Assembly (NCBI GenBank): GCA_003252295.1
Contig: QKEV01000017.1
Span: 34,931 to 98,930, forward strand
Source of the DNA: a bacterium
Lineage (GTDB): Bacteria > Patescibacteriota > Minisyncoccia > Phycocordibacterales > UBA12088
Length of the DNA: 64,000 bases
Direction of reading: 5' to 3'
Part shown: positions 1 through 64,000 of the stretch, piece after piece
Numbering within the stretch: the first letter of the stretch is position 1
Layout of the letters: each line of letters opens with the position of its first letter
Made by a program: the position numbers and the translations under genes
Notes under the pieces: generated by a model
Database searches by the model: none
What the model saw: the letters and a program-made list of their open reading frames with translations, nothing else
Told to the model about the DNA's origin: nothing

Positions 1-8
1 AAACTTCA

Positions 9-24
9 CCCCGCCCAAGCGGGG
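9..24 (-). terminator. hairpin 3' of fusA
   Basis: ccccgc-ccaa-gcgggg stem-loop 15 nt past the fusA stop on the minus strand. Confidence 0.35.
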
Positions 25-39
25 TAAACTCAGAACTCC

Positions 40-2190
40 TTACCCTCGAGCTGCTTTGATCTCCTCAGCAACATTGTTCGGTACTACAGCATAGTGATCG
101 AACTCCATAGTCATCTGACCACGACCCTCAGTCATAGAACGAAGTGTTGTGGTGTAACCAAACATCTCAGAGAGCGGTACCATTGCATTAATAGTTTGCA
201 TGTCCGTACCACGTGGCTCCATTCCCTCAATCTGCCCACGCTTACTTGAAAGGTGTCCATTGATGTCACCCATGAACTTCTCCGGAACAACTACCTCAAC
301 GCTCATAATAGGCTCAAGGAGTACAGCGCTCGCTTTCTTTGCAGCCTCTTGAAATGCCTGACTTCCTGCAATTTTAAAGGCAACCTCACTTGAATCAACC
401 TCATGGTATGAACCATCGTAGAGGTCAACAGAAACGTCTACAAGTGGGTACCCTGCAACAACTCCTCGTTCCATTGCCTCCTGAATACCTTTCTGTACTG
501 GGTTGATATATTCCTGTGGAATAACACCTCCCTTAATATTGTTGATGAATTCAAAGTGATCTTCTCGATATACGTTCTTTGCGATCTTTGCACCCTCTTC
601 AACCTCCTCAATTGGTTTGATACGAATCTTCACATGACCGTACTGTCCACGACCTCCAGTCTGCTTCACATACTTACACTCAGCCTCTGAACCCTTTTGT
701 ATGGTCTCACGGTATGCAACCTGTGGTCGACCAATATTTGCTTCAACATTGAACTCACGCTTCATACGATCAACAAGGATATCCAGATGCAGTTCACCCA
801 TACCACTGATAATGGTCTCATTGGTTTCATCGTCAGTCTCTACCCTAAACGTTGGATCCTCATCAGCTAGTTTATTCAAGGCAATACCAAGCTTCTCTTG
901 ATCAGCCTTTGTCTTTGGCTCAATACGTACCGCAACCACCGGCTCTGGGAACTTGATCTGCTCAAGAATGATTGGTGCTTTTTCATCACAAAGTGTATGA
1001 CTGGTCTTTGTCTCCTTAAGTCCTACAGCAGCCGCAATCTCTCCTGCAAACACTTTCTTAACCTCTTCACGCTTGTCTGCCTGAAGTCGTACAATACGTC
1101 CTACACGTTCCTTTGAACCGGTTGTAGTATTGTAGATATAGCTTCCTGCCTCAAGTGAACCAGAGTAAACACGGAAGAATGTGAGTGAACCTACGAATGG
1201 GTCAGTCTGAATCTTAAATGCAAGTGCACAGAACGGATCCTCATCTGATGGTTTGCGTTCCTCTTCAGCTTCAGTTCTTGGATTGATTCCCTTCACTGCT
1301 GGAAGATCAACTGGACTTGGAAGGTAGTCAACAACAGCATCAAGAACAGGTTGTACTCCCTTGTTCTTGAGGGCAGAACCACACATTACTGGGAATACCT
1401 CATTTGCAATAACTGCCTTTCGAAGGAGTTTCTTGAGCTCCTCAAGTGATGGCTCATTACCATCAAGATAGTTACTCATTGCCTCATCATCATTTTCTAC
1501 AATACGCTCAATGAGCTCGCTTCGGTACTTCTCCACATCTGCCATTAAGTTTTCTGGAATATTGTCAGACACCTCTACTTCCATACCCATCTGTCCACTG
1601 TAACGGTACGCCTTCTTTGAGAGCAAGTCTATAGCACCTTCATGTTGATCCTCCTCCCCGATAGGGATCTGCATACGCACCCCCTTCTTTGAGAGTCGGT
1701 CGAGAATAGACTGGTAGCTTCGTTCAAAAGAAGCACCTGTCCTGTCGAGTTTGTTTACAAAACAAAGTCGTGGCACATTTGCGTCATCTGCATAACGCCA
1801 GTTTGTTTCAGATTGTGGCTCTACACCAGCAACACCATCAAACACTACCACAGCACCATCGAGCACACGCATTGAACGCTGCACTTCAGCGGTAAAGTCG
1901 ATGTGTCCCGGGGTATCAATAATATTAAAACGGGTCTTGTTTGCCTGATCAGTCGGATCCTCACCAACTTTGGTCCAGAAACAGGTAATAGCAGCTGAGG
2001 TAATGGTAATACCTCGTTCACGCTCCTGTTCCATCCAGTCAGTCACCGTCTCCCCCTCATGCACCTCACCAATCTTATGGCTCATACCGGTGTAGAAAAG
2101 AATTCGCTCAGACACAGTGGTCTTGCCAGCATCAATGTGTGCAATGATACCGAAATTTCGTACTTTCTCTAATGGATAATCTCTATTCAT
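40..2190 (-). CDS. fusA: elongation factor G
   Basis: 716 aa. GTPase motifs [17 protein letters not shown] and NKLD, with the EF-G domain II-V order. Follows rpsL-rpsG, as in the str operon. Confidence 0.95.
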
Positions 2191-2292
2191 ATCTGTTGAT
2201 AAAAATTGCTAAAAAAACGCGCCACGCGCTAGTGGTGCTACTATATATAATATTACCCTTTTACACAAGCCCAGTAGTGAAAAACTGTAACA

Positions 2293-2877
2293 CTACTCAA
2301 ACCCTTTAAGTGAAAGTTCACTTGAGATCTTTTTATACAACTTTTCATAACCATGATTGTTTGGATGAATACCATCAACTAGATCAGCTGAAATATCAAG
2401 TATAGAGAACATGTCAATAAACTGAATAGAGCACTGTTCAGATACTTTTTTCAGAATGGCGTTATATTTCATGACACGTTCAGTAGTGAACAGGTACTTC
2501 TCTTTTGAAATCTTTTCCACATCTACAGAGGTCACACCAACTACCGTAACCGAACCTGTCACCTCTTTTGCCTTTGTAAAGAGGTGGGTAAGATTCTCAG
2601 CAAACTCCATCTCTGTAACCTTTGGTTCACTATTTTCAACAAATAGTTTTGAGTCGTTCAGACCAATACCAAATATGACATGTTGTGGTTTGATACGTTC
2701 AAGTTCTATCTCAAACCTTTTTCGTAAATGCTTGGTATTCTCACCACACGTACCAAAGTTGTACACGTGGACATTATCGTTACAAGGAAGTGACCTACGT
2801 AGCCTCCCTACCCAACCAAGTGCGTCTTTGTCATGCGCACCATACACAATACTGTCTCCCCAAACCCCAATGATCAT
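2293..2877 (-). CDS. SGNH/GDSL-family hydrolase
   Basis: 194 aa. N-terminal GDS block (VWGDSIVYG), GLND block and C-terminal DGIHPN catalytic-His block. Confidence 0.6.
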   Translation of the reverse strand: MIIGVWGDSIVYGAHDKDALGWVGRLRRSLPCNDNVHVYNFGTCGENTKHLRKRFEIELERIKPQHVIFGIGLNDSKLFVENSEPKVTEMEFAENLTHLFTKAKEVTGSVTVVGVTSVDVEKISKEKYLFTTERVMKYNAILKKVSEQCSIQFIDMFSILDISADLVDGIHPNNHGYEKLYKKISSELSLKGFE

Positions 2878-2909
2878 TGTTACTACTTGTTTATATTAAG
2901 TACAAAAAA

Positions 2910-2935
2910 ATAGGAACCCCTTTCGGGGTTCCTAT
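2910..2935. terminator. bidirectional rho-independent terminator
   Basis: Perfect hairpin ataggaacccc-tttc-ggggttcctat, flanked by A and T runs, 3' of rpsG. Confidence 0.7.
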
Positions 2936-2942
2936 TTTCAAT

Positions 2943-3413
2943 TTACCAAGCAAAATGTGCAAATGCTCTATTGGCTTCTGCCATCTTGTGTGTATCCTCC
3001 TTTTTCTTTATTGCCACACCCTCATTGTTGGCTGCTGCAATAAGTTCTTCTGCATAAAACTTTGATGCTGGACCTCCACTCTTTGCTCGTGCTGCTGCAA
3101 TAATCCATCGCATTGCTAGAGCCTGTCGTCGTTCTGGTCGTACCTCACGTGGTACCTGGTAGTTTGCACCACCAACACGTCGTGAGCGCACCTCTACTGA
3201 TGGTCCTACGTTTCGTATTGCTTCTTCAAACACTTCAAGTGGCTCCTTATCCTTCACCTGTTCCTTTATCTCATCAAGCGCATCGTAAATGATCTTTCGT
3301 GCAGTCTCTTTCTTTCCGTCGAGCATGACACTGTTGATGAACTTCTCAAGACGTCTGCTTCCATAGCGATTATCTTTAGCAATTCGTAGTTTCTTTTTTA
3401 TTGGTCGTCGCAT
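2943..3413 (-). CDS. rpsG: 30S ribosomal protein S7
   Basis: 156 aa with the full-length uS7 sequence pattern. Lies between rpsL and fusA. Confidence 0.95.
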
Positions 3414-3416
3414 ATT

Positions 3417-3830
3417 CTATGAAGTTTTTGGTTTCTTAGCACCGTACTTAGATCGTCCCTGTGAACGCTTCTCAACACCAGTAGCATCAAGTTTACCTCG
3501 AACAATGGTATATCGAATGTTAACATCCTTCACACGACCTCCACGTACAAGTACTACTGAGTGCTCCTGAAGGCTGTGTCCCATTCCTGGAATGTATGCT
3601 GAAACCTCCTCACCATTTGTCAATCGTACACGTGCGTATTTTCGGATAGCAGAGTTAGGCTTACGAGGTGTCTTTGTTGTCACCTTCACACAAACACCAC
3701 GCTTAAACGGCGCTGGGTAGTATGTTGGTTTATTTTTAAGTGTATTGAAACCTTTACTAAGTGCCGGAACTTTTGACTTCCGCACCCTGTCCTTACGTGG
3801 TTTCTTGATAAGCTGATTTATTGTTGGCAT
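3417..3830 (-). CDS. rpsL: 30S ribosomal protein S12
   Basis: 137 aa. Contains [18 protein letters not shown] and RGGRVKD, which are uS12 hallmarks. Confidence 0.95.
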
Positions 3831-3934
3831 ATATTTCCTACACCGCGTCCCTCACTAGGTGTGCCCTAGAGCAACTATCTCAGTGAGATACACAGTGGCA
3901 GTACTGTACTATGTTAGTGAAAATAATGCAAGCC

Positions 3935-4336
3935 CTATGCACTATCTTTATAAAGTTCTTGTAACTTATGAACTGCCTCCTCCACAGTGGGAACAACAAG
4001 TCCACTCTTCTTCACAAAATCAATAGACCATCTTGGTTCTCTATCATCAGGATAAATAATTACCATCCTTTTTGACTGCTCACCTGGAGTTTTGGTACTT
4101 AACCTAAGAAAGTAACCAATTTCAATCCATGTCCCTTCTGATGGTTTTGTACCTACGTTTGCAACCAGAAAATCTGCACTCGAAACTGCTTCTAGGTCCT
4201 GTGGAAAGTAAGTGTCGGGGGATGATTGATCTGAGTCGATATCTGGATCATAAAAAACAAACCCATTCAAATCAGCAAAAGCACTTCTCCAAGGATCATA
4301 CTTGTTTGGTTGTCCTGCCAAGTACACTTTTTTCAT
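3935..4336 (-). CDS. nucleoside 2-deoxyribosyltransferase-like protein
   Basis: MKKVYLAG N-terminus and a WIEIGY block, typical of the N-deoxyribosyltransferase/YtoQ fold. I chose the ATG at 4336 because the upstream ATG at 4363 lies inside the tig terminator hairpin. Confidence 0.45.
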   Translation of the reverse strand: MKKVYLAGQPNKYDPWRSAFADLNGFVFYDPDIDSDQSSPDTYFPQDLEAVSSADFLVANVGTKPSEGTWIEIGYFLRLSTKTPGEQSKRMVIIYPDDREPRWSIDFVKKSGLVVPTVEEAVHKLQELYKDSA

Positions 4337-4350
4337 ACAACCCAGTATAC

Positions 4351-4376
4351 ACAAAAGACCCATACGGGTCTTTTGT
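4351..4376 (-). terminator. terminator 3' of tig
   Basis: acaaaagaccc-atac-gggtcttttgt hairpin. A near-identical module recurs at 5711..5736. Confidence 0.6.
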
Positions 4377-4408
4377 GCTCCACAGTTCTAAACTACTCTC
4401 TCTAAACT

Positions 4409-5542
4409 CTAGTGATCGTGATTGCAGTGTTCATCATGCACATGCTTGTCCTCCGTAACTTCAGTGGAGGAGGAAGCTTTCTTCTCCTCTGACTTCTTCC
4501 CCTCAAGCATGTCAAAGACGAGCTCATTAGTCATTTGTGCCGCTACATATATCGCCACTGACTCTTCATTTGCATCCGGGTAGTGTTCTTTAATGTGAGC
4601 AACTTCACGTGCAAGCTTCTCAGTATCTGGCTTAACACCCTCCTTCTTTGCTATCTCGTTAAAAATAAGTTGCAACTTCGCCCTCTTCTCAGCATCCGGA
4701 CGCCACTCTTTACGAAGATCATCCATAGTTTTCTTAATCTGTTCAAGATATGCATCGAGCTCCAAACCTGAGCGAGTTACTCTGTCAGTGAAACTTGCAA
4801 CCATCTGATCTATCTCACCCTCAACAAAGAGACTCGGTACCTCGAGTTTACTCTTTTTGATCACCGCCTCAGCGAGTGAAAGTCGTACTTTCTCTTTCTG
4901 CTTCTGCTCCCGTTCCATCCCTATCTGCTCTTTCATCTTTTCTTTCAGGTCAGCAAGGTCCTTGAATCCTCCAATACTTTTTGCAAACTCATCGTTCAGT
5001 TCAGGTGCAGGTGACTTCTCTTCACCTTCCTGTGCAGGAGGTGTCATCATTTCCTGTAGGCGCCTTAACTCCTTGTTAACATCCTCATCAGTTACTTCTT
5101 CCACCTTCTCTTTAGAGACCTTCTTTATTTCCTCAGCAGCGATCTTTTTGTAGTCAGGGAGTTCAACCACTGGATACACGGCACTCTTGATCTTGAAGCC
5201 AACAGGGTTTCCCGGTGCAAGCTTTGTAATAGTAACCATTGGTCGCCCGACAACATCAAGTTTCTTATCAGTAACAATGTCCGCATAGGTTTTTCCAAGT
5301 GCGAGTTCTGCTATCTCTTTCATTATCTCACTCTCTCCAACCTGTTTTACTATCATTTCTTCAGGCACGTTTCCTTTCCTGAAACCAGGAAGTTCTATAC
5401 TCCTTTGAAATTTCTTTATTGCCTTATTTCTATATGTTTCTGCTACTGCAACAGGTATCTCACCGGTTATTTCAATTTCAGAGCCTGGTAGTTTTTCCAC
5501 CTTCACCTCTGCGTATGTTGTATCTTTTTTTTCTTCAGTCAT
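4409..5542 (-). CDS. tig: trigger factor with His-rich C-terminal tail
   Basis: N-terminal ribosome-binding motif (ELPGFRKGNVP) and a PPIase-like middle region. The C-terminus is unusual: HVHDEHCNHDH. Confidence 0.8.
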   Translation of the reverse strand: MTEEKKDTTYAEVKVEKLPGSEIEITGEIPVAVAETYRNKAIKKFQRSIELPGFRKGNVPEEMIVKQVGESEIMKEIAELALGKTYADIVTDKKLDVVGRPMVTITKLAPGNPVGFKIKSAVYPVVELPDYKKIAAEEIKKVSKEKVEEVTDEDVNKELRRLQEMMTPPAQEGEEKSPAPELNDEFAKSIGGFKDLADLKEKMKEQIGMEREQKQKEKVRLSLAEAVIKKSKLEVPSLFVEGEIDQMVASFTDRVTRSGLELDAYLEQIKKTMDDLRKEWRPDAEKRAKLQLIFNEIAKKEGVKPDTEKLAREVAHIKEHYPDANEESVAIYVAAQMTNELVFDMLEGKKSEEKKASSSTEVTEDKHVHDEHCNHDH

Positions 5543-5710
5543 CCCATTAGAAATTATATTTTAGTAATTTTTTATTTGTGTACTTTTTACAATTAAATCT
5601 TGTGTAGCAACTCCCGTCTGTAATCAATAATCTCTAACGGGACGATGTATGTGCGTGAGCATAACGCGATATGTATCTAAGTGCAACACATGCGATTTAT
5701 ATCATTCAAA

Positions 5711-5736
5711 ACAAAAGACCTTTAAAGGTCTTTTGT
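5711..5736 (-). terminator. terminator
   Basis: acaaaagacc-tttaaa-ggtcttttgt hairpin, followed by ctctaaactc repeats. Paralogous to the tig terminator. Confidence 0.55.
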
Positions 5737-5762
5737 ACTCTAAACTCACACCTCTAAACTCC

Positions 5763-6137
5763 TTACTCTACAAGCATCTGATCAAGTTCAGACTCAATAG
5801 CATTAAACTCACCATCTAGATCACTTAGTTCGGTTGTATCTAAATCATTCTCAATAGCTTCAATATCATCTGAGGTGCTGAGTGGTTCCATCTGATCTGT
5901 AGGTACTGTTACCTTATCTTCTATTTTTTGATCCATTGTAGTGTCCTTCATTTTACCTTGCTCTATGCTAGATCCCCACATATACATGAGTGCAAGCACA
6001 ACGACAACAATCGATATAACAACCCAGATAACAACCTTTTTTGAATCTCCCTTCACTCCCTGCACAGTTACTTGTTCATCCTGCTGTTCAACAGGAGTAT
6101 CTATATTTGTTGTTTCGTTTGTATGTTCTTCATTCAT
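5763..6137 (-). CDS. hypothetical acidic single-pass membrane protein
   Basis: 124 aa. One hydrophobic helix (VVIWVVISIVVVVLALMYMW) and a very acidic C-terminal half. Confidence 0.45.
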   Translation of the reverse strand: MNEEHTNETTNIDTPVEQQDEQVTVQGVKGDSKKVVIWVVISIVVVVLALMYMWGSSIEQGKMKDTTMDQKIEDKVTVPTDQMEPLSTSDDIEAIENDLDTTELSDLDGEFNAIESELDQMLVE

Positions 6138-6162
6138 AGTTGCTGTATTATCTTATAAGAAA

Positions 6163-7329
6163 CTACTCACCAAGTTCCCAGTCCACCTTCTTTCCATTCA
6201 TGCGAACATTCGCTAGTCGTGCCTCCTCACTTGCTTCAATCTGCACCTCAAATGGTTGCATACTTGGCTCCTCAGTACAATTATCAACCTCAGTACCTGA
6301 AGTTGCTACAACATCGATAGTTATTTGTTCAGGGTATGACTCTGCAACAATTGCCATGGTTTCAATATACATACATGCTTCAACAAGTACTTCTCCTTTA
6401 TACGTATGTACACCCTCACTGTATGCATGTGTAATTATTATTGAATCCCCTTCAACCACATTTCTTTCTTTTTCATCATCGTCATCTGTAACAAAAACTT
6501 CCATTGAAGCTTTTATATTTTCAACTACTTCTTGCAACTGTTTATGCACTTCCACAATACTCTCTTTTGTGAGAGCAACTACTTCACGAAGTTCATCAAC
6601 TTGTGCTTTTGGATCTTCAGAAGTGAAGGTGTCCATAGAAACCTCACCTAGAAGCACTATATTTTCTTTAACAGAATCTAAGAGTGTGTACACCTCAGCA
6701 AGTGCCTCACGCGCTTCAGCTAAATCTACATCATGCATCTCCTCAAGTTTACTAATTCGTTCCTCAATACGTGCAGCTATCTGCTCAAGTCGATCAACAA
6801 CAGTATCCATACGGTTAACCATATTCTCGGACAATGTACTCAAGCGCGCTTGCTGCTGAACAGAGAGACGTGCCTGGTACTCCTCTTTACGTTCTTCACG
6901 TTCCTGTTTTCGTTCCTCAAGGCGTGCCTGTAGTTGTTCCTTCTGCTCTTCAAATGACGCTCTCATTTCTTCACGCTGCTGCTCAAAGAGTTCTTGGCGT
7001 TCATCTCTATTCTCTTCAAACAGTTCTATACGTTCTCGTAAGGATGTACTGGCAGCTTCCTGGAAGTCACTCCTTGCCACACCATCCTCGCGGAGTGCAC
7101 CAAATGTTTCTTTACGTTCTTCATAGAGTTCCTTTCGTTCCTCTATCTGCTCGTTAAACAGCGCTTGACGCTCATCCATGTTTGCCTGCATTTGCTCTCT
7201 AAGAGTATCTGCGTCAGTTGTTTCTTCAGCGTGTGCAATGAAAGCTAATGCGCCAAGCACAAAAAAAAGCACGATTGCCATAGCAAGTGGCACAAAACGT
7301 GCTGTTTCAACAGTGTTTTTTTGATTCAT
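6163..7329 (-). CDS. membrane-anchored coiled-coil protein with conserved C-terminal domain
   Basis: N-terminal TM helix, a long E/R/K-rich heptad region, and a C-terminal ~100-aa domain (THAYSEGVHTYKG...NGKKVDWEL). That domain is homologous to the C-terminus of the protein at 44544..46412. Start set at the ATG at 7329. Confidence 0.6.
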   Translation of the reverse strand: MNQKNTVETARFVPLAMAIVLFFVLGALAFIAHAEETTDADTLREQMQANMDERQALFNEQIEERKELYEERKETFGALREDGVARSDFQEAASTSLRERIELFEENRDERQELFEQQREEMRASFEEQKEQLQARLEERKQEREERKEEYQARLSVQQQARLSTLSENMVNRMDTVVDRLEQIAARIEERISKLEEMHDVDLAEAREALAEVYTLLDSVKENIVLLGEVSMDTFTSEDPKAQVDELREVVALTKESIVEVHKQLQEVVENIKASMEVFVTDDDDEKERNVVEGDSIIITHAYSEGVHTYKGEVLVEACMYIETMAIVAESYPEQITIDVVATSGTEVDNCTEEPSMQPFEVQIEASEEARLANVRMNGKKVDWELGE

Positions 7330-7527
7330 GATGGTTAGTTTATGTAGAGATCTGTACAAAAGCAATGTACCTCTACCTCTTGAGTATACTTCAAAAAGAT
7401 ATTTCTTTGGAACGTTTTATCGACAGTTGCTTTTATAAGGTTAATGTTTGACGGCATCACGTAACCTCATATATACCAAAAAACACCTCAAACTTAAGGT
7501 GTTTTTTGTGTAATTTGCTGCCGTGTT

Positions 7528-8076
7528 CTATTTTCCTTTCTTATCTGCAAACTTTTCGTTGTAGATATCAACGCTCTTCTTAACAATCTCAATAGCCTTC
7601 TCTCGTCCTTCATAACCATTGGTTTCCACTGGAGCTGGCTTACCCTTCAATGACTTGTAGGTCTGGAAAAAATGCTCAATCTCTTTTAGCGTATGCTTGT
7701 TAATATCCTTAAGGTCATTCACATCATCCCAACGCTTGTCATCAGCTGGCACTGCTATCACCTTCATGTCAGACTCACCATCATCAATCATATCGAGCAC
7801 TGCCACAGGACGAACTGATATGAGAATTCCTGGATTGAGTGGGAAGGTTGTTAAAACAACAACATCAAGCGGGTCGTTATCCTCCCAGTATGTCTGTGGA
7901 GCAAAACCGTAGTCAAACGGATAAGGTGCTGCTGTGTAGTTTGCTCTATCAAGCGCAATGAGTCCTGTCTCTTTATCTACCTCATACTTGTTGTATGAAC
8001 CTTTTGGTATCTCAATAATAGTGTTAATTACTTCTGGTGCCTCTTTGCCAAGTGGCACGCCATGCCATAAATCCAT
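7528..8076 (-). CDS. ppa: inorganic pyrophosphatase (family I)
   Basis: 182 aa. EIPKGS, NKYE, DGDPLDVVVL-like and DDK motifs. Confidence 0.9.
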   Translation of the reverse strand: MDLWHGVPLGKEAPEVINTIIEIPKGSYNKYEVDKETGLIALDRANYTAAPYPFDYGFAPQTYWEDNDPLDVVVLTTFPLNPGILISVRPVAVLDMIDDGESDMKVIAVPADDKRWDDVNDLKDINKHTLKEIEHFFQTYKSLKGKPAPVETNGYEGREKAIEIVKKSVDIYNEKFADKKGK

Positions 8077-8124
8077 AGTTGTGCTTTGTTTACCTAGTAA
8101 GTTTTACAAAATATACTCCAATCA

Positions 8125-9486
8125 CTACGCTTTGTCTTCTTCCTTTTCTTCTACTTCTTCCTTTTCAGCATTTTCTTCAGTAGTCTCAGCACCCTCTTCC
8201 TCGGTTTCCTTCTCGATAGTTTCCTCAACCTCCTGCTGTACCTCTTCTTCAACTTTTACTTCTTCCTTATCTTCGCTAGAAGATTCATCTTCAGGTATGG
8301 TTACTGCTCCCTCGTCATTTACTTCAGCAACACTTTCACCTTGAGCAGAGTGTATATCTATACGCCAACCGGTAAGTTTTGCTGCAAGTCGAACATTCTG
8401 TCCTCCACGCCCAATAGCGAGTGATTGCTGATCTTCTGCAACCTCAACCACTGCTCGGTGCTCTTCTTCTTCAATCTCAACATCAAGCACCTTTGCTGGT
8501 GAGAGTGCATCTTCAATAAAGTGCACTTCTTCTTCTGACCACTCAATAATATCGATCTTCTCACCTCCAAGTTCACTCATAACAGTTGAAACACGCACAC
8601 CACGCTGTCCAACGAGTGCACCAACCGGGTCTATCTGATCATCTGTTGTAAATACCGCAATCTTTGATCTGCTGCCCGCTTCACGAGCAATTGCCTTTAT
8701 CTCAACTGTTCCATTCGCTAACTCTGGTGCCTCCTGTTCAAAGAGTTTTAGAAGGAAGCGAGGATGACTACGAGATACTCGTATCATGACACCTCGTGGA
8801 CCTTCCTCAACTGAGTAGAGGTAAGCACGTACACGTTCTCCCTGACGAAAACGTTCTCCTGGAATCTGTTCATCGTATGGCATGACTGCTTGTGCCCTGC
8901 CAAGATCGAGGAAAATGTTCCCCCGTTCAACTCGCTGTACTGAACCAGTAACAATCTCTCCTTCTCGTCCTTCGAACTCTCCAAGAATAGAGACCTTTTC
9001 TGCCTCACGAATTTTCTGAATGATTACCTGCTTTGCAGTTTGTGCTGCAATACGTCCAAAATCGTCTTGTGCCTCAAGTGGAAAAACCATTTCATCATCC
9101 ACCTGCACATCCTTCTTGATACGCTTTGCATCCTCAAGAAGCATGTGCTTCTCAGAATCATAACGTACACGATCATCCTCCTCGTCTGTTGGTGCATTTG
9201 GGTCAACAAGCGGACGTTCAAACTCAGTACCATCTTCATTGAACTCTGGGTACTCGGTTGGGAACCATACACGAGTATCATCAACAACAAACTTCACCTG
9301 GTAGAACTCTGTCGTACCAGTATCCATATCAAATTTTGCACGAATCACCTGTCCACGACGTCCGTACTCTTTCTTGTACGCTGTAGCAAGTGCTGTGCCT
9401 ATTGCTTCAATAACGCTCTCACGTGGAATACCACGTTCCTCTTCAAGCTCATTTAAAACGCTATTTATCACCTTTAAATCAAACAT
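8125..9486 (-). CDS. nusA: transcription termination/antitermination factor NusA
   Basis: NusA N-terminal domain, S1 and two KH domains (IGRGGQNVRLA). It ends in a ~50-aa poly-Glu tail rather than AR1/AR2 repeats. Start set at the internal ATG at 9486 (MFDLKV). Confidence 0.9.
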   Translation of the reverse strand: MFDLKVINSVLNELEEERGIPRESVIEAIGTALATAYKKEYGRRGQVIRAKFDMDTGTTEFYQVKFVVDDTRVWFPTEYPEFNEDGTEFERPLVDPNAPTDEEDDRVRYDSEKHMLLEDAKRIKKDVQVDDEMVFPLEAQDDFGRIAAQTAKQVIIQKIREAEKVSILGEFEGREGEIVTGSVQRVERGNIFLDLGRAQAVMPYDEQIPGERFRQGERVRAYLYSVEEGPRGVMIRVSRSHPRFLLKLFEQEAPELANGTVEIKAIAREAGSRSKIAVFTTDDQIDPVGALVGQRGVRVSTVMSELGGEKIDIIEWSEEEVHFIEDALSPAKVLDVEIEEEEHRAVVEVAEDQQSLAIGRGGQNVRLAAKLTGWRIDIHSAQGESVAEVNDEGAVTIPEDESSSEDKEEVKVEEEVQQEVEETIEKETEEEGAETTEENAEKEEVEEKEEDKA

Positions 9487-9702
9487 AATCTGTGTATTTA
9501 ATTGTTTATTTAATTGTATTGCCAAAAAAGAAAAGTGCCCCCGTTCGGGGACATTCCTGACATGCATATCGTAACATAAAGAACGCATCTGTCAAACATC
9601 CACAACAAAATATCCTCATTGACATGAAACAGAAGAAAAGTACCATACATTCAGGAATAACACACAGCACACATCTTCAACACCTACCAACAAGGAGAAC
9701 AA

Positions 9703-10089
9703 ATGGACGAGAAAGTTATCGTTGTTCAAAAAAAAAGAAATGAGGGTCACATAGCTATCATTTTTGATCACCAATACCCTCATACCATTCCACCAACTGT
9801 CGGTGATATTTTGCCAATCTATGGTGTCATGTTTCTAAAAAATACTGACTTGTTGACTGGAAAAGCAAAGCAGATACAGATCACAGTATATGATGGTGTC
9901 TATGAAGTACTGGAAGTCTACACCGGTAAAGGAAATATGCTTTTACAAAATCCGACCAATAATCTCATTTCACTTAATGATGAGTGTTCTGGGTACGGAA
10001 TTGTTGTAGAAAAACAAAGGGATCTCACAGAAGTTGATATTGACTTCACTGTAGAACCCCTCTCAGACATGGTCATCTGTCTGTGCTGA
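9703..10089 (+). CDS. hypothetical protein
   Basis: 128 aa. Strong SD (caaggagaacaaATG). Confidence 0.45.
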   Translation: MDEKVIVVQKKRNEGHIAIIFDHQYPHTIPPTVGDILPIYGVMFLKNTDLLTGKAKQIQITVYDGVYEVLEVYTGKGNMLLQNPTNNLISLNDECSGYGIVVEKQRDLTEVDIDFTVEPLSDMVICLC

Positions 10090-10313
10090 GTAATAGCATT
10101 TCAGAGACAGCAGTTTACCCTATCCCACACATACACGTGTGGGATTTTAACTCCTACATTGTCACCATGACAACTTTGTTGAAAACATACACACACAAAC
10201 CATGCGTTCATTGGTACAATACTGAGAACGAGGGAGTTATCCCTACGGGCTGGTACCATCACAATATACTGATGTGCTTTTTGTGTAGTGAACACTGCCA
10301 GCAAAAGTAAGCA

Positions 10314-12074
10314 TTGTACATTGTGAAAACATCCAGCTCCCAACTCAAAAACTTTATTCTCGACTCAGGACTCGTCACCCGTGCTGTCTACACAAAGGCA
10401 GAGAAAACTGCTGATGAAAAAAAGACAACCCCTGAGGAAATACTCGTATCAGAGGGACACATTTCAGAAGATGATCTACGTCGTATGCAAGCATACGTTC
10501 TCGGTGTTCCTTTCATCAACCTTGCAAAGGAAAAGATCGACTACGACATTCTCTCAATGATACCTGAGCCAATTGCACGCACACACAATGTTGTCGCCTA
10601 CAAGAAGAATGATCGTGAGCTCGAAGTTGCCATGCTCGATGTAGAGGACTTGCGCTCCATCGAGTTTATTAAGAAGAAAGTTGGTCTTAAAATTCTTCCC
10701 CGCCTCACTGATGCAGAGAGTATCAAGCATGCACTCTTGCAATACCAAAAGACACTGAAAGACGAATTTGGTGATCTCATTAAACACGAGAGTGCAGCCA
10801 TAACTGCAATTGACGAGGAAGGTGGTGAAGGAGTGTCTGAATCTGACCTTAAAAAACTTGCTGAAGATGTCCCTGTGGTACGTGTAGTAAATGCTCTTCT
10901 CAAGCACGCTATCATACAAAATGCTTCAGACATACATATTGAACCAATGGAAAACGAAGTACTCGTTCGTTACCGCATAGATGGTATCTTGCACGATGCT
11001 ATGACACTTCCTAAGAATGCTGCTGCATCTATCACTGCCCGTATCAAAGTGCTCTCTAGTTTAAAACTTGATGAAAAACGACTTCCTCAGGATGGTCGAT
11101 TCAAAATGGCTGTAGATAACGAAAAGGTAGCATTTCGTGTTTCTCTCCTTCCTACCTACTATGGAGAAAAAACGGTGATGCGTCTTTTAAGAGAGAACGG
11201 TGGTAGCTTCACTCTTGAAAGTCTCGGTTTCCACGGAGAAGGTCTTGAACGGGTACATAAGGCCATGAAACAAACAACCGGTCTCATCTTGACCACAGGT
11301 CCTACTGGTTCGGGAAAAACCACTACCCTCTATACCGTTCTCGATATTCTCAATACACCAGATGTAAACATTTCAACAGTAGAGGACCCTATCGAGTACC
11401 AGATGGCGCGCATCAACCAAACACAAGTGCGACCAGAGATCGACTTCACCTTTGCACGTGGATTACGCGCACTTGTGCGACAAGACCCAGACATTATCAT
11501 GGTTGGTGAGATCCGAGACAATGAAACCGCCAGTCTTGCGGTCAATGCAGCACTCACTGGACACTTAGTGCTTTCTACACTGCATACCAACTCCTCTGCT
11601 GGTGCCGTACCTCGAATGATGGACATGGATGTTGAGCCGTTCCTCCTTTCAAGCACCATACGTGTTGTTATTGCGCAACGTCTCGTACGTAGACTTTTCA
11701 ACAAAGGTGAGCCCTACAAGCTACCAAAAGAAGAGATAGCTTCGCTTGGTGAGTTTATAAATTTCGATATGGTAATGAAAGCTCTCATTGAAGAAAATAT
11801 TGTAGAAAAAAGCACAAAACCAGAAGACCTTCTCTTTTATAAACCAGTCCCAAACGAAGAATCAGTTGATGGATACAAGGGTAGACTTGTAATAAATGAA
11901 GTGCTTACTGTTTCAAGCGCCATTAACGAGTTAGTCCTACGGCAAGCATCAACCGATGAAATTGAACAGCAAGCAAGGAACGAAGGAATGCTCACCATGG
12001 CAGAGGATGGACTGTTTAAAGCAGTTCAAGGAATAACAACCGTTGAAGAGGTACTTCGAGTAATCAGCGAATAA
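10314..12074 (+). CDS. pilB: type IV pilus assembly ATPase PilB/GspE
   Basis: N-terminal GSPII_E_N domain. Walker A GPTGSGKTT, Asp box and His box. TTG start. Confidence 0.9.
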   Translation: MYIVKTSSSQLKNFILDSGLVTRAVYTKAEKTADEKKTTPEEILVSEGHISEDDLRRMQAYVLGVPFINLAKEKIDYDILSMIPEPIARTHNVVAYKKNDRELEVAMLDVEDLRSIEFIKKKVGLKILPRLTDAESIKHALLQYQKTLKDEFGDLIKHESAAITAIDEEGGEGVSESDLKKLAEDVPVVRVVNALLKHAIIQNASDIHIEPMENEVLVRYRIDGILHDAMTLPKNAAASITARIKVLSSLKLDEKRLPQDGRFKMAVDNEKVAFRVSLLPTYYGEKTVMRLLRENGGSFTLESLGFHGEGLERVHKAMKQTTGLILTTGPTGSGKTTTLYTVLDILNTPDVNISTVEDPIEYQMARINQTQVRPEIDFTFARGLRALVRQDPDIIMVGEIRDNETASLAVNAALTGHLVLSTLHTNSSAGAVPRMMDMDVEPFLLSSTIRVVIAQRLVRRLFNKGEPYKLPKEEIASLGEFINFDMVMKALIEENIVEKSTKPEDLLFYKPVPNEESVDGYKGRLVINEVLTVSSAINELVLRQASTDEIEQQARNEGMLTMAEDGLFKAVQGITTVEEVLRVISE

Positions 12075-12075
12075 C

Positions 12076-13293
12076 ATGCCCATCTTTACTTACAAAGCAA
12101 TTAAAGATGGAGAAAAGGAGTCCTATGAAGGAAAAGTAGAGGCAAAAGATCGTTTCGAGGTGTACTCCATAGTACGTAAGGATGGTGCACAAATCCTTAC
12201 GGTAAAAGAAACAACAACGAGTGCTCAGTACACTGAGAAACTTACCCAGTTCTTAAGTCGCGTTAAACAGAATGAGAAGATTGTCTTTATGCGTAATCTT
12301 GGTGCAATGATCCGTGCTGGACTCACCCTCTCAAGAGCACTTTCAGTCATGGAACGTCAGACAAAAAACCCTAAATTTAAAGGTGTACTCGGTGACATAC
12401 AGAAAGATATACAACAGGGTGGTGACCTCAACTCATCCATGAAAAAACATGATGATGTCTTTACTCCACTCATGGTTGCCATGGTTAAAGCAGGTGAAGA
12501 GTCGGGTAGCTTGGCAGAATCCTGCACTATTATTGCCAGTCAGGAAGAACGTTCATACGAACTTAAGAAGAAGATTCGTGGAGCAATGATCTACCCTGGA
12601 GTTATTGTCACCGTCTTACTTGGAATAGGTACCATGATGATGATGTTTATTGTACCGACACTTTCAGCAACATTTGAAACACTAGGTTCAGAGCTCCCAA
12701 TGTCGACACAGATCATCATTAAACTCAGTGACTTTCTTGTTGACTACACCCTACAAACCTTTGGTGCTTTCGTACTTGCCATTGTTCTCTTTATCGCCTT
12801 TCTGAAGACCAAAAACGGCAGCAGGCTTTTTGAAAGTTTTGTTCTTTACATACCTGTTATTGGCACCCTTGTAAAAGAAACTAACAGTGCAAGAACTGGA
12901 CGCACACTTGCCTCCCTCCTCTCAAGTGGTGTTCACGTTCTCCACTCACTTGAGATCACTGAAGAGGTTATACAGAACTCACACTACAAAGAAATTATTG
13001 CGAAGGCTCGAGTACAGGTGCAGGGAGGGTCACCTATTGCTGAAGTATTCGAAAAAGAAGAAAGACTGTACCCACCACTTGTTGGGGAACTTATTGCTGT
13101 TGGAGAAGAAACAGGTAACCTGCCTGACATGCTTCAGGAAGTTGCAAAATTCTATGAAAATGAAGTTGATCAAAAAACAAAAAACATGTCAACTATTATT
13201 GAACCAATGCTCATGCTTGTTGTTGGTTCAGCTGTTGGGTACTTTGCTCTTGCTATGATCAGTCCAATGTACTCTATGGTTGAAAACTTCTAA
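12076..13293 (+). CDS. pilC: type IV pilus inner-membrane platform protein PilC/GspF
   Basis: 405 aa with two GspF repeats and 3 TM segments. Immediately follows pilB. Confidence 0.85.
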   Translation: MPIFTYKAIKDGEKESYEGKVEAKDRFEVYSIVRKDGAQILTVKETTTSAQYTEKLTQFLSRVKQNEKIVFMRNLGAMIRAGLTLSRALSVMERQTKNPKFKGVLGDIQKDIQQGGDLNSSMKKHDDVFTPLMVAMVKAGEESGSLAESCTIIASQEERSYELKKKIRGAMIYPGVIVTVLLGIGTMMMMFIVPTLSATFETLGSELPMSTQIIIKLSDFLVDYTLQTFGAFVLAIVLFIAFLKTKNGSRLFESFVLYIPVIGTLVKETNSARTGRTLASLLSSGVHVLHSLEITEEVIQNSHYKEIIAKARVQVQGGSPIAEVFEKEERLYPPLVGELIAVGEETGNLPDMLQEVAKFYENEVDQKTKNMSTIIEPMLMLVVGSAVGYFALAMISPMYSMVENF

Positions 13294-13768
13294 CATGTAT
13301 TTTCCTGCTTCAATTCCAAAAGGTTTTACACTCCTTGAAACAATGATGGTGATCAGTCTGACACTCATCTTAGCAACGATCTCAATTGTGGCACTTGGGG
13401 ATTTTGGAAACCGTTCTGGACAACATGAAGCTGCTCAAATTATTCTCGGTGTACTTGAGGATGCACACGCACGCACGCTTGCTTCTCAAAACGATACGTT
13501 CTACGGAGTGCATTTTGATACAACACAGGTGGTACTGTTTACAGGTGGGACCTACACAGCAGGTGAGAGTACAAATGAGACCTACACCCTTCCCTCAAAA
13601 ACATCCATAACAACTATTGGACTTGGTGGATCCTCAGAAGTACTCTTTGCACGTTTAAGCGGAGAGGCAACACCTTCTGGCACCATTACCGTTGCACTCA
13701 CCGAAACCCCCACACAGAGCAAAATGATCACAATATACCAAAGCGGTTTAACTGAAGTAACGAATTAA
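13280..13768 (+). CDS. prepilin-type N-terminal cleavage/methylation domain protein (pilin)
   Basis: Class III signal peptide ...PKG|FTLLETMMVISL, with Glu at +5. Start could be 13280 or 13295. Confidence 0.8.
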   Translation: MKTSNMYFPASIPKGFTLLETMMVISLTLILATISIVALGDFGNRSGQHEAAQIILGVLEDAHARTLASQNDTFYGVHFDTTQVVLFTGGTYTAGESTNETYTLPSKTSITTIGLGGSSEVLFARLSGEATPSGTITVALTETPTQSKMITIYQSGLTEVTN

Positions 13769-13769
13769 C

Positions 13770-14255
13770 ATGCAGTGTAAGAGAGAACAAGGAATAGGAA
13801 TTGCAGAAGCTATTATTGTTATCTCAATAATAAGTGTTTCCTTTACCTCACTGTTAGGAGCAGCAGTCTTCTTTTTTAAAAATGGACTTGAGGCATCTGA
13901 TCAAGTCCAAGCTATTTTTCTTCTCGATGAAAGTGTGGAAGCAGTGCGGTTTATGCGTGATGAGAGTTTCCTCTTAAACATCACACCTCTTGTGGGAACT
14001 GGACCTCAATACCTCGATATGGATGCTTCGGGATGGAGTGCCACAAGTACAAACATACTCATTGATAACATCTACACAAGAACCGTAGAGCTTACCGAGG
14101 TGTACAGGAGAAACAGTGATGATGTTATTGTCCCAAGTACTTCTGCAGACCTCAAGACACTTGATCCAGGTACTGTTGAAGTCACTACTACAGTAAACTG
14201 GGGTTCGAACACACTCACGGCATCAACATACGTAACAGACCTGTATGAAAACTAG
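13770..14255 (+). CDS. pilin-like protein
   Basis: QG|IGIAEAIIVISI N-terminus with Glu at +5 after Gly, a hydrophobic helix and then a globular domain. Confidence 0.6.
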   Translation: MQCKREQGIGIAEAIIVISIISVSFTSLLGAAVFFFKNGLEASDQVQAIFLLDESVEAVRFMRDESFLLNITPLVGTGPQYLDMDASGWSATSTNILIDNIYTRTVELTEVYRRNSDDVIVPSTSADLKTLDPGTVEVTTTVNWGSNTLTASTYVTDLYEN

Positions 14256-14751
14256 TACATCACAAAAAGGATTTTCCCTTGTCGAAATGATGGTATACAT
14301 AGCGATCCTTTCGATTGTCTTTAGTGCACTGGTAACCTCAGCAAACTCAATGGTAAAAACTTTTGGAAAACTGAAAGCATCCGAGGAAGTGGCTCATACA
14401 GGAACCGTTGTACTTGAACGTCTCACAAGAGAACTACGACGAGCGAGCAGTGTGGATTACTTTACAAGTAGCCTTTCTACCGACCCAGGAATACTCACAC
14501 TCAACACACGTGACTGGTCAGGCAACAGTACCACTGCAACCATCACGCTCTCTGGAGGAAGGATTATGTTTACCGAAGGAGGAACCAGTTCACCACTCTC
14601 AGCTTCCGGTGTTACCGTAACAAACCTTATGTTTACCCATCTTAGTAACACAAACACTGAAGGAGTGCTTATTGAATTTACTGCAAAAAAGACTGGTGGT
14701 AACGCCACCATCACTAAAGAATTTAGAACTTTTACTGTACTTGATGGATAG
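14245..14751 (+). CDS. prepilin-type pilin/pseudopilin
   Basis: KG|FSLVEMMVYIAILSIV N-terminal methylation motif. Confidence 0.8.
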   Translation: MKTSTSQKGFSLVEMMVYIAILSIVFSALVTSANSMVKTFGKLKASEEVAHTGTVVLERLTRELRRASSVDYFTSSLSTDPGILTLNTRDWSGNSTTATITLSGGRIMFTEGGTSSPLSASGVTVTNLMFTHLSNTNTEGVLIEFTAKKTGGNATITKEFRTFTVLDG

Positions 14752-16063
14752 TATGAAGAGCATATATAAACAAAAAAAGACAAATGAAGATGGACAGGTA
14801 ATGATGATCGTTATGATTCTTGTTCTGTCCGGATGCCTTGTTATGGCAGGCGGGCTTCTTGCGCTCGTACGAGGACAGGTACGTGTGGTAACAGAACTTT
14901 CTCTCTCAAAAACATCATACATTTTAGCCGAAGGAGCACTCGAAGAGGTTGTGTATCGTCACATGAACAACATGTCTGTTGCAAACACTGAGACGCTCAC
15001 AAAAAATGGTATCGATGTAGAAACTACTTCTACCAACGTTTCAGATGATATCGAAGTACTTGCTGTAGGGGATGACCATGGTCGTATACGAAAGGTCGAA
15101 GCATTGCTTATTGAAGGAGATGGAAAATCTTTTAGTTTTGGTGTACAGACTGACAACGGCGGTATGCTGCTTGAAAACAACTCTTCAATCAATGGAAACA
15201 TATATTCAAATGGACCCATTATTGGAAGCAACCTGAATGATATAAACGGTGCAGCAATATCTGCTGGACCATCTGGATACATTAGCGAGATACACGCTAC
15301 TGACAGCATGTATGCAAACAGTATCGAAGACTCATATGTTGAAGGAGATGCATACTACACCACTATAGATGCGGCAACAGTAGTTACTGGTACTAAGTAC
15401 CCTGGTTTTCCAGACCTTGCAACCACGACACTTCCCATAACTGACAACCTTCTTGATGACTGGGAAGCATACGCCGCATCATCTTCTGTTATGTCCGCAG
15501 AATGTGCTGCTGCAGGGGGACACCTTATCTACACAACCGATGTTACCCTTGGTCCTGCAAAGATTCCTTGCGACGTATCCTTCGACCTATCACCTAAAGT
15601 TACTGTTTCCGGCGTACTTTGGATCGAGGGAGACCTCGACTTCAGTCAAGGACCAGAATTTTATGTTGATCCAGCCATTGGAAACAAGAGTATCCCGATC
15701 ATTGTTGATGATCCTAGTGACAGAACCAATTCTGGCACCATCCTCATGCAAAACTCTGGAGACTGGATAGGAAACGGTAACCGTTCCTACCTTCTCCTTG
15801 TAAGCAGGAATGAAGATGCAGAACTTGGCGGTTCAAATGCTGCTATTGAAATAGAGCAAAGTAACGGTGGTGCACTGCTTGTATATGCTGGGCACGGAGA
15901 AATTCTCCTTGAAAATAACACTGATCTCACCGAAATCACTGCTTTCCGCGTTCATCTACGCAACAACACGGAAGTCAACTACGACACAGGATTGGCAAGT
16001 GCAATATTTTACATAGGTCCAGGTGGTGGCTACACCATAGATACATGGGAAGAAGTTGAATAG
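14744..16063 (+). CDS. large pilus-associated protein (PilX-like N-terminus)
   Basis: N-terminal hydrophobic helix (MIVMILVLSGCLVMAGGL), then a ~400-aa Gly/Asn/Thr-rich beta-type domain. Last gene of the pilin cluster. The ATG at 14744 overlaps the preceding stop. Confidence 0.5.
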   Translation: MDSMKSIYKQKKTNEDGQVMMIVMILVLSGCLVMAGGLLALVRGQVRVVTELSLSKTSYILAEGALEEVVYRHMNNMSVANTETLTKNGIDVETTSTNVSDDIEVLAVGDDHGRIRKVEALLIEGDGKSFSFGVQTDNGGMLLENNSSINGNIYSNGPIIGSNLNDINGAAISAGPSGYISEIHATDSMYANSIEDSYVEGDAYYTTIDAATVVTGTKYPGFPDLATTTLPITDNLLDDWEAYAASSSVMSAECAAAGGHLIYTTDVTLGPAKIPCDVSFDLSPKVTVSGVLWIEGDLDFSQGPEFYVDPAIGNKSIPIIVDDPSDRTNSGTILMQNSGDWIGNGNRSYLLLVSRNEDAELGGSNAAIEIEQSNGGALLVYAGHGEILLENNTDLTEITAFRVHLRNNTEVNYDTGLASAIFYIGPGGGYTIDTWEEVE

Positions 16064-16073
16064 CCTCTTTTTT

Positions 16074-16610
16074 TTACTTCTCTTCTTTTGTTTGCAGTAC
16101 ATCTAAAAGATGTTCCTTCACCATATCTGGAAATGGAACCTGCTTCATAATAAAGTCATTTGAAATACTAGCAGTTTGGATACGAACATCACCAAAATGT
16201 AACCACGTAGGAATAACTCCTGAAATGGTACAGGTGATGTCTTGAATTTTTTCAAGAGGAAAACTAGACACCTCTCTTGTGAAAAAACCTTTCTGCTCTA
16301 TATCAATAACACGTTCTGAGGTAATGACCCACGCATCCAACCAATGGTCGCTCCAAACTGCAAAAAAATACATCCATAGCAGTAGACCAATGAAACCAAG
16401 TGCAAAAAAACCAACAGGAAGAAGTACCCGCAACACCTCACTTGTATCACCGTTTGCCACCAAACTCACATCAGCAACAACAAGCACAACCGTTGCAATA
16501 AGAAAAATAAAAATATTAAGAGCACCCACAGCCGCAAGCGAGAACCAATGCCGACGCACAATGGTAATTATCTCCTCTCCGTCCCTAAGTGATACTGCCT
16601 CTGAGATCAT
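16074..16610 (-). CDS. membrane protein with bacterial PH (bPH_2/YdbT-like) domain
   Basis: Two TM helices followed by a PH-like domain (WVITSERVIDIEQKGFFTREVSSFPLEKIQDI). Confidence 0.6.
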   Translation of the reverse strand: MISEAVSLRDGEEIITIVRRHWFSLAAVGALNIFIFLIATVVLVVADVSLVANGDTSEVLRVLLPVGFFALGFIGLLLWMYFFAVWSDHWLDAWVITSERVIDIEQKGFFTREVSSFPLEKIQDITCTISGVIPTWLHFGDVRIQTASISNDFIMKQVPFPDMVKEHLLDVLQTKEEK

Positions 16611-16846
16611 ATAAATGAATATGCAAACGCTGAAAACGCCATTATTGCAATAAATAACATACTTACACCAAGGTAGAGCAATAGGTTACTCACTGTTGTA
16701 AACTTTCCCGTTGAGTACACTCTCCAGTGCCAAATGAGTATCGCACTGTATACGCTAAAAATTATGAGCGTAACACCAAACACTCCCCACATAACGTACC
16801 CAATTGGTATTGTGTGTAGTATTTCCATGAGCGGCACCTCTTGCAT
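16607..16846 (-). CDS. small two-TM membrane protein
   Basis: 79 aa with two hydrophobic helices. Overlaps the downstream gene by 4 nt (ATGA), so probably operonic. Confidence 0.4.
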   Translation of the reverse strand: MQEVPLMEILHTIPIGYVMWGVFGVTLIIFSVYSAILIWHWRVYSTGKFTTVSNLLLYLGVSMLFIAIMAFSAFAYSFI

Positions 16847-16917
16847 GTAGTTAGTATACCGTAAACATACCCACCAAACACAGTGTGGTCACATGCAGTG
16901 AATGCTATAGTACAAGT

Positions 16918-17784
16918 ATGAATGAGCAAGATATTAAAGCAAAAGCATCTACTTTTGTGCGATTTATTATTTTAATCATTGTGGGAGCAAACCTGCTTCC
17001 CCTACTCTTTACTAGTAAAATCGATATTATGTACTTTCTACCATTATTTATAGCTATCGTACTTTTGGGACTTGCAATACTACTCATCCGCCAGGTTGAC
17101 CAGTATGAACGTGGTGTCATGCTCACCATGGGACGTTACACCGGCACCGTAGAACCGGGTTGGCGGATTGTGATACCCATCTTCCAACGACTCATGAAGG
17201 TAGACATGCGTGTTGCAGTAATTGACGTACCTGATCAAGATGCCATCACCAGAGACAACATCTCAGTCAATGTAAATGCAGTTGTCTACTACAAGGTGAA
17301 AGATGCTCGAGCAGCGATCATTGAGATAGAAAATTTTCAGTATGCCATAAGCCAGCTTGCACAAACTACCATGCGCGACATTGTTGGAGAAATGGAACTT
17401 GATGAACTGCTTGCAAATCGTGATGCTGTATCAAGAAAAATCAAGGAATTGGTTGATGTTGCATCGGACCCATGGGGTATAGCTGTCACCGCTGTTGAGT
17501 TGAAACATGTTGAACTTCCACAAGATCTCAAACGTACCATAGGAAAACAAGCCGAAGCTGAACGTGAACGACGTGCAGTTATTATTAAAGCAGAAGGTGA
17601 GGTTGCGGCAGCGCAAAACATGGCTAAGGCAGCACAACTTCTTGGTGAACAAACTGGAGCACTACATCTTCGAACCTTGCAGAGTTTAAACGATCTTTCA
17701 AGTGATCAATCAAATACCGTAGTCTTTGCTGTTCCACTTGAGGTACTTCGAGCATTTGAAAAAATTGGAGACAAAAATGCCTAG
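16918..17784 (+). CDS. SPFH/band-7 (stomatin/prohibitin-like) protein
   Basis: N-terminal TM segment plus the SPFH core (RQVDQYERGVMLTMGRY...AVIDVPDQDAITRDN) and a coiled-coil tail. Confidence 0.85.
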   Translation: MNEQDIKAKASTFVRFIILIIVGANLLPLLFTSKIDIMYFLPLFIAIVLLGLAILLIRQVDQYERGVMLTMGRYTGTVEPGWRIVIPIFQRLMKVDMRVAVIDVPDQDAITRDNISVNVNAVVYYKVKDARAAIIEIENFQYAISQLAQTTMRDIVGEMELDELLANRDAVSRKIKELVDVASDPWGIAVTAVELKHVELPQDLKRTIGKQAEAERERRAVIIKAEGEVAAAQNMAKAAQLLGEQTGALHLRTLQSLNDLSSDQSNTVVFAVPLEVLRAFEKIGDKNA

Positions 17785-17834
17785 GTGTTAGGGAATGGGT
17801 GTTGGGTATTAGGGAATAGGTCTCTTGGTCATAA

Positions 17835-18719
17835 TCACTGCACTGAGACCATCCCTCCATCACTCACAAAAACAATATCTCCATGGGTACACGTATCAAG
17901 TACGGTAACATCAAGCATATGCAAGTTATTGATGACATCAGTATGAGGATGACCATACGAGTTGTCACACCCTGCCGACACCACAGCATACTCAGGTGAC
18001 ACATACCCTAAAAATGGTAACGCTGATGAGGTATTCGAACCATGATGCCCGAGCTTCAGTACCGTACTCTTCAGCGCATCACCATAAAGGTCAATAAGGT
18101 GTGTTTCTATACTAGTCGGTGCATCTCCTGTAAAGAGAAAGGATGTAGCTCCATATGTTAGCCGTAACACTACCGATCCAGTATTTGCTTCTACCTTTCT
18201 AACATCTCTATCTGGGAACAACACATCGAGTTGTACTCCATCATCGAGGAGAAGTGTGTATGGTTCTGTAATAATCTCACTACGAGCACCTTCATCTGCC
18301 ACAGCTGCGATAAGTGCCATATTGTCAGCACCATCATCCTCTATACCCGAACTGAGAAACAACGGCACTTCGTATCGAGCAAACACATAAGGGAGTCCAC
18401 CTATATGATCTAAATCAGGATGCGTTGCCACAACCATATCTATGGTTTTATCAAAAAAGGAAAGTTCGCGACCAAGGCCTTGCAGCACAATCCTACCTTT
18501 CCCTCCATCAACGAGCACTTGAATACCACTCGGTGTCTCGATGAGTGCAGCATCACCCTGCCCAACATCAAAAAAGATCACACGGAGTGTTCCTCTCTGG
18601 ATACCAGCATCATCAAACCCCCACACCACTGTACCTAAAAGAGCAAAGAGCAGTACAAAAGACCAAACACTCAATGCTTGTACTTTCTGCTTTACCTCTC
18701 TTGTTTTAGCTACATGCAT
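17835..18719 (-). CDS. ComEC-associated metallo-beta-lactamase-fold protein
   Basis: N-terminal TM segment. MBL motifs VGQGDA, HPDLDHIGG and a later GHHGS. Equivalent to the C-terminal MBL domain of ComEC/Rec2, but encoded as a separate gene here. Confidence 0.7.
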   Translation of the reverse strand: MHVAKTREVKQKVQALSVWSFVLLFALLGTVVWGFDDAGIQRGTLRVIFFDVGQGDAALIETPSGIQVLVDGGKGRIVLQGLGRELSFFDKTIDMVVATHPDLDHIGGLPYVFARYEVPLFLSSGIEDDGADNMALIAAVADEGARSEIITEPYTLLLDDGVQLDVLFPDRDVRKVEANTGSVVLRLTYGATSFLFTGDAPTSIETHLIDLYGDALKSTVLKLGHHGSNTSSALPFLGYVSPEYAVVSAGCDNSYGHPHTDVINNLHMLDVTVLDTCTHGDIVFVSDGGMVSVQ

Positions 18720-19836
18720 GAACAACCCGACTCCTACTTCGTTTATCAAATACCGTAGGTATCACCTTGCTCTGTGTTGGTTTTACTACCGCATCAGCAA
18801 GTGCTCTCGCAATTCGAATCTTGAGAGTATTGTCTACATGTTTCAAGTTATGCTCCATGACACCACGCAAGAGAGAGGGTAGTACCACATCCTCATGTAT
18901 GCAGTTCTGCTCGCCAATTTCACCTTGCATAACCACACTTGCTCCAACTGTCTCTAACTGCTCGATTGAAACATCTTTAGGTAAACAACCAGTGATACAT
19001 ACCACCGGTTGTTGTGCCATCATTCGAACATACTCTTCGTACGGTATGTATGAAGAAACAGTACTCACCAGTACATCAGCACCAACAACAGCTTCAAGTA
19101 CTCCTCCTGTTCTCCTTTCTCTATTTGTTCGTTCAGCAAGAAATGCTTTTTCCGGGGTCATGTCACTCCTCAATGGACTCAGTATCCCATCTCTATCAAC
19201 CAAAACTATATCTCCAACACCATGATGAAGCAGCAACTGTGCTATTCCGATACCCTCTATACCCATACCTAAAACAGCAAAACGAGAGGTGTGCATACTC
19301 TTTTTATTTACCAGGTGAGCATTGATGAGTGCAGCAAGAATAGTAATGGTCTCGGCATCCTTCTCACTATGTAGTACAGGAACCGGTGCTTCTATTTTGT
19401 AGAGTTGTTCCACAGCAGATGTTCTTGCCATCTCTGTTCCATACAACAACACTGCACCAAATGAATGTGAAAGCATTTCTATCTGTGACACAAAGTCATA
19501 CTCTTCCATGTACGGTAAAACTATCGGTACTGCATCAACACCACCGAACTCACTCAGCGCTGCCGCCTTCCCCTCCAGGAGAGGCAGTACCGCTTTGTGT
19601 CCAAGCTTACCAAAACCCTTTACATTTGAACCATCTGAAACAACAGCAACTGTTCTATTTATTTTTGTGTACCGAGAAAGCAGTAAGGGATTTTCACGTA
19701 TTGCTCGAGCTGCATACGTAGCACCTCTATTTGATACAATGTTGTATGTCTCCTTGGTAAATGAACTCCCTTTTCCACTCCCTTTTTGCTCTTTCCATTT
19801 CCTGAGTTGCGATAAAATTTCATCAATTTCTGACAT
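18706..19836 (-). CDS. NAD(P)-dependent malic enzyme (short form)
   Basis: 376 aa. VVSDGSNVKGFGKLG substrate-binding region and GMGIEGIGIA Rossmann motif. Domain order matches the short malic enzymes. Confidence 0.7.
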   Translation of the reverse strand: MSEIDEILSQLRKWKEQKGSGKGSSFTKETYNIVSNRGATYAARAIRENPLLLSRYTKINRTVAVVSDGSNVKGFGKLGHKAVLPLLEGKAAALSEFGGVDAVPIVLPYMEEYDFVSQIEMLSHSFGAVLLYGTEMARTSAVEQLYKIEAPVPVLHSEKDAETITILAALINAHLVNKKSMHTSRFAVLGMGIEGIGIAQLLLHHGVGDIVLVDRDGILSPLRSDMTPEKAFLAERTNRERRTGGVLEAVVGADVLVSTVSSYIPYEEYVRMMAQQPVVCITGCLPKDVSIEQLETVGASVVMQGEIGEQNCIHEDVVLPSLLRGVMEHNLKHVDNTLKIRIARALADAVVKPTQSKVIPTVFDKRSRSRVVHACS

Positions 19837-19983
19837 GGTACCTACAAAAACTAGAAGTGCTTATCAATTTCTCCATAGGACGATACTACCATACTAGAGG
19901 TATTCGAAACCAATCATCTTTTATGTGCTACAGTATAGGGACTCATGGCAGTTGCCATGACTTAACCTCACTAAATCTACACT

Positions 19984-20577
19984 ATGACCTACACACCACA
20001 TGACTTTAAACTTCCCACAGTAGAAGGTATTTCAAAAGAAACCTTTGACCTCCACCTTGGTCTCTACAAGGGATATGTTACACACACCAACCTACTCATG
20101 GAGCAACTCAATACACTGGCCAAATCAGGAGATGAGTTCGCCTACACGATCGCAGAACTAAGGAGGCGACTTGGTTTCGAATGGAACGGCATGCGACTTC
20201 ATGAACTCTATTTTGGTGCACTCGAAGGAAAATCAACAACACTTACCGGAGAGTCAAAATTCTACAAAGCAATTGCAAAACAGTATGGTAGTTTCTCAAA
20301 GTGGCTGGAAATTTTTACCAAGTTTAGTGCACGTGGTCCTGGTTGGGCACTCTTGAACTACGACACGGAAGCAGACCACTTCTACCACACATGGGTCGCA
20401 GACCATGAGATAGGACACCTTGCTACACTACCAACCATTATTGCCATCGATCATTGGGAGCATGCATACCTTCTTGACTATGCACCTGGTGAAAAGGGCA
20501 AGTACGTTGAAGCGTACCTTACAGCACTCAACTGGGAAACCATAGATACACGTTTTGAAGCAGCAATGAAGAAATAG
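19984..20577 (+). CDS. sodA: Fe/Mn superoxide dismutase
   Basis: 197 aa with the N-terminal helical hairpin. DHWEHAYLLDY metal-binding motif. Confidence 0.9.
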   Translation: MTYTPHDFKLPTVEGISKETFDLHLGLYKGYVTHTNLLMEQLNTLAKSGDEFAYTIAELRRRLGFEWNGMRLHELYFGALEGKSTTLTGESKFYKAIAKQYGSFSKWLEIFTKFSARGPGWALLNYDTEADHFYHTWVADHEIGHLATLPTIIAIDHWEHAYLLDYAPGEKGKYVEAYLTALNWETIDTRFEAAMKK

Positions 20578-20599
20578 AAATGTCACTCCACCCAACCTA

Positions 20600-22054
20600 C
20601 TACGGTTGGGTGGTTTTGTGTTTGTACACCATGAAGAGAATTGGAAGCAGATACATGAGCACGAGGAGCCACCATGGTATCGGTGGTACATCTACAGCAG
20701 CAAGGGGTACCGTACTGAAGAGACTCACCATGCCAAACATGTACCTGAGTATGAGGTAGGTAACAAAACCAAACGGCACAGAGAGAACGATATGAAACAT
20801 TTCAAGTATACCGGTGAGGAACCCGGTGAGCATGACAAACGGAACAACTGGTAAGACAAGTACGTTCACCACTGGCGCAACGAGAGACACTCTCCCCATC
20901 TGAAACAAGAGGAGAGGCAAGACTGCAAGTTGTGTTGCACATGTAGCCAGCACAATCTCACGCAGCGTCCATTGCTCAGGTACCCACAGAAAGAATCGTT
21001 CGAGTTTTGGTGCAATAAGTATGAGCCCCAGTGTTGCTATGAACGACAACTGAAAACCTGGATCGTACACGAGCACGAAAGGGTTCCACAGCACCATGAG
21101 TACCCCTGCAAGCATGAGCGCACGCATGAGCATGTACGGACGTTGTATGAAGACGGCGAGCATACCAAGAATCGCCATCACGCTCGCTCGCACTACCGTT
21201 GCACCTGCACCAACCATTGATGCAAAACTTACAACACTGAAGATTCCTAAACCAAAACCAACAGCCCGAGGTAGCACACCTGTTGCACGCACCACAGCAT
21301 TTGCAATGAGGGTGAGGTTGTACCCTGACAGTACAACAATATGAATGATACCGGTGTCGCGAAACGCAGCGAGCCAATCATCACCAAGTGAACGTTTCGC
21401 ACCCACAACCACACCACCTGCAAGTGATGCTTCTGGTTCAGGTACCCGCAGTGAAAGAGCATCGAGCCAACGTTGCTTGAGTGTAAGCAGGTAGCGTTTT
21501 ACAAGGTTACCCTTCACCTCACCTCCACCCTCAAGTGTTGCGTGTAACAGTTCGTAGTGCACACCATCTTTTTTGAGGTACCCCTCGTAATCAAACACCC
21601 TCCCTGTGTCGGTGGTGAATGACTCAGGTACGTGCACCTGTCCGGTAAAGTGCACCACCTCACCATAGGTGAACTCCGGGTACTGTGATGCACGTGCTCG
21701 GTACAACGTACCACTCTCTTCGACACATAGGGTAAGCAGGGTGTACCCATCACGTTCATCAGGTTCAGCACACACCACTGCCACACCCACCACTTCATCG
21801 CCTTCACGAAACACTCGTCCTTGCATGAACTGATTGTCTGCATACTGTGTACGTAGCACACCTAGAAGCAGGGTGAGTAGAAAAAGTCCAAGGTACAATC
21901 CTCGCCAATGAAACCCAATGAGTGCTCCTACTCCAACACTAAAGAGTGCCAAGAGAAACACCAGTGCTAGCGAGTACTCATCGACAATAAAAAACGAGCG
22001 CCAGAAGACGCCCGTAAGTATTCCAAAACAAGTAACGTAAAAAGATGCACGCAT
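20600..22054 (-). CDS. comEC: ComEC/Rec2 competence channel domain (DUF4131 + competence domain)
   Basis: 484 aa polytopic membrane protein. N-terminal DUF4131-like region and a central competence domain with many TM helices. Lacks the MBL domain, which is encoded separately at 17835..18719. Confidence 0.7.
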   Translation of the reverse strand: MRASFYVTCFGILTGVFWRSFFIVDEYSLALVFLLALFSVGVGALIGFHWRGLYLGLFLLTLLLGVLRTQYADNQFMQGRVFREGDEVVGVAVVCAEPDERDGYTLLTLCVEESGTLYRARASQYPEFTYGEVVHFTGQVHVPESFTTDTGRVFDYEGYLKKDGVHYELLHATLEGGGEVKGNLVKRYLLTLKQRWLDALSLRVPEPEASLAGGVVVGAKRSLGDDWLAAFRDTGIIHIVVLSGYNLTLIANAVVRATGVLPRAVGFGLGIFSVVSFASMVGAGATVVRASVMAILGMLAVFIQRPYMLMRALMLAGVLMVLWNPFVLVYDPGFQLSFIATLGLILIAPKLERFFLWVPEQWTLREIVLATCATQLAVLPLLLFQMGRVSLVAPVVNVLVLPVVPFVMLTGFLTGILEMFHIVLSVPFGFVTYLILRYMFGMVSLFSTVPLAAVDVPPIPWWLLVLMYLLPILFMVYKHKTTQP

Positions 22055-22059
22055 GGCAA

Positions 22060-22485
22060 CTACCCTTGATCCATTGCCTCATTAGCAAGTGCATCAGCTC
22101 GTTTATTCTCAGCCCGTGGAACATGCTCAAAGGTAACCTCGGGAAACACTGCAACCTGCAGGTTATGAATTTTCATATACTCACCAAAGAGTGATTCCTC
22201 TTTCACCTGGTATACGCCGGAGAGTTGCCTGCAGACGAGTTCCGAGTCCATGCGCACCGTGAGTGAAATGTCCTTGCATTGATTTTTTCCAAAATGTTTC
22301 GCGACCATTTCTAACCCGAGAACAACTGCTGCGTACTCTGCAAAGTTGTTGGTCTTCTCTCCAAGGTACTTGTACGTCTCTTTTACTGTTCCACCCTTTT
22401 CATCGTAGAGGACGGCACCTGCTCCAGCAGGTCCAGGGTTTCCTCGTGCTCCTCCATCGGTATGTAGTATGTAGTGTTTTTTCAT
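22060..22485 (-). CDS. rnhA: ribonuclease HI
   Basis: HTDGGARGNPGPAG and the DEDD-type catalytic pattern (D, E, D, ...ENKRAD). Start could be 22485 or 22494. Confidence 0.85.
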   Translation of the reverse strand: MKKHYILHTDGGARGNPGPAGAGAVLYDEKGGTVKETYKYLGEKTNNFAEYAAVVLGLEMVAKHFGKNQCKDISLTVRMDSELVCRQLSGVYQVKEESLFGEYMKIHNLQVAVFPEVTFEHVPRAENKRADALANEAMDQG

Positions 22486-22613
22486 TGGGGTCATAGTACC
22501 ACATTCAAACACCACTTCACAAAACATGGAGTCGACACTCGTGCACCGTGTAAAACTTTTTCAAACCTGTTGGGAACCATCCGGGGGAGAGCAGAGAATG
22601 CTCCCAAGCGTAC

Positions 22614-24326
22614 CTAGAGTGTATCTACGAGTCGAAGTCGGAGCTCTTTGCGACCCATGAAATATGATGCCTCGATGTATGCAACAAAGGTGAGTGTTGC
22701 ACAGTCAGTAAAATCTTTCTCTTCAACACTGGTGAAAAATTCTATCGCCTTCACCCGTGAACCATCACTCTTCGCAAAGGTGAGCTCGAGGTGTTCGTTC
22801 CCTTTTCCGAACATGCGCACCTGTACGAGTGGCACCTGCTCAAACTTAAAAAGTGGTTTTGGATTTCCCTCACCGAACGGAGCGAGCTGCTGTACCTCAC
22901 GGTAGGTATCCCAGCTGACCGCATCAATAGTCAAAATCTCATCAACGAACTTCTCTTGCTTCAGGTTACCCACACCCTGTTTCTTATACGCCTCTGCAAG
23001 TGCCATCTCGAGCGTATGCACCTCACCTGCATCGAGTGAAAACCCACCTGAAAATGCGTGACCACCATACTCGATGAAACGACCCTCAACTGCCTGCATG
23101 AGTTCAAAGAGATTACAGACACCATCTGATCGACATGATCCCTTGATCGTATCTCCACCCTCCTTACCCCAGAGGAACACCGGACGATTGTACTCTTGCG
23201 CAACACTACTTGCGACGAGTCCCACGAGTGATGGTTTCCAATCAGGATGACCCATAACAATAACAGATTGGAGGGAGCCACGTTTCGTGAGTCGTCGTTT
23301 CGTTTCACGTTTCATTGTAGCAACGAGCGTTTTCCGTTTCGTATTGATAGTGTCGAGCTCACGCGCCTTCTCCTCAGCAAGGAGTGTATCGGTCGCAGTA
23401 AGTAGTGTGAACGCTTCACCAGCATGTCCCATCCTACTTGCAGCGTTCACCCTCGGTGCAATCGTGAAAGCAACATCGTCTTCAGTGAGCGTACGTTGGT
23501 TTGCTCGTGCACGCTTCAGGAGTGCATGCAGTCCAAGTCGTCTACTCTTACGTAAGACGACCATACCGAAATGAGCGAGCGCTCTATTCTCTCCCACAAG
23601 TGGAACCATGTCAGCCACTGTTGCCATGCCCACCATATCGAGAAGCCACTTCTCCCACCCGTTCACTGGACGTTTCACTTCCTCAATACCATCAAGTGAA
23701 GCGATGAGTGCCTGCACAAATTTAAATGCTACTCCTGCCCCCGCAAGCATCTTCTCTGGATAGTCACACTGCTCTTGTTTTGGGTTTAGTATTGCGTATG
23801 CAGAAGGCGCCTCATGCGGAGGAAGATGATGATCAGTTATGATAACGTCGACACCATGTTCATTCGCATAGGCAACCATCTCTCTATCGGCAATACCACA
23901 ATCAATGGTGATCATGAGTTTCACACCTTCGCCAACCAATGTATCGATGCCACCCTTATTCAAACCAAACCCTTCCTTGTTTCGGTGAGGTGTGTAGTGC
24001 ACCACCTCTGTATACCCGACCATGGTAAAAAAATCATAGAGCACTACAGCACCTGGAATACCGTCCATGTCGTAGTCACTCCACAACACGATCTTCTCTT
24101 TGTGACGCATTGCATCAAATACCCGATCCACTGCCTTCTCCATATCAAACATGAGAAATGGATCATGGATATCACGTTCCCAATCAGGATGCAGAAAATA
24201 CTCAGCTTGTTCTGCATCAGTAATTCCTCGCAGCAAAAGAAGTCGACGGAGAAGAGGTGGGTAGCTGGTGAGTTTATCATCAAACTGCTTATCTAGTAGT
24301 TTAGGTACGTAGTCACTCATGAGCAT
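22614..24326 (-). CDS. recJ: single-stranded-DNA-specific exonuclease RecJ
   Basis: DHH motifs (DYDMDG, ITDHH) plus DHHA1 and a C-terminal OB-like region. Confidence 0.85.
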   Translation of the reverse strand: MLMSDYVPKLLDKQFDDKLTSYPPLLRRLLLLRGITDAEQAEYFLHPDWERDIHDPFLMFDMEKAVDRVFDAMRHKEKIVLWSDYDMDGIPGAVVLYDFFTMVGYTEVVHYTPHRNKEGFGLNKGGIDTLVGEGVKLMITIDCGIADREMVAYANEHGVDVIITDHHLPPHEAPSAYAILNPKQEQCDYPEKMLAGAGVAFKFVQALIASLDGIEEVKRPVNGWEKWLLDMVGMATVADMVPLVGENRALAHFGMVVLRKSRRLGLHALLKRARANQRTLTEDDVAFTIAPRVNAASRMGHAGEAFTLLTATDTLLAEEKARELDTINTKRKTLVATMKRETKRRLTKRGSLQSVIVMGHPDWKPSLVGLVASSVAQEYNRPVFLWGKEGGDTIKGSCRSDGVCNLFELMQAVEGRFIEYGGHAFSGGFSLDAGEVHTLEMALAEAYKKQGVGNLKQEKFVDEILTIDAVSWDTYREVQQLAPFGEGNPKPLFKFEQVPLVQVRMFGKGNEHLELTFAKSDGSRVKAIEFFTSVEEKDFTDCATLTFVAYIEASYFMGRKELRLRLVDTL

Positions 24327-24427
24327 CTATTGTACCAGAGGAATGTGCTTGCCTTCCTCCTGTCAACATGTCATCTACATAGAAAACCCCACCAGAGGTG
24401 GGGTACGTAAAAAAAAGAAATGGAAGA

Positions 24428-25726
24428 TTACTTAACTCCTTCAACTAACCACCGCAAGAGTGTCCTTGTGTCTTGCTTCCAATCTTTAGACTGCAACACT
24501 ACGACAGCGATAGGATGCATCTCGTTCCCAAGGGGAACATTAAATACAGAGAGCGACGTCTGTCCTGCCTCATCAGTGTATCCAAGTTTCCCTCCTCGAA
24601 AGTAAGGGTCTGATGAAAGTTTGTTTTGGTTTTCCATACTCCACTCTGCTCCATCCCTGCTTGTTATGGTGACACGCTCCTCTTTGGTGATATCAAGAAT
24701 GAAAGCACTGTTGGTGTAGAGGTGTTCTATAAGCACAAGTAGATCATTCGCCGTCGAGACATTCTTTGGTGAAAGTCCTGATGCATCAGCAAAAGTACTC
24801 TCCTGCATACCGAGTGCACGCACATACGTATTCATGCTACTGATGAAGTAGTCAAAGCCGGCATGTACTGCAAATCGCTGAGCAACATTATTGTCAGAAC
24901 GAAGGAGGAGTGGATAGTACAAATCACTCAAAGTGTAGTATCTGCCGTCTGGTCCCATCACCTCACTACCATGACCAATGACATCGGTTGCTACCGCAGC
25001 TGTTACTAGTTTCGTGATGCTCGCTATAGGGTACCGTGCACCACCATCCTTCACGAGGTAGACCTTTCCTGTAGAAAGATCTTTGAGTGCGTACGCCTGT
25101 GCACTCGTTGCCGGTAAACTTTCAGTTGAAAGTTTAATATCAGAGTTTAGACTGGTTTCTGTAACATGGTACGGCTCAACGACGACGACCATACCTGCTC
25201 GAGCAAACGTGTACACTTCTGCAGCATCACTCGGAGCAAGCTCCACCAAGTTCCCAACAAAATTTTCACTGCCGTCACTAGCACCTACTTTTTCTGGTAC
25301 CCCATGGAGTGCATAGTGATCACCAAACTGAACATAATAAGGAAAAGAAACAAGAGCAACTGATGAAAGCTCCTGTTTCACTTTCTCATCAACCGTATAC
25401 TCTCCCTCGGGCACAACACTCGTTCCACCCTCCCCGTTCGGAACATTCAAAAGTGGATACTGTCCAACCTCAACACTGTCAGCAACAAGCATGAGCGACT
25501 TAGTATCAAAATTAATATCAATGTACGTCCCCTCACGTTCATCCACCTTCACAACATCAAGACCTTCAGTAACACTTGCTTGCATCTCTCCTAGTACCCC
25601 CTCAGTCTCTGCAAATGATCGATGTACTGTCTGTAAAAAAGAAAACAACCCAGCACATACTCCGAGCACCGCAACAATCTTGAGTGAGAAACTCAAACCT
25701 CTACCATCTACTGAAATACTTGCCAT
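24428..25726 (-). CDS. D-alanyl-D-alanine carboxypeptidase (S11 PBP) with long N-terminal extension
   Basis: N-terminal TM segment and a ~200-aa unknown domain, then a PBP5-type domain with the active-site SITK (SxxK) and later conserved blocks. Confidence 0.65.
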   Translation of the reverse strand: MASISVDGRGLSFSLKIVAVLGVCAGLFSFLQTVHRSFAETEGVLGEMQASVTEGLDVVKVDEREGTYIDINFDTKSLMLVADSVEVGQYPLLNVPNGEGGTSVVPEGEYTVDEKVKQELSSVALVSFPYYVQFGDHYALHGVPEKVGASDGSENFVGNLVELAPSDAAEVYTFARAGMVVVVEPYHVTETSLNSDIKLSTESLPATSAQAYALKDLSTGKVYLVKDGGARYPIASITKLVTAAVATDVIGHGSEVMGPDGRYYTLSDLYYPLLLRSDNNVAQRFAVHAGFDYFISSMNTYVRALGMQESTFADASGLSPKNVSTANDLLVLIEHLYTNSAFILDITKEERVTITSRDGAEWSMENQNKLSSDPYFRGGKLGYTDEAGQTSLSVFNVPLGNEMHPIAVVVLQSKDWKQDTRTLLRWLVEGVK

Positions 25727-25775
25727 ACATGCTATAGTTTATACGTTGCCGTACTAAGTAACTACATTTTAACAT

Positions 25776-26192
25776 ATGGAAGAAACAATTTTTTCAAAAA
25801 TCATCAAACGTGAGATACCAGCAGACATTGTCTACGAAGACAATGACGTACTCGCCTTTCTTGATATTAAGCCAGTGAGTAAAGGGCACACCCTCGTGAT
25901 CCCAAAAAAGTGGAGTCGGAACATTCTCGATATAGACAGTGAAACTTGGGGGAAAGTCATGGAGGTCACCAGGAAGCTTGCTCCTGCAATAAAGGAAGCG
26001 ACCAAGGCGGATGGTCTGAACATTATCATGAATATCGAGCCTGCAGGTAACCAAGCTGTCTTCCACTCGCACATACACATCTTCCCAAGTCACGACGGGA
26101 AGAAAACTATTGCATGGCCGGAAGGAACTCCCTACGAGGAGGGCGAAGCAACGGCAGTTGCAGAGACGCTACGAAACACACTCGATAGGTAA
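25776..26192 (+). CDS. HIT-family (histidine triad) protein
   Basis: 138 aa. HSHIHIFP histidine-triad motif. Confidence 0.85.
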   Translation: MEETIFSKIIKREIPADIVYEDNDVLAFLDIKPVSKGHTLVIPKKWSRNILDIDSETWGKVMEVTRKLAPAIKEATKADGLNIIMNIEPAGNQAVFHSHIHIFPSHDGKKTIAWPEGTPYEEGEATAVAETLRNTLDR

Positions 26193-26283
26193 ACAAGGTA
26201 TATAATTAATTATATAATTTGGTATATACCAAATTATATACCAAAAAACCACGATCTTGTCGTGGTTTTTTATATTTTTTTTC

Positions 26284-26895
26284 TTACACTTCTTGTGTGT
26301 CCTTACTCAAACCAAGCTTCGTTGTAAGAATGAATACCGCGGCAAGCGTTGCACCGATAGCATTCGACACAAGATCAATAGCGGTATTGTAATACCCACC
26401 AACTCCATTGTCCGGAACAGCAAGTACTGCCATAAACTCCACAATCTCATTTATTGCACCAAAACCCATACCCGCAAGAGCAGCTATAAAGACAATCACA
26501 CCAAGTCGCGCACCCTGTTTCAACTGAGGCAAGAGAAGCCAGTACGCAACGAGTGTTGCGGTAAAGAATCCGAAGCAGTGCACTATCTGATCATACCGCA
26601 GCACGTACGCATCACCACTGCCTACGACATGGAAAAAGTGGTACCCGTAGAGTACCCCGTCACCAACTGGCACTGACCCTCCTGCCATGTGCAGTACTGA
26701 CCATACTGAAAGGAGCACCAAGAGCCACATGGGAAACTGTGTCTTACGAATGGTCGACATGAGAAGCACAAGGAGGGCTATCACTTGGACAATGTACGCG
26801 AGAAACTCCCAGTTCCCCCTCAGAGAAAAAATGATAGCAAGTGGAACAAGGTAGAGTGCATTTATTCCTATGAGTATGTAGTGAGAACGGGTCAT
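26284..26895 (-). CDS. hypothetical polytopic membrane protein
   Basis: 203 aa with about 6 predicted TM helices. Confidence 0.4.
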   Translation of the reverse strand: MTRSHYILIGINALYLVPLAIIFSLRGNWEFLAYIVQVIALLVLLMSTIRKTQFPMWLLVLLSVWSVLHMAGGSVPVGDGVLYGYHFFHVVGSGDAYVLRYDQIVHCFGFFTATLVAYWLLLPQLKQGARLGVIVFIAALAGMGFGAINEIVEFMAVLAVPDNGVGGYYNTAIDLVSNAIGATLAAVFILTTKLGLSKDTQEV

Positions 26896-26896
26896 A

Positions 26897-28033
26897 CTAC
26901 TTCTGCTTTAAGAGAGCAGTTACCCCTGGAAGTTCACCATCAACGAGATAGTCGAGCATCGCTCCGCCACCAGTTGAGACAAAGTTGAAATGTTCAATGA
27001 GTTTCAATTGACGAATAGAGTCAACAGTCTCTCCTCCTCCTAGTATTGAGTACCCATTACTATCAGCCACCAACTGTGCCACCTCCTCAGTACCCCGACT
27101 ATGTCCTCCTTCAAAGTAACCAAGCGGCCCATTCCAAAGTATGAAATTAGCATCAGCAATCTTTGTACTCAACTCAGCTATTGTCTCAGGTCCTACATCA
27201 ACTATCTTGTCGTCTTTTTGTACACTATCAACTCGCTTCACATGTACCTCTCCCTCGTGTTCAACAACCACATCAACAGGAAGCAGTATCTTCCCACTCT
27301 CCATGAGTTTCTTAATACCCTCTGCACCATCGGAAACGAGTGACGTTCCTACTTCAAGCTCCTCAGCTTTCAAAAAATCATTTGCGAGTGCACCACCAAT
27401 GAACACCGTATCGTATCTCGGTAGTATCGCTTCCAAGAGTGGTTCTTTTGTCTCAAACTTTGCACCCCCTAGTATAAAGAGTGATGGAGACGTTGGTGAA
27501 ATACCTTTTGAAAGTGCTGCAATTTCCTGCTCCACAAGGAGACCTGCAAAAGCAGGTATATACTCCGAAGCGCCAACCATGCTTGCATGCTCTCTATGCA
27601 TATTGCCAAACGCATCATCAACATACAGGTCAGCGAGTGAGGCAAGCGCTTTTGCAAACTCTGGGTCATTAGCCTTTTCACCTTCATTGCTTCGGAGATT
27701 TTCAAGTAGGAGCACCTCACCATCTTTGAGTTCATCAACCACCTTACGTGCCTCGTCTCCCACTACATCATGCACAAACTTAGTAGCAGGGAGAAATTTC
27801 TGCAGCTCAACAAGCACTGGTTCAAGTGAATCCTCTGGGTTCCTACCAAGGTGTGCCATAACAATGACTCGTGCCCCACGTTCAGAGAGCCATTGCAATG
27901 TTGGCACCGCTTTTTCTACACGATAGTTGTCAGACACCTTTCCGTCTTCAATAGGAGTATTGAGTTCGCTTCGAACAAGCACTCGTTTACCCACAATATC
28001 ACCAATGTCTTTTAAGGTTTTAAATGTACTCAT
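26897..28033 (-). CDS. pgk: phosphoglycerate kinase
   Basis: 378 aa. N-terminal substrate-binding block, MAHLGR, and C-terminal GGGA/GGGAMLDY-type nucleotide-binding motifs. Confidence 0.9.
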   Translation of the reverse strand: MSTFKTLKDIGDIVGKRVLVRSELNTPIEDGKVSDNYRVEKAVPTLQWLSERGARVIVMAHLGRNPEDSLEPVLVELQKFLPATKFVHDVVGDEARKVVDELKDGEVLLLENLRSNEGEKANDPEFAKALASLADLYVDDAFGNMHREHASMVGASEYIPAFAGLLVEQEIAALSKGISPTSPSLFILGGAKFETKEPLLEAILPRYDTVFIGGALANDFLKAEELEVGTSLVSDGAEGIKKLMESGKILLPVDVVVEHEGEVHVKRVDSVQKDDKIVDVGPETIAELSTKIADANFILWNGPLGYFEGGHSRGTEEVAQLVADSNGYSILGGGETVDSIRQLKLIEHFNFVSTGGGAMLDYLVDGELPGVTALLKQK

Positions 28034-28042
28034 ACCTAGTAT

Positions 28043-28801
28043 CTATACTATTTCTTTAATAATATCCAAAAACTCATTCGCTTTAAGTGAAGCACCTCCA
28101 ACAAGCAAACCATCAACTTTCCCAACTTCTACGAATTCCTTTGCATTGCTCGGCTTCACTGAACCTCCGTACAAAATTGGCACCTTCTGTGCAGGCGCAC
28201 GCCCGTAGAGCTCAGTAAGTACCTTTTGTATGAAGAGCACCATCTCATAGAGCGCAGGTGCATCGAGCGCTTCTTCAGCCCGTTTACCAATAGCCCACAC
28301 CGGTTCGTACGCAATGATGAGCTTTGAGAGGTCTGCACGCTTTACTCCAGCAAGACCTACTTCGAGTTCCTCACGAATAACTCGGAAGTAATCTCCCTCA
28401 TCGCTCCGTTCTGTTTCCCCTACACACATAACCGCAGTACAACCTTCAACTATCGCATGACGCACCTTCTTGTTTACCAGGTCACTACTCTCACCGAGTG
28501 CACGTCGTTCACTATGTCCCAGTATGGTGTACTTTGCCTTGTACCCCTTCACCATAGCTGGTGATACCTGACCAGTCTGTGCACCCGTCTCCTCGTAAAA
28601 CGTATCCTGTACACCGAGCGCTAGTTTCTTGGTTACCCCCAGCTTTGCAAGCTCAGGTAAAAATACAAAAGGGGGACACACCACCGTATCTACCCCACGT
28701 ATTTTTGTAACACCTTTTTTAATACCGTTATAAATTTTCTTTGCTTCTGCTACCTTGGAAGGATTCATTTTCCAGTTAGCAATGACTATCTTTTTTGACA
28801 T
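28043..28801 (-). CDS. tpiA: triosephosphate isomerase
   Basis: 252 aa. IANWKMN, ILGHSERR and VMCVGE catalytic motifs. Confidence 0.9.
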   Translation of the reverse strand: MSKKIVIANWKMNPSKVAEAKKIYNGIKKGVTKIRGVDTVVCPPFVFLPELAKLGVTKKLALGVQDTFYEETGAQTGQVSPAMVKGYKAKYTILGHSERRALGESSDLVNKKVRHAIVEGCTAVMCVGETERSDEGDYFRVIREELEVGLAGVKRADLSKLIIAYEPVWAIGKRAEEALDAPALYEMVLFIQKVLTELYGRAPAQKVPILYGGSVKPSNAKEFVEVGKVDGLLVGGASLKANEFLDIIKEIV

Positions 28802-28909
28802 GTACTCATTTTATCATGACCTTCGTACCCTAAAACAAGTTACTGTGACAAAAAAAACACGACCCATACACAATATATATGTACGGGTCGTTACATAACG
28901 ATTTGCATA

Positions 28910-29182
28910 CTACCTCCTCCTCAGATACAAAAACAGTTGATACAGAAGCCACAAGAAGTAGGTCATGACTGCTGGCACCATAAGATTCTTCTGAAAAAAG
29001 ACGAACATACTTCCGAACCCTTCAACAGTATCCAGAAAAAACTTACGAAGCCACACACCTTTTATACCAAGCGATAGTGCAACTTTTCTACAGAGTACGA
29101 ATGTAATGGTGAGTACCATAGAAACTACTACACCATTCCAAGTACCAACGAAGACTGATCTGATCTTATTCATTTTACTCAC
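28910..29182 (-). CDS. small membrane protein
   Basis: 90 aa, hydrophobic. Overlaps the upstream ORF by 8 nt. Confidence 0.3.
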   Translation of the reverse strand: MSKMNKIRSVFVGTWNGVVVSMVLTITFVLCRKVALSLGIKGVWLRKFFLDTVEGFGSMFVFFQKNLMVPAVMTYFLWLLYQLFLYLRRR

Positions 29183-29393
29183 CTCCCCTCATTAGGGTCT
29201 CAAATATGCCAACCCACATGAATACCAAAATGCATGTTCCTGAAAAGAGTTGTGCTGCTCGTTTTAGCTTTGGGTACCTTGTTTCAATACTTTCGCATGA
29301 TGAGTACCAGAAGAGAAAAAGCATGAGTGGTGGAAAAGAAACCATGGCAATACGCATGAGCCACTTTCCATACAGCATTTCATATATCCACAT
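29175..29393 (-). CDS. small membrane protein
   Basis: 72 aa with two hydrophobic helices. Confidence 0.3.
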   Translation of the reverse strand: MWIYEMLYGKWLMRIAMVSFPPLMLFLFWYSSCESIETRYPKLKRAAQLFSGTCILVFMWVGIFETLMRGGE

Positions 29394-29510
29394 AAGTCAC
29401 CTCCTTGCTTGATATATCCTATCTACTATATAGACATGTATATACTTAAAGTCAAGTACGATTCATGCACAAAAAAAGCCCCTCCGGGCTTCTCTGCTCA
29501 AAAACAGGTA

Positions 29511-29756
29511 TTAGTCGAGCAAACCTGCCTCCTTTAGTGTTTTAAACGCGCCATTTTTGTTAATGGTCTTGATGGCCTTTGTTGAAAGTCGCACTGTTAC
29601 GTACTTCTTGAGCTCAGGAACGTAAATACGGCTCTTTACAAGGTTAACCTGTCGGCGTCGCTTTCCGGTCGGGTTGAACTGAGTAGCACGCACGCGGTTG
29701 CTGTAGCTTCCGCCTACCTGTGATGTCTTTTTTGTTATTGGGCACTGTTTCGCCAT
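29511..29756 (-). CDS. rpmB: 50S ribosomal protein L28
   Basis: 81 aa and basic. The MAKQCPITKK...NRVRATQ...YVTVRLSTKAIKTI pattern matches bL28. Confidence 0.75.
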   Translation of the reverse strand: MAKQCPITKKTSQVGGSYSNRVRATQFNPTGKRRRQVNLVKSRIYVPELKKYVTVRLSTKAIKTINKNGAFKTLKEAGLLD

Positions 29757-29780
29757 AAAAGTCCACGTATGTTACCATAC

Positions 29781-30005
29781 AGTGTACGTTTTGCAAGAGA
29801 TGCAGTACGTAACTACAAGTACATGATCAATAATCATGATTTAGTCACATAGTTACAACATTGCTCGTGCCCTCCGGGGTACAAGAGATGCAGTATGTAA
29901 CTATAAGATACGTTATTAACATTTGTAAATTGAAGTCATGTGGTTACAACATTGCTCGTGCCCTTCGGGGTACAATAGGTACAATACGTAGCTACAAACA
30001 TGTAG
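29781..30005. repeat. tandem ~93-bp intergenic repeats (2.5 copies) with UUCG-loop hairpin
   Basis: The unit gttacaacattgctcgtgccc(t/c)tcggggtacaa(g/t)ag..gta.cta.aa occurs at ~29842 and ~29934, with a partial copy at 29781, separated by unrelated ~35-nt spacers. It lies between the divergent rpmB and M50 genes. Confidence 0.6.
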
Positions 30006-30023
30006 CTTGCAAATAGTAAATAT

Positions 30024-30683
30024 ATGGATCCGACAACACTTTTCTTTCTCATAGTTCTCATCTTCTCGATCATCATCCATGAAGTGAGTCATGGCTTTGC
30101 TGCTGAATATCTCGGTGATCCTACCGCACGTCTTGCCGGACGTCTTACCCTAAACCCTATTCCACACATTGACCCCCTCGGTTCTATCATTATTCCCGCA
30201 CTACTTGTATTTGGAAATTTTGGCTTTCTCTTTGGATGGGCAAAACCAGTCCCCTACAACCCTTATAATCTCAGAAACCGAAAGTGGGGTGAGGCTATTG
30301 TTGCAGCAGCAGGTCCTGGTTCAAACCTACTCTTGGCGCTACTCTTTGGAACTATTATACGTTTTGGTTTTGGAACGCTCTCAAGCACCTTCATACAACT
30401 TGCCGGTATTATTGTGTTCGTGAACGTACTCCTTGCTTTCTTTAACCTGCTCCCTATTCCACCACTCGACGGTTCAAAGCTTCTAAAAGCTATTCTTCCC
30501 TACAAGGCAAACCTTACGTTGCAGAAAATCGAGAGTGTTTTGGTAAGTGGAGGTATGCTACTCATGATCCTGTTCTTCTACCTCCTCTTTAGCGTCTTTG
30601 GTGGAATATTCTTATCCTTCCTCATGTTTATCTTTTCTCTCATTACCGGAGTGTCACCTGTTGCCCTTGGTCTTATAGGATAA
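30024..30683 (+). CDS. M50-family (site-2 protease-like) zinc metalloprotease
   Basis: Polytopic membrane protein. HEVSHG (HExxH) in TM1 and a later LxPxPPLDGS(K) motif. Confidence 0.75.
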   Translation: MDPTTLFFLIVLIFSIIIHEVSHGFAAEYLGDPTARLAGRLTLNPIPHIDPLGSIIIPALLVFGNFGFLFGWAKPVPYNPYNLRNRKWGEAIVAAAGPGSNLLLALLFGTIIRFGFGTLSSTFIQLAGIIVFVNVLLAFFNLLPIPPLDGSKLLKAILPYKANLTLQKIESVLVSGGMLLMILFFYLLFSVFGGIFLSFLMFIFSLITGVSPVALGLIG

Positions 30684-30740
30684 ACACTTTAAAGACGTAT
30701 TTATTGCTAATTTGACAAAAATGCGTACAATAAGTCTCGT

Positions 30741-31343
30741 ATGAATGAAGAAACAACACAAGCAAACCTCGTACCAATGGTTATCGAAAAGAGCCAGTTT
30801 GGTGAACGAGCTTTCGACATTTACTCCCGTCTCCTCAAGGAACGTATCATATTTTTAGGAGGACCTATTGATGATTATGTTGCAAACCTTATGGTAGCTC
30901 AGCTGCTCTTCCTTGCATCAGAAGACCCAAAGAAAGACATACAGTTCTACATCAACTCAGGTGGTGGTTCTGTCACAGCTGGTCTTGCGATACTCGACAC
31001 CATGAACTTCATTAAACCTGATGTTTCAACAGTATGTGTTGGTATGGCAGCAAGCATGGCATCAGTACTCCTATCAGGAGGTGCTAAGGGAAAGCGCTTC
31101 GCTCTTCCAAACAGTGAGGTAATGATTCACCAACCATGGGGCGGTGCACAGGGTCAAGCAAGCGACATTGAGATCACTGCTCGACACATCCTTGGTACTC
31201 GTGACCGTTTGAACAAGATACTCTCTGAGAACACAGGGCAGGATATCAAGAAAATTGAAGCAGACACAGACCGCGACTTCTTCATGAGTGCACAAGAGGC
31301 AAAGAAGTACGGCATCATTGATGAAGTGTACAAGACGAAGTAA
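30741..31343 (+). CDS. clpP: ATP-dependent Clp protease proteolytic subunit
   Basis: 200 aa with the GMAASMAS active-site Ser context and a His/Asp triad. Confidence 0.9.
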
Positions 31344-31373
31344 AAGAATTCTGAATATAGAGTTTAAAGAAAC

Positions 31374-31399
31374 AAAAGGAGGGCAGAAACCCTCCTTTT
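31374..31399 (+). terminator. terminator 3' of clpP
   Basis: aaaaggaggg-cagaaa-ccctcctttt perfect hairpin. The same stem recurs twice downstream of tRNA-Gly(GCC). Confidence 0.65.
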
Positions 31400-31541
31400 G
31401 TTATTGATGTGCGGTCACCCAAAGGGCATAAGAACCCGCACAGAAACAAATGTTTCACCGACCCCCTTCTTGTTCGATTCTACATCCTCAAAGCAAGTAC
31501 ACACAAAGGGTGACCAGTAGGTCACCCTTTGTGTGTACTTG
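31400..31541. repeat. degenerate tRNA-flank repeat element
   Basis: gttattgatgtgcgg...cttgttcgattctacatcc resembles the element downstream of tRNA-Gly(GCC). It is followed by the perfect hairpin cacaaagggtgacc-agta-ggtcaccctttgtg. Confidence 0.4.
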
Positions 31542-31612
31542 TGCGGGTAGGGGGAATCGAACTCCCGTCCTCTGCTTGGAAGGCAGATATTCTACCACTA
31601 AACTATACCCGC
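31542..31612 (-). tRNA. tRNA-Gly (anticodon TCC)
   Basis: Cloverleaf: acceptor gcgggta/tacccgc, anticodon stem tctgc/gcaga with loop CTTCCAA, T arm gggag-ttcgatt-ccccc. No encoded CCA. Confidence 0.8.
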
Positions 31613-31737
31613 AATGCACACTATCCTAACAGAAAAATATATTTTTTGCACTACTTGTTACCCTGCCCATCGTTTGCTACTATCCAAACTAGGTTAAGTA
31701 CAATCACAGAGAAATCACATTTTACATGGGGGTTGCT

Positions 31738-32256
31738 ATGGGAAACTACAAGCCTACCGGTTTTGCGCAAGCTGCCTTATTTCAACACGGCAAATTTCAA
31801 CGAGAACTAATGATAGGAATGCATGTCACACCTGATCAGCATGTTGACTCAATTGAAGCATACCTTGCCTTACTTGATGAAGAAGGTATGCCTACCACAC
31901 GTATCACCAAGGGAGCCATTGATGCTCTCAAAAAAGGTGAGTATAGCGGAAACACAGACGACTTCATGGTTACCTTTATCACCCCTTACGACGCTCATAT
32001 ACGTGGTTTTGTTGATCGTACAAACTTTCCTGAAAAATGTGTGAACGATTTTAGAGTGCACCTGCTCACACCAGAAGAGTTTTTACAGATCTGCACTTTC
32101 CAGCCGTATGCAAATGCTGGTATGCAGGTATTTGTTCCACTCAGGAACGGTGTGATCATTACCGCCAGCAATGACTGGCAAACACAACACATCTCTGTCT
32201 TGGGAAGTGCGGTTCTACAACTTGGACCAAAAGCGCAGTTTATGTTCAAGATGTAA
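31738..32256 (+). CDS. hypothetical protein
   Basis: Starts at MGNYKPTG, preceded by GGGGG 6 nt upstream. No recognisable motif. Confidence 0.4.
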   Translation: MGNYKPTGFAQAALFQHGKFQRELMIGMHVTPDQHVDSIEAYLALLDEEGMPTTRITKGAIDALKKGEYSGNTDDFMVTFITPYDAHIRGFVDRTNFPEKCVNDFRVHLLTPEEFLQICTFQPYANAGMQVFVPLRNGVIITASNDWQTQHISVLGSAVLQLGPKAQFMFKM

Positions 32257-32387
32257 ACTTTTCCAGTCCCAGCTTTCATGAGCTGGGACTGTTCCATGGT
32301 ATACGTAGTAACCTTTGCAAAATAGCTTTTTTGCTTTATAACAGAGCAAGGAAAGAATGGTTAAAAAAACAACCTTGAGGGGGACAT

Positions 32388-32768
32388 ATGGCAACTGACA
32401 GTACAAAAATGATGATACTGAATGAAGTGAGTAGCATACTGCGAAGATTTGATACTGAGAACAAACTACAAGCTATCTATTGTGAGAGATTGGGAGCAAA
32501 ACGCACTGTTTACCATGTTGAGAATCTATCACAGCAGATAGCCACAAGACTTCAGCAATTACACACCGGCACTGCTTTGTTTTTGTTTGAAGCGTCATCT
32601 TCATCTATTGATGTACTGCACGCTTCTGATGCATACGAAGAACAAATAATGCTCTCAAATCTTGCCAAGGAGTTTGGACTAGAAGACTTCATACTCATCG
32701 ACTTTGACGCAAGAGAGAGTCAACAGCAACTTGAAACAAGGATACGAAGTGCATTACAAGCAAGTTAA
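32388..32768 (+). CDS. hypothetical protein
   Basis: 126 aa. Strong SD (gagggggacatATG). Confidence 0.45.
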   Translation: MATDSTKMMILNEVSSILRRFDTENKLQAIYCERLGAKRTVYHVENLSQQIATRLQQLHTGTALFLFEASSSSIDVLHASDAYEEQIMLSNLAKEFGLEDFILIDFDARESQQQLETRIRSALQAS

Positions 32769-32785
32769 AAACCACAGTAAAAGGT

Positions 32786-32811
32786 AACCCCGGCTCGTGA
32801 GAGTCGGGGTT
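32786..32811 (+). terminator. terminator
   Basis: aaccccggctc-gtga-gagtcggggtt hairpin 3' of the preceding gene. Confidence 0.5.
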
Positions 32812-33261
32812 ATGTATGTTTACCGCACGCTTGGTACGGGAATGGCAAGTGGTGTAGATGAGCTGATGCTCTCTTCGACCGAAACGAGTGCGGTCTGCGT
32901 AGTATCAAATGCAACAATGAGGGTGTCCTCAAAACTTGCAAAGACCTGTGCCATTAAACTTTGAAGAACTAGGATGCCAATCCCTAGTCCTATCGCGCGA
33001 TTTATCCTCATGATAGGAAAATGTTGCGAGAAGGCTGGATTGGCAAAAGAGCCAAAGATCCCTGGTAAATCACCTCCTCTGAGCTAACTGCAACCTTTGT
33101 TGCCACCAGTTCAAAAGAGACGATATGTTTTAGCTACTGCTGATTATACATTAGTTATTAAATAAAGTCAAGAATGAGTGTATCTACATTGGTATCCAGA
33201 TAACACAAACACCTGCCCGAACATATCGCTCTGACAGGTGTTATACGTTTATACATACCAC

Positions 33262-34239
33262 TTAACGAGAAATTTCCTTGCATGTTCGACTAAGCTTCTT
33301 GAAAAAATCTGGATCAACAGAGAGGTTAAAATTTCTCTTGAGTAGATTGTTGACATGCCCTGGTTCATTCCAACCCTCCGGAAGACATAGCATATCCAAC
33401 TTCTTCCAATGGATGATTGAAAATAGTGCTTCTTTTTCTGAACTGTCTATGTGCAGTGCCTTAAAGATATACCTTAAGCGGGCAAGGTCAGGTGACGCGT
33501 AATCCCAGTATGGGCTATACATATCAAGTAATAGTTTTTCAATGGGATGAAATCCATCCAAGGCACCTATGCAGTCATTTGCATACTCTACAAATACTGG
33601 TTCTGGAACTTCTACTACAATATCTGCGTCATTTCCGACCCCCATTTTTACAACACTGCCATACAGATATACCTTCAGCAGATGCTCAGGGTTTGCACAC
33701 TCGTACAACAATCTAACGTATTTATCTACCTGTCTCCCGTCCACTCTTCCTGTACACACACCATCACGGCATACATCTTCCCACAACTCACAGGGTTTCA
33801 CCTCATCAACACGAGCACAATCCACAGCAACCATTTCACCTTTCTCGACAGACTGCCAAGGAAATTCCCTCTTGAGCACCTGCTCTGAGTAGTATGATGG
33901 GAAATCTCGTGCATACTCAAGGTGCGTAACCAAAACCAACACATCACATGTATCAGCGTAGGTATTAACCATACCCAAAACTTCATCAAGGTCTTCAGGA
34001 TGATCTCTGTCAGACCATAAACGTTCACACTTTTCAAAAACTCCTTTCGTGAGTCCTGAAGCAAGAACATTAGCGCTTTGAGCTGCACGAACTGCAGAAG
34101 AACTCAAGATGCGTACCACACCTTCCCCTGCAATACGGGCAATCATTTTAACCAGATCCTTCATTTGGCAAACTCCGTACTCACTCAGATTCAAGTTTGA
34201 GTCATACTCGCCATGTCGTACAATAATCATTTTTTTCAT
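33262..34239 (-). CDS. fusion protein: SixA-like histidine phosphatase + Pol-beta-type nucleotidyltransferase domain
   Basis: The N-terminal ~140 aa carry IVRHGE (RHG motif) and a later VTHLE His, as in branch-1 histidine phosphatases and SixA. The C-terminal half carries YLYGSVVKMGVGNDADIVVEVP, a G[SG]...DxD minimal NTase motif. Confidence 0.55.
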   Translation of the reverse strand: MKKMIIVRHGEYDSNLNLSEYGVCQMKDLVKMIARIAGEGVVRILSSSAVRAAQSANVLASGLTKGVFEKCERLWSDRDHPEDLDEVLGMVNTYADTCDVLVLVTHLEYARDFPSYYSEQVLKREFPWQSVEKGEMVAVDCARVDEVKPCELWEDVCRDGVCTGRVDGRQVDKYVRLLYECANPEHLLKVYLYGSVVKMGVGNDADIVVEVPEPVFVEYANDCIGALDGFHPIEKLLLDMYSPYWDYASPDLARLRYIFKALHIDSSEKEALFSIIHWKKLDMLCLPEGWNEPGHVNNLLKRNFNLSVDPDFFKKLSRTCKEISR

Positions 34240-34418
34240 TTTGTTCTCCTCTAGAGCTGTAGTATGTTTTTGACCTATTTTCTGGCACTAAACTACAACA
34301 TGGTTGTATACATGTAAAGATATACCCTCCACTTCAAAGTGAACCTGATAAAATATATGTAAATAAACCGACTTACTGACAACAGGTAAGTCGGTTTTGT
34401 TATGCACAACTGTAAAAA

Positions 34419-35831
34419 CTACGCATTCATTTCTATGATTTCTTTCACCTTCTGTGGATCAGGATCAACTTCTATGTACTTCTGTGGCAGATCCTCAATA
34501 CCTACTAGTGACGCTGGTCGGGGTGCTTTTACACCGAGGTTTTTCTCAACATCAATGTCAAACTTACATGGCTGAGCTGTCACAGGAATGAGTATAGGAA
34601 CACCATCCTCTCTCTTTCTGTTAGCAGCACAAACCCCAACCGAGGTGTGCGGATCCAGCATGTAGTCATCTGACTTGTAAACATCTTGCATTGTCTGGAA
34701 ACACTCACCCTCGCTTACACGCTCTGACGAAAAACCCTCATCACGCATCGTTTGCAACAGGTCAGAAATATCGTACTCACCCTCATGTTTCAAATTGTCA
34801 TACAGAGTACGCACCCTTTCTGAATCACCATTTGTGAGTAGGTGCACGTACCGTTCAAAGTTCGACGCTCCTTGAATATCCATAGAAGGACTTGCAGTTA
34901 CTATCACTTCTTTACTCGGTCTGTATATCCCTGTCTGAGTAACACGGTGTAGCATATCATTACTGTTTGTCGCAGCGGTGATGTACCGTATTGGAGCACC
35001 CATCCTCTTTGCAATAATGCAGGAAATAGTATTACCAAAATTGCCCGCTCCTATCGCAACATCAACAAAATCACGTCTCACATCTTTTACAACATGAGTA
35101 GACGCATAGATGTAGTAGACAACTTGAGCTGCAACACGCGCCCAGTTAATAGAGTTTACAGCACCCAAGTTGTACTTTTGCTTGAACTCAGCATCACCAA
35201 ATATAGATTTCACAACAGCTTGTCCATCATCAAACGTACCATGTATGGCAATGTTAAACACCTGATCAGAAATAACACTGCACATTTGTGCTGCCTGTAG
35301 CGGACTTGTCCTCCCCAAGGGGTGAAGCATAAATATTTTTATACCCTTCCGTCCCAAAACACCATGAATAGCAGCAGAGCCAGTATCACCTGATGTTGCG
35401 CCAAGAATATTGAGCGATTTCCCACATAAGACATACTCGAAGAGCAAACCTAGCAACTGCAAAGCAACATCCTTGAATGATAGTGTCGGACCGTTTGAAA
35501 TTTCGAGTAGGTATCTATCTTTCGATAGTTCACGTATTGGCATTACAGCACTATTATTACCATCTATAGCATTTGTAAATACTCTTGGATTATATACCTC
35601 CTGAATCATTTTACGTATTGCACGTGTTGCAATCTCAGGCGCAAAAGCACGCAAAACACAGAAAGCAACATCCGCACAGTTCATCCGAGAAAAAGCTCGC
35701 AAATTTGCCTCAGAAAACACAGGAATCCTTGAAGGCATAAAAAGCCCTCCATCACTGGCAAGGCCAGTTAGCACAGTTCCTGAGAAATTAGTTTTGTCAG
35801 CAAAACCACGCGTTGATATGTAATTCATCAC
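34419..35831 (-). CDS. thrC: threonine synthase
   Basis: 470 aa. PLP-lysine block SFKD and a glycine-rich GNFGN PLP-phosphate loop. Length and organisation of the long-form ThrC. Confidence 0.8.
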   Translation of the reverse strand: MMNYISTRGFADKTNFSGTVLTGLASDGGLFMPSRIPVFSEANLRAFSRMNCADVAFCVLRAFAPEIATRAIRKMIQEVYNPRVFTNAIDGNNSAVMPIRELSKDRYLLEISNGPTLSFKDVALQLLGLLFEYVLCGKSLNILGATSGDTGSAAIHGVLGRKGIKIFMLHPLGRTSPLQAAQMCSVISDQVFNIAIHGTFDDGQAVVKSIFGDAEFKQKYNLGAVNSINWARVAAQVVYYIYASTHVVKDVRRDFVDVAIGAGNFGNTISCIIAKRMGAPIRYITAATNSNDMLHRVTQTGIYRPSKEVIVTASPSMDIQGASNFERYVHLLTNGDSERVRTLYDNLKHEGEYDISDLLQTMRDEGFSSERVSEGECFQTMQDVYKSDDYMLDPHTSVGVCAANRKREDGVPILIPVTAQPCKFDIDVEKNLGVKAPRPASLVGIEDLPQKYIEVDPDPQKVKEIIEMNA

Positions 35832-35982
35832 CAGTATTCCTCCTCTATTGAATGAAACAACAAGTTGTACTTATTTTCTGATAGACATACTACACAACAA
35901 AACACACCATAACAACCGTTTTCATATCTTATGCTTATCTATAAATCTCGCAGTGTCTTTGGAAAAAGAGTATTCTATACGA

Positions 35983-37110
35983 ATGGAACCACTTGCTAAC
36001 AAAGCACGACCACAAACACTCGATGAGTACGTTGGACAGACGCATCTCGTAGGTGAAAAGGGTCCTATTCGCGAGGCAATAGACAAGAAACACCTGTTTT
36101 CCTTTGTGCTTTGGGGACCTCCCGGTGTTGGCAAGACCACACTTGCTCGTATCTACGCAAACGCTCTCGATGCAAACCTTTTTGAGCTCTCTGCAGTAAG
36201 TGCCGGAAAAGCTGATATAAAAAAGCTTGCTGATGATCAACACTTCAACAATAAAGTACTCTTCCTGGACGAAATACATCGCTTCAACAAAGCACAGCAG
36301 GACTTCCTCTTACCACACGTTGAAAGCGGTAATCTCACCCTCATAGGCGCAACCACCGAAAACCCTAGCTTTGAAGTCATTCCTGCACTACTCTCACGAT
36401 GCAGGGTATATACTTTAAAAGAGCTTTCTGACGAAAATATCGTCGAAATTTTGAAAAGAACCAAAATAAAACTCTCAAAAAAGGCACTGGAATGGATAGT
36501 TAACCGTGCAAACGGTGACGCTCGACAAGCACTTGCCATACTCGACAATGCCTACAACCTGTACGGCAGTGTTACCGTTGAAAACCTCGAGAGTTCCCTA
36601 CAGGATAAGCGCCTTCGCTACGATAAGCATGCAGAAGAACATCACAACACCATAAGTGCCTATATAAAGAGCATGCGGGCAAGTGACCCGGATGCAGCAC
36701 TCTACTACCTCGCCAGAATGATAGCTGCGGGAGAGGATCCAAAGTACATAGCTCGAAGAATGGTCATTTTCGCGAGCGAGGACGTGGGACTTGCCCAACC
36801 AACAGCACTAGTTGTGGCAAACGAGGTATTTCGTGCAGTCGAGACGGTTGGCCTACCTGAATGCCGTATCAACCTTGCCCATGGCACCGTCTACCTAGCG
36901 CAAGCAAAAAAAGACCGCAGGGCTTATGATGGTATCAACTCAGCACTCCAAGATGTCGAAAATTTCGGCAATTTACCTGTACCAAAACACCTTAGGAATG
37001 CTCCCACAAAGCTTATGCAAGATGAAGGGTATGGAGAAGGGTACGAAATGTACCCAGAAAAAAAGGACGGTTTGCCAGAAAAACTTAAGCACCGTAGATA
37101 CCTTACATAA
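35983..37110 (+). CDS. rarA: recombination factor RarA/MgsA (AAA+ ATPase)
   Basis: Walker [10 protein letters not shown], Walker [10 protein letters not shown], sensor-1 GATTENPS, arginine finger SRC, and the MgsA C-terminal helical domains. Start set at the ATG at 35983 (MEPLANK). Confidence 0.85.
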
Positions 37111-37216
37111 TTGACAATTATCTCCTGTATTATATTGTTGAAAAAGTTACTGCTGTGGTTTAAGGGTAGCAAAACTACCCAGAAATAGATCAATAATCCT
37201 GTTAAGGAGGTATACT

Positions 37217-37417
37217 GTGAGATATACACTCGTAGATTCAAAATGTCCTGGTGGTTTGTGTGTTAATTGCCGTATACCTATTATACTGAAGGGCAAACAC
37301 GCTGATACTCCCGTCAGAACTGAAGATGGAAAATGGGGCTGCACACAGCACTGTGCAACTGTCCACAATATTAAACACTGCGGTACCCCAGACCACGTAA
37401 AGGGGAAAGCACGATGA
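37217..37417 (+). CDS. small Cys/His-rich protein (possible zinc ribbon)
   Basis: 66 aa with a GTG start 7 nt after a perfect AAGGAGG. Contains C10, C15, C18, C42, C46, C55 and five His. The long opposite-strand ORF has no RBS. Confidence 0.5.
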   Translation: MRYTLVDSKCPGGLCVNCRIPIILKGKHADTPVRTEDGKWGCTQHCATVHNIKHCGTPDHVKGKAR

Positions 37418-37551
37418 GTTTTCAACTCTCTTTTCTCCACAAGCGCTACCTCCCCAAGGTGGCGCTTACTAGCTACATGTATTGACATATGCACCTCCTC
37501 ATATATTCTCCCCATAGGAAAACAAACTGACACTCAGACAAGGAGAACACC

Positions 37552-37887
37552 ATGGCATGGAAAAAAGGAACCGTAATACAGGATGATGCTGTTTTTTGGA
37601 CAATCTACGAAGGTGTGAACAGGTTAAGGAGAGTTGGTAACGTTGGTGGAAGATGGTACTACCTCCTCTTCACCACGGAGGGACGTGCTAGAAAATACTA
37701 TGATGCCAAGCCAAAAACCTTTTGCTCATTCAAGCAAAAGGTTGTTGATGCAATATCTTGGAAAGATTTACTTGCACTTACAAGTGCAGAAAGATTTCCT
37801 GATCAGGTTGCTGTTGTAAACCTCAAGCCTGAGGATGACAGTATCGAACCAAAAAATGTTGTTCGCCTTGAGTGTAAGCAGCTCTAA
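37552..37887 (+). CDS. hypothetical protein
   Basis: 111 aa. SD aaggaga. Followed by a terminator. Confidence 0.5.
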   Translation: MAWKKGTVIQDDAVFWTIYEGVNRLRRVGNVGGRWYYLLFTTEGRARKYYDAKPKTFCSFKQKVVDAISWKDLLALTSAERFPDQVAVVNLKPEDDSIEPKNVVRLECKQL

Positions 37888-37893
37888 CTCTCT

Positions 37894-37917
37894 TAAGCCC
37901 GTGTTTACACGGGCTTA
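37894..37917 (+). terminator. terminator
   Basis: taagcccgtg-ttta-cacgggctta hairpin. Confidence 0.55.
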
Positions 37918-38147
37918 CCTTGTATTTGACACAGTATCTACATGGGTTTACTATTTACCTACATATGAATTTCAGCGCAACGTTTTATTTTTGGTATCAG
38001 CTTTCCCGAAGAAGGTTGATTTTTGCGTTGGCTCGAAACTAAGAGAAACAGGACTCCAACTCAGACACCAGCTTTCTTCACAAGCTGGATTTTTTGTTCT
38101 TTAGAGGAAGTTCTTTCACATAACCAATACTTGAAGAGGTGAAAACA

Positions 38148-39404
38148 ATGCCTAAAATTCTGTCTATTAAAGCAGAATACGACGTAACAGTAGCCGACCT
38201 TATCAGTCTGCATAGAAGCGGGTATTCAGTGTTCCGTACATCACATGCTGGAAACTGGAGCTCATACAAGCTGCTTTTATCACAACTTGGCCTTCCTGAC
38301 TGTGTTTGGGATGTCACATGCATGCATGAGGACATCAAAAATCAACCACAAAAACAGTTTCTCGCAGGAGACACTATGTCTCTCCTCGATGAACCACCAG
38401 AAAAACCGATAAACGGTGAAAAACATCTCAGTTTATACCAACGATGCTGTAATGGCACTCACACTCTCTCTTCGTATCATCTTGAGCCACTAAAAAAACT
38501 CTACGGTAACGTAGTGTGTACACAGTCCGAGCTCCTGCTTGAAGAAGAAGAAAGATTAAAAAGAGTTTTCGCAGTGGTACAAAAATATGCACCAGAAATG
38601 ATCGGTAGATACATTCTACCCTGCGGTTGTATGGTAAACCTCAACCAAGTCTCACAAGATACGTATAAAGCTAGATGCAAACACCACACCGCTACTGTAC
38701 AAAAAGATGATCTTGCGGCTTCAGCAATCAGCACTTTGCACGAACTCAGGATACTTGCACTCAACCCAAAAGGGTACATACCCAAAGGCGGCGCTCTGTA
38801 CTCTTTCAACCTTGTAGTTGCAAGCTTTCTACTCTGGTCATTCTGGAAGTTTGGTGATAAACCGATCTATATGCTTTCAGGACCAGACATGATTGGGTAT
38901 GCCACAAAGGAAAGCTTTATCCGCAGTGTAGAGAATGTACTTACCCTCGTTGCTCAACATAGTCCTGACCTGATTCCAAGCAATGTCGATCTACGTGTCG
39001 TTCCAGCAACACTCTTTTGTTTCGGCTACCCAAGCGGGGATACTGCCGCAGAACAGGTGATGAAGGTTCATGATGAGATTATCAACCTTCAAAACATACT
39101 GTTTGCAAGCGGACGTGTTGATCCAAAAAAACCCAGTATGCTGCCTAAAAGGGCACTGCTCAAGGCAAATGATAAGATTGAAGAGCTTGCAAAAATGCTA
39201 CAAATGAGCGGCGTTACCTGGAACATTTTCATCAATCCTGCTAAGGATGTGTTCTTCTCTCAGCATGACCTCGAACACACCGGTAGAAGGATGACTGTGG
39301 ATGAAAAGTACCTCAACATGCCTTTTCGTTACATTGAGAAAACATTGACATCACTTCAGAAAGTAGAACAACTGCTCATTTCGCAGTTTTGTTCAAAAAA
39401 CTAG
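38148..39404 (+). CDS. hypothetical protein with Cys cluster (CCNGTH...CGC...CKHH)
   Basis: 418 aa from the ATG at 38148 (GAGGTG SD). No recognisable family. A cysteine-rich patch spans residues ~100-190. Confidence 0.45.
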   Translation: MPKILSIKAEYDVTVADLISLHRSGYSVFRTSHAGNWSSYKLLLSQLGLPDCVWDVTCMHEDIKNQPQKQFLAGDTMSLLDEPPEKPINGEKHLSLYQRCCNGTHTLSSYHLEPLKKLYGNVVCTQSELLLEEEERLKRVFAVVQKYAPEMIGRYILPCGCMVNLNQVSQDTYKARCKHHTATVQKDDLAASAISTLHELRILALNPKGYIPKGGALYSFNLVVASFLLWSFWKFGDKPIYMLSGPDMIGYATKESFIRSVENVLTLVAQHSPDLIPSNVDLRVVPATLFCFGYPSGDTAAEQVMKVHDEIINLQNILFASGRVDPKKPSMLPKRALLKANDKIEELAKMLQMSGVTWNIFINPAKDVFFSQHDLEHTGRRMTVDEKYLNMPFRYIEKTLTSLQKVEQLLISQFCSKN

Positions 39405-39458
39405 TGTACATGCTACACTGAAGGGGGCACATACCATGTAGCCCCCTTTCATTTTTTT

Positions 39459-40397
39459 ATGACACCGATAATAGACCTACATCAAGATCTTCTGCTCTAC
39501 GTTACACGTCCTGAACTATACAATGACACAGAACAGACAAACTTTGAGAAAATAAAAGAAAACAACCTTAAAGTGGTAACTGCTTCGGCTTTTCCTGTAC
39601 CACAAAACGAGGATTTTCTTCACGCATCTCTTCCACTCTTCATTGAAGAAGACCTAAAAGTATACATTAGTTATGTAAGAGAACACCCTGAATGGAAGAT
39701 CATTACAAATACTGATGAACTAGAAAAAACATTACAAGAAAAGGGCACTTTTGGACTTATCCTACACATAGAAGGATTAAATGTATTTGATACAGAAACC
39801 GGATGGGAAACGCTGCAACGTTGGTACGATATGGGTCTCCGCTCTATTGGTCCTGTGTGGAACGTAAAAAACCCTTTCGGTGGCGGAACAAAAGAGCTTG
39901 AGCTGGGCCTTACACCACTTGGTACAGAACTTATAGAGTGGTGCGAGAAAAAAGGACTCCTCTTTGACTGTGCACACATGAACGAAAAAACGTTTTGGGA
40001 TACAGCAAAAACCAGCAGACGTCCACTACTCGTAAGTCATGGAAATGCATCACATATTTGCCCTTCTCCACGCAACTATACAGATGAGCAACTCAAGGCT
40101 ATAGGAAAAAGTGGTGGTGTTATAGGAATATTCCTTTCGAAAAAGTTCATTACAGACAAAACAGAAGCGACTCTTGAGGACATTACTGCCCACATACTAC
40201 ATATTAAAGATGTAGCAGGAGAAGACGCTGTTGCCTTGGGCACTGATTTTGGCGGTATTCTCTCTGGATTTGTTGAAGGCATGGAAACAGTAGACGCTTT
40301 ACCAAATTTCCTCAAACAATTTAAAGTATCGTTTCGTGAAAAACTTGCATACAAAAATGCCCTCAGGATACAACACTCACACGTCTCATCTTCATAA
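39459..40397 (+). CDS. membrane dipeptidase (peptidase M19 family)
   Basis: N-terminal IIDLHQD, a central HIEG block, DCAHMNEKTFWD and a C-terminal GTDFGG. These match the M19 renal-dipeptidase-family metal ligands. Confidence 0.6.
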   Translation: MTPIIDLHQDLLLYVTRPELYNDTEQTNFEKIKENNLKVVTASAFPVPQNEDFLHASLPLFIEEDLKVYISYVREHPEWKIITNTDELEKTLQEKGTFGLILHIEGLNVFDTETGWETLQRWYDMGLRSIGPVWNVKNPFGGGTKELELGLTPLGTELIEWCEKKGLLFDCAHMNEKTFWDTAKTSRRPLLVSHGNASHICPSPRNYTDEQLKAIGKSGGVIGIFLSKKFITDKTEATLEDITAHILHIKDVAGEDAVALGTDFGGILSGFVEGMETVDALPNFLKQFKVSFREKLAYKNALRIQHSHVSSS

Positions 40398-40400
40398 CAC

Positions 40401-40425
40401 AAAACCCGCCTAGTGGGCGGGTTTT
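40401..40425. terminator. bidirectional terminator (convergent M19 / hup)
   Basis: aaaacccgcc-tagt-gggcgggtttt hairpin. Confidence 0.6.
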
Positions 40426-40449
40426 GTTTTGTATCGTAAAAACTAAGAT

Positions 40450-40722
40450 TTATCGAACTGCATCCTTTAGACCCTTTGCTGCGCGGAACTTTGGTACGCG
40501 CATAGCCTCGATCTGAATGGTCTCTCCTGTGCGAGGGTTACGTCCCTGTCGTGCTGGACGCATCTTTGTTGAAAAGATACCAAGTCCTGCGATTGACACC
40601 TCATCACCTGCTCGAAGAGCATCAACGATAGAGTCGATAGTGGTCTCAACTGCACGCTCAGCGTCAGCTTTTGTACCACCAAGTACACCGTGTACCTTCT
40701 CAATGATTTCTGCTTTATTCAT
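40450..40722 (-). CDS. hup: DNA-binding protein HU
   Basis: 90 aa. The MNKAEII...GLGIFSTKMRPARQGRNPRTGE...VPKFRAAKGLKDAV beta-arm pattern. Confidence 0.9.
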   Translation of the reverse strand: MNKAEIIEKVHGVLGGTKADAERAVETTIDSIVDALRAGDEVSIAGLGIFSTKMRPARQGRNPRTGETIQIEAMRVPKFRAAKGLKDAVR

Positions 40723-40739
40723 AAAATGCAAAATTACTT

Positions 40740-41225
40740 TTCCTTGTAATGACCACGTGACAGTGGACCTGAAAAAAGTATACAGTACGCCATTATTCCC
40801 GCAATGGACTCAAATAATAACTTACCATTTATACACATGGACACTTTTGCAACGAAAAAGTATGTATTTATAAAAAAATACAATGCTAATGAAAAATACG
40901 GCTTAAAAAAAAGATATATTACATACTATCGACGTCGATACTTAAACAGCAGGGCAGTACTCATATAGTATGTATTTAAAATGGCTACGTTGTGCCATTT
41001 TTTAAACATTACGATGCACAGTACGATGTTTTTTTATACGTAAACTAAAATGTATGTAAAAAATGCTACAGAAAAATATGTAGTACTATTTTTTTATGTT
41101 TTCAGCACGTAAAAACATTGAGTATACGTAGCCATAATGAAGTTCATGTAATATGTGTGTAAAAAAATACTAGACCAGTAAAATATAGCTCTGGCAAGAG
41201 CTACCCGCTCTATTTTTATGAAAAA
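40740..41225. other. ~480-bp AT-rich non-coding region upstream of hup
   Basis: No ORF with an RBS. Repeated tatgtat, tatgtag and atgtaa motifs, and the palindrome aaaatggctacgttgtgccatttt. Confidence 0.4.
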
Positions 41226-41227
41226 CA

Positions 41228-41250
41228 AAAAGCCTCACTAAGAGGCTTTT
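41228..41250 (-). terminator. terminator 3' of rny
   Basis: aaaagcctc-actaa-gaggctttt hairpin. Confidence 0.6.
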
Positions 41251-41265
41251 TGTTTTTCATGTTTA

Positions 41266-42792
41266 CTATCGAGCGTACTCTACTGCTCTATTCTCTCGTA
41301 TCACTGCAACCTTTATTTCTCCAGGATACTTGAGCTCTTGCTCTATACGCACTGCAATGCTTCGAGCAAGGTTACGTGCTTCGAGGTCACTCACCTTCTC
41401 AGGGTGTACAAAGATACGAACCTCACGTCCTGCTGAAATAGCATAGCTCTTCTCTACTCCATCAAAGCTATTTGCTATATTCTCCAAATCTTTCAAACGT
41501 TTTAGGTAGTTTTCAACTGAATCACGTCGCGCACCAGGCCGTCCTCCTGAAATAGAGTCAGCTACCTGCACAATAATAGACTCAGGTGTTTGGTATGGAT
41601 ACTCTTCATGGTGTGCTTCCATTGCCTGAATGATCTTTTCATCAACCCCAAACTTCTGAAGTATCCTTCGTCCTATTTCAACATGCGTGCCCTGTACATC
41701 ATGATCTACTGCTTTTCCTATATCATGCACAAGCGCTCCAGCTTTCGCTACCTGCACATCAGCCTTGAGCTCTTCAGCAAGCAATCCTGCAATATGCGCC
41801 ATTTCAATCGAGTGTTGCAACACATTTTGACCATACGAGGTACGGAAGTGGAGGCGTCCAAGCACCATGAGTGCCCGAGTGTCGAGGTTTACCACCCCTA
41901 CCTCATATGCAGCCTGTTCAGCTTTTTCCTTGATAATTCGATTTATATCATCAGTTGCTTTCTGTACCTGTTCTTCTATTTTTGCAGGTTGAATACGACC
42001 ATCAATAATAAGGTTTTCAAGTGCAACTCTCGCTATTTGCCTGCGAACAGGATCAAAACAGGAAAGGGTAATGAGTCCCGGTGTATCATCAATGAGTACA
42101 TCAACGCCTGTTGCACGCTCAAATGCACGGATATTTCTTCCCTCCTTACCAATGATCTTTCCTTTTATATCTTCATTTGGAAGGGCGATTGAGGTAGTGA
42201 GAACATCCGTAGTAACCGCATTACCAAGACGGTGTATTGCTGTAGTGAGTATATCCTGAGCCTTACGCTCCAACTTCTCCTCACCCACACGATCAAGTTT
42301 TTGCAAACGCACCGCAATATCTTCAGTACTCTCCTCCTCAATACGAGAAATGAGTTCCTCTTTTGCATCTTCTTTTGAGAGCTGTGCTATACGTTCAATC
42401 TCAGACTCAACACCTGCTTTAAGTTCATCAACACGTGCTTTCACTGTATGCACCTCTTCGATCTTCTTCTTTATCTGCTCAACCTCCTTGTCGAGATCCT
42501 GTTGACGCTTGTCGAGAAACTCTTCTCGATCTAGAATACGCGACTCAGATTTCTTAATAAACTCCTGTTTCTCTTTGACTTCTTCTTCGTATACTTTTCT
42601 TTTATCTTCTATCTTTTGCTCTCCCTCCTCCTCTATTTTTTTTGCTTTTTCTTTTGCCTCAAGCATCATTTGCTTGATCTCGAGCTCCATTGAGCCCTTT
42701 TTACCTGCTGCAACAATGTAACGCAGGTAGTAGCCAACAGCACCCCCAATGAGGGCACCGACAATTGCTACGATTGGTGTTAGTGGCGACAT
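41266..42792 (-). CDS. rny: ribonuclease Y
   Basis: N-terminal TM segment plus coiled coil, KH domain (IGKEGRNIR) and HD domain (LVHDIGKAVDHD). Confidence 0.9.
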   Translation of the reverse strand: MSPLTPIVAIVGALIGGAVGYYLRYIVAAGKKGSMELEIKQMMLEAKEKAKKIEEEGEQKIEDKRKVYEEEVKEKQEFIKKSESRILDREEFLDKRQQDLDKEVEQIKKKIEEVHTVKARVDELKAGVESEIERIAQLSKEDAKEELISRIEEESTEDIAVRLQKLDRVGEEKLERKAQDILTTAIHRLGNAVTTDVLTTSIALPNEDIKGKIIGKEGRNIRAFERATGVDVLIDDTPGLITLSCFDPVRRQIARVALENLIIDGRIQPAKIEEQVQKATDDINRIIKEKAEQAAYEVGVVNLDTRALMVLGRLHFRTSYGQNVLQHSIEMAHIAGLLAEELKADVQVAKAGALVHDIGKAVDHDVQGTHVEIGRRILQKFGVDEKIIQAMEAHHEEYPYQTPESIIVQVADSISGGRPGARRDSVENYLKRLKDLENIANSFDGVEKSYAISAGREVRIFVHPEKVSDLEARNLARSIAVRIEQELKYPGEIKVAVIRENRAVEYAR

Positions 42793-43020
42793 AGTATTTT
42801 TTCCCGTGCCGTCGCAGGTCTAAATGCTTTGAATTACAATAGTTATTTCAGAAATACTGCAAGCTCAACAGGAGTGCTTCCTTGGTAAGATCGTAAAAAA
42901 CTGTATTTCTTAAGCGGTGAAAACATGCGGTCGAAACGGAATCGGTACATTAATTCAATAAATTTATCATTACATCCGTTGCTCGCATTGTAGCAAAAAA
43001 AACAAAAATTGCACACAAAA

Positions 43021-43048
43021 AAACAAGCCACTTATACAAGTGGCTTGT
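43021..43048 (-). terminator. terminator
   Basis: aacaagccact-tataca-agtggcttgtt hairpin 3' of the acidic small ORF. Confidence 0.5.
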
Positions 43049-43061
43049 TTTGTTTTCATTT

Positions 43062-43247
43062 CTACTCAGTTACCGTATCTTCCTCTTCTGGCATTTCCAT
43101 TGCAGGAGCTTCTGTTTCTTCCATAACTGGAGCTTCTTCCATCACTGGTGCTGCCGCTTCGGTTGCTTCTTCTTCAACTGGCATATCATCTGCTACTGGA
43201 GCATCTACTACTGCATCGTCTTTTGGGGTGTCATCATGTCCAAACAT
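43062..43247 (-). CDS. small highly acidic protein (61 aa)
   Basis: Asp/Glu/Pro/Ala-rich with an own terminator. There is no good SD, so translation is uncertain. Confidence 0.3.
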   Translation of the reverse strand: MFGHDDTPKDDAVVDAPVADDMPVEEEATEAAAPVMEEAPVMEETEAPAMEMPEEEDTVTE

Positions 43248-43416
43248 AGTATTGTTGTTTTGTTACCTTTGTAAACAAATACATCCTCACATGACATTCG
43301 AACAACCCGCCACATAAGGACATATAACACTAAAAGGCACATCAGTGCCTCCCAGTAACTATTAGTATACATGCATTACTAGCAATGAGTAGCTACTATG
43401 TGTGTATAACTAAATT

Positions 43417-44520
43417 CTACTTTGCCATGTGTACTGTAGTAGTAGGGTAGGCAAACTCTATCCCCTCTTCTGCAAATTTTTCAAACAACTTGAAGTTAAT
43501 CTCTTGCTGTCTATCCATAAACACCTTGTAGTCTGCGTCCTGTACCTGATACACGCAAGCAAAATCAAGTGATGAGTCACCAAACCCTTTGAAGTGGGCA
43601 CGACTAAATTCAACCCCATCCACTGATTCAACAATCTTCTGCACCATATCCGGGATACGTCGCAACATCTCTGGTTTTGTCTCGTAAAGTACACCAAAAG
43701 CAAGATCGCCACGTCTTGTCTCCATCACCTTATAGTTCTGTATTCTTGCTGCTGTAAGCTCTTGATTTGAAAGCACCACCTCTTCTCCGGTTACTGACTC
43801 TAATCGTGTTGATTTAACACCGATCTGCTTTACCGTTCCTGCAGTGGTACCTGTTTGAATGAAATCACCTACTCGAAACGGTTTATCAAAGTAGAGCGAA
43901 AACGAACTGAAGAGGTCAGAGAGTATACCCTGTAGAGCAAACGCTATAGCAATACCTGCAACTCCAGCACCTGCCATGAGTGAGGTGACGTTTATACCAA
44001 AATTTGATAGCACCATGAGTATACCAAGCACCCATATAACACCTTTCGAAAGATTTGCTATAAGGTGAATAGCAGACTTAGTAGTTTCATCGTCTTCTTC
44101 GGCGAAGTGTTTAAAGGCAATATCCTCAACAAGAATTCCGACAATAACGACTGCTTGATACACGAGCCAAAGTACTAGTACAGCAGTAATTACACTATCT
44201 GCCGTACCATAAACATTGATAAACCGAAGCGCAAACCAGAAAGAGAGGAGAAGATAGAACGGTGGTGTAAAACTCCGTACCATTTTTACAAATACATCAT
44301 CTAGGTTTGTTTCTGTCTTCTTCGAGAGAAACGCAAGCCAAGAAAGTGCAAAGTACTGAACAAGAGCAAATATCGCTAAACCAAAAAGGAAAACAGTGAA
44401 TGAAAGCGCGTAGTCGCCTACTGAGTTTCCAAATAGTACTGTTGAGCTATCAACAGAGAAATACGCTAAAAAGCGCTCTACGTAAAGTGTAAGCTGTTCC
44501 ATATATTCGGAGTATAGCAC
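43417..44520 (-). CDS. mscS: small-conductance mechanosensitive channel (MscS family)
   Basis: 3-4 N-terminal TM helices, the pore-lining GAGVAGIAIAFALQG helix and a C-terminal beta domain. Confidence 0.8.
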   Translation of the reverse strand: MLYSEYMEQLTLYVERFLAYFSVDSSTVLFGNSVGDYALSFTVFLFGLAIFALVQYFALSWLAFLSKKTETNLDDVFVKMVRSFTPPFYLLLSFWFALRFINVYGTADSVITAVLVLWLVYQAVVIVGILVEDIAFKHFAEEDDETTKSAIHLIANLSKGVIWVLGILMVLSNFGINVTSLMAGAGVAGIAIAFALQGILSDLFSSFSLYFDKPFRVGDFIQTGTTAGTVKQIGVKSTRLESVTGEEVVLSNQELTAARIQNYKVMETRRGDLAFGVLYETKPEMLRRIPDMVQKIVESVDGVEFSRAHFKGFGDSSLDFACVYQVQDADYKVFMDRQQEINFKLFEKFAEEGIEFAYPTTTVHMAK

Positions 44521-44543
44521 GTAATCAAGTGTGACTACGTGTT

Positions 44544-46412
44544 CTACTCATTCTCTCCCACATCATCTCCTGTAGCAGGTTCACCTTCTTCTTCCTTACT
44601 TACCGCATCTCCAAGCACTTCAGTTTGTACCAAGTCCCATGGTATCTCAACACCATTTAGGTATACATGACCAAGCTGCACATCTTCTGGTGCCTCAATA
44701 CTCGCTGAATAACTCTTCTCTGTTTGGACCTGTAAGCATCCAACCTCATCTTCATTACTGTCGATTGTTATAGCAAGTGACACTACACCATCCTCTTCTG
44801 AGGCAACAGTACCAACAACATGGCACGGGGTCTCAAGTTCTAAACTTCCTGTGTATGTGTGTACACCCTCAGTGTAGGTATGCGTGAGTACATACCTCTG
44901 CTCTTCCGTTGTCTCATCAGCTTGTACATCAGTAGTTTCTTCTTGTGGTGTGTCAGTAATTTGTTCACCTTTTTCTTCAATCTCTCCTTCTAATGTCTCT
45001 ATGGTACGCTGTATCAACTTTAGCGCCTTTGTGAAGAGTTCTTCTGCATCGTCGTAATCCTCTAACACAAATGCTATGTCTCCACGAAGTTGGTAAGCAA
45101 CCGCATCTTTTATATGAGCATTTACCTGTTCAACAGTACTCACCTCGAAACCATTTTTTGTGAGAAGCAGTGTACGAGCATGCTGTATATCCGCTTCCAC
45201 TTCAGCACGAAGCTGTGTAAGTTCTGCAACATGTTCATCGACAAACTCTGTATCTTCTTCACCCTCACCTGTCGTCACAGTCTCATCCTCCTGAACACCC
45301 TCTTCTACCACCTGTACTTCTTCAATACTTTCATCCTCCATCCGCACCGTTGTGTCTTCAGATGGATATATCTGTACAGAAAATAGCTTTGCCACCTCTA
45401 AAAGCTGTACCACCTTTTGCAAGAGTGCTACAGCCTCCCTATAGACACTGTACGCATCCGAGTAGTTGTACTCTCCAAGTGCAGTATTCCCTTCTGCAAG
45501 CAACACCTTCCCATGTTCGATCTGTGCTGATACCTGCATACCCGTCTCAGAGGATGGATCTAGTTCTCCATAAAGATTCTCAGCATTTTCAAGCAACTCG
45601 AACACTCGAGCTTGAGCACGATACGTTGCACGTACACGCATGTTAGCAGAGTTGATACCGTCCTCATCTACAGGTGCAGTAACATCATCTGTACCTTCAG
45701 TTCCCTCAACTCCTTCTTTTTCAGTCGTCCCTATTTTCTCCTCTGCATCCTCACGTATCTTCCCCACCTCCATAGCTGCAGTACGGACCTGCTCTACTAG
45801 TTCGATAGAACTTTCCTGCGGTTCATCTTCTGATTCAACAATGAGTCGAGCAAGTACTGCTTCATGTGCATCAAGTGATTCTTCAAACTCACTTGATGCC
45901 TCTGCTGCAAGTACTGGGTCTGTTGCTTCATATGCAAGCACCTGTTCAACCACTGCCTCAGTATGCTCAGCAAACAATTTTGATACTTGCTCACGTGCAT
46001 CATCATCTAGTTTTCCTTCAGCAGCAAGCTGACTCGCTTCAACGAGTCGTCGTTTTGCACGTTCCTGTTCCCAAGCCATACGGTCTGCTTCATTGAGAAA
46101 TGCTGTTTTTACCTCCTCATTTATATTTACCTTTACTCCGTAGAGTAAATCTCCTGGAAGCGCATCACCTGCCGCGAAAGAAACACCGAACGTGCTAGTG
46201 GTAAGTACCGTAGCAATAACAAGGGCTCCAGAAACATGATGCATACGAAAAAATGGCAAGAATGATGGTTTGCTTACCTGTGTATCTACTGAAGATCGTA
46301 TAGGTTTGTACTCCATGTAGGAGACAATTGACTCACGCATACGAGCTTTGTCACTCTCTTCTAGTTTTACGTATTCTGTTCCTCTTTGGAACTGTGCTTC
46401 TAATTTTTTCAT
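44544..46412 (-). CDS. putative anti-sigma factor: membrane-anchored coiled-coil protein with conserved C-terminal domain
   Basis: Its ATG at 46412 abuts the TAA of the upstream ECF sigma gene (TAAATG). Cytoplasmic N-terminus, one TM helix (ALVIATVLTTSTFGVSFAAG), a long acidic coiled-coil region, and a C-terminal domain THTYTEGVHTYTG...NGVEIPWDL paralogous to 6163..7329. Confidence 0.55.
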   Translation of the reverse strand: MKKLEAQFQRGTEYVKLEESDKARMRESIVSYMEYKPIRSSVDTQVSKPSFLPFFRMHHVSGALVIATVLTTSTFGVSFAAGDALPGDLLYGVKVNINEEVKTAFLNEADRMAWEQERAKRRLVEASQLAAEGKLDDDAREQVSKLFAEHTEAVVEQVLAYEATDPVLAAEASSEFEESLDAHEAVLARLIVESEDEPQESSIELVEQVRTAAMEVGKIREDAEEKIGTTEKEGVEGTEGTDDVTAPVDEDGINSANMRVRATYRAQARVFELLENAENLYGELDPSSETGMQVSAQIEHGKVLLAEGNTALGEYNYSDAYSVYREAVALLQKVVQLLEVAKLFSVQIYPSEDTTVRMEDESIEEVQVVEEGVQEDETVTTGEGEEDTEFVDEHVAELTQLRAEVEADIQHARTLLLTKNGFEVSTVEQVNAHIKDAVAYQLRGDIAFVLEDYDDAEELFTKALKLIQRTIETLEGEIEEKGEQITDTPQEETTDVQADETTEEQRYVLTHTYTEGVHTYTGSLELETPCHVVGTVASEEDGVVSLAITIDSNEDEVGCLQVQTEKSYSASIEAPEDVQLGHVYLNGVEIPWDLVQTEVLGDAVSKEEEGEPATGDDVGENE

Positions 46413-46937
46413 TTATCTTTTTCCTAATTGGTCTACGTTTTCACTCAACCAAGCAATCCCCCTATGAATCCTTACTGAAATAGTGTTTACCGGAACTCCG
46501 AGCACCTCTGCAATCTCACGAGGCATAAGCCCATCAACAAACCGCATCACAATGACTTCTCTGTGTGTGTCAGGCATCTTTTCAATAAGTCTTGGCACGT
46601 CACGAGCGTCTATTGAAAACTCTAGTTCCTCTCTACTACCCTCAACCAACTCTGCAAACGCTCCCTCCGGGACTTCACTTTCGTCTAAAAGTGCATCAAG
46701 TGATTCTGTTTTCTTCTTCCTGTACTCGTCTATTATGAGGTGATTTAAGGTGCGGTAGAGAAATGGTTTGTAGTTTTCTACTGTATTTCCCTTAACTAGG
46801 TAGTCCCACGTCTTCGTGAACACATCTGAAACAATGTCCTTCGCGCGCTCAGGATCAGAAACACGAAAATAGCAATGCCTATAGAGCGCATCTGCATATT
46901 TGTCGAATGCTTCTAAATAGGCTTTTTCGTGTTTCAT
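46413..46937 (-). CDS. ECF-type RNA polymerase sigma-70 family factor
   Basis: 174 aa with sigma-70 region 2 (YRHCYFRVSDPERAKDIVSDVF) and region 4 (REVIVMRFVDGLMPREIAEVLGVPVNTISVRIHRG). Confidence 0.85.
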   Translation of the reverse strand: MKHEKAYLEAFDKYADALYRHCYFRVSDPERAKDIVSDVFTKTWDYLVKGNTVENYKPFLYRTLNHLIIDEYRKKKTESLDALLDESEVPEGAFAELVEGSREELEFSIDARDVPRLIEKMPDTHREVIVMRFVDGLMPREIAEVLGVPVNTISVRIHRGIAWLSENVDQLGKR

Positions 46938-47045
46938 TTGTTACCACCTTGTTACTGGAGACGGATAATAGTGTCATCTCTTACGACCTTGTGGAAATAA
47001 CCACAAAATGACTAAGTATTCTATATGTTCTACTAGAATGCATAC

Positions 47046-47654
47046 TTACGCAAGGTTTTTCAACATTGCAACCATTTCAGGAAAAGTATCACCCAAAAAA
47101 TGTCCTCTGTTAGGGAGAGTAATATATTGTGCATCAGGCACCATTTCTTTAAAAATGGCTTGGTTGTCAAATGAAACAACAGGGTCATCCTCACTATGGA
47201 AAAATACGACCTTTTCAGCATTTTCGGTCAATACCCCCAAATTACCTTTCAAAGTAAAGCTATTTTGTTCATCTTTTAGCACCTTTGAACTAAGGTGCTC
47301 TGGAGCAACCAAAAAGAGTCCAGGAACTGGTGCTGTAAGTATCACCTCTGAGTAGTACTTTACGAGAAACATAGCACCAAGCGAATGTCCAACAAAAATA
47401 GGCATCTCATCAATAGTACTCAGAACACGCTCAAACCACAGCTTCCATAGCTCATAAGTTGCATTGTCTGCTATAGGCATTCTTGGTAAAAAAACCTCAA
47501 AAGCACCATCAAGTTGCATCTCCAAAGTAGCCTTCCAATCGACCCTTGATTTCATTCGATCAAGATACACTTCTCGAGTCTTGAGACTTTCCAAGTATGC
47601 CTCTGGTGATGGGTACGTGTCCCCTCCATGTATTACAAGTAGTTTTTTTGACAT
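47046..47654 (-). CDS. alpha/beta serine hydrolase (RBBP9/YdeN-like)
   Basis: LLVIHGG start and the GHSLG nucleophile elbow, with length typical of the PF06821-like family. Confidence 0.55.
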   Translation of the reverse strand: MSKKLLVIHGGDTYPSPEAYLESLKTREVYLDRMKSRVDWKATLEMQLDGAFEVFLPRMPIADNATYELWKLWFERVLSTIDEMPIFVGHSLGAMFLVKYYSEVILTAPVPGLFLVAPEHLSSKVLKDEQNSFTLKGNLGVLTENAEKVVFFHSEDDPVVSFDNQAIFKEMVPDAQYITLPNRGHFLGDTFPEMVAMLKNLA

Positions 47655-47670
47655 GACATTTTTATTTACA

Positions 47671-47994
47671 TTACACACCCTCCTCTAAACAAGCGGGATG
47701 CAAAAACGGTATCGTGTTTCTACTATACTCCTTCACGAGTCCTGCAGTCACACTCATAACACCAAAGAGTAACGAGAGCACGAGCGCAAAACCAAGTTTC
47801 TTTAAGTATTTTCTTCCACCTAACGAAAAGTACATTATGAGGATCATTACACAGAGGATCGATAGGAATACTGAGACGAGTATCCCAAAACCTATGAGCA
47901 CTTTTGCTGGATCACTACAAACTTCCTCCTGCGCAAAAGTTACGTATGGAAAAGATAAAAGTACTACAAAAAACCAAGGTCGACACCTTCTCAT
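47671..47994 (-). CDS. small membrane protein (paralog of 48056..48391)
   Basis: 107 aa with a signal/TM segment. Shares a Y[FY]x[LR]GGRK[YH][LM]xK motif with the next gene. Confidence 0.35.
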   Translation of the reverse strand: MRRCRPWFFVVLLSFPYVTFAQEEVCSDPAKVLIGFGILVSVFLSILCVMILIMYFSLGGRKYLKKLGFALVLSLLFGVMSVTAGLVKEYSRNTIPFLHPACLEEGV

Positions 47995-48055
47995 AACTTA
48001 AAGAATAGCACGGAAGTACTATAATTTTAGTGTAAATAGTGTGTGCAACGTACCA

Positions 48056-48391
48056 CTAAGACAACCCAACACTACATGCTTCTATACTCAAAAAATATCC
48101 CAGTATTCCTAGTATCATTAAGATAGTAGTAACGTATAACATCTTGTACATATGTTTTCTGCCACCTCGAAGATAGTATACAACCGTCGACATGCCAACA
48201 ATGGAACACGCAATAGAAATAAATAGTGTGTTACCTGTAGCAAACACTTCCACAACACCACGCGAAGGAATGCATGCGGTCACAGCAGAACGATTTATCC
48301 CAAGCAGTGCAAAAAGAGTGAGTATAACCGCAACTATAAATTTATATGGTTTACCCATATCGAAAGGATAACATAGACATCTTATATACAA
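48056..48391 (-). CDS. small membrane protein
   Basis: 111 aa with 3 TM segments and YYLRGGRKHMYK. Confidence 0.35.
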   Translation of the reverse strand: MYIRCLCYPFDMGKPYKFIVAVILTLFALLGINRSAVTACIPSRGVVEVFATGNTLFISIACSIVGMSTVVYYLRGGRKHMYKMLYVTTILMILGILGYFLSIEACSVGLS

Positions 48392-48459
48392 TGTTGAATG
48401 TAAACATGTATACGCCCTACAGAGAGGGCGTATTTTTTATGAATGCTTCAAGGGTAACA

Positions 48460-48669
48460 TCAGTCCTTAAGTACAATTCCAAAAAAAGCATTGCAACAGA
48501 GTGAAGGTATAAAGCCACACATGAAACCGATGATCAGGATACTTGGAAGTGGACTTGTTGAAATATCCTTCAGCATCTCCCACCCTAAATAGAGCACATA
48601 CCCACTTGCACTGAGAAATAATACAGCAATAAATACATTCTCCATATATTCACCTATTCTTCGCTTCAT
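48460..48669 (-). CDS. small membrane protein
   Basis: 69 aa with two TM helices. Confidence 0.3.
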   Translation of the reverse strand: MKRRIGEYMENVFIAVLFLSASGYVLYLGWEMLKDISTSPLPSILIIGFMCGFIPSLCCNAFFGIVLKD

Positions 48670-48940
48670 ACATCACCCCCTATACAAGTGTTAGTCTTTT
48701 CTGTTTCTACCTGTAAAAGTAGCATGTATTGCAACTTTGTGAAGGAGTACATTGACGTAACCACCACAACATGATTACATGCCTGTAGTGCCTGAAGGTG
48801 GTCCTCCAGTCCGGCTTCCACATGAAATAGACTGGTTTCTCATAACGATGTTCCGCGATCAGTGAGGAAAAAAACAGCGGTGAGTAGAAGGTTTAGTGGC
48901 AACAGTGTCCCTTCTACAGTTGTTACAGACACTATTGTCG

Positions 48941-49008
48941 CCCCGAGGTAAGCGCTCACCTCGGGGTTGTTTTTTAAAAACACCCTGCGAATCACTTCGC
49001 AGGGTGTT
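48941..49008 (-). terminator. two tandem hairpins 3' of the FMN reductase gene
   Basis: cccgaggt-aagcgctc-acctcggg, followed by aacaccctgcgaa-tcac-ttcgcagggtgtt. The second hairpin is identical to the one at 50037..50066. Confidence 0.6.
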
Positions 49009-49034
49009 GCATTTTCTTGTTTGTATCATCGAAC

Positions 49035-49616
49035 CTATGAACGCGCATGCTGCAGTGCTGTGCCCCACCACACCAACTGTTCTGTCATATCAGTAAGCGC
49101 TTTGTCATACGTATCCAGAGCACCTTCTTGTATGTTCCCCTCTTCATCAAGGAACAGCCAAGGTGCTTGGATATGTACTGCATTTCGTATTGGTGCCATC
49201 TGTAGCTCTACTGCCACCTGTCGCAGCTGCTCCACCACACGTCCACCACCAACACTACCGTAGGAAACAAAACCAACCGCCTTATTGTTCCACTCGCCAT
49301 ATATAGAATCAAGGGCATTCTTCAAGACTGCACTGTATCCATGATTGTATTCTGGTGCAACAACAATGAATGCATCAGCTTCACCTATTTTTGTAGCAAA
49401 CTCCCGAACCTCTTTCTTTGTGTAGTTACCGTCTTTCACGTATGCAGGACTGGCAGGTTCATCAAAAAATGGCAGGTTGCTATCTCGAAGATCGATTACT
49501 TCGTACGATATGTCTTTATATTCTTCCAAAGTATTGGTTATCCATGGGATAAGCTTTTCACTGAACCGACCCTCACGGGTACTCCCTAAAATCACTTTAA
49601 TGTGTAACATGGTCAT
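49035..49616 (-). CDS. NAD(P)H-dependent FMN reductase (flavodoxin-like fold)
   Basis: ILGSTREGR...VVAPEYNHGYS...FVSYG, the NADPH-dependent FMN reductase family signature. Confidence 0.75.
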   Translation of the reverse strand: MTMLHIKVILGSTREGRFSEKLIPWITNTLEEYKDISYEVIDLRDSNLPFFDEPASPAYVKDGNYTKKEVREFATKIGEADAFIVVAPEYNHGYSAVLKNALDSIYGEWNNKAVGFVSYGSVGGGRVVEQLRQVAVELQMAPIRNAVHIQAPWLFLDEEGNIQEGALDTYDKALTDMTEQLVWWGTALQHARS

Positions 49617-49739
49617 ATAGTTTAGTTTGTAAGTAACAAGTAGTGTAGTGCTATCACTTTACTTTGTAAAGTAGATATACCAGTTGCAGTACAAATACTT
49701 TACTTTGTAAAGTTATCAAAGTTTGGTATAGTAGCATAT

Positions 49740-50027
49740 ATGCCTAGCAAAGACTGCCCAATAACAAGAGTTGCGACACTGCTTTCTGATACTTGGACCA
49801 TACTCATTCTCCATGCACTTCGAGAGAGCCCGAAGCGTTTCTGCGAGCTTGAAAAATGGCTTGATGGTATTTCTACACGCACTCTCACCCTAAAACTCAA
49901 ACGACTCACTGGAGAAAAACTCATTCAAAAAAATGACACAGGGTACTATGAGGTGACACAAAAAGGAGCAGGTCTAAAGATTCTCGAAGATGCAATGATC
50001 AAGTACAGTAAGATGTACTTGAAGTAA
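49740..50027 (+). CDS. HxlR-family winged-helix transcriptional regulator
   Basis: 95 aa. CPI...LSDTWTILIL...RFCELEKWLDGISTRTLTLKLKRL pattern. Divergent from the FMN reductase. Confidence 0.8.
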   Translation: MPSKDCPITRVATLLSDTWTILILHALRESPKRFCELEKWLDGISTRTLTLKLKRLTGEKLIQKNDTGYYEVTQKGAGLKILEDAMIKYSKMYLK

Positions 50028-50036
50028 AAGTTTTGA

Positions 50037-50066
50037 AACACCCTGCGAATCACTTCGCAGGGTGTT
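50037..50066. terminator. hairpin shared by convergent hxlR and peptide gene c
   Basis: aacaccctgcgaa-tcac-ttcgcagggtgtt, a 13-bp perfect stem. Identical 30-mer at 48979..49008. Confidence 0.6.
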
Positions 50067-50076
50067 TTGTTTTCAG

Positions 50077-50190
50077 CTATTTGGAAGCGCTTGCCTTCCG
50101 TTCGCTTTTTGAATGAACTCTCTTCTGTTTTTTAGCCACCTTTCCTGGACGCGGAATGTTGTGTCCGCGCGTCACTGCCCCGAATGCCAT
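50077..50190 (-). CDS. small peptide c (37 aa), candidate RiPP precursor
   Basis: MAFGAVTRGHNIPRPGKVAKKQKRVHSKSERKASASK. SD aaaaggaga 7 nt upstream. N-terminal motif shared with peptides a and b. Confidence 0.4.
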   Translation of the reverse strand: MAFGAVTRGHNIPRPGKVAKKQKRVHSKSERKASASK

Positions 50191-50287
50191 AGTGTCTCCT
50201 TTTGTATTTACATGTTGATTTTACGTACACCAAGTTTACAGCCGGACGAGGTACAAAACACCCTTTTGTTGTTGCTGTGATTGCCAT
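50132..50287 (-). CDS. small peptide b (51 aa), candidate RiPP precursor
   Basis: MAITATTKGCFVPRPAVNLVYVKSTCKYKRRHYGIRGSDARTQHSASRKGG. SD aggagga. Overlaps a and c in different frames. Confidence 0.35.
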   Translation of the reverse strand: MAITATTKGCFVPRPAVNLVYVKSTCKYKRRHYGIRGSDARTQHSASRKGG

Positions 50288-50378
50288 ATTTCCTCCTTAC
50301 GGACTTACTTCTTCTTGATTGACTTCCTGTGGGCCTAGGTACAAAGTGACTCCTTGTTGCTACAGGTGCAAATGCCAT
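50208..50378 (-). CDS. small peptide a (57 aa), candidate RiPP precursor
   Basis: MAFAPVATRSHFVPRPTGSQSRRSKSVRRKYGNHSNNKRVFCTSSGCKLGVRKINM. SD aaggaggg 4 nt upstream. Begins 23 nt after the radical-SAM gene stop. Confidence 0.45.
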   Translation of the reverse strand: MAFAPVATRSHFVPRPTGSQSRRSKSVRRKYGNHSNNKRVFCTSSGCKLGVRKINM

Positions 50379-50401
50379 ATCTCCCTCCTTATCCATAACA
50401 T

Positions 50402-51349
50402 TTATCGCAAGAGTTCACGTACAAGCTTGTATTCTTTTTTTGCATAACCATTTGCGACCTCAAGAACGCGCTCATTCGTGGCAACATGCCCAAACCGTGA
50501 ATCATCTGCATCAGCATTCACATAAAACTTTCCGTTCCAAGAAAGATTCCTCCCAACAAGCGTGTCAATGGAAAGTGGCTGGTACGAAATGTAGATTCCT
50601 TCCACCTCAGCCTCTAGACTGTAATCATGTATCTCCCACACATACTCCTTGAGTATCGGCATAAGAGTTTGCACATGCTCCGGCAAAACAAGCTTGATGA
50701 GCTTACCACAACCATGTACAAGTTTCTCAAACACATCACACAGTTCCGTGTCAGAGAAAAAAGGCATCCTGTTCCTGTTTCCTAAGACCGGTAACACAGG
50801 GGTACAAGATAAACGCACATCACGTTTACACACCATATTCTCGAACCTGTCCCAAGAACCAAAGTTAACAGGCGACACACAGCAAGAAATGATAGGATCA
50901 TAACCTTTAAATTTGAGGTTATGTATCGCTTCCCAGGCAATAGCACACGACCCCTTCATGCCTCGCTGTTTATCATGGTCTTCTGCTACACCATCCACTG
51001 AAATGTTGATGTACTCGTAGTACTGCATGAGTTCAGGATACTTCTGAATAGTAAAACCATTGTCCACTATCCCAATCTTTTTCCCTGAAGACCTACAGTA
51101 GTTCTCAATAAATGCGGCACCACGTGGTGAAAGGATTCTGCCAGCATAGGCAACCTCACTGCCCCATGCTACGAGTTGCGCTATCTGCTCTGACCAATCA
51201 TCTACAACCGGTATATTACGAGTATCGTGTGACCAGTAGCAGTGTTTGCACCTGAGATTACATACTCCTTCTATCGTTGCCGCGACATACACTGGATCAG
51301 GAACTACCAAGTAACAACCATTTTCAATAAGTTCTTGCATGAGTGTCAT
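50402..51349 (-). CDS. radical SAM enzyme with C-terminal Cys-rich (twitch/SPASM-like) domain
   Basis: CNLRCKHC (CxxxCxxC) at residues 30-37, an ISVDG block, and a downstream cluster ISCCVSP...C(K)...SC. SD aaaggaga. Confidence 0.7.
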   Translation of the reverse strand: MTLMQELIENGCYLVVPDPVYVAATIEGVCNLRCKHCYWSHDTRNIPVVDDWSEQIAQLVAWGSEVAYAGRILSPRGAAFIENYCRSSGKKIGIVDNGFTIQKYPELMQYYEYINISVDGVAEDHDKQRGMKGSCAIAWEAIHNLKFKGYDPIISCCVSPVNFGSWDRFENMVCKRDVRLSCTPVLPVLGNRNRMPFFSDTELCDVFEKLVHGCGKLIKLVLPEHVQTLMPILKEYVWEIHDYSLEAEVEGIYISYQPLSIDTLVGRNLSWNGKFYVNADADDSRFGHVATNERVLEVANGYAKKEYKLVRELLR

Positions 51350-51557
51350 AACATTCTCCTTTATTTGGATTGCAGCTTCATGTTACAAAAGACTTTATAT
51401 AATCTGTCAACAGTGTAGAGGTTTTGAAGATGTTTTTGAAATTTTCTTATACTTTATACCTAAAAACTAAATATCGCTTTATTTTCAAGCATATTTTGTA
51501 TAAATAAAGTGTCAATATTTCTTTACAGTTTATACATCTTTGTTATGATGTGAATAT

Positions 51558-52343
51558 ATGCAACTGCTACAACTTTCAAAAAACGAAAATAAAATTTTCA
51601 CCCAATTAAAGCAGGGTGACTCTACACCTCTCGAACTTTCTCGCAGTACACACATTACACGCCCAACTGTGTATGAAACCCTAAAGAAACTTAAGGCACG
51701 AAAACTTGTGCAAACAAAGATCGTACACGGAAAAAAATACTGGACACTTGAAGATGAGCGAGTTATTGAAGATGAGCTATACAAAGCAAAAAAGGCATTG
51801 CTTGATATTTCTGAAACAACAGAAGAAGTCCATGGAAGATGTGAGTCAAATATCATCATCTATAAAGATGAAAAAAGTATACAAAAGCTACTCTTCAATT
51901 TACTATCACATACAAAAAATGAACGAATGTACGGCATACAAGGTAATAACATTGAAATTGGTTGGAGTAAGATATTCTCACCTGATGCAACCAACAAGCT
52001 AAATAGGTTGGTGAAGAAAAACAAGATAATCATGGAAGCAGTCATACCGAGAGGTTGGTTTGAGAAACATGCAAAGTTATGGGGCAAAGAATGGGTAAAG
52101 CACTTTATGGGACGCATGACCATAGCACACGAGATTGACGAGGAGTATTTCAAGCATGGCGCACAGTTGTTTGCTACAAAAAATGCTCTGTATCTGCTTT
52201 CGTTTAATGAGTCACTTGCAATAGAGATACGCAACTCAGAAACACAGAAGCTTGTACTTTCACTACTCTCATACATTCAGGACAATGCTAAACGAGTAGA
52301 ACCAAATACAATACTTGGAAAATTGGTTGAAAATGTAGAATAA
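51558..52343 (+). CDS. TrmB-like winged-helix transcriptional regulator
   Basis: N-terminal HTH (NKIFTQLKQGDSTPLELSRSTHITRPTVYETLKKLKARKLV) plus a ~170-aa C-terminal domain. Divergent from the rSAM operon. Confidence 0.55.
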   Translation: MQLLQLSKNENKIFTQLKQGDSTPLELSRSTHITRPTVYETLKKLKARKLVQTKIVHGKKYWTLEDERVIEDELYKAKKALLDISETTEEVHGRCESNIIIYKDEKSIQKLLFNLLSHTKNERMYGIQGNNIEIGWSKIFSPDATNKLNRLVKKNKIIMEAVIPRGWFEKHAKLWGKEWVKHFMGRMTIAHEIDEEYFKHGAQLFATKNALYLLSFNESLAIEIRNSETQKLVLSLLSYIQDNAKRVEPNTILGKLVENVE

Positions 52344-52350
52344 AATTTTT

Positions 52351-52620
52351 CCGGGACACTTCGTTATCGAACTCGTTCATCTTCGACTCGTTCAATGTAG
52401 ATAATGTGGGAGCCGAGAATCGTCCCCGGGATGACTAAGTATTTTCTTGCCGGGACGCTATGCTATCGAACTCGCTCACCTTCGACTCGTTCCTCGCTCA
52501 GGTTCACTCTCTAAGAACCCACGGTTCTCAGCGTTCGTCGTAAACTCCTCACAGCTCTCCTTCAAGGGAAAACTAGAGTTTTCCCTACCCCTTTCCATGT
52601 TCGATTCCCGGCGACTCCGT
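52351..52620. repeat. tRNA-flank repeat element(s) downstream of tRNA-Pro
   Basis: 52456..52607 is homologous to the 142-bp insert at the tRNA-Gly(GCC) locus (gctatcgaactc...agaacccacggttctcagcgtt...ggaaaactagagttttcc...cctttccatgttcgattc). It is flanked by tRNA-Pro T-arm-like halves (gccggga / ccggcgactccg). A partial tandem copy lies at 52351..52440, with cttcgactcgttc repeated 100 bp apart. Confidence 0.6.
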
Positions 52621-52670
52621 AAAAATACAGAAAAACCTACAGAACATTTCTGTAGGTTTTTCTGTATTTG

Positions 52671-52741
52671 TCGGGGAGCCGGGAATCGAACCCGGGCCAC
52701 ACGGTCCCAAACCGCGTACACTACCACTATGCTACACCCCG
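52671..52741 (-). tRNA. tRNA-Pro (anticodon TGG)
   Basis: Acceptor cggggtg/ctccccg with one mismatch, anticodon stem cgcgg/ccgtg with loop TTTGGGA, T arm cccgg-ttcgatt-ccggg. Preceded by a terminator hairpin. Confidence 0.75.
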
Positions 52742-52818
52742 TAGTAGAACTTATTTCCAAGTGCCAAAATAGAGTACCACTTTTTCAAAAAAATGCTAAT
52801 CACTTTTTCAAAAAAATG

Positions 52819-53214
52819 CTAATCAAGTAGTACACTCTCAAGCACTTTGACGTAGACCTTTTTACTTTCGGTAAGTATCTGCACAACTATTACATCCACT
52901 GTCCAATCATGTGCACCACCAAGTCCTCGCTCGAGCAAATACACCTCGATCACTCTCTTCAGCCGTGTCTTTTTATTTCTATCTATATGGTCTTCTGGCC
53001 GATAGGTTTCTTCACCCTCGTGTAAAACACTAAATATTTCGGAGGATTTTACTTCTACAAAGTGCAGTACATCGTCTTTTATACACACAACATCCAACTC
53101 TCCGCACTTTTTTCTATAATTTCGCTCAACTATGCGATACTTTCTGTTTTCTAGATACTGTGCAGCAATATCCTCACCAAGCTGTCCTATGGAAATATGC
53201 TTATTTTTAGCCAT
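52819..53214 (-). CDS. yraN: YraN-family (UPF0102) endonuclease-like protein
   Basis: 131 aa. GEDIAAQYLENRKYRIVERNYR...GELDVV...FVEVK pattern. Confidence 0.7.
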   Translation of the reverse strand: MAKNKHISIGQLGEDIAAQYLENRKYRIVERNYRKKCGELDVVCIKDDVLHFVEVKSSEIFSVLHEGEETYRPEDHIDRNKKTRLKRVIEVYLLERGLGGAHDWTVDVIVVQILTESKKVYVKVLESVLLD

Positions 53215-53335
53215 ATTTGTTTTTATCGTACATGTCCTTTATTCACATATACACAGACTTATCCCCAGTTATGCACATGTGTGGCAAAAGAGCAGCTAGT
53301 ACGAAACTAGCTGCTCCAAAAACCTCTGCAGTATC

Positions 53336-53944
53336 CTATCCACCATCTTGAACTAACTCGAGTTTCGAAGAGGTAGGTATTGCAGTAGTCTTGGAAACTC
53401 TTTCTTGTACTTCCTTAGGAACATTTTCAGGTGCAAACGTTAGCTCCTTAAAGGAATGGTCACAAACCATCTTCGGATCTGAAAGATTGTGCATACTGGC
53501 AAACTTATCAATCAAATCACCTACCAACTCTTGTCCAGCTGGCATTTGGTTTGTACATACCAAACTTGAGTACGAAAAAACTCCATTTCCATCTGATTCA
53601 ATCGCAGGTAATGCTATTGAAAGAATAGGTACCGCGTGTTTTCTGTCATACAAACGAGGAAATCTCCACCCGAAGATTGGGATTCGCCTACATTTGCAAA
53701 ACACCACGTAGTAGATTGTCTCTGCAAGGAAACCCTTGGCTGCTACTGTAAACGGTCCATCTTCAAGTTCTATCTCATCTACAGCGAAAGATCCGTGGAC
53801 AAATTTGCCAACATTTGGACTATACTCTTCAGAAACTGCAAGCTTCCCGACAATCTCAGTAATCAGAAGTTTGAGTCCGTTCTTCAGTGCACTTTGGGTA
53901 TAACACACTCTTCCTTCCATATCTTCCTCCGCAGTAGATTTCAT
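53336..53944 (-). CDS. hypothetical protein
   Basis: 202 aa with no recognisable motif. Confidence 0.35.
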   Translation of the reverse strand: MKSTAEEDMEGRVCYTQSALKNGLKLLITEIVGKLAVSEEYSPNVGKFVHGSFAVDEIELEDGPFTVAAKGFLAETIYYVVFCKCRRIPIFGWRFPRLYDRKHAVPILSIALPAIESDGNGVFSYSSLVCTNQMPAGQELVGDLIDKFASMHNLSDPKMVCDHSFKELTFAPENVPKEVQERVSKTTAIPTSSKLELVQDGG

Positions 53945-54097
53945 TTAGGTTATATGCCTAATATCTTCCTAGTCATGACCATACCATATTTACTATATTT
54001 GTATAGAAAAGATGAAATACTGCTGTTCTTGCATTAATTTTAAACATGATTAGTATGTCGATTAGAAAAAACATCAAACAAATGCATGGAGGTTACA

Positions 54098-54421
54098 ATG
54101 AGATTTGAAATACTATTCAAAGGTGAAAGCAAGGCGTCAGAGCACTATAGTGAAATACATGTTTCCGAAAATCCGAATGCTGAAACCCTTAAAGATGTGA
54201 CAGCTTTCATTCAGAAACACCATGCCCCTCTCAGGGTGTTTGTCAGATTTAGCGCACATCCACCTGTTTCCGAAGAGCAAATGGATGCACTCAACACACT
54301 TGATGATGTGGCTCAAGCCGAACATGTTCCCGTAACACTTGATCTTTGTAACTGTTGCATTAACAACCTTACCGTGTTCACCAAAAACCCTCGATGGTGG
54401 TCTCGGTGGGAACGATGTTAA
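54098..54421 (+). CDS. hypothetical protein
   Basis: GGAGG SD before the ATG at 54098. Unknown function. Confidence 0.4.
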   Translation: MRFEILFKGESKASEHYSEIHVSENPNAETLKDVTAFIQKHHAPLRVFVRFSAHPPVSEEQMDALNTLDDVAQAEHVPVTLDLCNCCINNLTVFTKNPRWWSRWERC

Positions 54422-54428
54422 CACACAG

Positions 54429-54456
54429 CCCCCTGCAGACGCGTGTCTGCAGGGGG
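54429..54456. terminator. bidirectional terminator (perfect 28-bp palindrome)
   Basis: ccccctgcagacgc|gcgtctgcaggggg between convergent genes. Confidence 0.6.
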
Positions 54457-54462
54457 TTACTC

Positions 54463-54975
54463 TTACTTCTTGAAGAGCCACTTGGTTCGTGGGTTGATAC
54501 AAACCTTACCATCAACAACCGTACCAGTTTTCATATCCAAGAATACCCTCTTGTCCCTTGGACACGCTGATATAACTAAAAATTTTCCATCAATAGGGCG
54601 AGTACCTACCACAATTTGACTTACAGCGTCTTCCTCTTCAATCATGATTGGTACCTTGAAAGCAACATTATGTATCACGTCTTTCAGATGAGCACTGTTC
54701 ACCACCTCTAACCAGTCATCTAGCAGCACGTACTCCTCAGTGTACCCGAAATCATACGGTCGTAGCAGTAATAAAATAGTTCCATTAGGATCGTATGCGC
54801 CAAAACTCACTTGGGTAAGTGCATGCTCCACAGCAGCAGAATAAAATATTGCATTTGCATCATAAATCGCGATCGTCTCCTCGACTGAGGTACATTGGAA
54901 AATACCTGATGTCTCTGCCCATACCGGAACAGCAATATCCCTTCCTGCAGCACGCAAGGTAACATAATCATCCAT
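54463..54975 (-). CDS. hypothetical protein
   Basis: 170 aa with no motif. Confidence 0.35.
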   Translation of the reverse strand: MDDYVTLRAAGRDIAVPVWAETSGIFQCTSVEETIAIYDANAIFYSAAVEHALTQVSFGAYDPNGTILLLLRPYDFGYTEEYVLLDDWLEVVNSAHLKDVIHNVAFKVPIMIEEEDAVSQIVVGTRPIDGKFLVISACPRDKRVFLDMKTGTVVDGKVCINPRTKWLFKK

Positions 54976-55075
54976 TTCTATACCTCCCCGAAAAGGTTAT
55001 ATTTCATGGTCAAATTTCTAAACGAAAAATAACACAATGTAATTATTTAACAAGAAATCCATACATATACAGAAA

Positions 55076-55341
55076 CTACTCAACAACAAAAGGAGGGTAT
55101 GAACCCTCCTTTTGTTGTTAATGTGCGGGTAGGGAGACGCTTCGCTATCGAACTCACTTCCTACGATCGCTCTCTGAGAACCCACGGTTCTCAGCGTTTC
55201 GCTTCGCTCCACTGCTCTCCTACACAGGAAAACTAGAGTTTTCCTGACACCTTTCCATGTTCGATTCTCCCTACGCAAGCTACTCAACAACAAAAGGAGG
55301 GTATGAACCCTCCTTTTGTTGTTAATGTGCGGGTAGGGAGA
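55076..55341. repeat. 62-bp perfect direct repeat (terminator hairpin + tRNA-Gly 3' end) flanking a 142-bp insert
   Basis: ctactcaacaacaaaaggagggtatgaaccctccttttgttgttaatgtgcgggtagggaga occurs at 55076..55137 and 55280..55341. The insert 55138..55279 ends in an inverted tRNA-3'-end mimic (ttcgattctccctacgca). Confidence 0.75.
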
Positions 55342-55398
55342 ATCGAACTCCCGTCTACGCCATGGCAAGGCGTCATCCTACCACTAAACGATACCCGC
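55328..55398 (-). tRNA. tRNA-Gly (anticodon GCC)
   Basis: Acceptor gcgggta/tacccgc, anticodon stem acgcc/ggcgt with loop TTGCCAT, T arm gggag-ttcgatt-ctccc. Confidence 0.8.
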
Positions 55399-55463
55399 AA
55401 TATTTACGTGATACATCATAGCGTCTGAACCGCTAAATGTCTACTGTTTGTTCACAATTTACA

Positions 55464-56267
55464 TTACACCTTATTCATCCAGGCAGTAAGATCAACACTC
55501 CACCCTGTCTCACATGCAATATCAAGCAAATGCTTTGAAAGATCTACCAAAACTCGTTCTTGCACCTTACGACACTCATTTCTCTCTGTATTCACAAGTA
55601 GCAAACTGTCGCTAAACATGAATACATCCTCAACCGCCACACCATAGAGAGCTGGCACAATGTTAAGACGCACCATGTTTGATTGTGGAGGCATTGGGGT
55701 AGACCCTTTTTCAATGAGGGCATCAGCAATAGTCGAATCAATCAGTATCTCGAGTTTTAAATTATTCTCTATAGAAACAGCAACGTACTTTGAGAAACGG
55801 AGCACAGACTCCTCGCGACCATTCTGCCCACGAGAGAAAAGTAGCCGTACCCTGTCACCTGCATGCTTTTTTGCAAGTTCACCGAACGTTACCTTTTCAT
55901 CACCTTTACTGACGATATTTTCGTCATATTTTCTTTTCTCTTCATACTCCTGACTCTCCTTTACTGAAACCGTTCCATCTTGATCTTGATCAGCACGAAA
56001 ACGTCGCTCTATCCAATCAAGTGTATTTGCAACCTCATCTGTGTTCACAAAGTACTCATAGTGTCCATTCACCCTCTCTTTAAAAACAAGTCCTTGCTTT
56101 ACGAGACGACGCATCACAGCATCAACTGTTGTACGAGGTACATTTGCCCGAGTAGCTGCCTTTGTCATGTTCATTCGCCCAAAGGTAGCAAGTGCTGTAA
56201 ACACTTTCACCTCACGTTCATTGAGTCCCAGGAACTGTAATTTATCTATGACAAAATCCATTGCCAT
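55464..56267 (-). CDS. TrmB-like winged-helix transcriptional regulator
   Basis: N-terminal HTH (LNEREVKVFTALATFGRMNMTKAATRANVPRTTVDAVMRRLVKQGLV) plus a C-terminal domain. Confidence 0.5.
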   Translation of the reverse strand: MAMDFVIDKLQFLGLNEREVKVFTALATFGRMNMTKAATRANVPRTTVDAVMRRLVKQGLVFKERVNGHYEYFVNTDEVANTLDWIERRFRADQDQDGTVSVKESQEYEEKRKYDENIVSKGDEKVTFGELAKKHAGDRVRLLFSRGQNGREESVLRFSKYVAVSIENNLKLEILIDSTIADALIEKGSTPMPPQSNMVRLNIVPALYGVAVEDVFMFSDSLLLVNTERNECRKVQERVLVDLSKHLLDIACETGWSVDLTAWMNKV

Positions 56268-56387
56268 ACAGTATACCTTTATGACGACTTTTTCGTCAAA
56301 GAATATTTACACTGACATGAATTACTGTGTATACTGAAAAGTAGAACTATAGAGTAGGAACTTTTAACTCAAACACAAGGGGGCTGT

Positions 56388-56849
56388 ATGTTACTTGAAC
56401 TTCCGAAGAGATTGAATATCACCACATTTACTGAACTGCATGAATACACGAGTAATTTTATCCATGTAAGAAAAAGGGATTTCCCTCTTCTGCAAACAAC
56501 GACCGTCTTGGGCCCGCTCTCAAACGGAGAAAGGGTCTCTGTTGCAAAACGTGAAAATGTGATTAACTTTCATACACACAACGTAGCAAGAATGAAAGGA
56601 GGTGAGAAAGGTGATATGTTTCTTGTTTTCAATATCATGTCGCTCAAACCTCACATTGAAACTATTCTGAGAACACACAAAACTCAAAATCCTGTAACTA
56701 CAGTTGTTCTCAACCTAATGTACCCACTCTTCACGTCTGAAGTGTTTGATGTGCTGCATTTCTGCCCACATACAGAGGACTGCTTTAGAGCAACCATGGA
56801 AAAAAATCACGTCAAATTCCTTGGTATACCTACCATTAATCTCACATGA
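56388..56849 (+). CDS. hypothetical protein
   Basis: 153 aa. Followed by a terminator. Confidence 0.4.
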   Translation: MLLELPKRLNITTFTELHEYTSNFIHVRKRDFPLLQTTTVLGPLSNGERVSVAKRENVINFHTHNVARMKGGEKGDMFLVFNIMSLKPHIETILRTHKTQNPVTTVVLNLMYPLFTSEVFDVLHFCPHTEDCFRATMEKNHVKFLGIPTINLT

Positions 56850-56874
56850 CCAAAACCCCGCTCCGGCGGGGTTT
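56850..56874 (+). terminator. terminator
   Basis: caaaaccccgc-tccg-gcggggttt hairpin. Confidence 0.55.
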
Positions 56875-57083
56875 ACCTATTATTCAAACCTATCAAAAGT
56901 AAAGTACTTCATAGTACCCACAGGCACACCATACTTCTCCTCAATAACCTTACTTGGGTTATTCTAATGTCACATCTCTCCAACCAATTACCACGAAATA
57001 GAGCCGCTAGGTAAGGTTCCGCTCAAAATCTATCTTTATGTAACCTTATTAATCTCAAAGAACCCTGCTTCGATATATGCAAA

Positions 57084-57317
57084 TTATTTCTTAAATTTAT
57101 ATATTATGAAAAAAATTACAGCAATAGCAGCAAGAAAAGTAGCAGGCAAAACACCTGCGATTAATACTCCCATCATACCAAAACAGTCTCCACTACAGTA
57201 GAAACAAAACTTATTTGGATCTGAGCAAGGACTTAATATTGAATAAGCAAACACAACCAGAACCCAGATTACCCCAATTACAAAAAATATTTGTGAGATT
57301 CTTTTATACTTATCCAT
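57084..57317 (-). CDS. small membrane protein
   Basis: 77 aa with two TM helices and a CxxC pair. Confidence 0.3.
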   Translation of the reverse strand: MDKYKRISQIFFVIGVIWVLVVFAYSILSPCSDPNKFCFYCSGDCFGMMGVLIAGVLPATFLAAIAVIFFIIYKFKK

Positions 57318-57328
57318 TATTTAAAACA

Positions 57329-57874
57329 TTATTTTGATAATAAAAATTCTCTCAGCTTATCAAATGGGCGAAGTTTTTTATAGACTTCATCATACTCCTC
57401 CTTGGTAAGCTCAGCGCGCGTTTTGTCATACCCTTCGGGGATAAAGATAGGATCCCAACCGTACCCATCTTTACCTTTTGGAGATGCACTTATTTCACCC
57501 GTCATCATCCCCTCAAAGTACTCTTCTCTCTCTCCATCAAAGTAGCCAAATGTGCACCGTGCAATAGCACCTCTTTCCTTTCCATCAAGCAATCGACATA
57601 TGTCTTCTAGACTCAGCTCAGTCTCAAACCACTTAATAAACGGCCCAGGCAACTTCCCAAGAGCAGTAAACTCAAGAGAGATATCTTCCACTAACACAGG
57701 CTTCCCTACTACCTTATACGCTTCCCGTACCTTATGGTGCACCACTTCACGCAAATCCAATGACTGTACCTCAACAAGGTCGATCTTCTGTCGCTCTAGC
57801 TCCACCCCCAACAATTCCCCGAGATACTTCGCCTTATTCTCATTTCCCGTAATGAATACCACATCGCTTTTCAT
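57329..57874 (-). CDS. rdgB: non-canonical purine NTP pyrophosphatase (Ham1/RdgB family)
   Basis: FITGNENK N-terminus, the E...K substrate blocks, and C-terminal GYGWDPIF. Start set at the internal ATG at 57874. Confidence 0.85.
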   Translation of the reverse strand: MKSDVVFITGNENKAKYLGELLGVELERQKIDLVEVQSLDLREVVHHKVREAYKVVGKPVLVEDISLEFTALGKLPGPFIKWFETELSLEDICRLLDGKERGAIARCTFGYFDGEREEYFEGMMTGEISASPKGKDGYGWDPIFIPEGYDKTRAELTKEEYDEVYKKLRPFDKLREFLLSK

Positions 57875-58115
57875 GTTTAGCAGTATACCAAGTTTTGATA
57901 TGTGTTTTGAAAATAGTACACCCGAGAGGAATCTCACCATCACTTTTGCTGTTCGAGTCCTAAAAGTAAAGCTAAGTATTGACAATAGTCTAAAATATTA
58001 TATATTCTTAACAATCAAATTTCACTCTGGGAATCTTAGTCGGGACAATCTTTGAATGTTGTTTGTGGTGTCAGGTAACACCTGACACAGCATTATTTCA
58101 GTAGTATTTCTAAAA

Positions 58116-58313
58116 ATGCAAACAGGAAAAATTGCTCGTTTGACAGATAAAGGGTTCGGATTCATTAGCCGCGATGGTGAAGAAAAAGACCTTTTCTTTC
58201 ACTCAAACGATGTAGAAGGAGATTTCAATTCACTTCAAGAAAATGACACTGTTACTTTTGATGTCGAAGAAGGACCGAAGGGTCTCAATGCAGTAAAAGT
58301 AAGTCGTGCATAA
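58116..58313 (+). CDS. cspA: cold-shock protein (CspA family)
   Basis: 65 aa. RNP1-like KGFGFI and RNP2-like VFFH variant (DLFFH). Confidence 0.9.
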   Translation: MQTGKIARLTDKGFGFISRDGEEKDLFFHSNDVEGDFNSLQENDTVTFDVEEGPKGLNAVKVSRA

Positions 58314-58314
58314 T

Positions 58315-58348
58315 AAAAAACCACCAGCTTCAATGCTGGTGGTTTTTT
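58315..58348 (+). terminator. terminator 3' of csp
   Basis: aaaaaaccaccagc-ttcaat-gctggtggtttttt hairpin. Confidence 0.65.
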
Positions 58349-58379
58349 ATTATAAACATATTCGAATACCGTCCCTTGC

Positions 58380-58560
58380 TAGGAACGTTTATTACACCGC
58401 CAGGACTTGCCTCTCCCTACGGTCGAGATCAATGTTTACATTGTCGCTTCGCTCTGTGTAAACATTAGTCCTTCGGTTCTAGTTCTGGACGCAAAACATA
58501 TTTATGTTTTGCTCGGGTGCACATATAACAAAAACCCCAGGAAGGGGTTTTTGTTATATG
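58380..58560. repeat. tRNA-flank repeat / hairpin region downstream of tRNA-Arg
   Basis: Contains caccgccaggacttgcc (a tRNA-Arg 3'-half mimic), gtcgcttcgctc (shared with the Gly-locus insert), and the perfect 23-bp inverted repeat ggtgcacatataacaaaaacccc/ggggtttttgttatatgtgcacc, which incorporates the tRNA 3' end. Confidence 0.45.
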
Positions 58561-58632
58561 TGCACCCGCCAGGACTCGAACCTGGAATGACGGTTCCGAA
58601 GACCGTTGTGATATCCATTTCACCACGGGTGC
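58561..58632 (-). tRNA. tRNA-Arg (anticodon TCG)
   Basis: Perfect acceptor gcacccg/cgggtgc, anticodon stem acggt/accgt with loop CTTCGGA, T arm ccagg-ttcgagt-cctgg. Confidence 0.7.
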
Positions 58633-58743
58633 TTGCTTATTAGCTAGCATATTCTGCCATACTTTTATCTTTTTGAGAAGCACTTTGAAACACAAAGTGT
58701 ATTGAACTTGTTAATACGCAGAAACACCAATACAATATGATGC

Positions 58744-60216
58744 ATGAACGACATTGACTTCCCTATTCCGCCCGAGGTTACACGTGTAACAAATACATTG
58801 AACGAGGCAGGATACGACGCATACCTTGTTGGAGGATGTGTTCGTGACATGGTACTGGGAAAACAACCAAAAGATTGGGATATCACCACAAACGCACACC
58901 CTGACCAAATACAGGCGCTTTTTGAAGAAACCTACTACAACAATGACTTTGGTACCGTGGGTGTTGTTTTTGAAGATGCATCTGATCCAACCCTCAAAGT
59001 TATCGAGGTAACTCCGTACCGAAAAGAAGGTACATACTCAGACGCGAGACGTCCGGATACGGTAGAGTTTGGTGTTTCACTTGAAGAAGATCTTGCGCGA
59101 AGAGACTTTACCGTAAACGCAATAGCGTATGACCTTTATAAAGGACATGTTGTTGACCCTTATAAAGGACATGACGATTTGGAGCAAAAACAGCTACGTG
59201 CTGTGGGTGCTCCAGATGAACGTTTCAAAGAAGATGCGCTCCGCATGATGCGTGCAATACGTCTTGGTGCTGAACTCGGTTTTGGTATAGAGCAGAAAAC
59301 CTTTGAGGCAATCACTAATGATTCTCACCTACTCCAAAAGATATCTGCTGAACGTATACGCGATGAGCTCACAAAAACACTTATGTCATCTCAGCCAATG
59401 GAAGCACTGTTACACATGAAACAGACTGGCATACTGCAGTACGTACTTCCTGAACTCCTTCACGGCGTAGATACAGAGCAAAACCATTCACACATCTACA
59501 CCGTTTTTGAACACTTGATTCGCAGTGTACAACATGCAGCCGATAAAGACTTCCCTCTCGAGGTACGTCTTGCTTCCCTTTTACACGATATCGGAAAACC
59601 AAAGAGCCGCAGAACCACTGAAACCGGTGCATACACCTTCTATGGACATGAGGTTAATGGTTCACGTGTAACACGTGAGATACTACAGAGATTACGTTAC
59701 CCAAAAGAAACTGTCGAAAAAGTCGTCAATTTAGTACGCTGGCATATGTTCTTCAGCGATCCTGATAAAATAACCCTTTCTGCTGTACGCAGAATGATTG
59801 TAAACGTTGGAGAAGAAAATATTTGGAATCTCCTGAATGTACGGAGGTGCGACAGAATAGGTTCCGGTAGACCAAAGGAACAGCCATTCAGGTTTAGGAA
59901 ATACCACAGCATGGTAGAAGAAGCACTACGTGATCCTATCTCAGTGGGAAGCTTGAAACTATCTGGTGGTGAGCTTATGGATGTTACACATGAAACTCCA
60001 GGACCACGAGTGGGGAATATGCTCCATGCGCTCCTAGAAGAGGTTTTAGATGATCCAACACTCAATACCATAGAGTACCTCACAAAACGCGCCACAGAGC
60101 TTTCTGAGCTTTCTGATGAGGAGTTACAGCGGCTTGGCAAACAAGGAAAAGAAAAAAGGGAAGAAGCAGAAGAAAAAGAGATTAAAGCACTACGTAAAAA
60201 ACACAATGTTGTTTAG
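58744..60216 (+). CDS. cca: CCA-adding enzyme / tRNA nucleotidyltransferase with HD domain
   Basis: N-terminal Pol-beta NTase head (YLVGGCVRD, DWDITT), the RR/DF..N motif and a C-terminal HD domain (LLHDIGKP). A GTTACACGTGTAAC palindrome lies within codons 12-16. Confidence 0.85.
   Translation: MNDIDFPIPPEVTRVTNTLNEAGYDAYLVGGCVRDMVLGKQPKDWDITTNAHPDQIQALFEETYYNNDFGTVGVVFEDASDPTLKVIEVTPYRKEGTYSDARRPDTVEFGVSLEEDLARRDFTVNAIAYDLYKGHVVDPYKGHDDLEQKQLRAVGAPDERFKEDALRMMRAIRLGAELGFGIEQKTFEAITNDSHLLQKISAERIRDELTKTLMSSQPMEALLHMKQTGILQYVLPELLHGVDTEQNHSHIYTVFEHLIRSVQHAADKDFPLEVRLASLLHDIGKPKSRRTTETGAYTFYGHEVNGSRVTREILQRLRYPKETVEKVVNLVRWHMFFSDPDKITLSAVRRMIVNVGEENIWNLLNVRRCDRIGSGRPKEQPFRFRKYHSMVEEALRDPISVGSLKLSGGELMDVTHETPGPRVGNMLHALLEEVLDDPTLNTIEYLTKRATELSELSDEELQRLGKQGKEKREEAEEKEIKALRKKHNVV
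58777..58790. promoter_or_regulatory. GTTACACGTGTAAC palindrome (copy 1, inside the cca 5' coding region)
   Basis: Perfect 14-bp palindrome matching the cop-box core TACAnnTGTA. Confidence 0.35.
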
Positions 60217-60260
60217 GTTCTAGGTGTTAGGGACTAGGTTATCGTTAACTAGATCCAAAT

Positions 60261-60274
60261 GTTACACGTGTAAC
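60261..60274. promoter_or_regulatory. GTTACACGTGTAAC palindrome (copy 2)
   Basis: Perfect 14-bp palindrome 45 nt after the cca stop. Confidence 0.4.
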
Positions 60275-60433
60275 ATGGTGCATTGATGTGTTTACATCAT
60301 ACAAACCATTTTACCCACTTACCGTACGCAAGCTTCTGCGTAAAAGGATACTACAGATGTTTTTACATCTGTAGTAATAGTTCACTTGAACCATTATTTT
60401 CTGAACCAGCGTTGTTACACGTGTAACTAAAAA

Positions 60434-60483
60434 CCACCATGCAAAGGTGGTTACACGTGTAACATACTGTAAACGGAAAACCC
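60434..60483. promoter_or_regulatory. two GTTACACGTGTAAC palindromes (copies 3 and 4) flanking a hairpin
   Basis: Copies at 60434..60447 and 60470..60483 bracket aaccacc-atgcaaa-ggtggtt. The rho-independent terminator aaaaccccgcc-aaaaaa-ggcggggt follows at 60494..60519. Confidence 0.45.
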
Positions 60484-60837
60484 CGCCAAAAAAGGCGGGG
60501 TAAGAAAAAGCCGCTGCTGTTCCTTTGACAGGTCAGAAAGGGGGCTCGTTTAGAATATTTGGCTAAGTTGAGCGCTCTTTGTGACCTATCAGAGGGCAAT
60601 GTTAAGACAGAGGTCTATTATTGCGGCGGCGGCTTTTATGAGCTGGGGGCTGCTACATATTTTATTGTATTGAAGTATTTTTTGGCTTATGTAACTCTTT
60701 TGTATTCTATAGTAGAGTGTTTGAATAAAAAATATTTTTGTTTGAGTGGAAACATCTACTCTCAACAAAAGTATTTTACTTTTGCCATAATAACTTCGAA
60801 AGAACTATTTTCTCTAAAGAACAATTGTTCCGCAGAG

Positions 60838-60889
60838 ATAGGTGGTACGTTCTTGGTACGATTCTTCACACGAAGAACGTACCACCTAT
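60838..60889 (+). other. perfect 17-bp-stem hairpin in an ~850-bp gene-free region
   Basis: ataggtggtacgttctt-(18 nt loop)-aagaacgtaccacctat, followed by a T-rich tract. No credible ORF spans this region. Confidence 0.4.
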
Positions 60890-61070
60890 TTCTTTGGAAT
60901 CACCATCACGCTGGTCTAAGTACTAGTATATATATACTTAAGGACACGTAAAGGACATATGTGGGGATAATTGTGGATAAGTGTCCTTTATAATAAAAGT
61001 GGTGTGTTTACAACGTAAAAAACCCTCTGCAGATATGCTCTACAGAGGGTTATGTACATTTTCTCAACTA

Positions 61071-61841
61071 CTATATCTTAAGTTCGATACTTATTGGGCA
61101 ATGATCACTACCAAGTAGTTCCGAATGTATTGTGCTACGTACATGTTTTGCCATGAGGTCAGGGGAGAGGAAAAGATAATCTATTCTCCATCCCACATTT
61201 CTATCACGTGCATGTGTTTTCATATCCCAGTACGTGTACATATCCGCCTTCTCTGGATACTTTGCACGAAAGCTATCTACCCAACCATGCGCTACCACCT
61301 CATCGAGCCATGCTCGCTCTTCGGGTAAGAATCCCGTATTCTCTTTATTTTCACGAGGTCGTGCAAGATCTATCTCCTCATGTGCAGTGTTTACATCACC
61401 TCCCCATACAACAGGGTTTTTTTTACGTAATCCTTCAACATACTCCAAAAAAGCTTCATAAAACTCAAGCTTATATGCAAGTCTGTCCGGACCTTGACCG
61501 CCGTTAGGGAAGTAGCAGTTCACCACTGTAATATTCTTAAAAAATACAGTAACAATACGCCCTTCCTGGTCATACTCTGGTTTCTGCATACCATAGGTAA
61601 CTTCTATTGGCATCTCTTTTGTGTATATAGCTGTACCGCTGTATCCCTTGCGTGTTTGTGAAGCGTTGAAATATGAGTGATATCCCAGGGCAATTTGCAC
61701 ATCGCTGGGTACTTGTTCTTGTTCGGCTTTTGTCTCTTGAACGAGGAGTACATCAGGGGACACCTGCTGCAGCATTGGCTCAAACAACCCTTTACGAGCC
61801 ACTGCACGCAAGCCATTTACGTTCCAACTAGCTATTTTCAT
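61071..61841 (-). CDS. xthA: exodeoxyribonuclease III
   Basis: MKIASWNVNGLRA start, QETK, YTYWD...R..N.G.RID and a C-terminal SDHCPI motif. Start set at the internal ATG at 61841. The longer ORF adds an improbable hydrophobic N-terminus. Confidence 0.9.
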   Translation of the reverse strand: MKIASWNVNGLRAVARKGLFEPMLQQVSPDVLLVQETKAEQEQVPSDVQIALGYHSYFNASQTRKGYSGTAIYTKEMPIEVTYGMQKPEYDQEGRIVTVFFKNITVVNCYFPNGGQGPDRLAYKLEFYEAFLEYVEGLRKKNPVVWGGDVNTAHEEIDLARPRENKENTGFLPEERAWLDEVVAHGWVDSFRAKYPEKADMYTYWDMKTHARDRNVGWRIDYLFLSPDLMAKHVRSTIHSELLGSDHCPISIELKI

Positions 61842-61998
61842 AGCTAGTACTATACCACGTTGTATGAAAATACCTATTTTTAGCCATATTTTCTGTTTTT
61901 TGTACCAATATATATTGACAAATATGTATAGTAATGTTATACTACAAGCAGAATATACAACTACTTGAAACTCAAAATCAAAGCCGGAGGATACTGCT

Positions 61999-62508
61999 AT
62001 GAAAAATATACTTATAATTTCCGCTATTATCGTCACTCTCATTTCTTCATCTTTTTTTGCAACTACTGCTGAGGCAGGAAATAAAGGTAGAAGAAACACC
62101 GCGATTATCGTAAGTGCTTTTGTAGCGGCACTGATAGGTACTTCAGCAAGAGGTTCTTATCGACAAAACGTTCCATGTAACGTGGCATATGATCAGTACG
62201 GGAGACCGTTCTGTATAGAACCACAGCAAGTTGTTGTACACAGAGCCCCTATACAGCGGGAAGTGTACGTCAACAACGGTTATAGTACGTATCAAAACAA
62301 CTATCAGGATGATAGTAGCGTAGGGAGTTACTACTCTGACGCGTACCAAAGGGAAAGTCAAAAATTGCAGGAAAGAAAGGACCGAGCTATTCGGGACTAC
62401 CAAGAATGCAAGGGGAGGGTAAAGGCACAAAGAAGCATTGGCTACAGAAATGTAGAGGACTGCTCAGGGTACGGAAACAGAGTGAGGGAGTTTAGTAGAA
62501 GATGGTAG
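61999..62508 (+). CDS. secreted hypothetical protein
   Basis: Signal peptide (MKNILIISAIIVTLISSSFFATTAEA) and a Tyr/Gln/Asn/Arg-rich mature part with four Cys. SD ggagga. Confidence 0.5.
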   Translation: MKNILIISAIIVTLISSSFFATTAEAGNKGRRNTAIIVSAFVAALIGTSARGSYRQNVPCNVAYDQYGRPFCIEPQQVVVHRAPIQREVYVNNGYSTYQNNYQDDSSVGSYYSDAYQRESQKLQERKDRAIRDYQECKGRVKAQRSIGYRNVEDCSGYGNRVREFSRRW

Positions 62509-62524
62509 ATCTTTTGTACTTTAT

Positions 62525-62551
62525 AAGGCCGTTGCGTTTCGCAGCGGCCTT
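62525..62551. terminator. bidirectional terminator
   Basis: aaggccgttgcg-tttc-gcagcggcctt hairpin between convergent genes. Confidence 0.55.
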
Positions 62552-62566
62552 ATTACGTTGTTACAG

Positions 62567-63442
62567 CTACTCTGTGGAACCAACACACTCCTCTATACCA
62601 CCAATATACTTCTCCATAGTGCTTTCATGCTGGTAACCTACCTTCTCCTTAAGAACAGTTGCATCTGTTTCACCACTCAAAAGGCCGGCTACATACATGT
62701 TTCGGAAGCTCTGCGGGGTAACACGCACTTCGACACTCGCTCGTTCTGCGCACTGTTTTACAATACGTTGTACTGACCGAGGGGTTAAACGGAAACTACT
62801 ACTTCGCTTACCATTGTTCACAAACAGGGCATCATCAGTATCTTTTCTTCCAAGCAAGTAGGACTCAAGTGCTTCTACACACTCCGGAAGAAGATCCACG
62901 GTACGTTGCACCTTTCCCATAACACTGAGTTTTGTACGTTGAAAAGCACTCCTGTTGAGGGCACATAGTTCACCCACCTTTACCCCTGTTGTACCGAGTA
63001 GCAAAAGAATGGCTCTATCTCTATATGATTTTCCATCTACACCAGTAATAGTCTGGTACATACTCCAAAAATCACCTTCATTTGCGACAGAGAGCGGTAT
63101 GTTCAATGATTGCTCGAGAGTCACCTCTTTTGGCAACAAAGTGTTGTGACCACACTTTTTTAGGTACGCTAAAAATACACGTAGTGCAACAAGGTGGTAA
63201 TTTTGCGTCTTTACCGACAAGGTTTCATTTCTTTGTGTCTCAACACTGAACACGTTTTGTTCTTTCAGCCAAACACGAAACATGTTTACTGACTCAGGGG
63301 AGATGGCACGCACATGTTCCACCTGTGTCACCTTTAGAAACCTATCAAGGTATCGGGTGTAGTTTTCAATGGTTTTTTTACTCTTCTTGTTCTGTGCAAG
63401 GTGTTTTAAAAAACCCTCTTTGAGTGTAGTGATCTCATTCAT
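62567..63442 (-). CDS. tyrosine recombinase (XerC/XerD-like integrase)
   Basis: N-terminal SAM-like core-binding domain (TIENYTRYLDRFLK). C-terminal catalytic domain with R...K...HxxR (SFRN) and a terminal HESTMEKY tyrosine. Confidence 0.7.
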   Translation of the reverse strand: MNEITTLKEGFLKHLAQNKKSKKTIENYTRYLDRFLKVTQVEHVRAISPESVNMFRVWLKEQNVFSVETQRNETLSVKTQNYHLVALRVFLAYLKKCGHNTLLPKEVTLEQSLNIPLSVANEGDFWSMYQTITGVDGKSYRDRAILLLLGTTGVKVGELCALNRSAFQRTKLSVMGKVQRTVDLLPECVEALESYLLGRKDTDDALFVNNGKRSSSFRLTPRSVQRIVKQCAERASVEVRVTPQSFRNMYVAGLLSGETDATVLKEKVGYQHESTMEKYIGGIEECVGSTE

Positions 63443-63519
63443 ACGAACAGTGTCGCACTATATTTAAAAACTGAAAAGTGTCAGGTAGTAAAGTTATACA
63501 CAACCTTTTGTAAGAAAAC

Positions 63520-63795
63520 TTGCAATGAGAAAAAAGGGGAGTATCATAATAGGTAGATTTCTTACCGACGAATATTCATTCCCACACCCAGTGCCGCAAG
63601 GCACACCCGTTCCTTCTTGGCCTACGGGCCGCCCTTATACAATCCTCTCGCATGCGAGAGGATTACTTTTTTGTAGCTTTTTTACCAATGTACGCTATAC
63701 TCACCTTGGGAGTTGGCTCAAGACATTGATCATCAACGGCTTGCAACGTCTTGCCAACATGAGCGCTGGTGCCCCCTTCACCAGCGCTTTTTTCT
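63520..63795 (+). ncRNA. candidate structured non-coding transcript upstream of rpsO
   Basis: No ORF with an RBS. GNRA and UNCG tetraloop hairpins (gtgcc-gcaa-ggcac, ggcc-tacg-ggcc), the palindrome aatcctctcgcatgcgagaggatt, and the intrinsic terminator agcgctggtg-ccccctt-caccagcgct + T6 at 63762..63794. Confidence 0.25.
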
Positions 63796-63886
63796 TGCAA
63801 AAAGAGTCAGAATGCCGTAGGATACTTCACTGGCACTGAAAGTACAGTACTTGCGCTTTCTTTTAAAATGTGCTAAAGTAAGAAAC

Positions 63887-64000
63887 ATGTTAACAGCAAG
63901 AAAGAAACAAAACGTAATTAAGAATACGAAGCGACACGACACAGACACTGGTTCACCAGAGGTACAGGTTGGTCTTCTCACCAAAAAAATTGATGAGCTC
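63887..64000 (+). CDS. rpsO: 30S ribosomal protein S15 (5' partial, runs off the window)
   Basis: MLTARKKQNVIKNTKRHDTDTGSPEVQVGLLTKKIDEL matches the uS15 N-terminal helix (DTGS.EVQVALLT..I..L). It has no stop inside the window, which is why the ORF track missed it. Confidence 0.7.
   Translation, partial: MLTARKKQNVIKNTKRHDTDTGSPEVQVGLLTKKIDEL

Follow-up and report, generated by a model that had tools for sequence, protein, structure and literature searches.

Integrative elements that use tRNA genes as targets (tDNA islands) regenerate the target and displace a fragment of it (PMC4383910). In CTX phage, a pair of dif-like sites is set in inverted orientation at a distance of about 90 nt; their central regions are unequal in length, and in single-stranded DNA the two sites form a forked hairpin (PMC3089051, PMC3442271). 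One strand is exchanged with the duplex target, and inverted, non-functional copies remain after integration (PMC3089051, PMC3442271). Here we describe a small, gene-less unit that shares features with both systems and that lacks a defining feature of each known family that we tested.

CPR/Patescibacteria have tiny genomes, and little is known of their mobile DNA. The stretch that we analyzed (the window, 64,000 nt) is chromosomal DNA of a CPR/Patescibacteria bacterium, and its gene content is housekeeping: EF-G, NusA, trigger factor, PilB/PilC, ComEC, RecJ, PGK, TIM, ClpP, RNase Y, and a class II CCA-adding enzyme. The homologs of the TrmB-like neighbor of our locus are named Parcubacteria or Pacebacteria. 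We rejected a phage origin for the window, which has no phage match and carries housekeeping CPR genes.

A 204-bp unit behind tRNA-Gly(GCC)

The preliminary description of this locus had reported a perfect 62-bp duplication of the terminator plus the 3' end of tRNA-Gly, and its coordinates are exact: the direct repeat lies at 55076-55137 and 55280-55341 (100% identity). It takes in tRNA nt 60-73, 4 nt of spacer, a terminator hairpin whose stem has 17 bp, and a further 6 nt; if 3 mismatches are allowed, it reaches 70 nt. The insert between the two copies is 142 bp (55138-55279), and the whole unit (insert plus one repeat) is 204 bp. We will call the 15-21-nt gene segment T and the rest of the gene end S (for tRNAs, the trailer and terminator). 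S is followed by a junction j of 0-17 nt; by T', an inverted copy of T; by a core; and by T*, a direct and often diverged copy of T. The features of the locus are:

55327-55398, minus strand: tRNA-Gly(GCC), the functional target gene (ARAGORN; Rfam tRNA, 62.4 bits)
55280-55341, minus strand: repeat copy 1 (attL-like), T (tRNA nt 60-73) plus S (exact 62-nt repeat)
55278-55279, minus strand: 2-nt junction that joins S to T' and reads CT on this strand (from the sequence)
55259-55277, minus strand: T', inverted copy of tRNA positions 53-73 (TGCG--TAGGGAGAATCGAAC), which pairs with the tRNA 3' half across the terminator
55156-55258, minus strand: conserved type-A core (alignments, covariation, and covariance model R1, 109.8 bits)
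55138-55155, minus strand: right end of the insert, with T-loop remnant GAGTTCGAT (55147-55155) and 9-nt bulge AGCGAAGCG (55138-55146) (repeat comparison)
55076-55137, minus strand: repeat copy 2 (attR-like), displaced T* plus displaced trailer and terminator (hairpin 55082-55119) (exact repeat)

In the tRNA sense, the tRNA is followed by the 4-nt spacer, the 17-bp-stem terminator hairpin, GAGTAG, CT, T', about 100 nt with two hairpins, the right end, and then repeat copy 2 (the last 14 nt of the tRNA, spacer, terminator, and GAGTAG, all identical). Repeat copy 1 completes the working tRNA gene. Its S is the trailer plus an intrinsic terminator hairpin at 55286-55323, an assignment based on a terminator-like hairpin call in the identical copy. 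CCA is not encoded in the gene, and a promoter scan placed a promoter-like site at 55415-55443. The core runs from ATGGAAAGG.G through hairpin 1 (55225-55246), GUGnAGGA, and a variable linker to hairpin 2 (55174-55194, with apical AACCGUGGGUU).

The plus strand of the insert ends with GTTCGATTCTCCCTACGCA (55259-55277). In the tRNA sense, this reads TGCGTAGGGAGAATCGAAC and equals tRNA positions 53-73 in reverse complement with two C missing, which bears out an earlier remark that the insert contains an inverted mimic of the tRNA end. Sixteen nt of T' are 100% complementary to 55333-55348, and the duplex of T' has a predicted energy of -29.5 kcal/mol with T and -22.8 with T*. The tRNA 3' half, the terminator, and T' together give a near-continuous hairpin of about 40 bp (DNA dG of -36.4 kcal/mol, z = -12.5). 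In our fold computations, an RNA that reads through the terminator is predicted to lose the cloverleaf, that is, the tRNA would misfold. We also noticed another tRNA-like stretch, GAGTTCGAT, next to the downstream repeat and split off from it by the 9-nt AGCGAAGCG, which the preliminary description does not mention; this right end is common to the tRNA-Pro copy in the window and to a tRNA-Gly copy from another genome (L017, see below). The insert contains no ORF besides one frame that spans the tRNA (55018-55368). This frame, which crosses the two copies of the terminator and 42 nt of the tRNA, is probably spurious.

A repeat that is exact over 62 nt cannot have arisen by chance. Two copies that are 100% identical and just 204 bp apart could nevertheless be a local tandem duplication or an assembly artefact without wider meaning. 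An independent short-read assembly of the same strain (L021, Logan contigs) breaks inside the repeated terminator, which fits a real repeat and not a scaffolding artefact. This branching of an independent assembly at the repeat, and the presence of the same core at other loci and in other genomes, make a merely local event extremely unlikely: the family described below contradicts it.

A family of elements in CPR genomes

When we compared the region with the window by short-word BLAST, the type-A core turned up again behind tRNA-Pro(TGG), with 89% identity over 54 nt and 97% over 29 nt. Related units follow the other tRNA genes of the window:

52345-52668, minus strand: sister array behind tRNA-Pro(TGG) (52670-52741) (BLAST, alignment, R1 107 bits)
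Gene-proximal parts of the tRNA-Pro array, minus strand: terminator 52627-52665, T' 52599-52619, type-A core hairpins 52565-52586 and 52511-52531
Distal parts of the tRNA-Pro array, minus strand: T* 52449-52473, degenerate tRNA-Pro 3' remnant 52405-52430, second partial right end 52351-52374
31371-31540, minus strand: degenerate type-A copy behind tRNA-Gly(TCC) (31541-31612) (R1 E=0.006)
Parts of the tRNA-Gly(TCC) copy, minus strand: new terminator 31501-31534, T' 31472-31489, decayed core, T* 31400-31416, old terminator 31371-31402
58393-58557, minus strand: element behind tRNA-Arg(TCG) (58560-58632), with the same architecture and a different core (sequence, tRNA-site survey)
Parts of the tRNA-Arg element, minus strand: terminator 58525-58557, T' split by an inserted hairpin 58475-58521, T* 58393-58407

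All four tRNAs in the window have the same series behind them: a terminator, the inverted 3' half of the tRNA concerned, a stretch rich in hairpins, and the 3' end once more in direct orientation. The old terminator at the tRNA-Gly(TCC) copy is 89% identical to the terminator of tRNA-Gly(GCC).

Our search for further copies of the insert also succeeded outside the window. Pattern scans of public genomes and metagenomes found the type-A core in five further contigs, three of which are from named CPR lineages. The copies outside the window are:

L003, Saccharibacteria: type A at tRNA-Gln
L004, Parcubacteria: type A at tRNA-Val
L012: type A at tRNA-Trp
L013 and L014, Kaiserbacteria: type A at the 5' end of murD
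L017: type A at tRNA-Gly(GCC), reached by a synteny walk from the TrmB-like protein

The same core is thus found with six different targets in six contigs (Gly and Pro in the window, Gly in L017, Gln in L003, Val in L004, Trp in L012, and murD in L013). Nine of the 11 loci from the genome scan had no tRNA and look like chance matches. Core identity is 76-98% over a 42-nt block; searches with core-derived patterns supplied the type-A copies outside the window, so this block looks more conserved than it would otherwise.

With the gene body at left, every one of the approximately 12 elements that we read has the order gene-T-S-j-T'-core-T*-(old S). T' matches the local target and abuts the identical core nucleotide (C|ATGGAAAGG) in every copy. 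In the tRNA copies, T' and T* begin at tRNA positions 53-60 (the window's Gly repeat begins at position 60). A second core type (type C) has GCCGGAG, a hairpin, CGAGGCGGGGTCGCG, and a long hairpin, with the same T'/T* architecture. Type C is found behind tRNA-Leu (L018, L020) and tRNA-Arg (L016), and a diverged form lies behind tRNA-Pro in L017. Three points go beyond the preliminary description: the unit belongs to a family, the arms are matched anew at every target, and a single long hairpin is made up of the 3' half of the tRNA, the terminator, and the inverted copy.

That description had offered two options, an integrative-element remnant or something MITE-like. The recurrent core, the sizes of all copies (110-250 bp), and the lack of an ORF in any of them favor the latter. 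Tandem partial tRNA repeats are typical of tDNA islands (PMC4383910), as expected if attL and attR were left after an internal deletion in a large island or prophage. However, every copy measures 110-250 bp and has a structured core that is conserved, without fragments of genes, the core had no match in phage, plasmid, or viral-contig collections, and no integrase or recombinase adjoins any copy that we examined, so we consider a remnant of something large to be very unlikely.

Comparison with known systems

Like tDNA islands of the Islander type, which use tyrosine integrases (PMC4383910), the element targets the 3' part of the tRNA and restores the gene; the block of identity starts in the T-loop, direct repeats of the regenerated target and the displaced fragment lie at the ends, and successive arrivals stack. 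In contrast to those islands, it has 110-250 bp instead of kilobases, it contains neither an integrase nor any other gene, it includes an inverted copy of the target, and one core goes with many targets, including the 5' end of a protein gene. Since there is no integrase, this is not a tDNA island in the strict sense.

As with CTX phage and IMEX (PMC3089051, PMC3442271), the element has no recombinase of its own, and it has inverted target-like sites about 90-200 nt apart that can pair in a single strand with a bulge. Also, one functional target plus inverted non-functional copies remain after integration. However, the targets are tRNA genes and murD instead of dif with XerC/D, the arms vary from copy to copy, and the element has a length of about 200 nt; in our case, both the single-stranded form and a dependence on Xer are conjectural. 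Without a dif target, the element is not an IMEX.

Integron attC sites are similar in having the imperfect inverted repeats of a folded strand, with bulged bases as marks and with a structure that is conserved while the sequence varies. Here, there is no integron platform or array, and the arms are target copies. The attC motifs R'' (RYYYAAC) and R' (GTTRRRY) are matched at 6 of 7 positions by ATCGAAC/GTTCGAT, which lie at the inner and not the outer end of the stem.

MITEs and palindromic elements derived from IS200/IS605 are, like our element, small, non-coding, multi-copy, rich in hairpins, and presumably mobilized in trans. Our element differs from them in that its terminal repeats are target-derived, its duplication is 15-62 bp and partly foreign, and no parent IS was found. 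In particular, MITEs have element-specific terminal inverted repeats and a target-site duplication of fixed length; here the arms differ with the target and neither feature is present, so the element is not a MITE. We found no autonomous, transposase-bearing relative with the same ends among the window's larger ORFs or in phage, plasmid, and viral collections. IS200/IS605-derived elements have subterminal hairpins, lack flanking repeats, and insert 3' of a tetra- or pentanucleotide that is fixed. Two hairpins are present in our element, yet it has long flanking repeats and target-derived arms. CIMEs are flanked by att sites, have no recombination genes, and depend on the integrase of a related element; they are kilobase-sized deletion derivatives with a recognizable parent. 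The att-like flanks and the lack of recombination genes are shared with our element, which differs in having no known parent and a conserved structured core of its own. (CIMEs of streptococcal ICEs are mentioned in PMC5704250.) We found nothing relevant in the searchable literature on an equivalent in CPR.

Evidence for insertion

The L013/L014 copy is found at the murD 5' end and is oriented against the gene. Positions 3903-3941 (39 nt) recur at 4082-4120, differing by four transitions, and T' (3958-3972) is the exact inverse of 3903-3917. Past the repeat, the N-termini differ: the one in use begins MNYRQ... and the displaced one MQDWRI... In L018 and L020, whose MurD proteins are 67% and 64% identical, the 5' end of murD is uninterrupted and there is no type-A core. 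Furthermore, the displaced remnant in L013, MQDWRIYFKNKKITVMG, matches the N-terminus of these relatives (L020 has MQDWKSYFKGKKVTVMG), while the murD in use has MNYRQYFKNKKVTVMG. Going by these sequences, the murD copy is a true insertion. A displaced native N-terminus together with a different one in use implies that the element brought in a foreign gene end and pushed the native end aside. S also differs between the two repeat copies in L004, L013, and L017, which again implies that the element imports its own gene end. (We rejected CAST-like guided transposition for this reason, as S is imported and not native.)

Besides murD, tRNA genes offer empty and filled sites. Our tRNA-site survey covered all tRNAs in the examined loci of the window and its relatives. 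There was a strong direct copy of the 3' end downstream of 8 of about 16 tRNAs (scores of at least 13, versus at most 9 upstream) and none at the others. At tRNA-Leu(CAG), L018 and L020 have a filled site and L013 an empty one. tRNA-Arg(TCG) has the odd core in the window, type C in L016, T' only in L015, and nothing in L017. At tRNA-Pro, type A lies beside the gene in the window, while L017 has a type-C-like unit beside the gene and a decayed type-A-like unit further out. In such stacked sites, the newest unit sits nearest the gene. For the tRNA-Gly(GCC) locus itself, we saw no strain-level empty site, free or circular form, or excision junction in L015, L016, or the same-strain L021 contigs; L015 (TrmB homolog 69% identical) has no tRNA-Gly at the corresponding position, and L016 ends within the tRNA.

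This pattern is the hallmark of integrative elements at tRNA genes (PMC4383910), shrunk to 110-250 bp and without genes. The claim that an insertion was targeted to the tRNA's 3' end and regenerated it has thus gained support, as further tRNAs of the window and further CPR genomes have the core again, each time with arms specific to the target, and the comparison with relatives that the preliminary description had called for did turn up empty sites (murD in L018 and L020, tRNA-Leu in L013).

We also considered a passive route without dedicated machinery, in which DNA acquired by natural transformation is recombined by RecA, with homology on the left provided by the conserved tRNA body and on the right by T*, and T' arises by quasi-palindrome template switching around the terminator hairpin. 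The flanking repeats are 15, 17-22, 39, or 62 bp long, some with foreign sequence, and a range from 15 to 62 bp is what homology-dependent events should give; in most copies, however, the right arm spans just 15-20 bp. The order gene-T-S(new)-...-T*-S(old) is precisely the product expected if tRNA(1-53) and T* served as the arms of a double crossover, and ComEC, PilB/PilC, and RecJ are encoded in the window, but this route leaves the jumps to new targets (six for one core) unexplained. It fits the tRNA-Arg copy, where the palindrome is unbroken from the terminator into the acceptor end, yet it accounts neither for the constant core nucleotide at the end of T' nor for the compensatory conservation of the core hairpins. 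On balance, we think this route is unlikely.

Folding of the core and arms

The two core hairpins covary: 96% of cells are paired, and both sides change in 7 of 18 pairs. This score was reached in 0 of 500 shuffles, and slid controls were 29-60% paired. Folded copy by copy, every core variant adopts its structure by itself. Six copies went into a covariance model (R1), which recovers seven of seven good copies, with 68-110 bits, and also finds the decayed tRNA-Gly(TCC) copy (E = 0.006).

T' is predicted to pair with T and with T* in all seven of seven copies, with -17 to -31 kcal/mol. The duplex is stronger with the gene's T than with T* in six of the seven and equal in one. Similarly, the complement of the T-loop in L017 is kept in T' and lost from T*. 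Both observations imply that T-S-j-T' is one hairpin unit that the element carries and that T* is the displaced resident copy. Two kinds of bulges recur in the arms: a 9-nt mini-hairpin of the AGCGAAGCG type in T* of the Gly and Pro copies, and longer hairpins, flanked by AGC..GC, inside T' (in the window's tRNA-Arg element and in the tRNA-Pro unit of L017).

The differences between T' and T* are mostly compatible with G-U or G-T pairing on the core-sense (tRNA-sense) strand (3 of 3 in murD, 2 of 3 in Trp), and one variant of hairpin 2 has a G-U pair on the tRNA-sense strand. This hints that the core-sense strand may be the one that folds, as RNA or as single-stranded DNA. We rejected a tRNA-minihelix mimic on the antisense strand, where the differences between the murD arms would be mismatches. 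We also rejected cores of the hammerhead or HDV-like ribozyme kind, as the junction sequences are unfit and there is no Rfam match.

If the core, closed by a T'/T* stem, were a small RNA (a decoy, regulator, or processing element) that mimics an acceptor/T minihelix and is useful to the host, then the covarying hairpins, the G-U pair on the tRNA-sense strand, and the G-U-compatible arm differences (3/3 in murD, 2/3 in Trp) would make sense. So would the unit's own terminator at its end in the window. The tRNA-Gly(GCC) of the distant relative L017 also has the element; as its TrmB homolog is just 51% identical to the window's, keeping this copy could mean selection for a host function instead of mobility. 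The preliminary description had named a related possibility, an insert present at every tRNA-Gly in all relatives as a conserved structured RNA, and our data go only part of the way towards it: L017 is filled and the hairpins covary. However, the element is missing from about half of the surveyed tRNAs, it lies at a protein gene in the opposite orientation, and it imports foreign gene ends, which makes a fixed processing signal unlikely. Degenerate copies and stacked arrays, and the better pairing of T' with the gene than with T*, also argue against a host RNA. And for either core type, only tRNA reached the threshold in Rfam 15; the best of the other families (including ribozymes, Y RNA-like, and tmRNA) scored about half of the threshold or less. 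All told, a host-useful RNA seems quite unlikely to us.

Alternatively, the element might move as an RNA whose 3' end is set by the terminator and which is reverse-transcribed with template jumps and recombined back. S ends 0-17 nt past the T-tract of the terminator in 12 of the 13 tRNA-linked copies that we read, which is about where the transcript would end, and the arm differences are compatible with wobble pairing on the sense strand. But S of the murD copy does not end in a terminator, we saw no reverse transcriptase among the window's larger ORFs, and we could construct no scheme that gives the observed orientation of T' beside a sense-oriented core. Such RNA-mediated mobility strikes us as distinctly improbable. 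Separately, we rejected tRNA-primed reverse transcription with T' as the primer-binding site: there is no complement of CCA, and in the murD copy the relation to the RNA of the gene is reversed.

Proposed mechanism

We think it somewhat probable that the 204-bp unit is an integrated copy of a miniature, non-coding, non-autonomous, site-specific integrative element that is widespread in CPR/Patescibacteria and that integrates in Campbell style with an enzyme supplied in trans. The free form, presumably circular, would be T-S-j-T'-core, with T-S a copy of the target gene's end (here, tRNA-Gly positions 60-73, trailer, and terminator) and T' the inverted T. One crossover inside the block of T(-S) identity would insert the element. 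The element-borne T-S would complete the gene (attL), and the resident T*-S would be shifted downstream (attR). The integrated structure is the product expected from a single crossover between a circle T-S-j-T'-core and a chromosomal T-S. Later arrivals would stack beside the gene. The terminator in S would keep T' outside of the tRNA transcript.

The active form may be single-stranded and folded, with T' paired to T so as to mimic the duplex target and with the bulges as structural marks. Insertion may then proceed by exchange of a single strand, as at attP(+) of CTX phage or attC of integrons. To our knowledge, the CTX phage route is the only mechanism that requires an inverted copy of the target. 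The scale, the bulges, and the end product of the element match the CTX route, but it does not use dif as its target, and the different targets show no one recombinase site. More than nine different targets without an obvious common recombinase site are hard to reconcile with a sequence-specific Xer recombinase or integrase. The nearest recombinase gene, of the Xer family, is at 62567-63442, 7 kb from the insert, and nothing links it to the element. We dropped a link to the nearby nuclease UPF0102 beside tRNA-Pro, since UPF0102-tRNA-Pro is conserved synteny, and a link to a GIY-YIG ORF in L003, which had no NCBIfam family match. We also rejected an RNA-guided nuclease of the TnpB/IscB type: the filled site keeps an intact target, so the nuclease would cut itself.

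One counterpoint is that our proposal does not explain how both arms come to be re-matched to a new target. A more speculative reading is a programmable insertion element, in which the T'/T arms would pair with the two target strands to set the target and would be rewritten on moving; the sequence preference of the recombinase would then not be what chooses the target. At least six different, precisely abutting arm pairs on one core are a hint of such pairing-guided targeting. Also, transitions alone separate the target at murD, ACCCAACCCC, from the T-loop/T-stem target of the tRNAs, GTTCGATTCC, a likeness (in purines and pyrimidines) that we noticed after the fact, and wobble pairing could bridge targets that differ by transitions alone. 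(The recurrent bulged mini-hairpins in the arms are a further hint of this kind.) We speculate along these lines while giving programmable insertion a low probability.

Implications

The insert has about 200 bp and no genes, repairs the gene that it enters, carries a mirror image of its target, and has the same core at many CPR targets. Such units create spurious ORFs and pseudo-tRNA fragments in CPR annotations, and perfect repeats and long palindromes beside tRNA genes break assemblies (L021, L022). If confirmed, the element would be among the smallest site-specific integrative elements known to us, and it would point to trans-acting machinery in these bacteria, possibly with target recognition by pairing. 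If the programmable reading were true, this would be a minimal, guide-bearing DNA-insertion system of about 200 nt, one that would be harmless at gene ends because it carries the replacement end with it.

A stacked array and a displaced terminator behind tRNA genes

The region behind tRNA-Pro in the window holds a stacked array:

52345-52668, whole array: a full type-A unit (its core has two covarying hairpins), then a remnant, then a partial right end
52405-52430, degenerate remnant of the tRNA-Pro 3' end, second in array order
52351-52374, second partial right end, last in array order

This stacked order suggests that a single site, tRNA-Pro, was hit by repeated arrivals. Immediately upstream of tRNA-Pro lies a UPF0102 gene (YraN-like nuclease fold), both in the window (52819-53214) and in a relative's contig (L017 5958-6398). 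This adjacency is conserved synteny, and the gene is probably unconnected with the element.

Behind tRNA-Gly(TCC), an old displaced terminator (31371-31402) shares 89% identity with the terminator found at tRNA-Gly(GCC) (55286-55323 and 55082-55119), which implies that the two loci share or have exchanged a trailer. The terminator now serving tRNA-Gly(TCC) is a different one (31501-31534).

Short motifs within and outside the elements

Four copies of the 9-mer AGCGAAGCG are present in the 64 kb, and three of these lie within elements:

55138-55146
55200-55208
58445-58453
31095-31103

It contains GCGAAGC, an exceptionally stable DNA mini-hairpin. Motifs like GAGCGAAGCGA are also present in the Parcubacteria contig L004 and in the tRNA-Arg element.

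In the Kaiserbacteria contig (L013), where the element lies at murD, the target ACCCAACCCC (3903-3912) and the tRNA target GTTCGATTCC (positions 53-62) have the same purine/pyrimidine pattern at 10/10 positions, in a post hoc comparison. Given this agreement between the sequences, the inverted target copy at murD, GGGGUUGGGU, could wobble-pair with a tRNA T-loop/T-stem. The gene order at L013 5453-7066 is 16S rRNA, tRNA-Ile, tRNA-Leu, murD.

We also found an isolated match, ATCGAACATGGgAAGGTGT, at 45503-45521 of the window. It is identical at 18/19 positions to the junction between the inverted target copy and the core of the tRNA-Gly(GCC) element (BLAST E 0.017; E 0.04 with R1, the covariance model built from six type-A copies), and neither flank shows similarity to that element beyond 45503-45521. 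The match lies inside a gene:

44544-46412, minus strand, TPR/DUF5667 protein of 622 amino acids

It could be due to chance, a pseudo-site, or a fossil.

Effects on assembly and annotation

Two short-read contigs from the same strain (Logan) end at these loci: L021 (1-35) terminates inside the repeated terminator and L022 (1-45) inside tRNA-Arg. The elements thus fragment assemblies at tRNA loci. Furthermore, a 116-amino-acid ORF with a TTG start (55018-55368, minus strand) takes in 42 nt of the tRNA as well as the core and the two copies of the terminator, and is almost certainly spurious.

Recombinase, endonuclease-like and DNA uptake genes

We saw a single recombinase gene in the window's larger ORFs:

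62567-63442, minus strand, Xer-family tyrosine recombinase (NCBIfam)

Its top NCBIfam matches are XerA, XerD, and XerC, each under the curated cut-off. In the Saccharibacteria contig (L003), a 90-amino-acid ORF (about 120-392, minus strand) begins roughly 40 nt downstream of the element. Its N-terminus is GIY-YIG-like (YFVYIL..GSLYTG), and it has no match in NCBIfam. In another relative's contig (L018), a LAGLIDADG homing-endonuclease ORF (391-990) lies upstream of tRNA-Ile, probably within an rRNA insertion; rRNA insertions carrying such ORFs are common in CPR.

The window also encodes a set for DNA uptake and single-strand processing:

10314-13293, 20600-22054, 22614-24326, pilus genes of PilB/PilC type, ComEC, RecJ

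This set would be relevant should the elements arrive in the form of single-stranded DNA.
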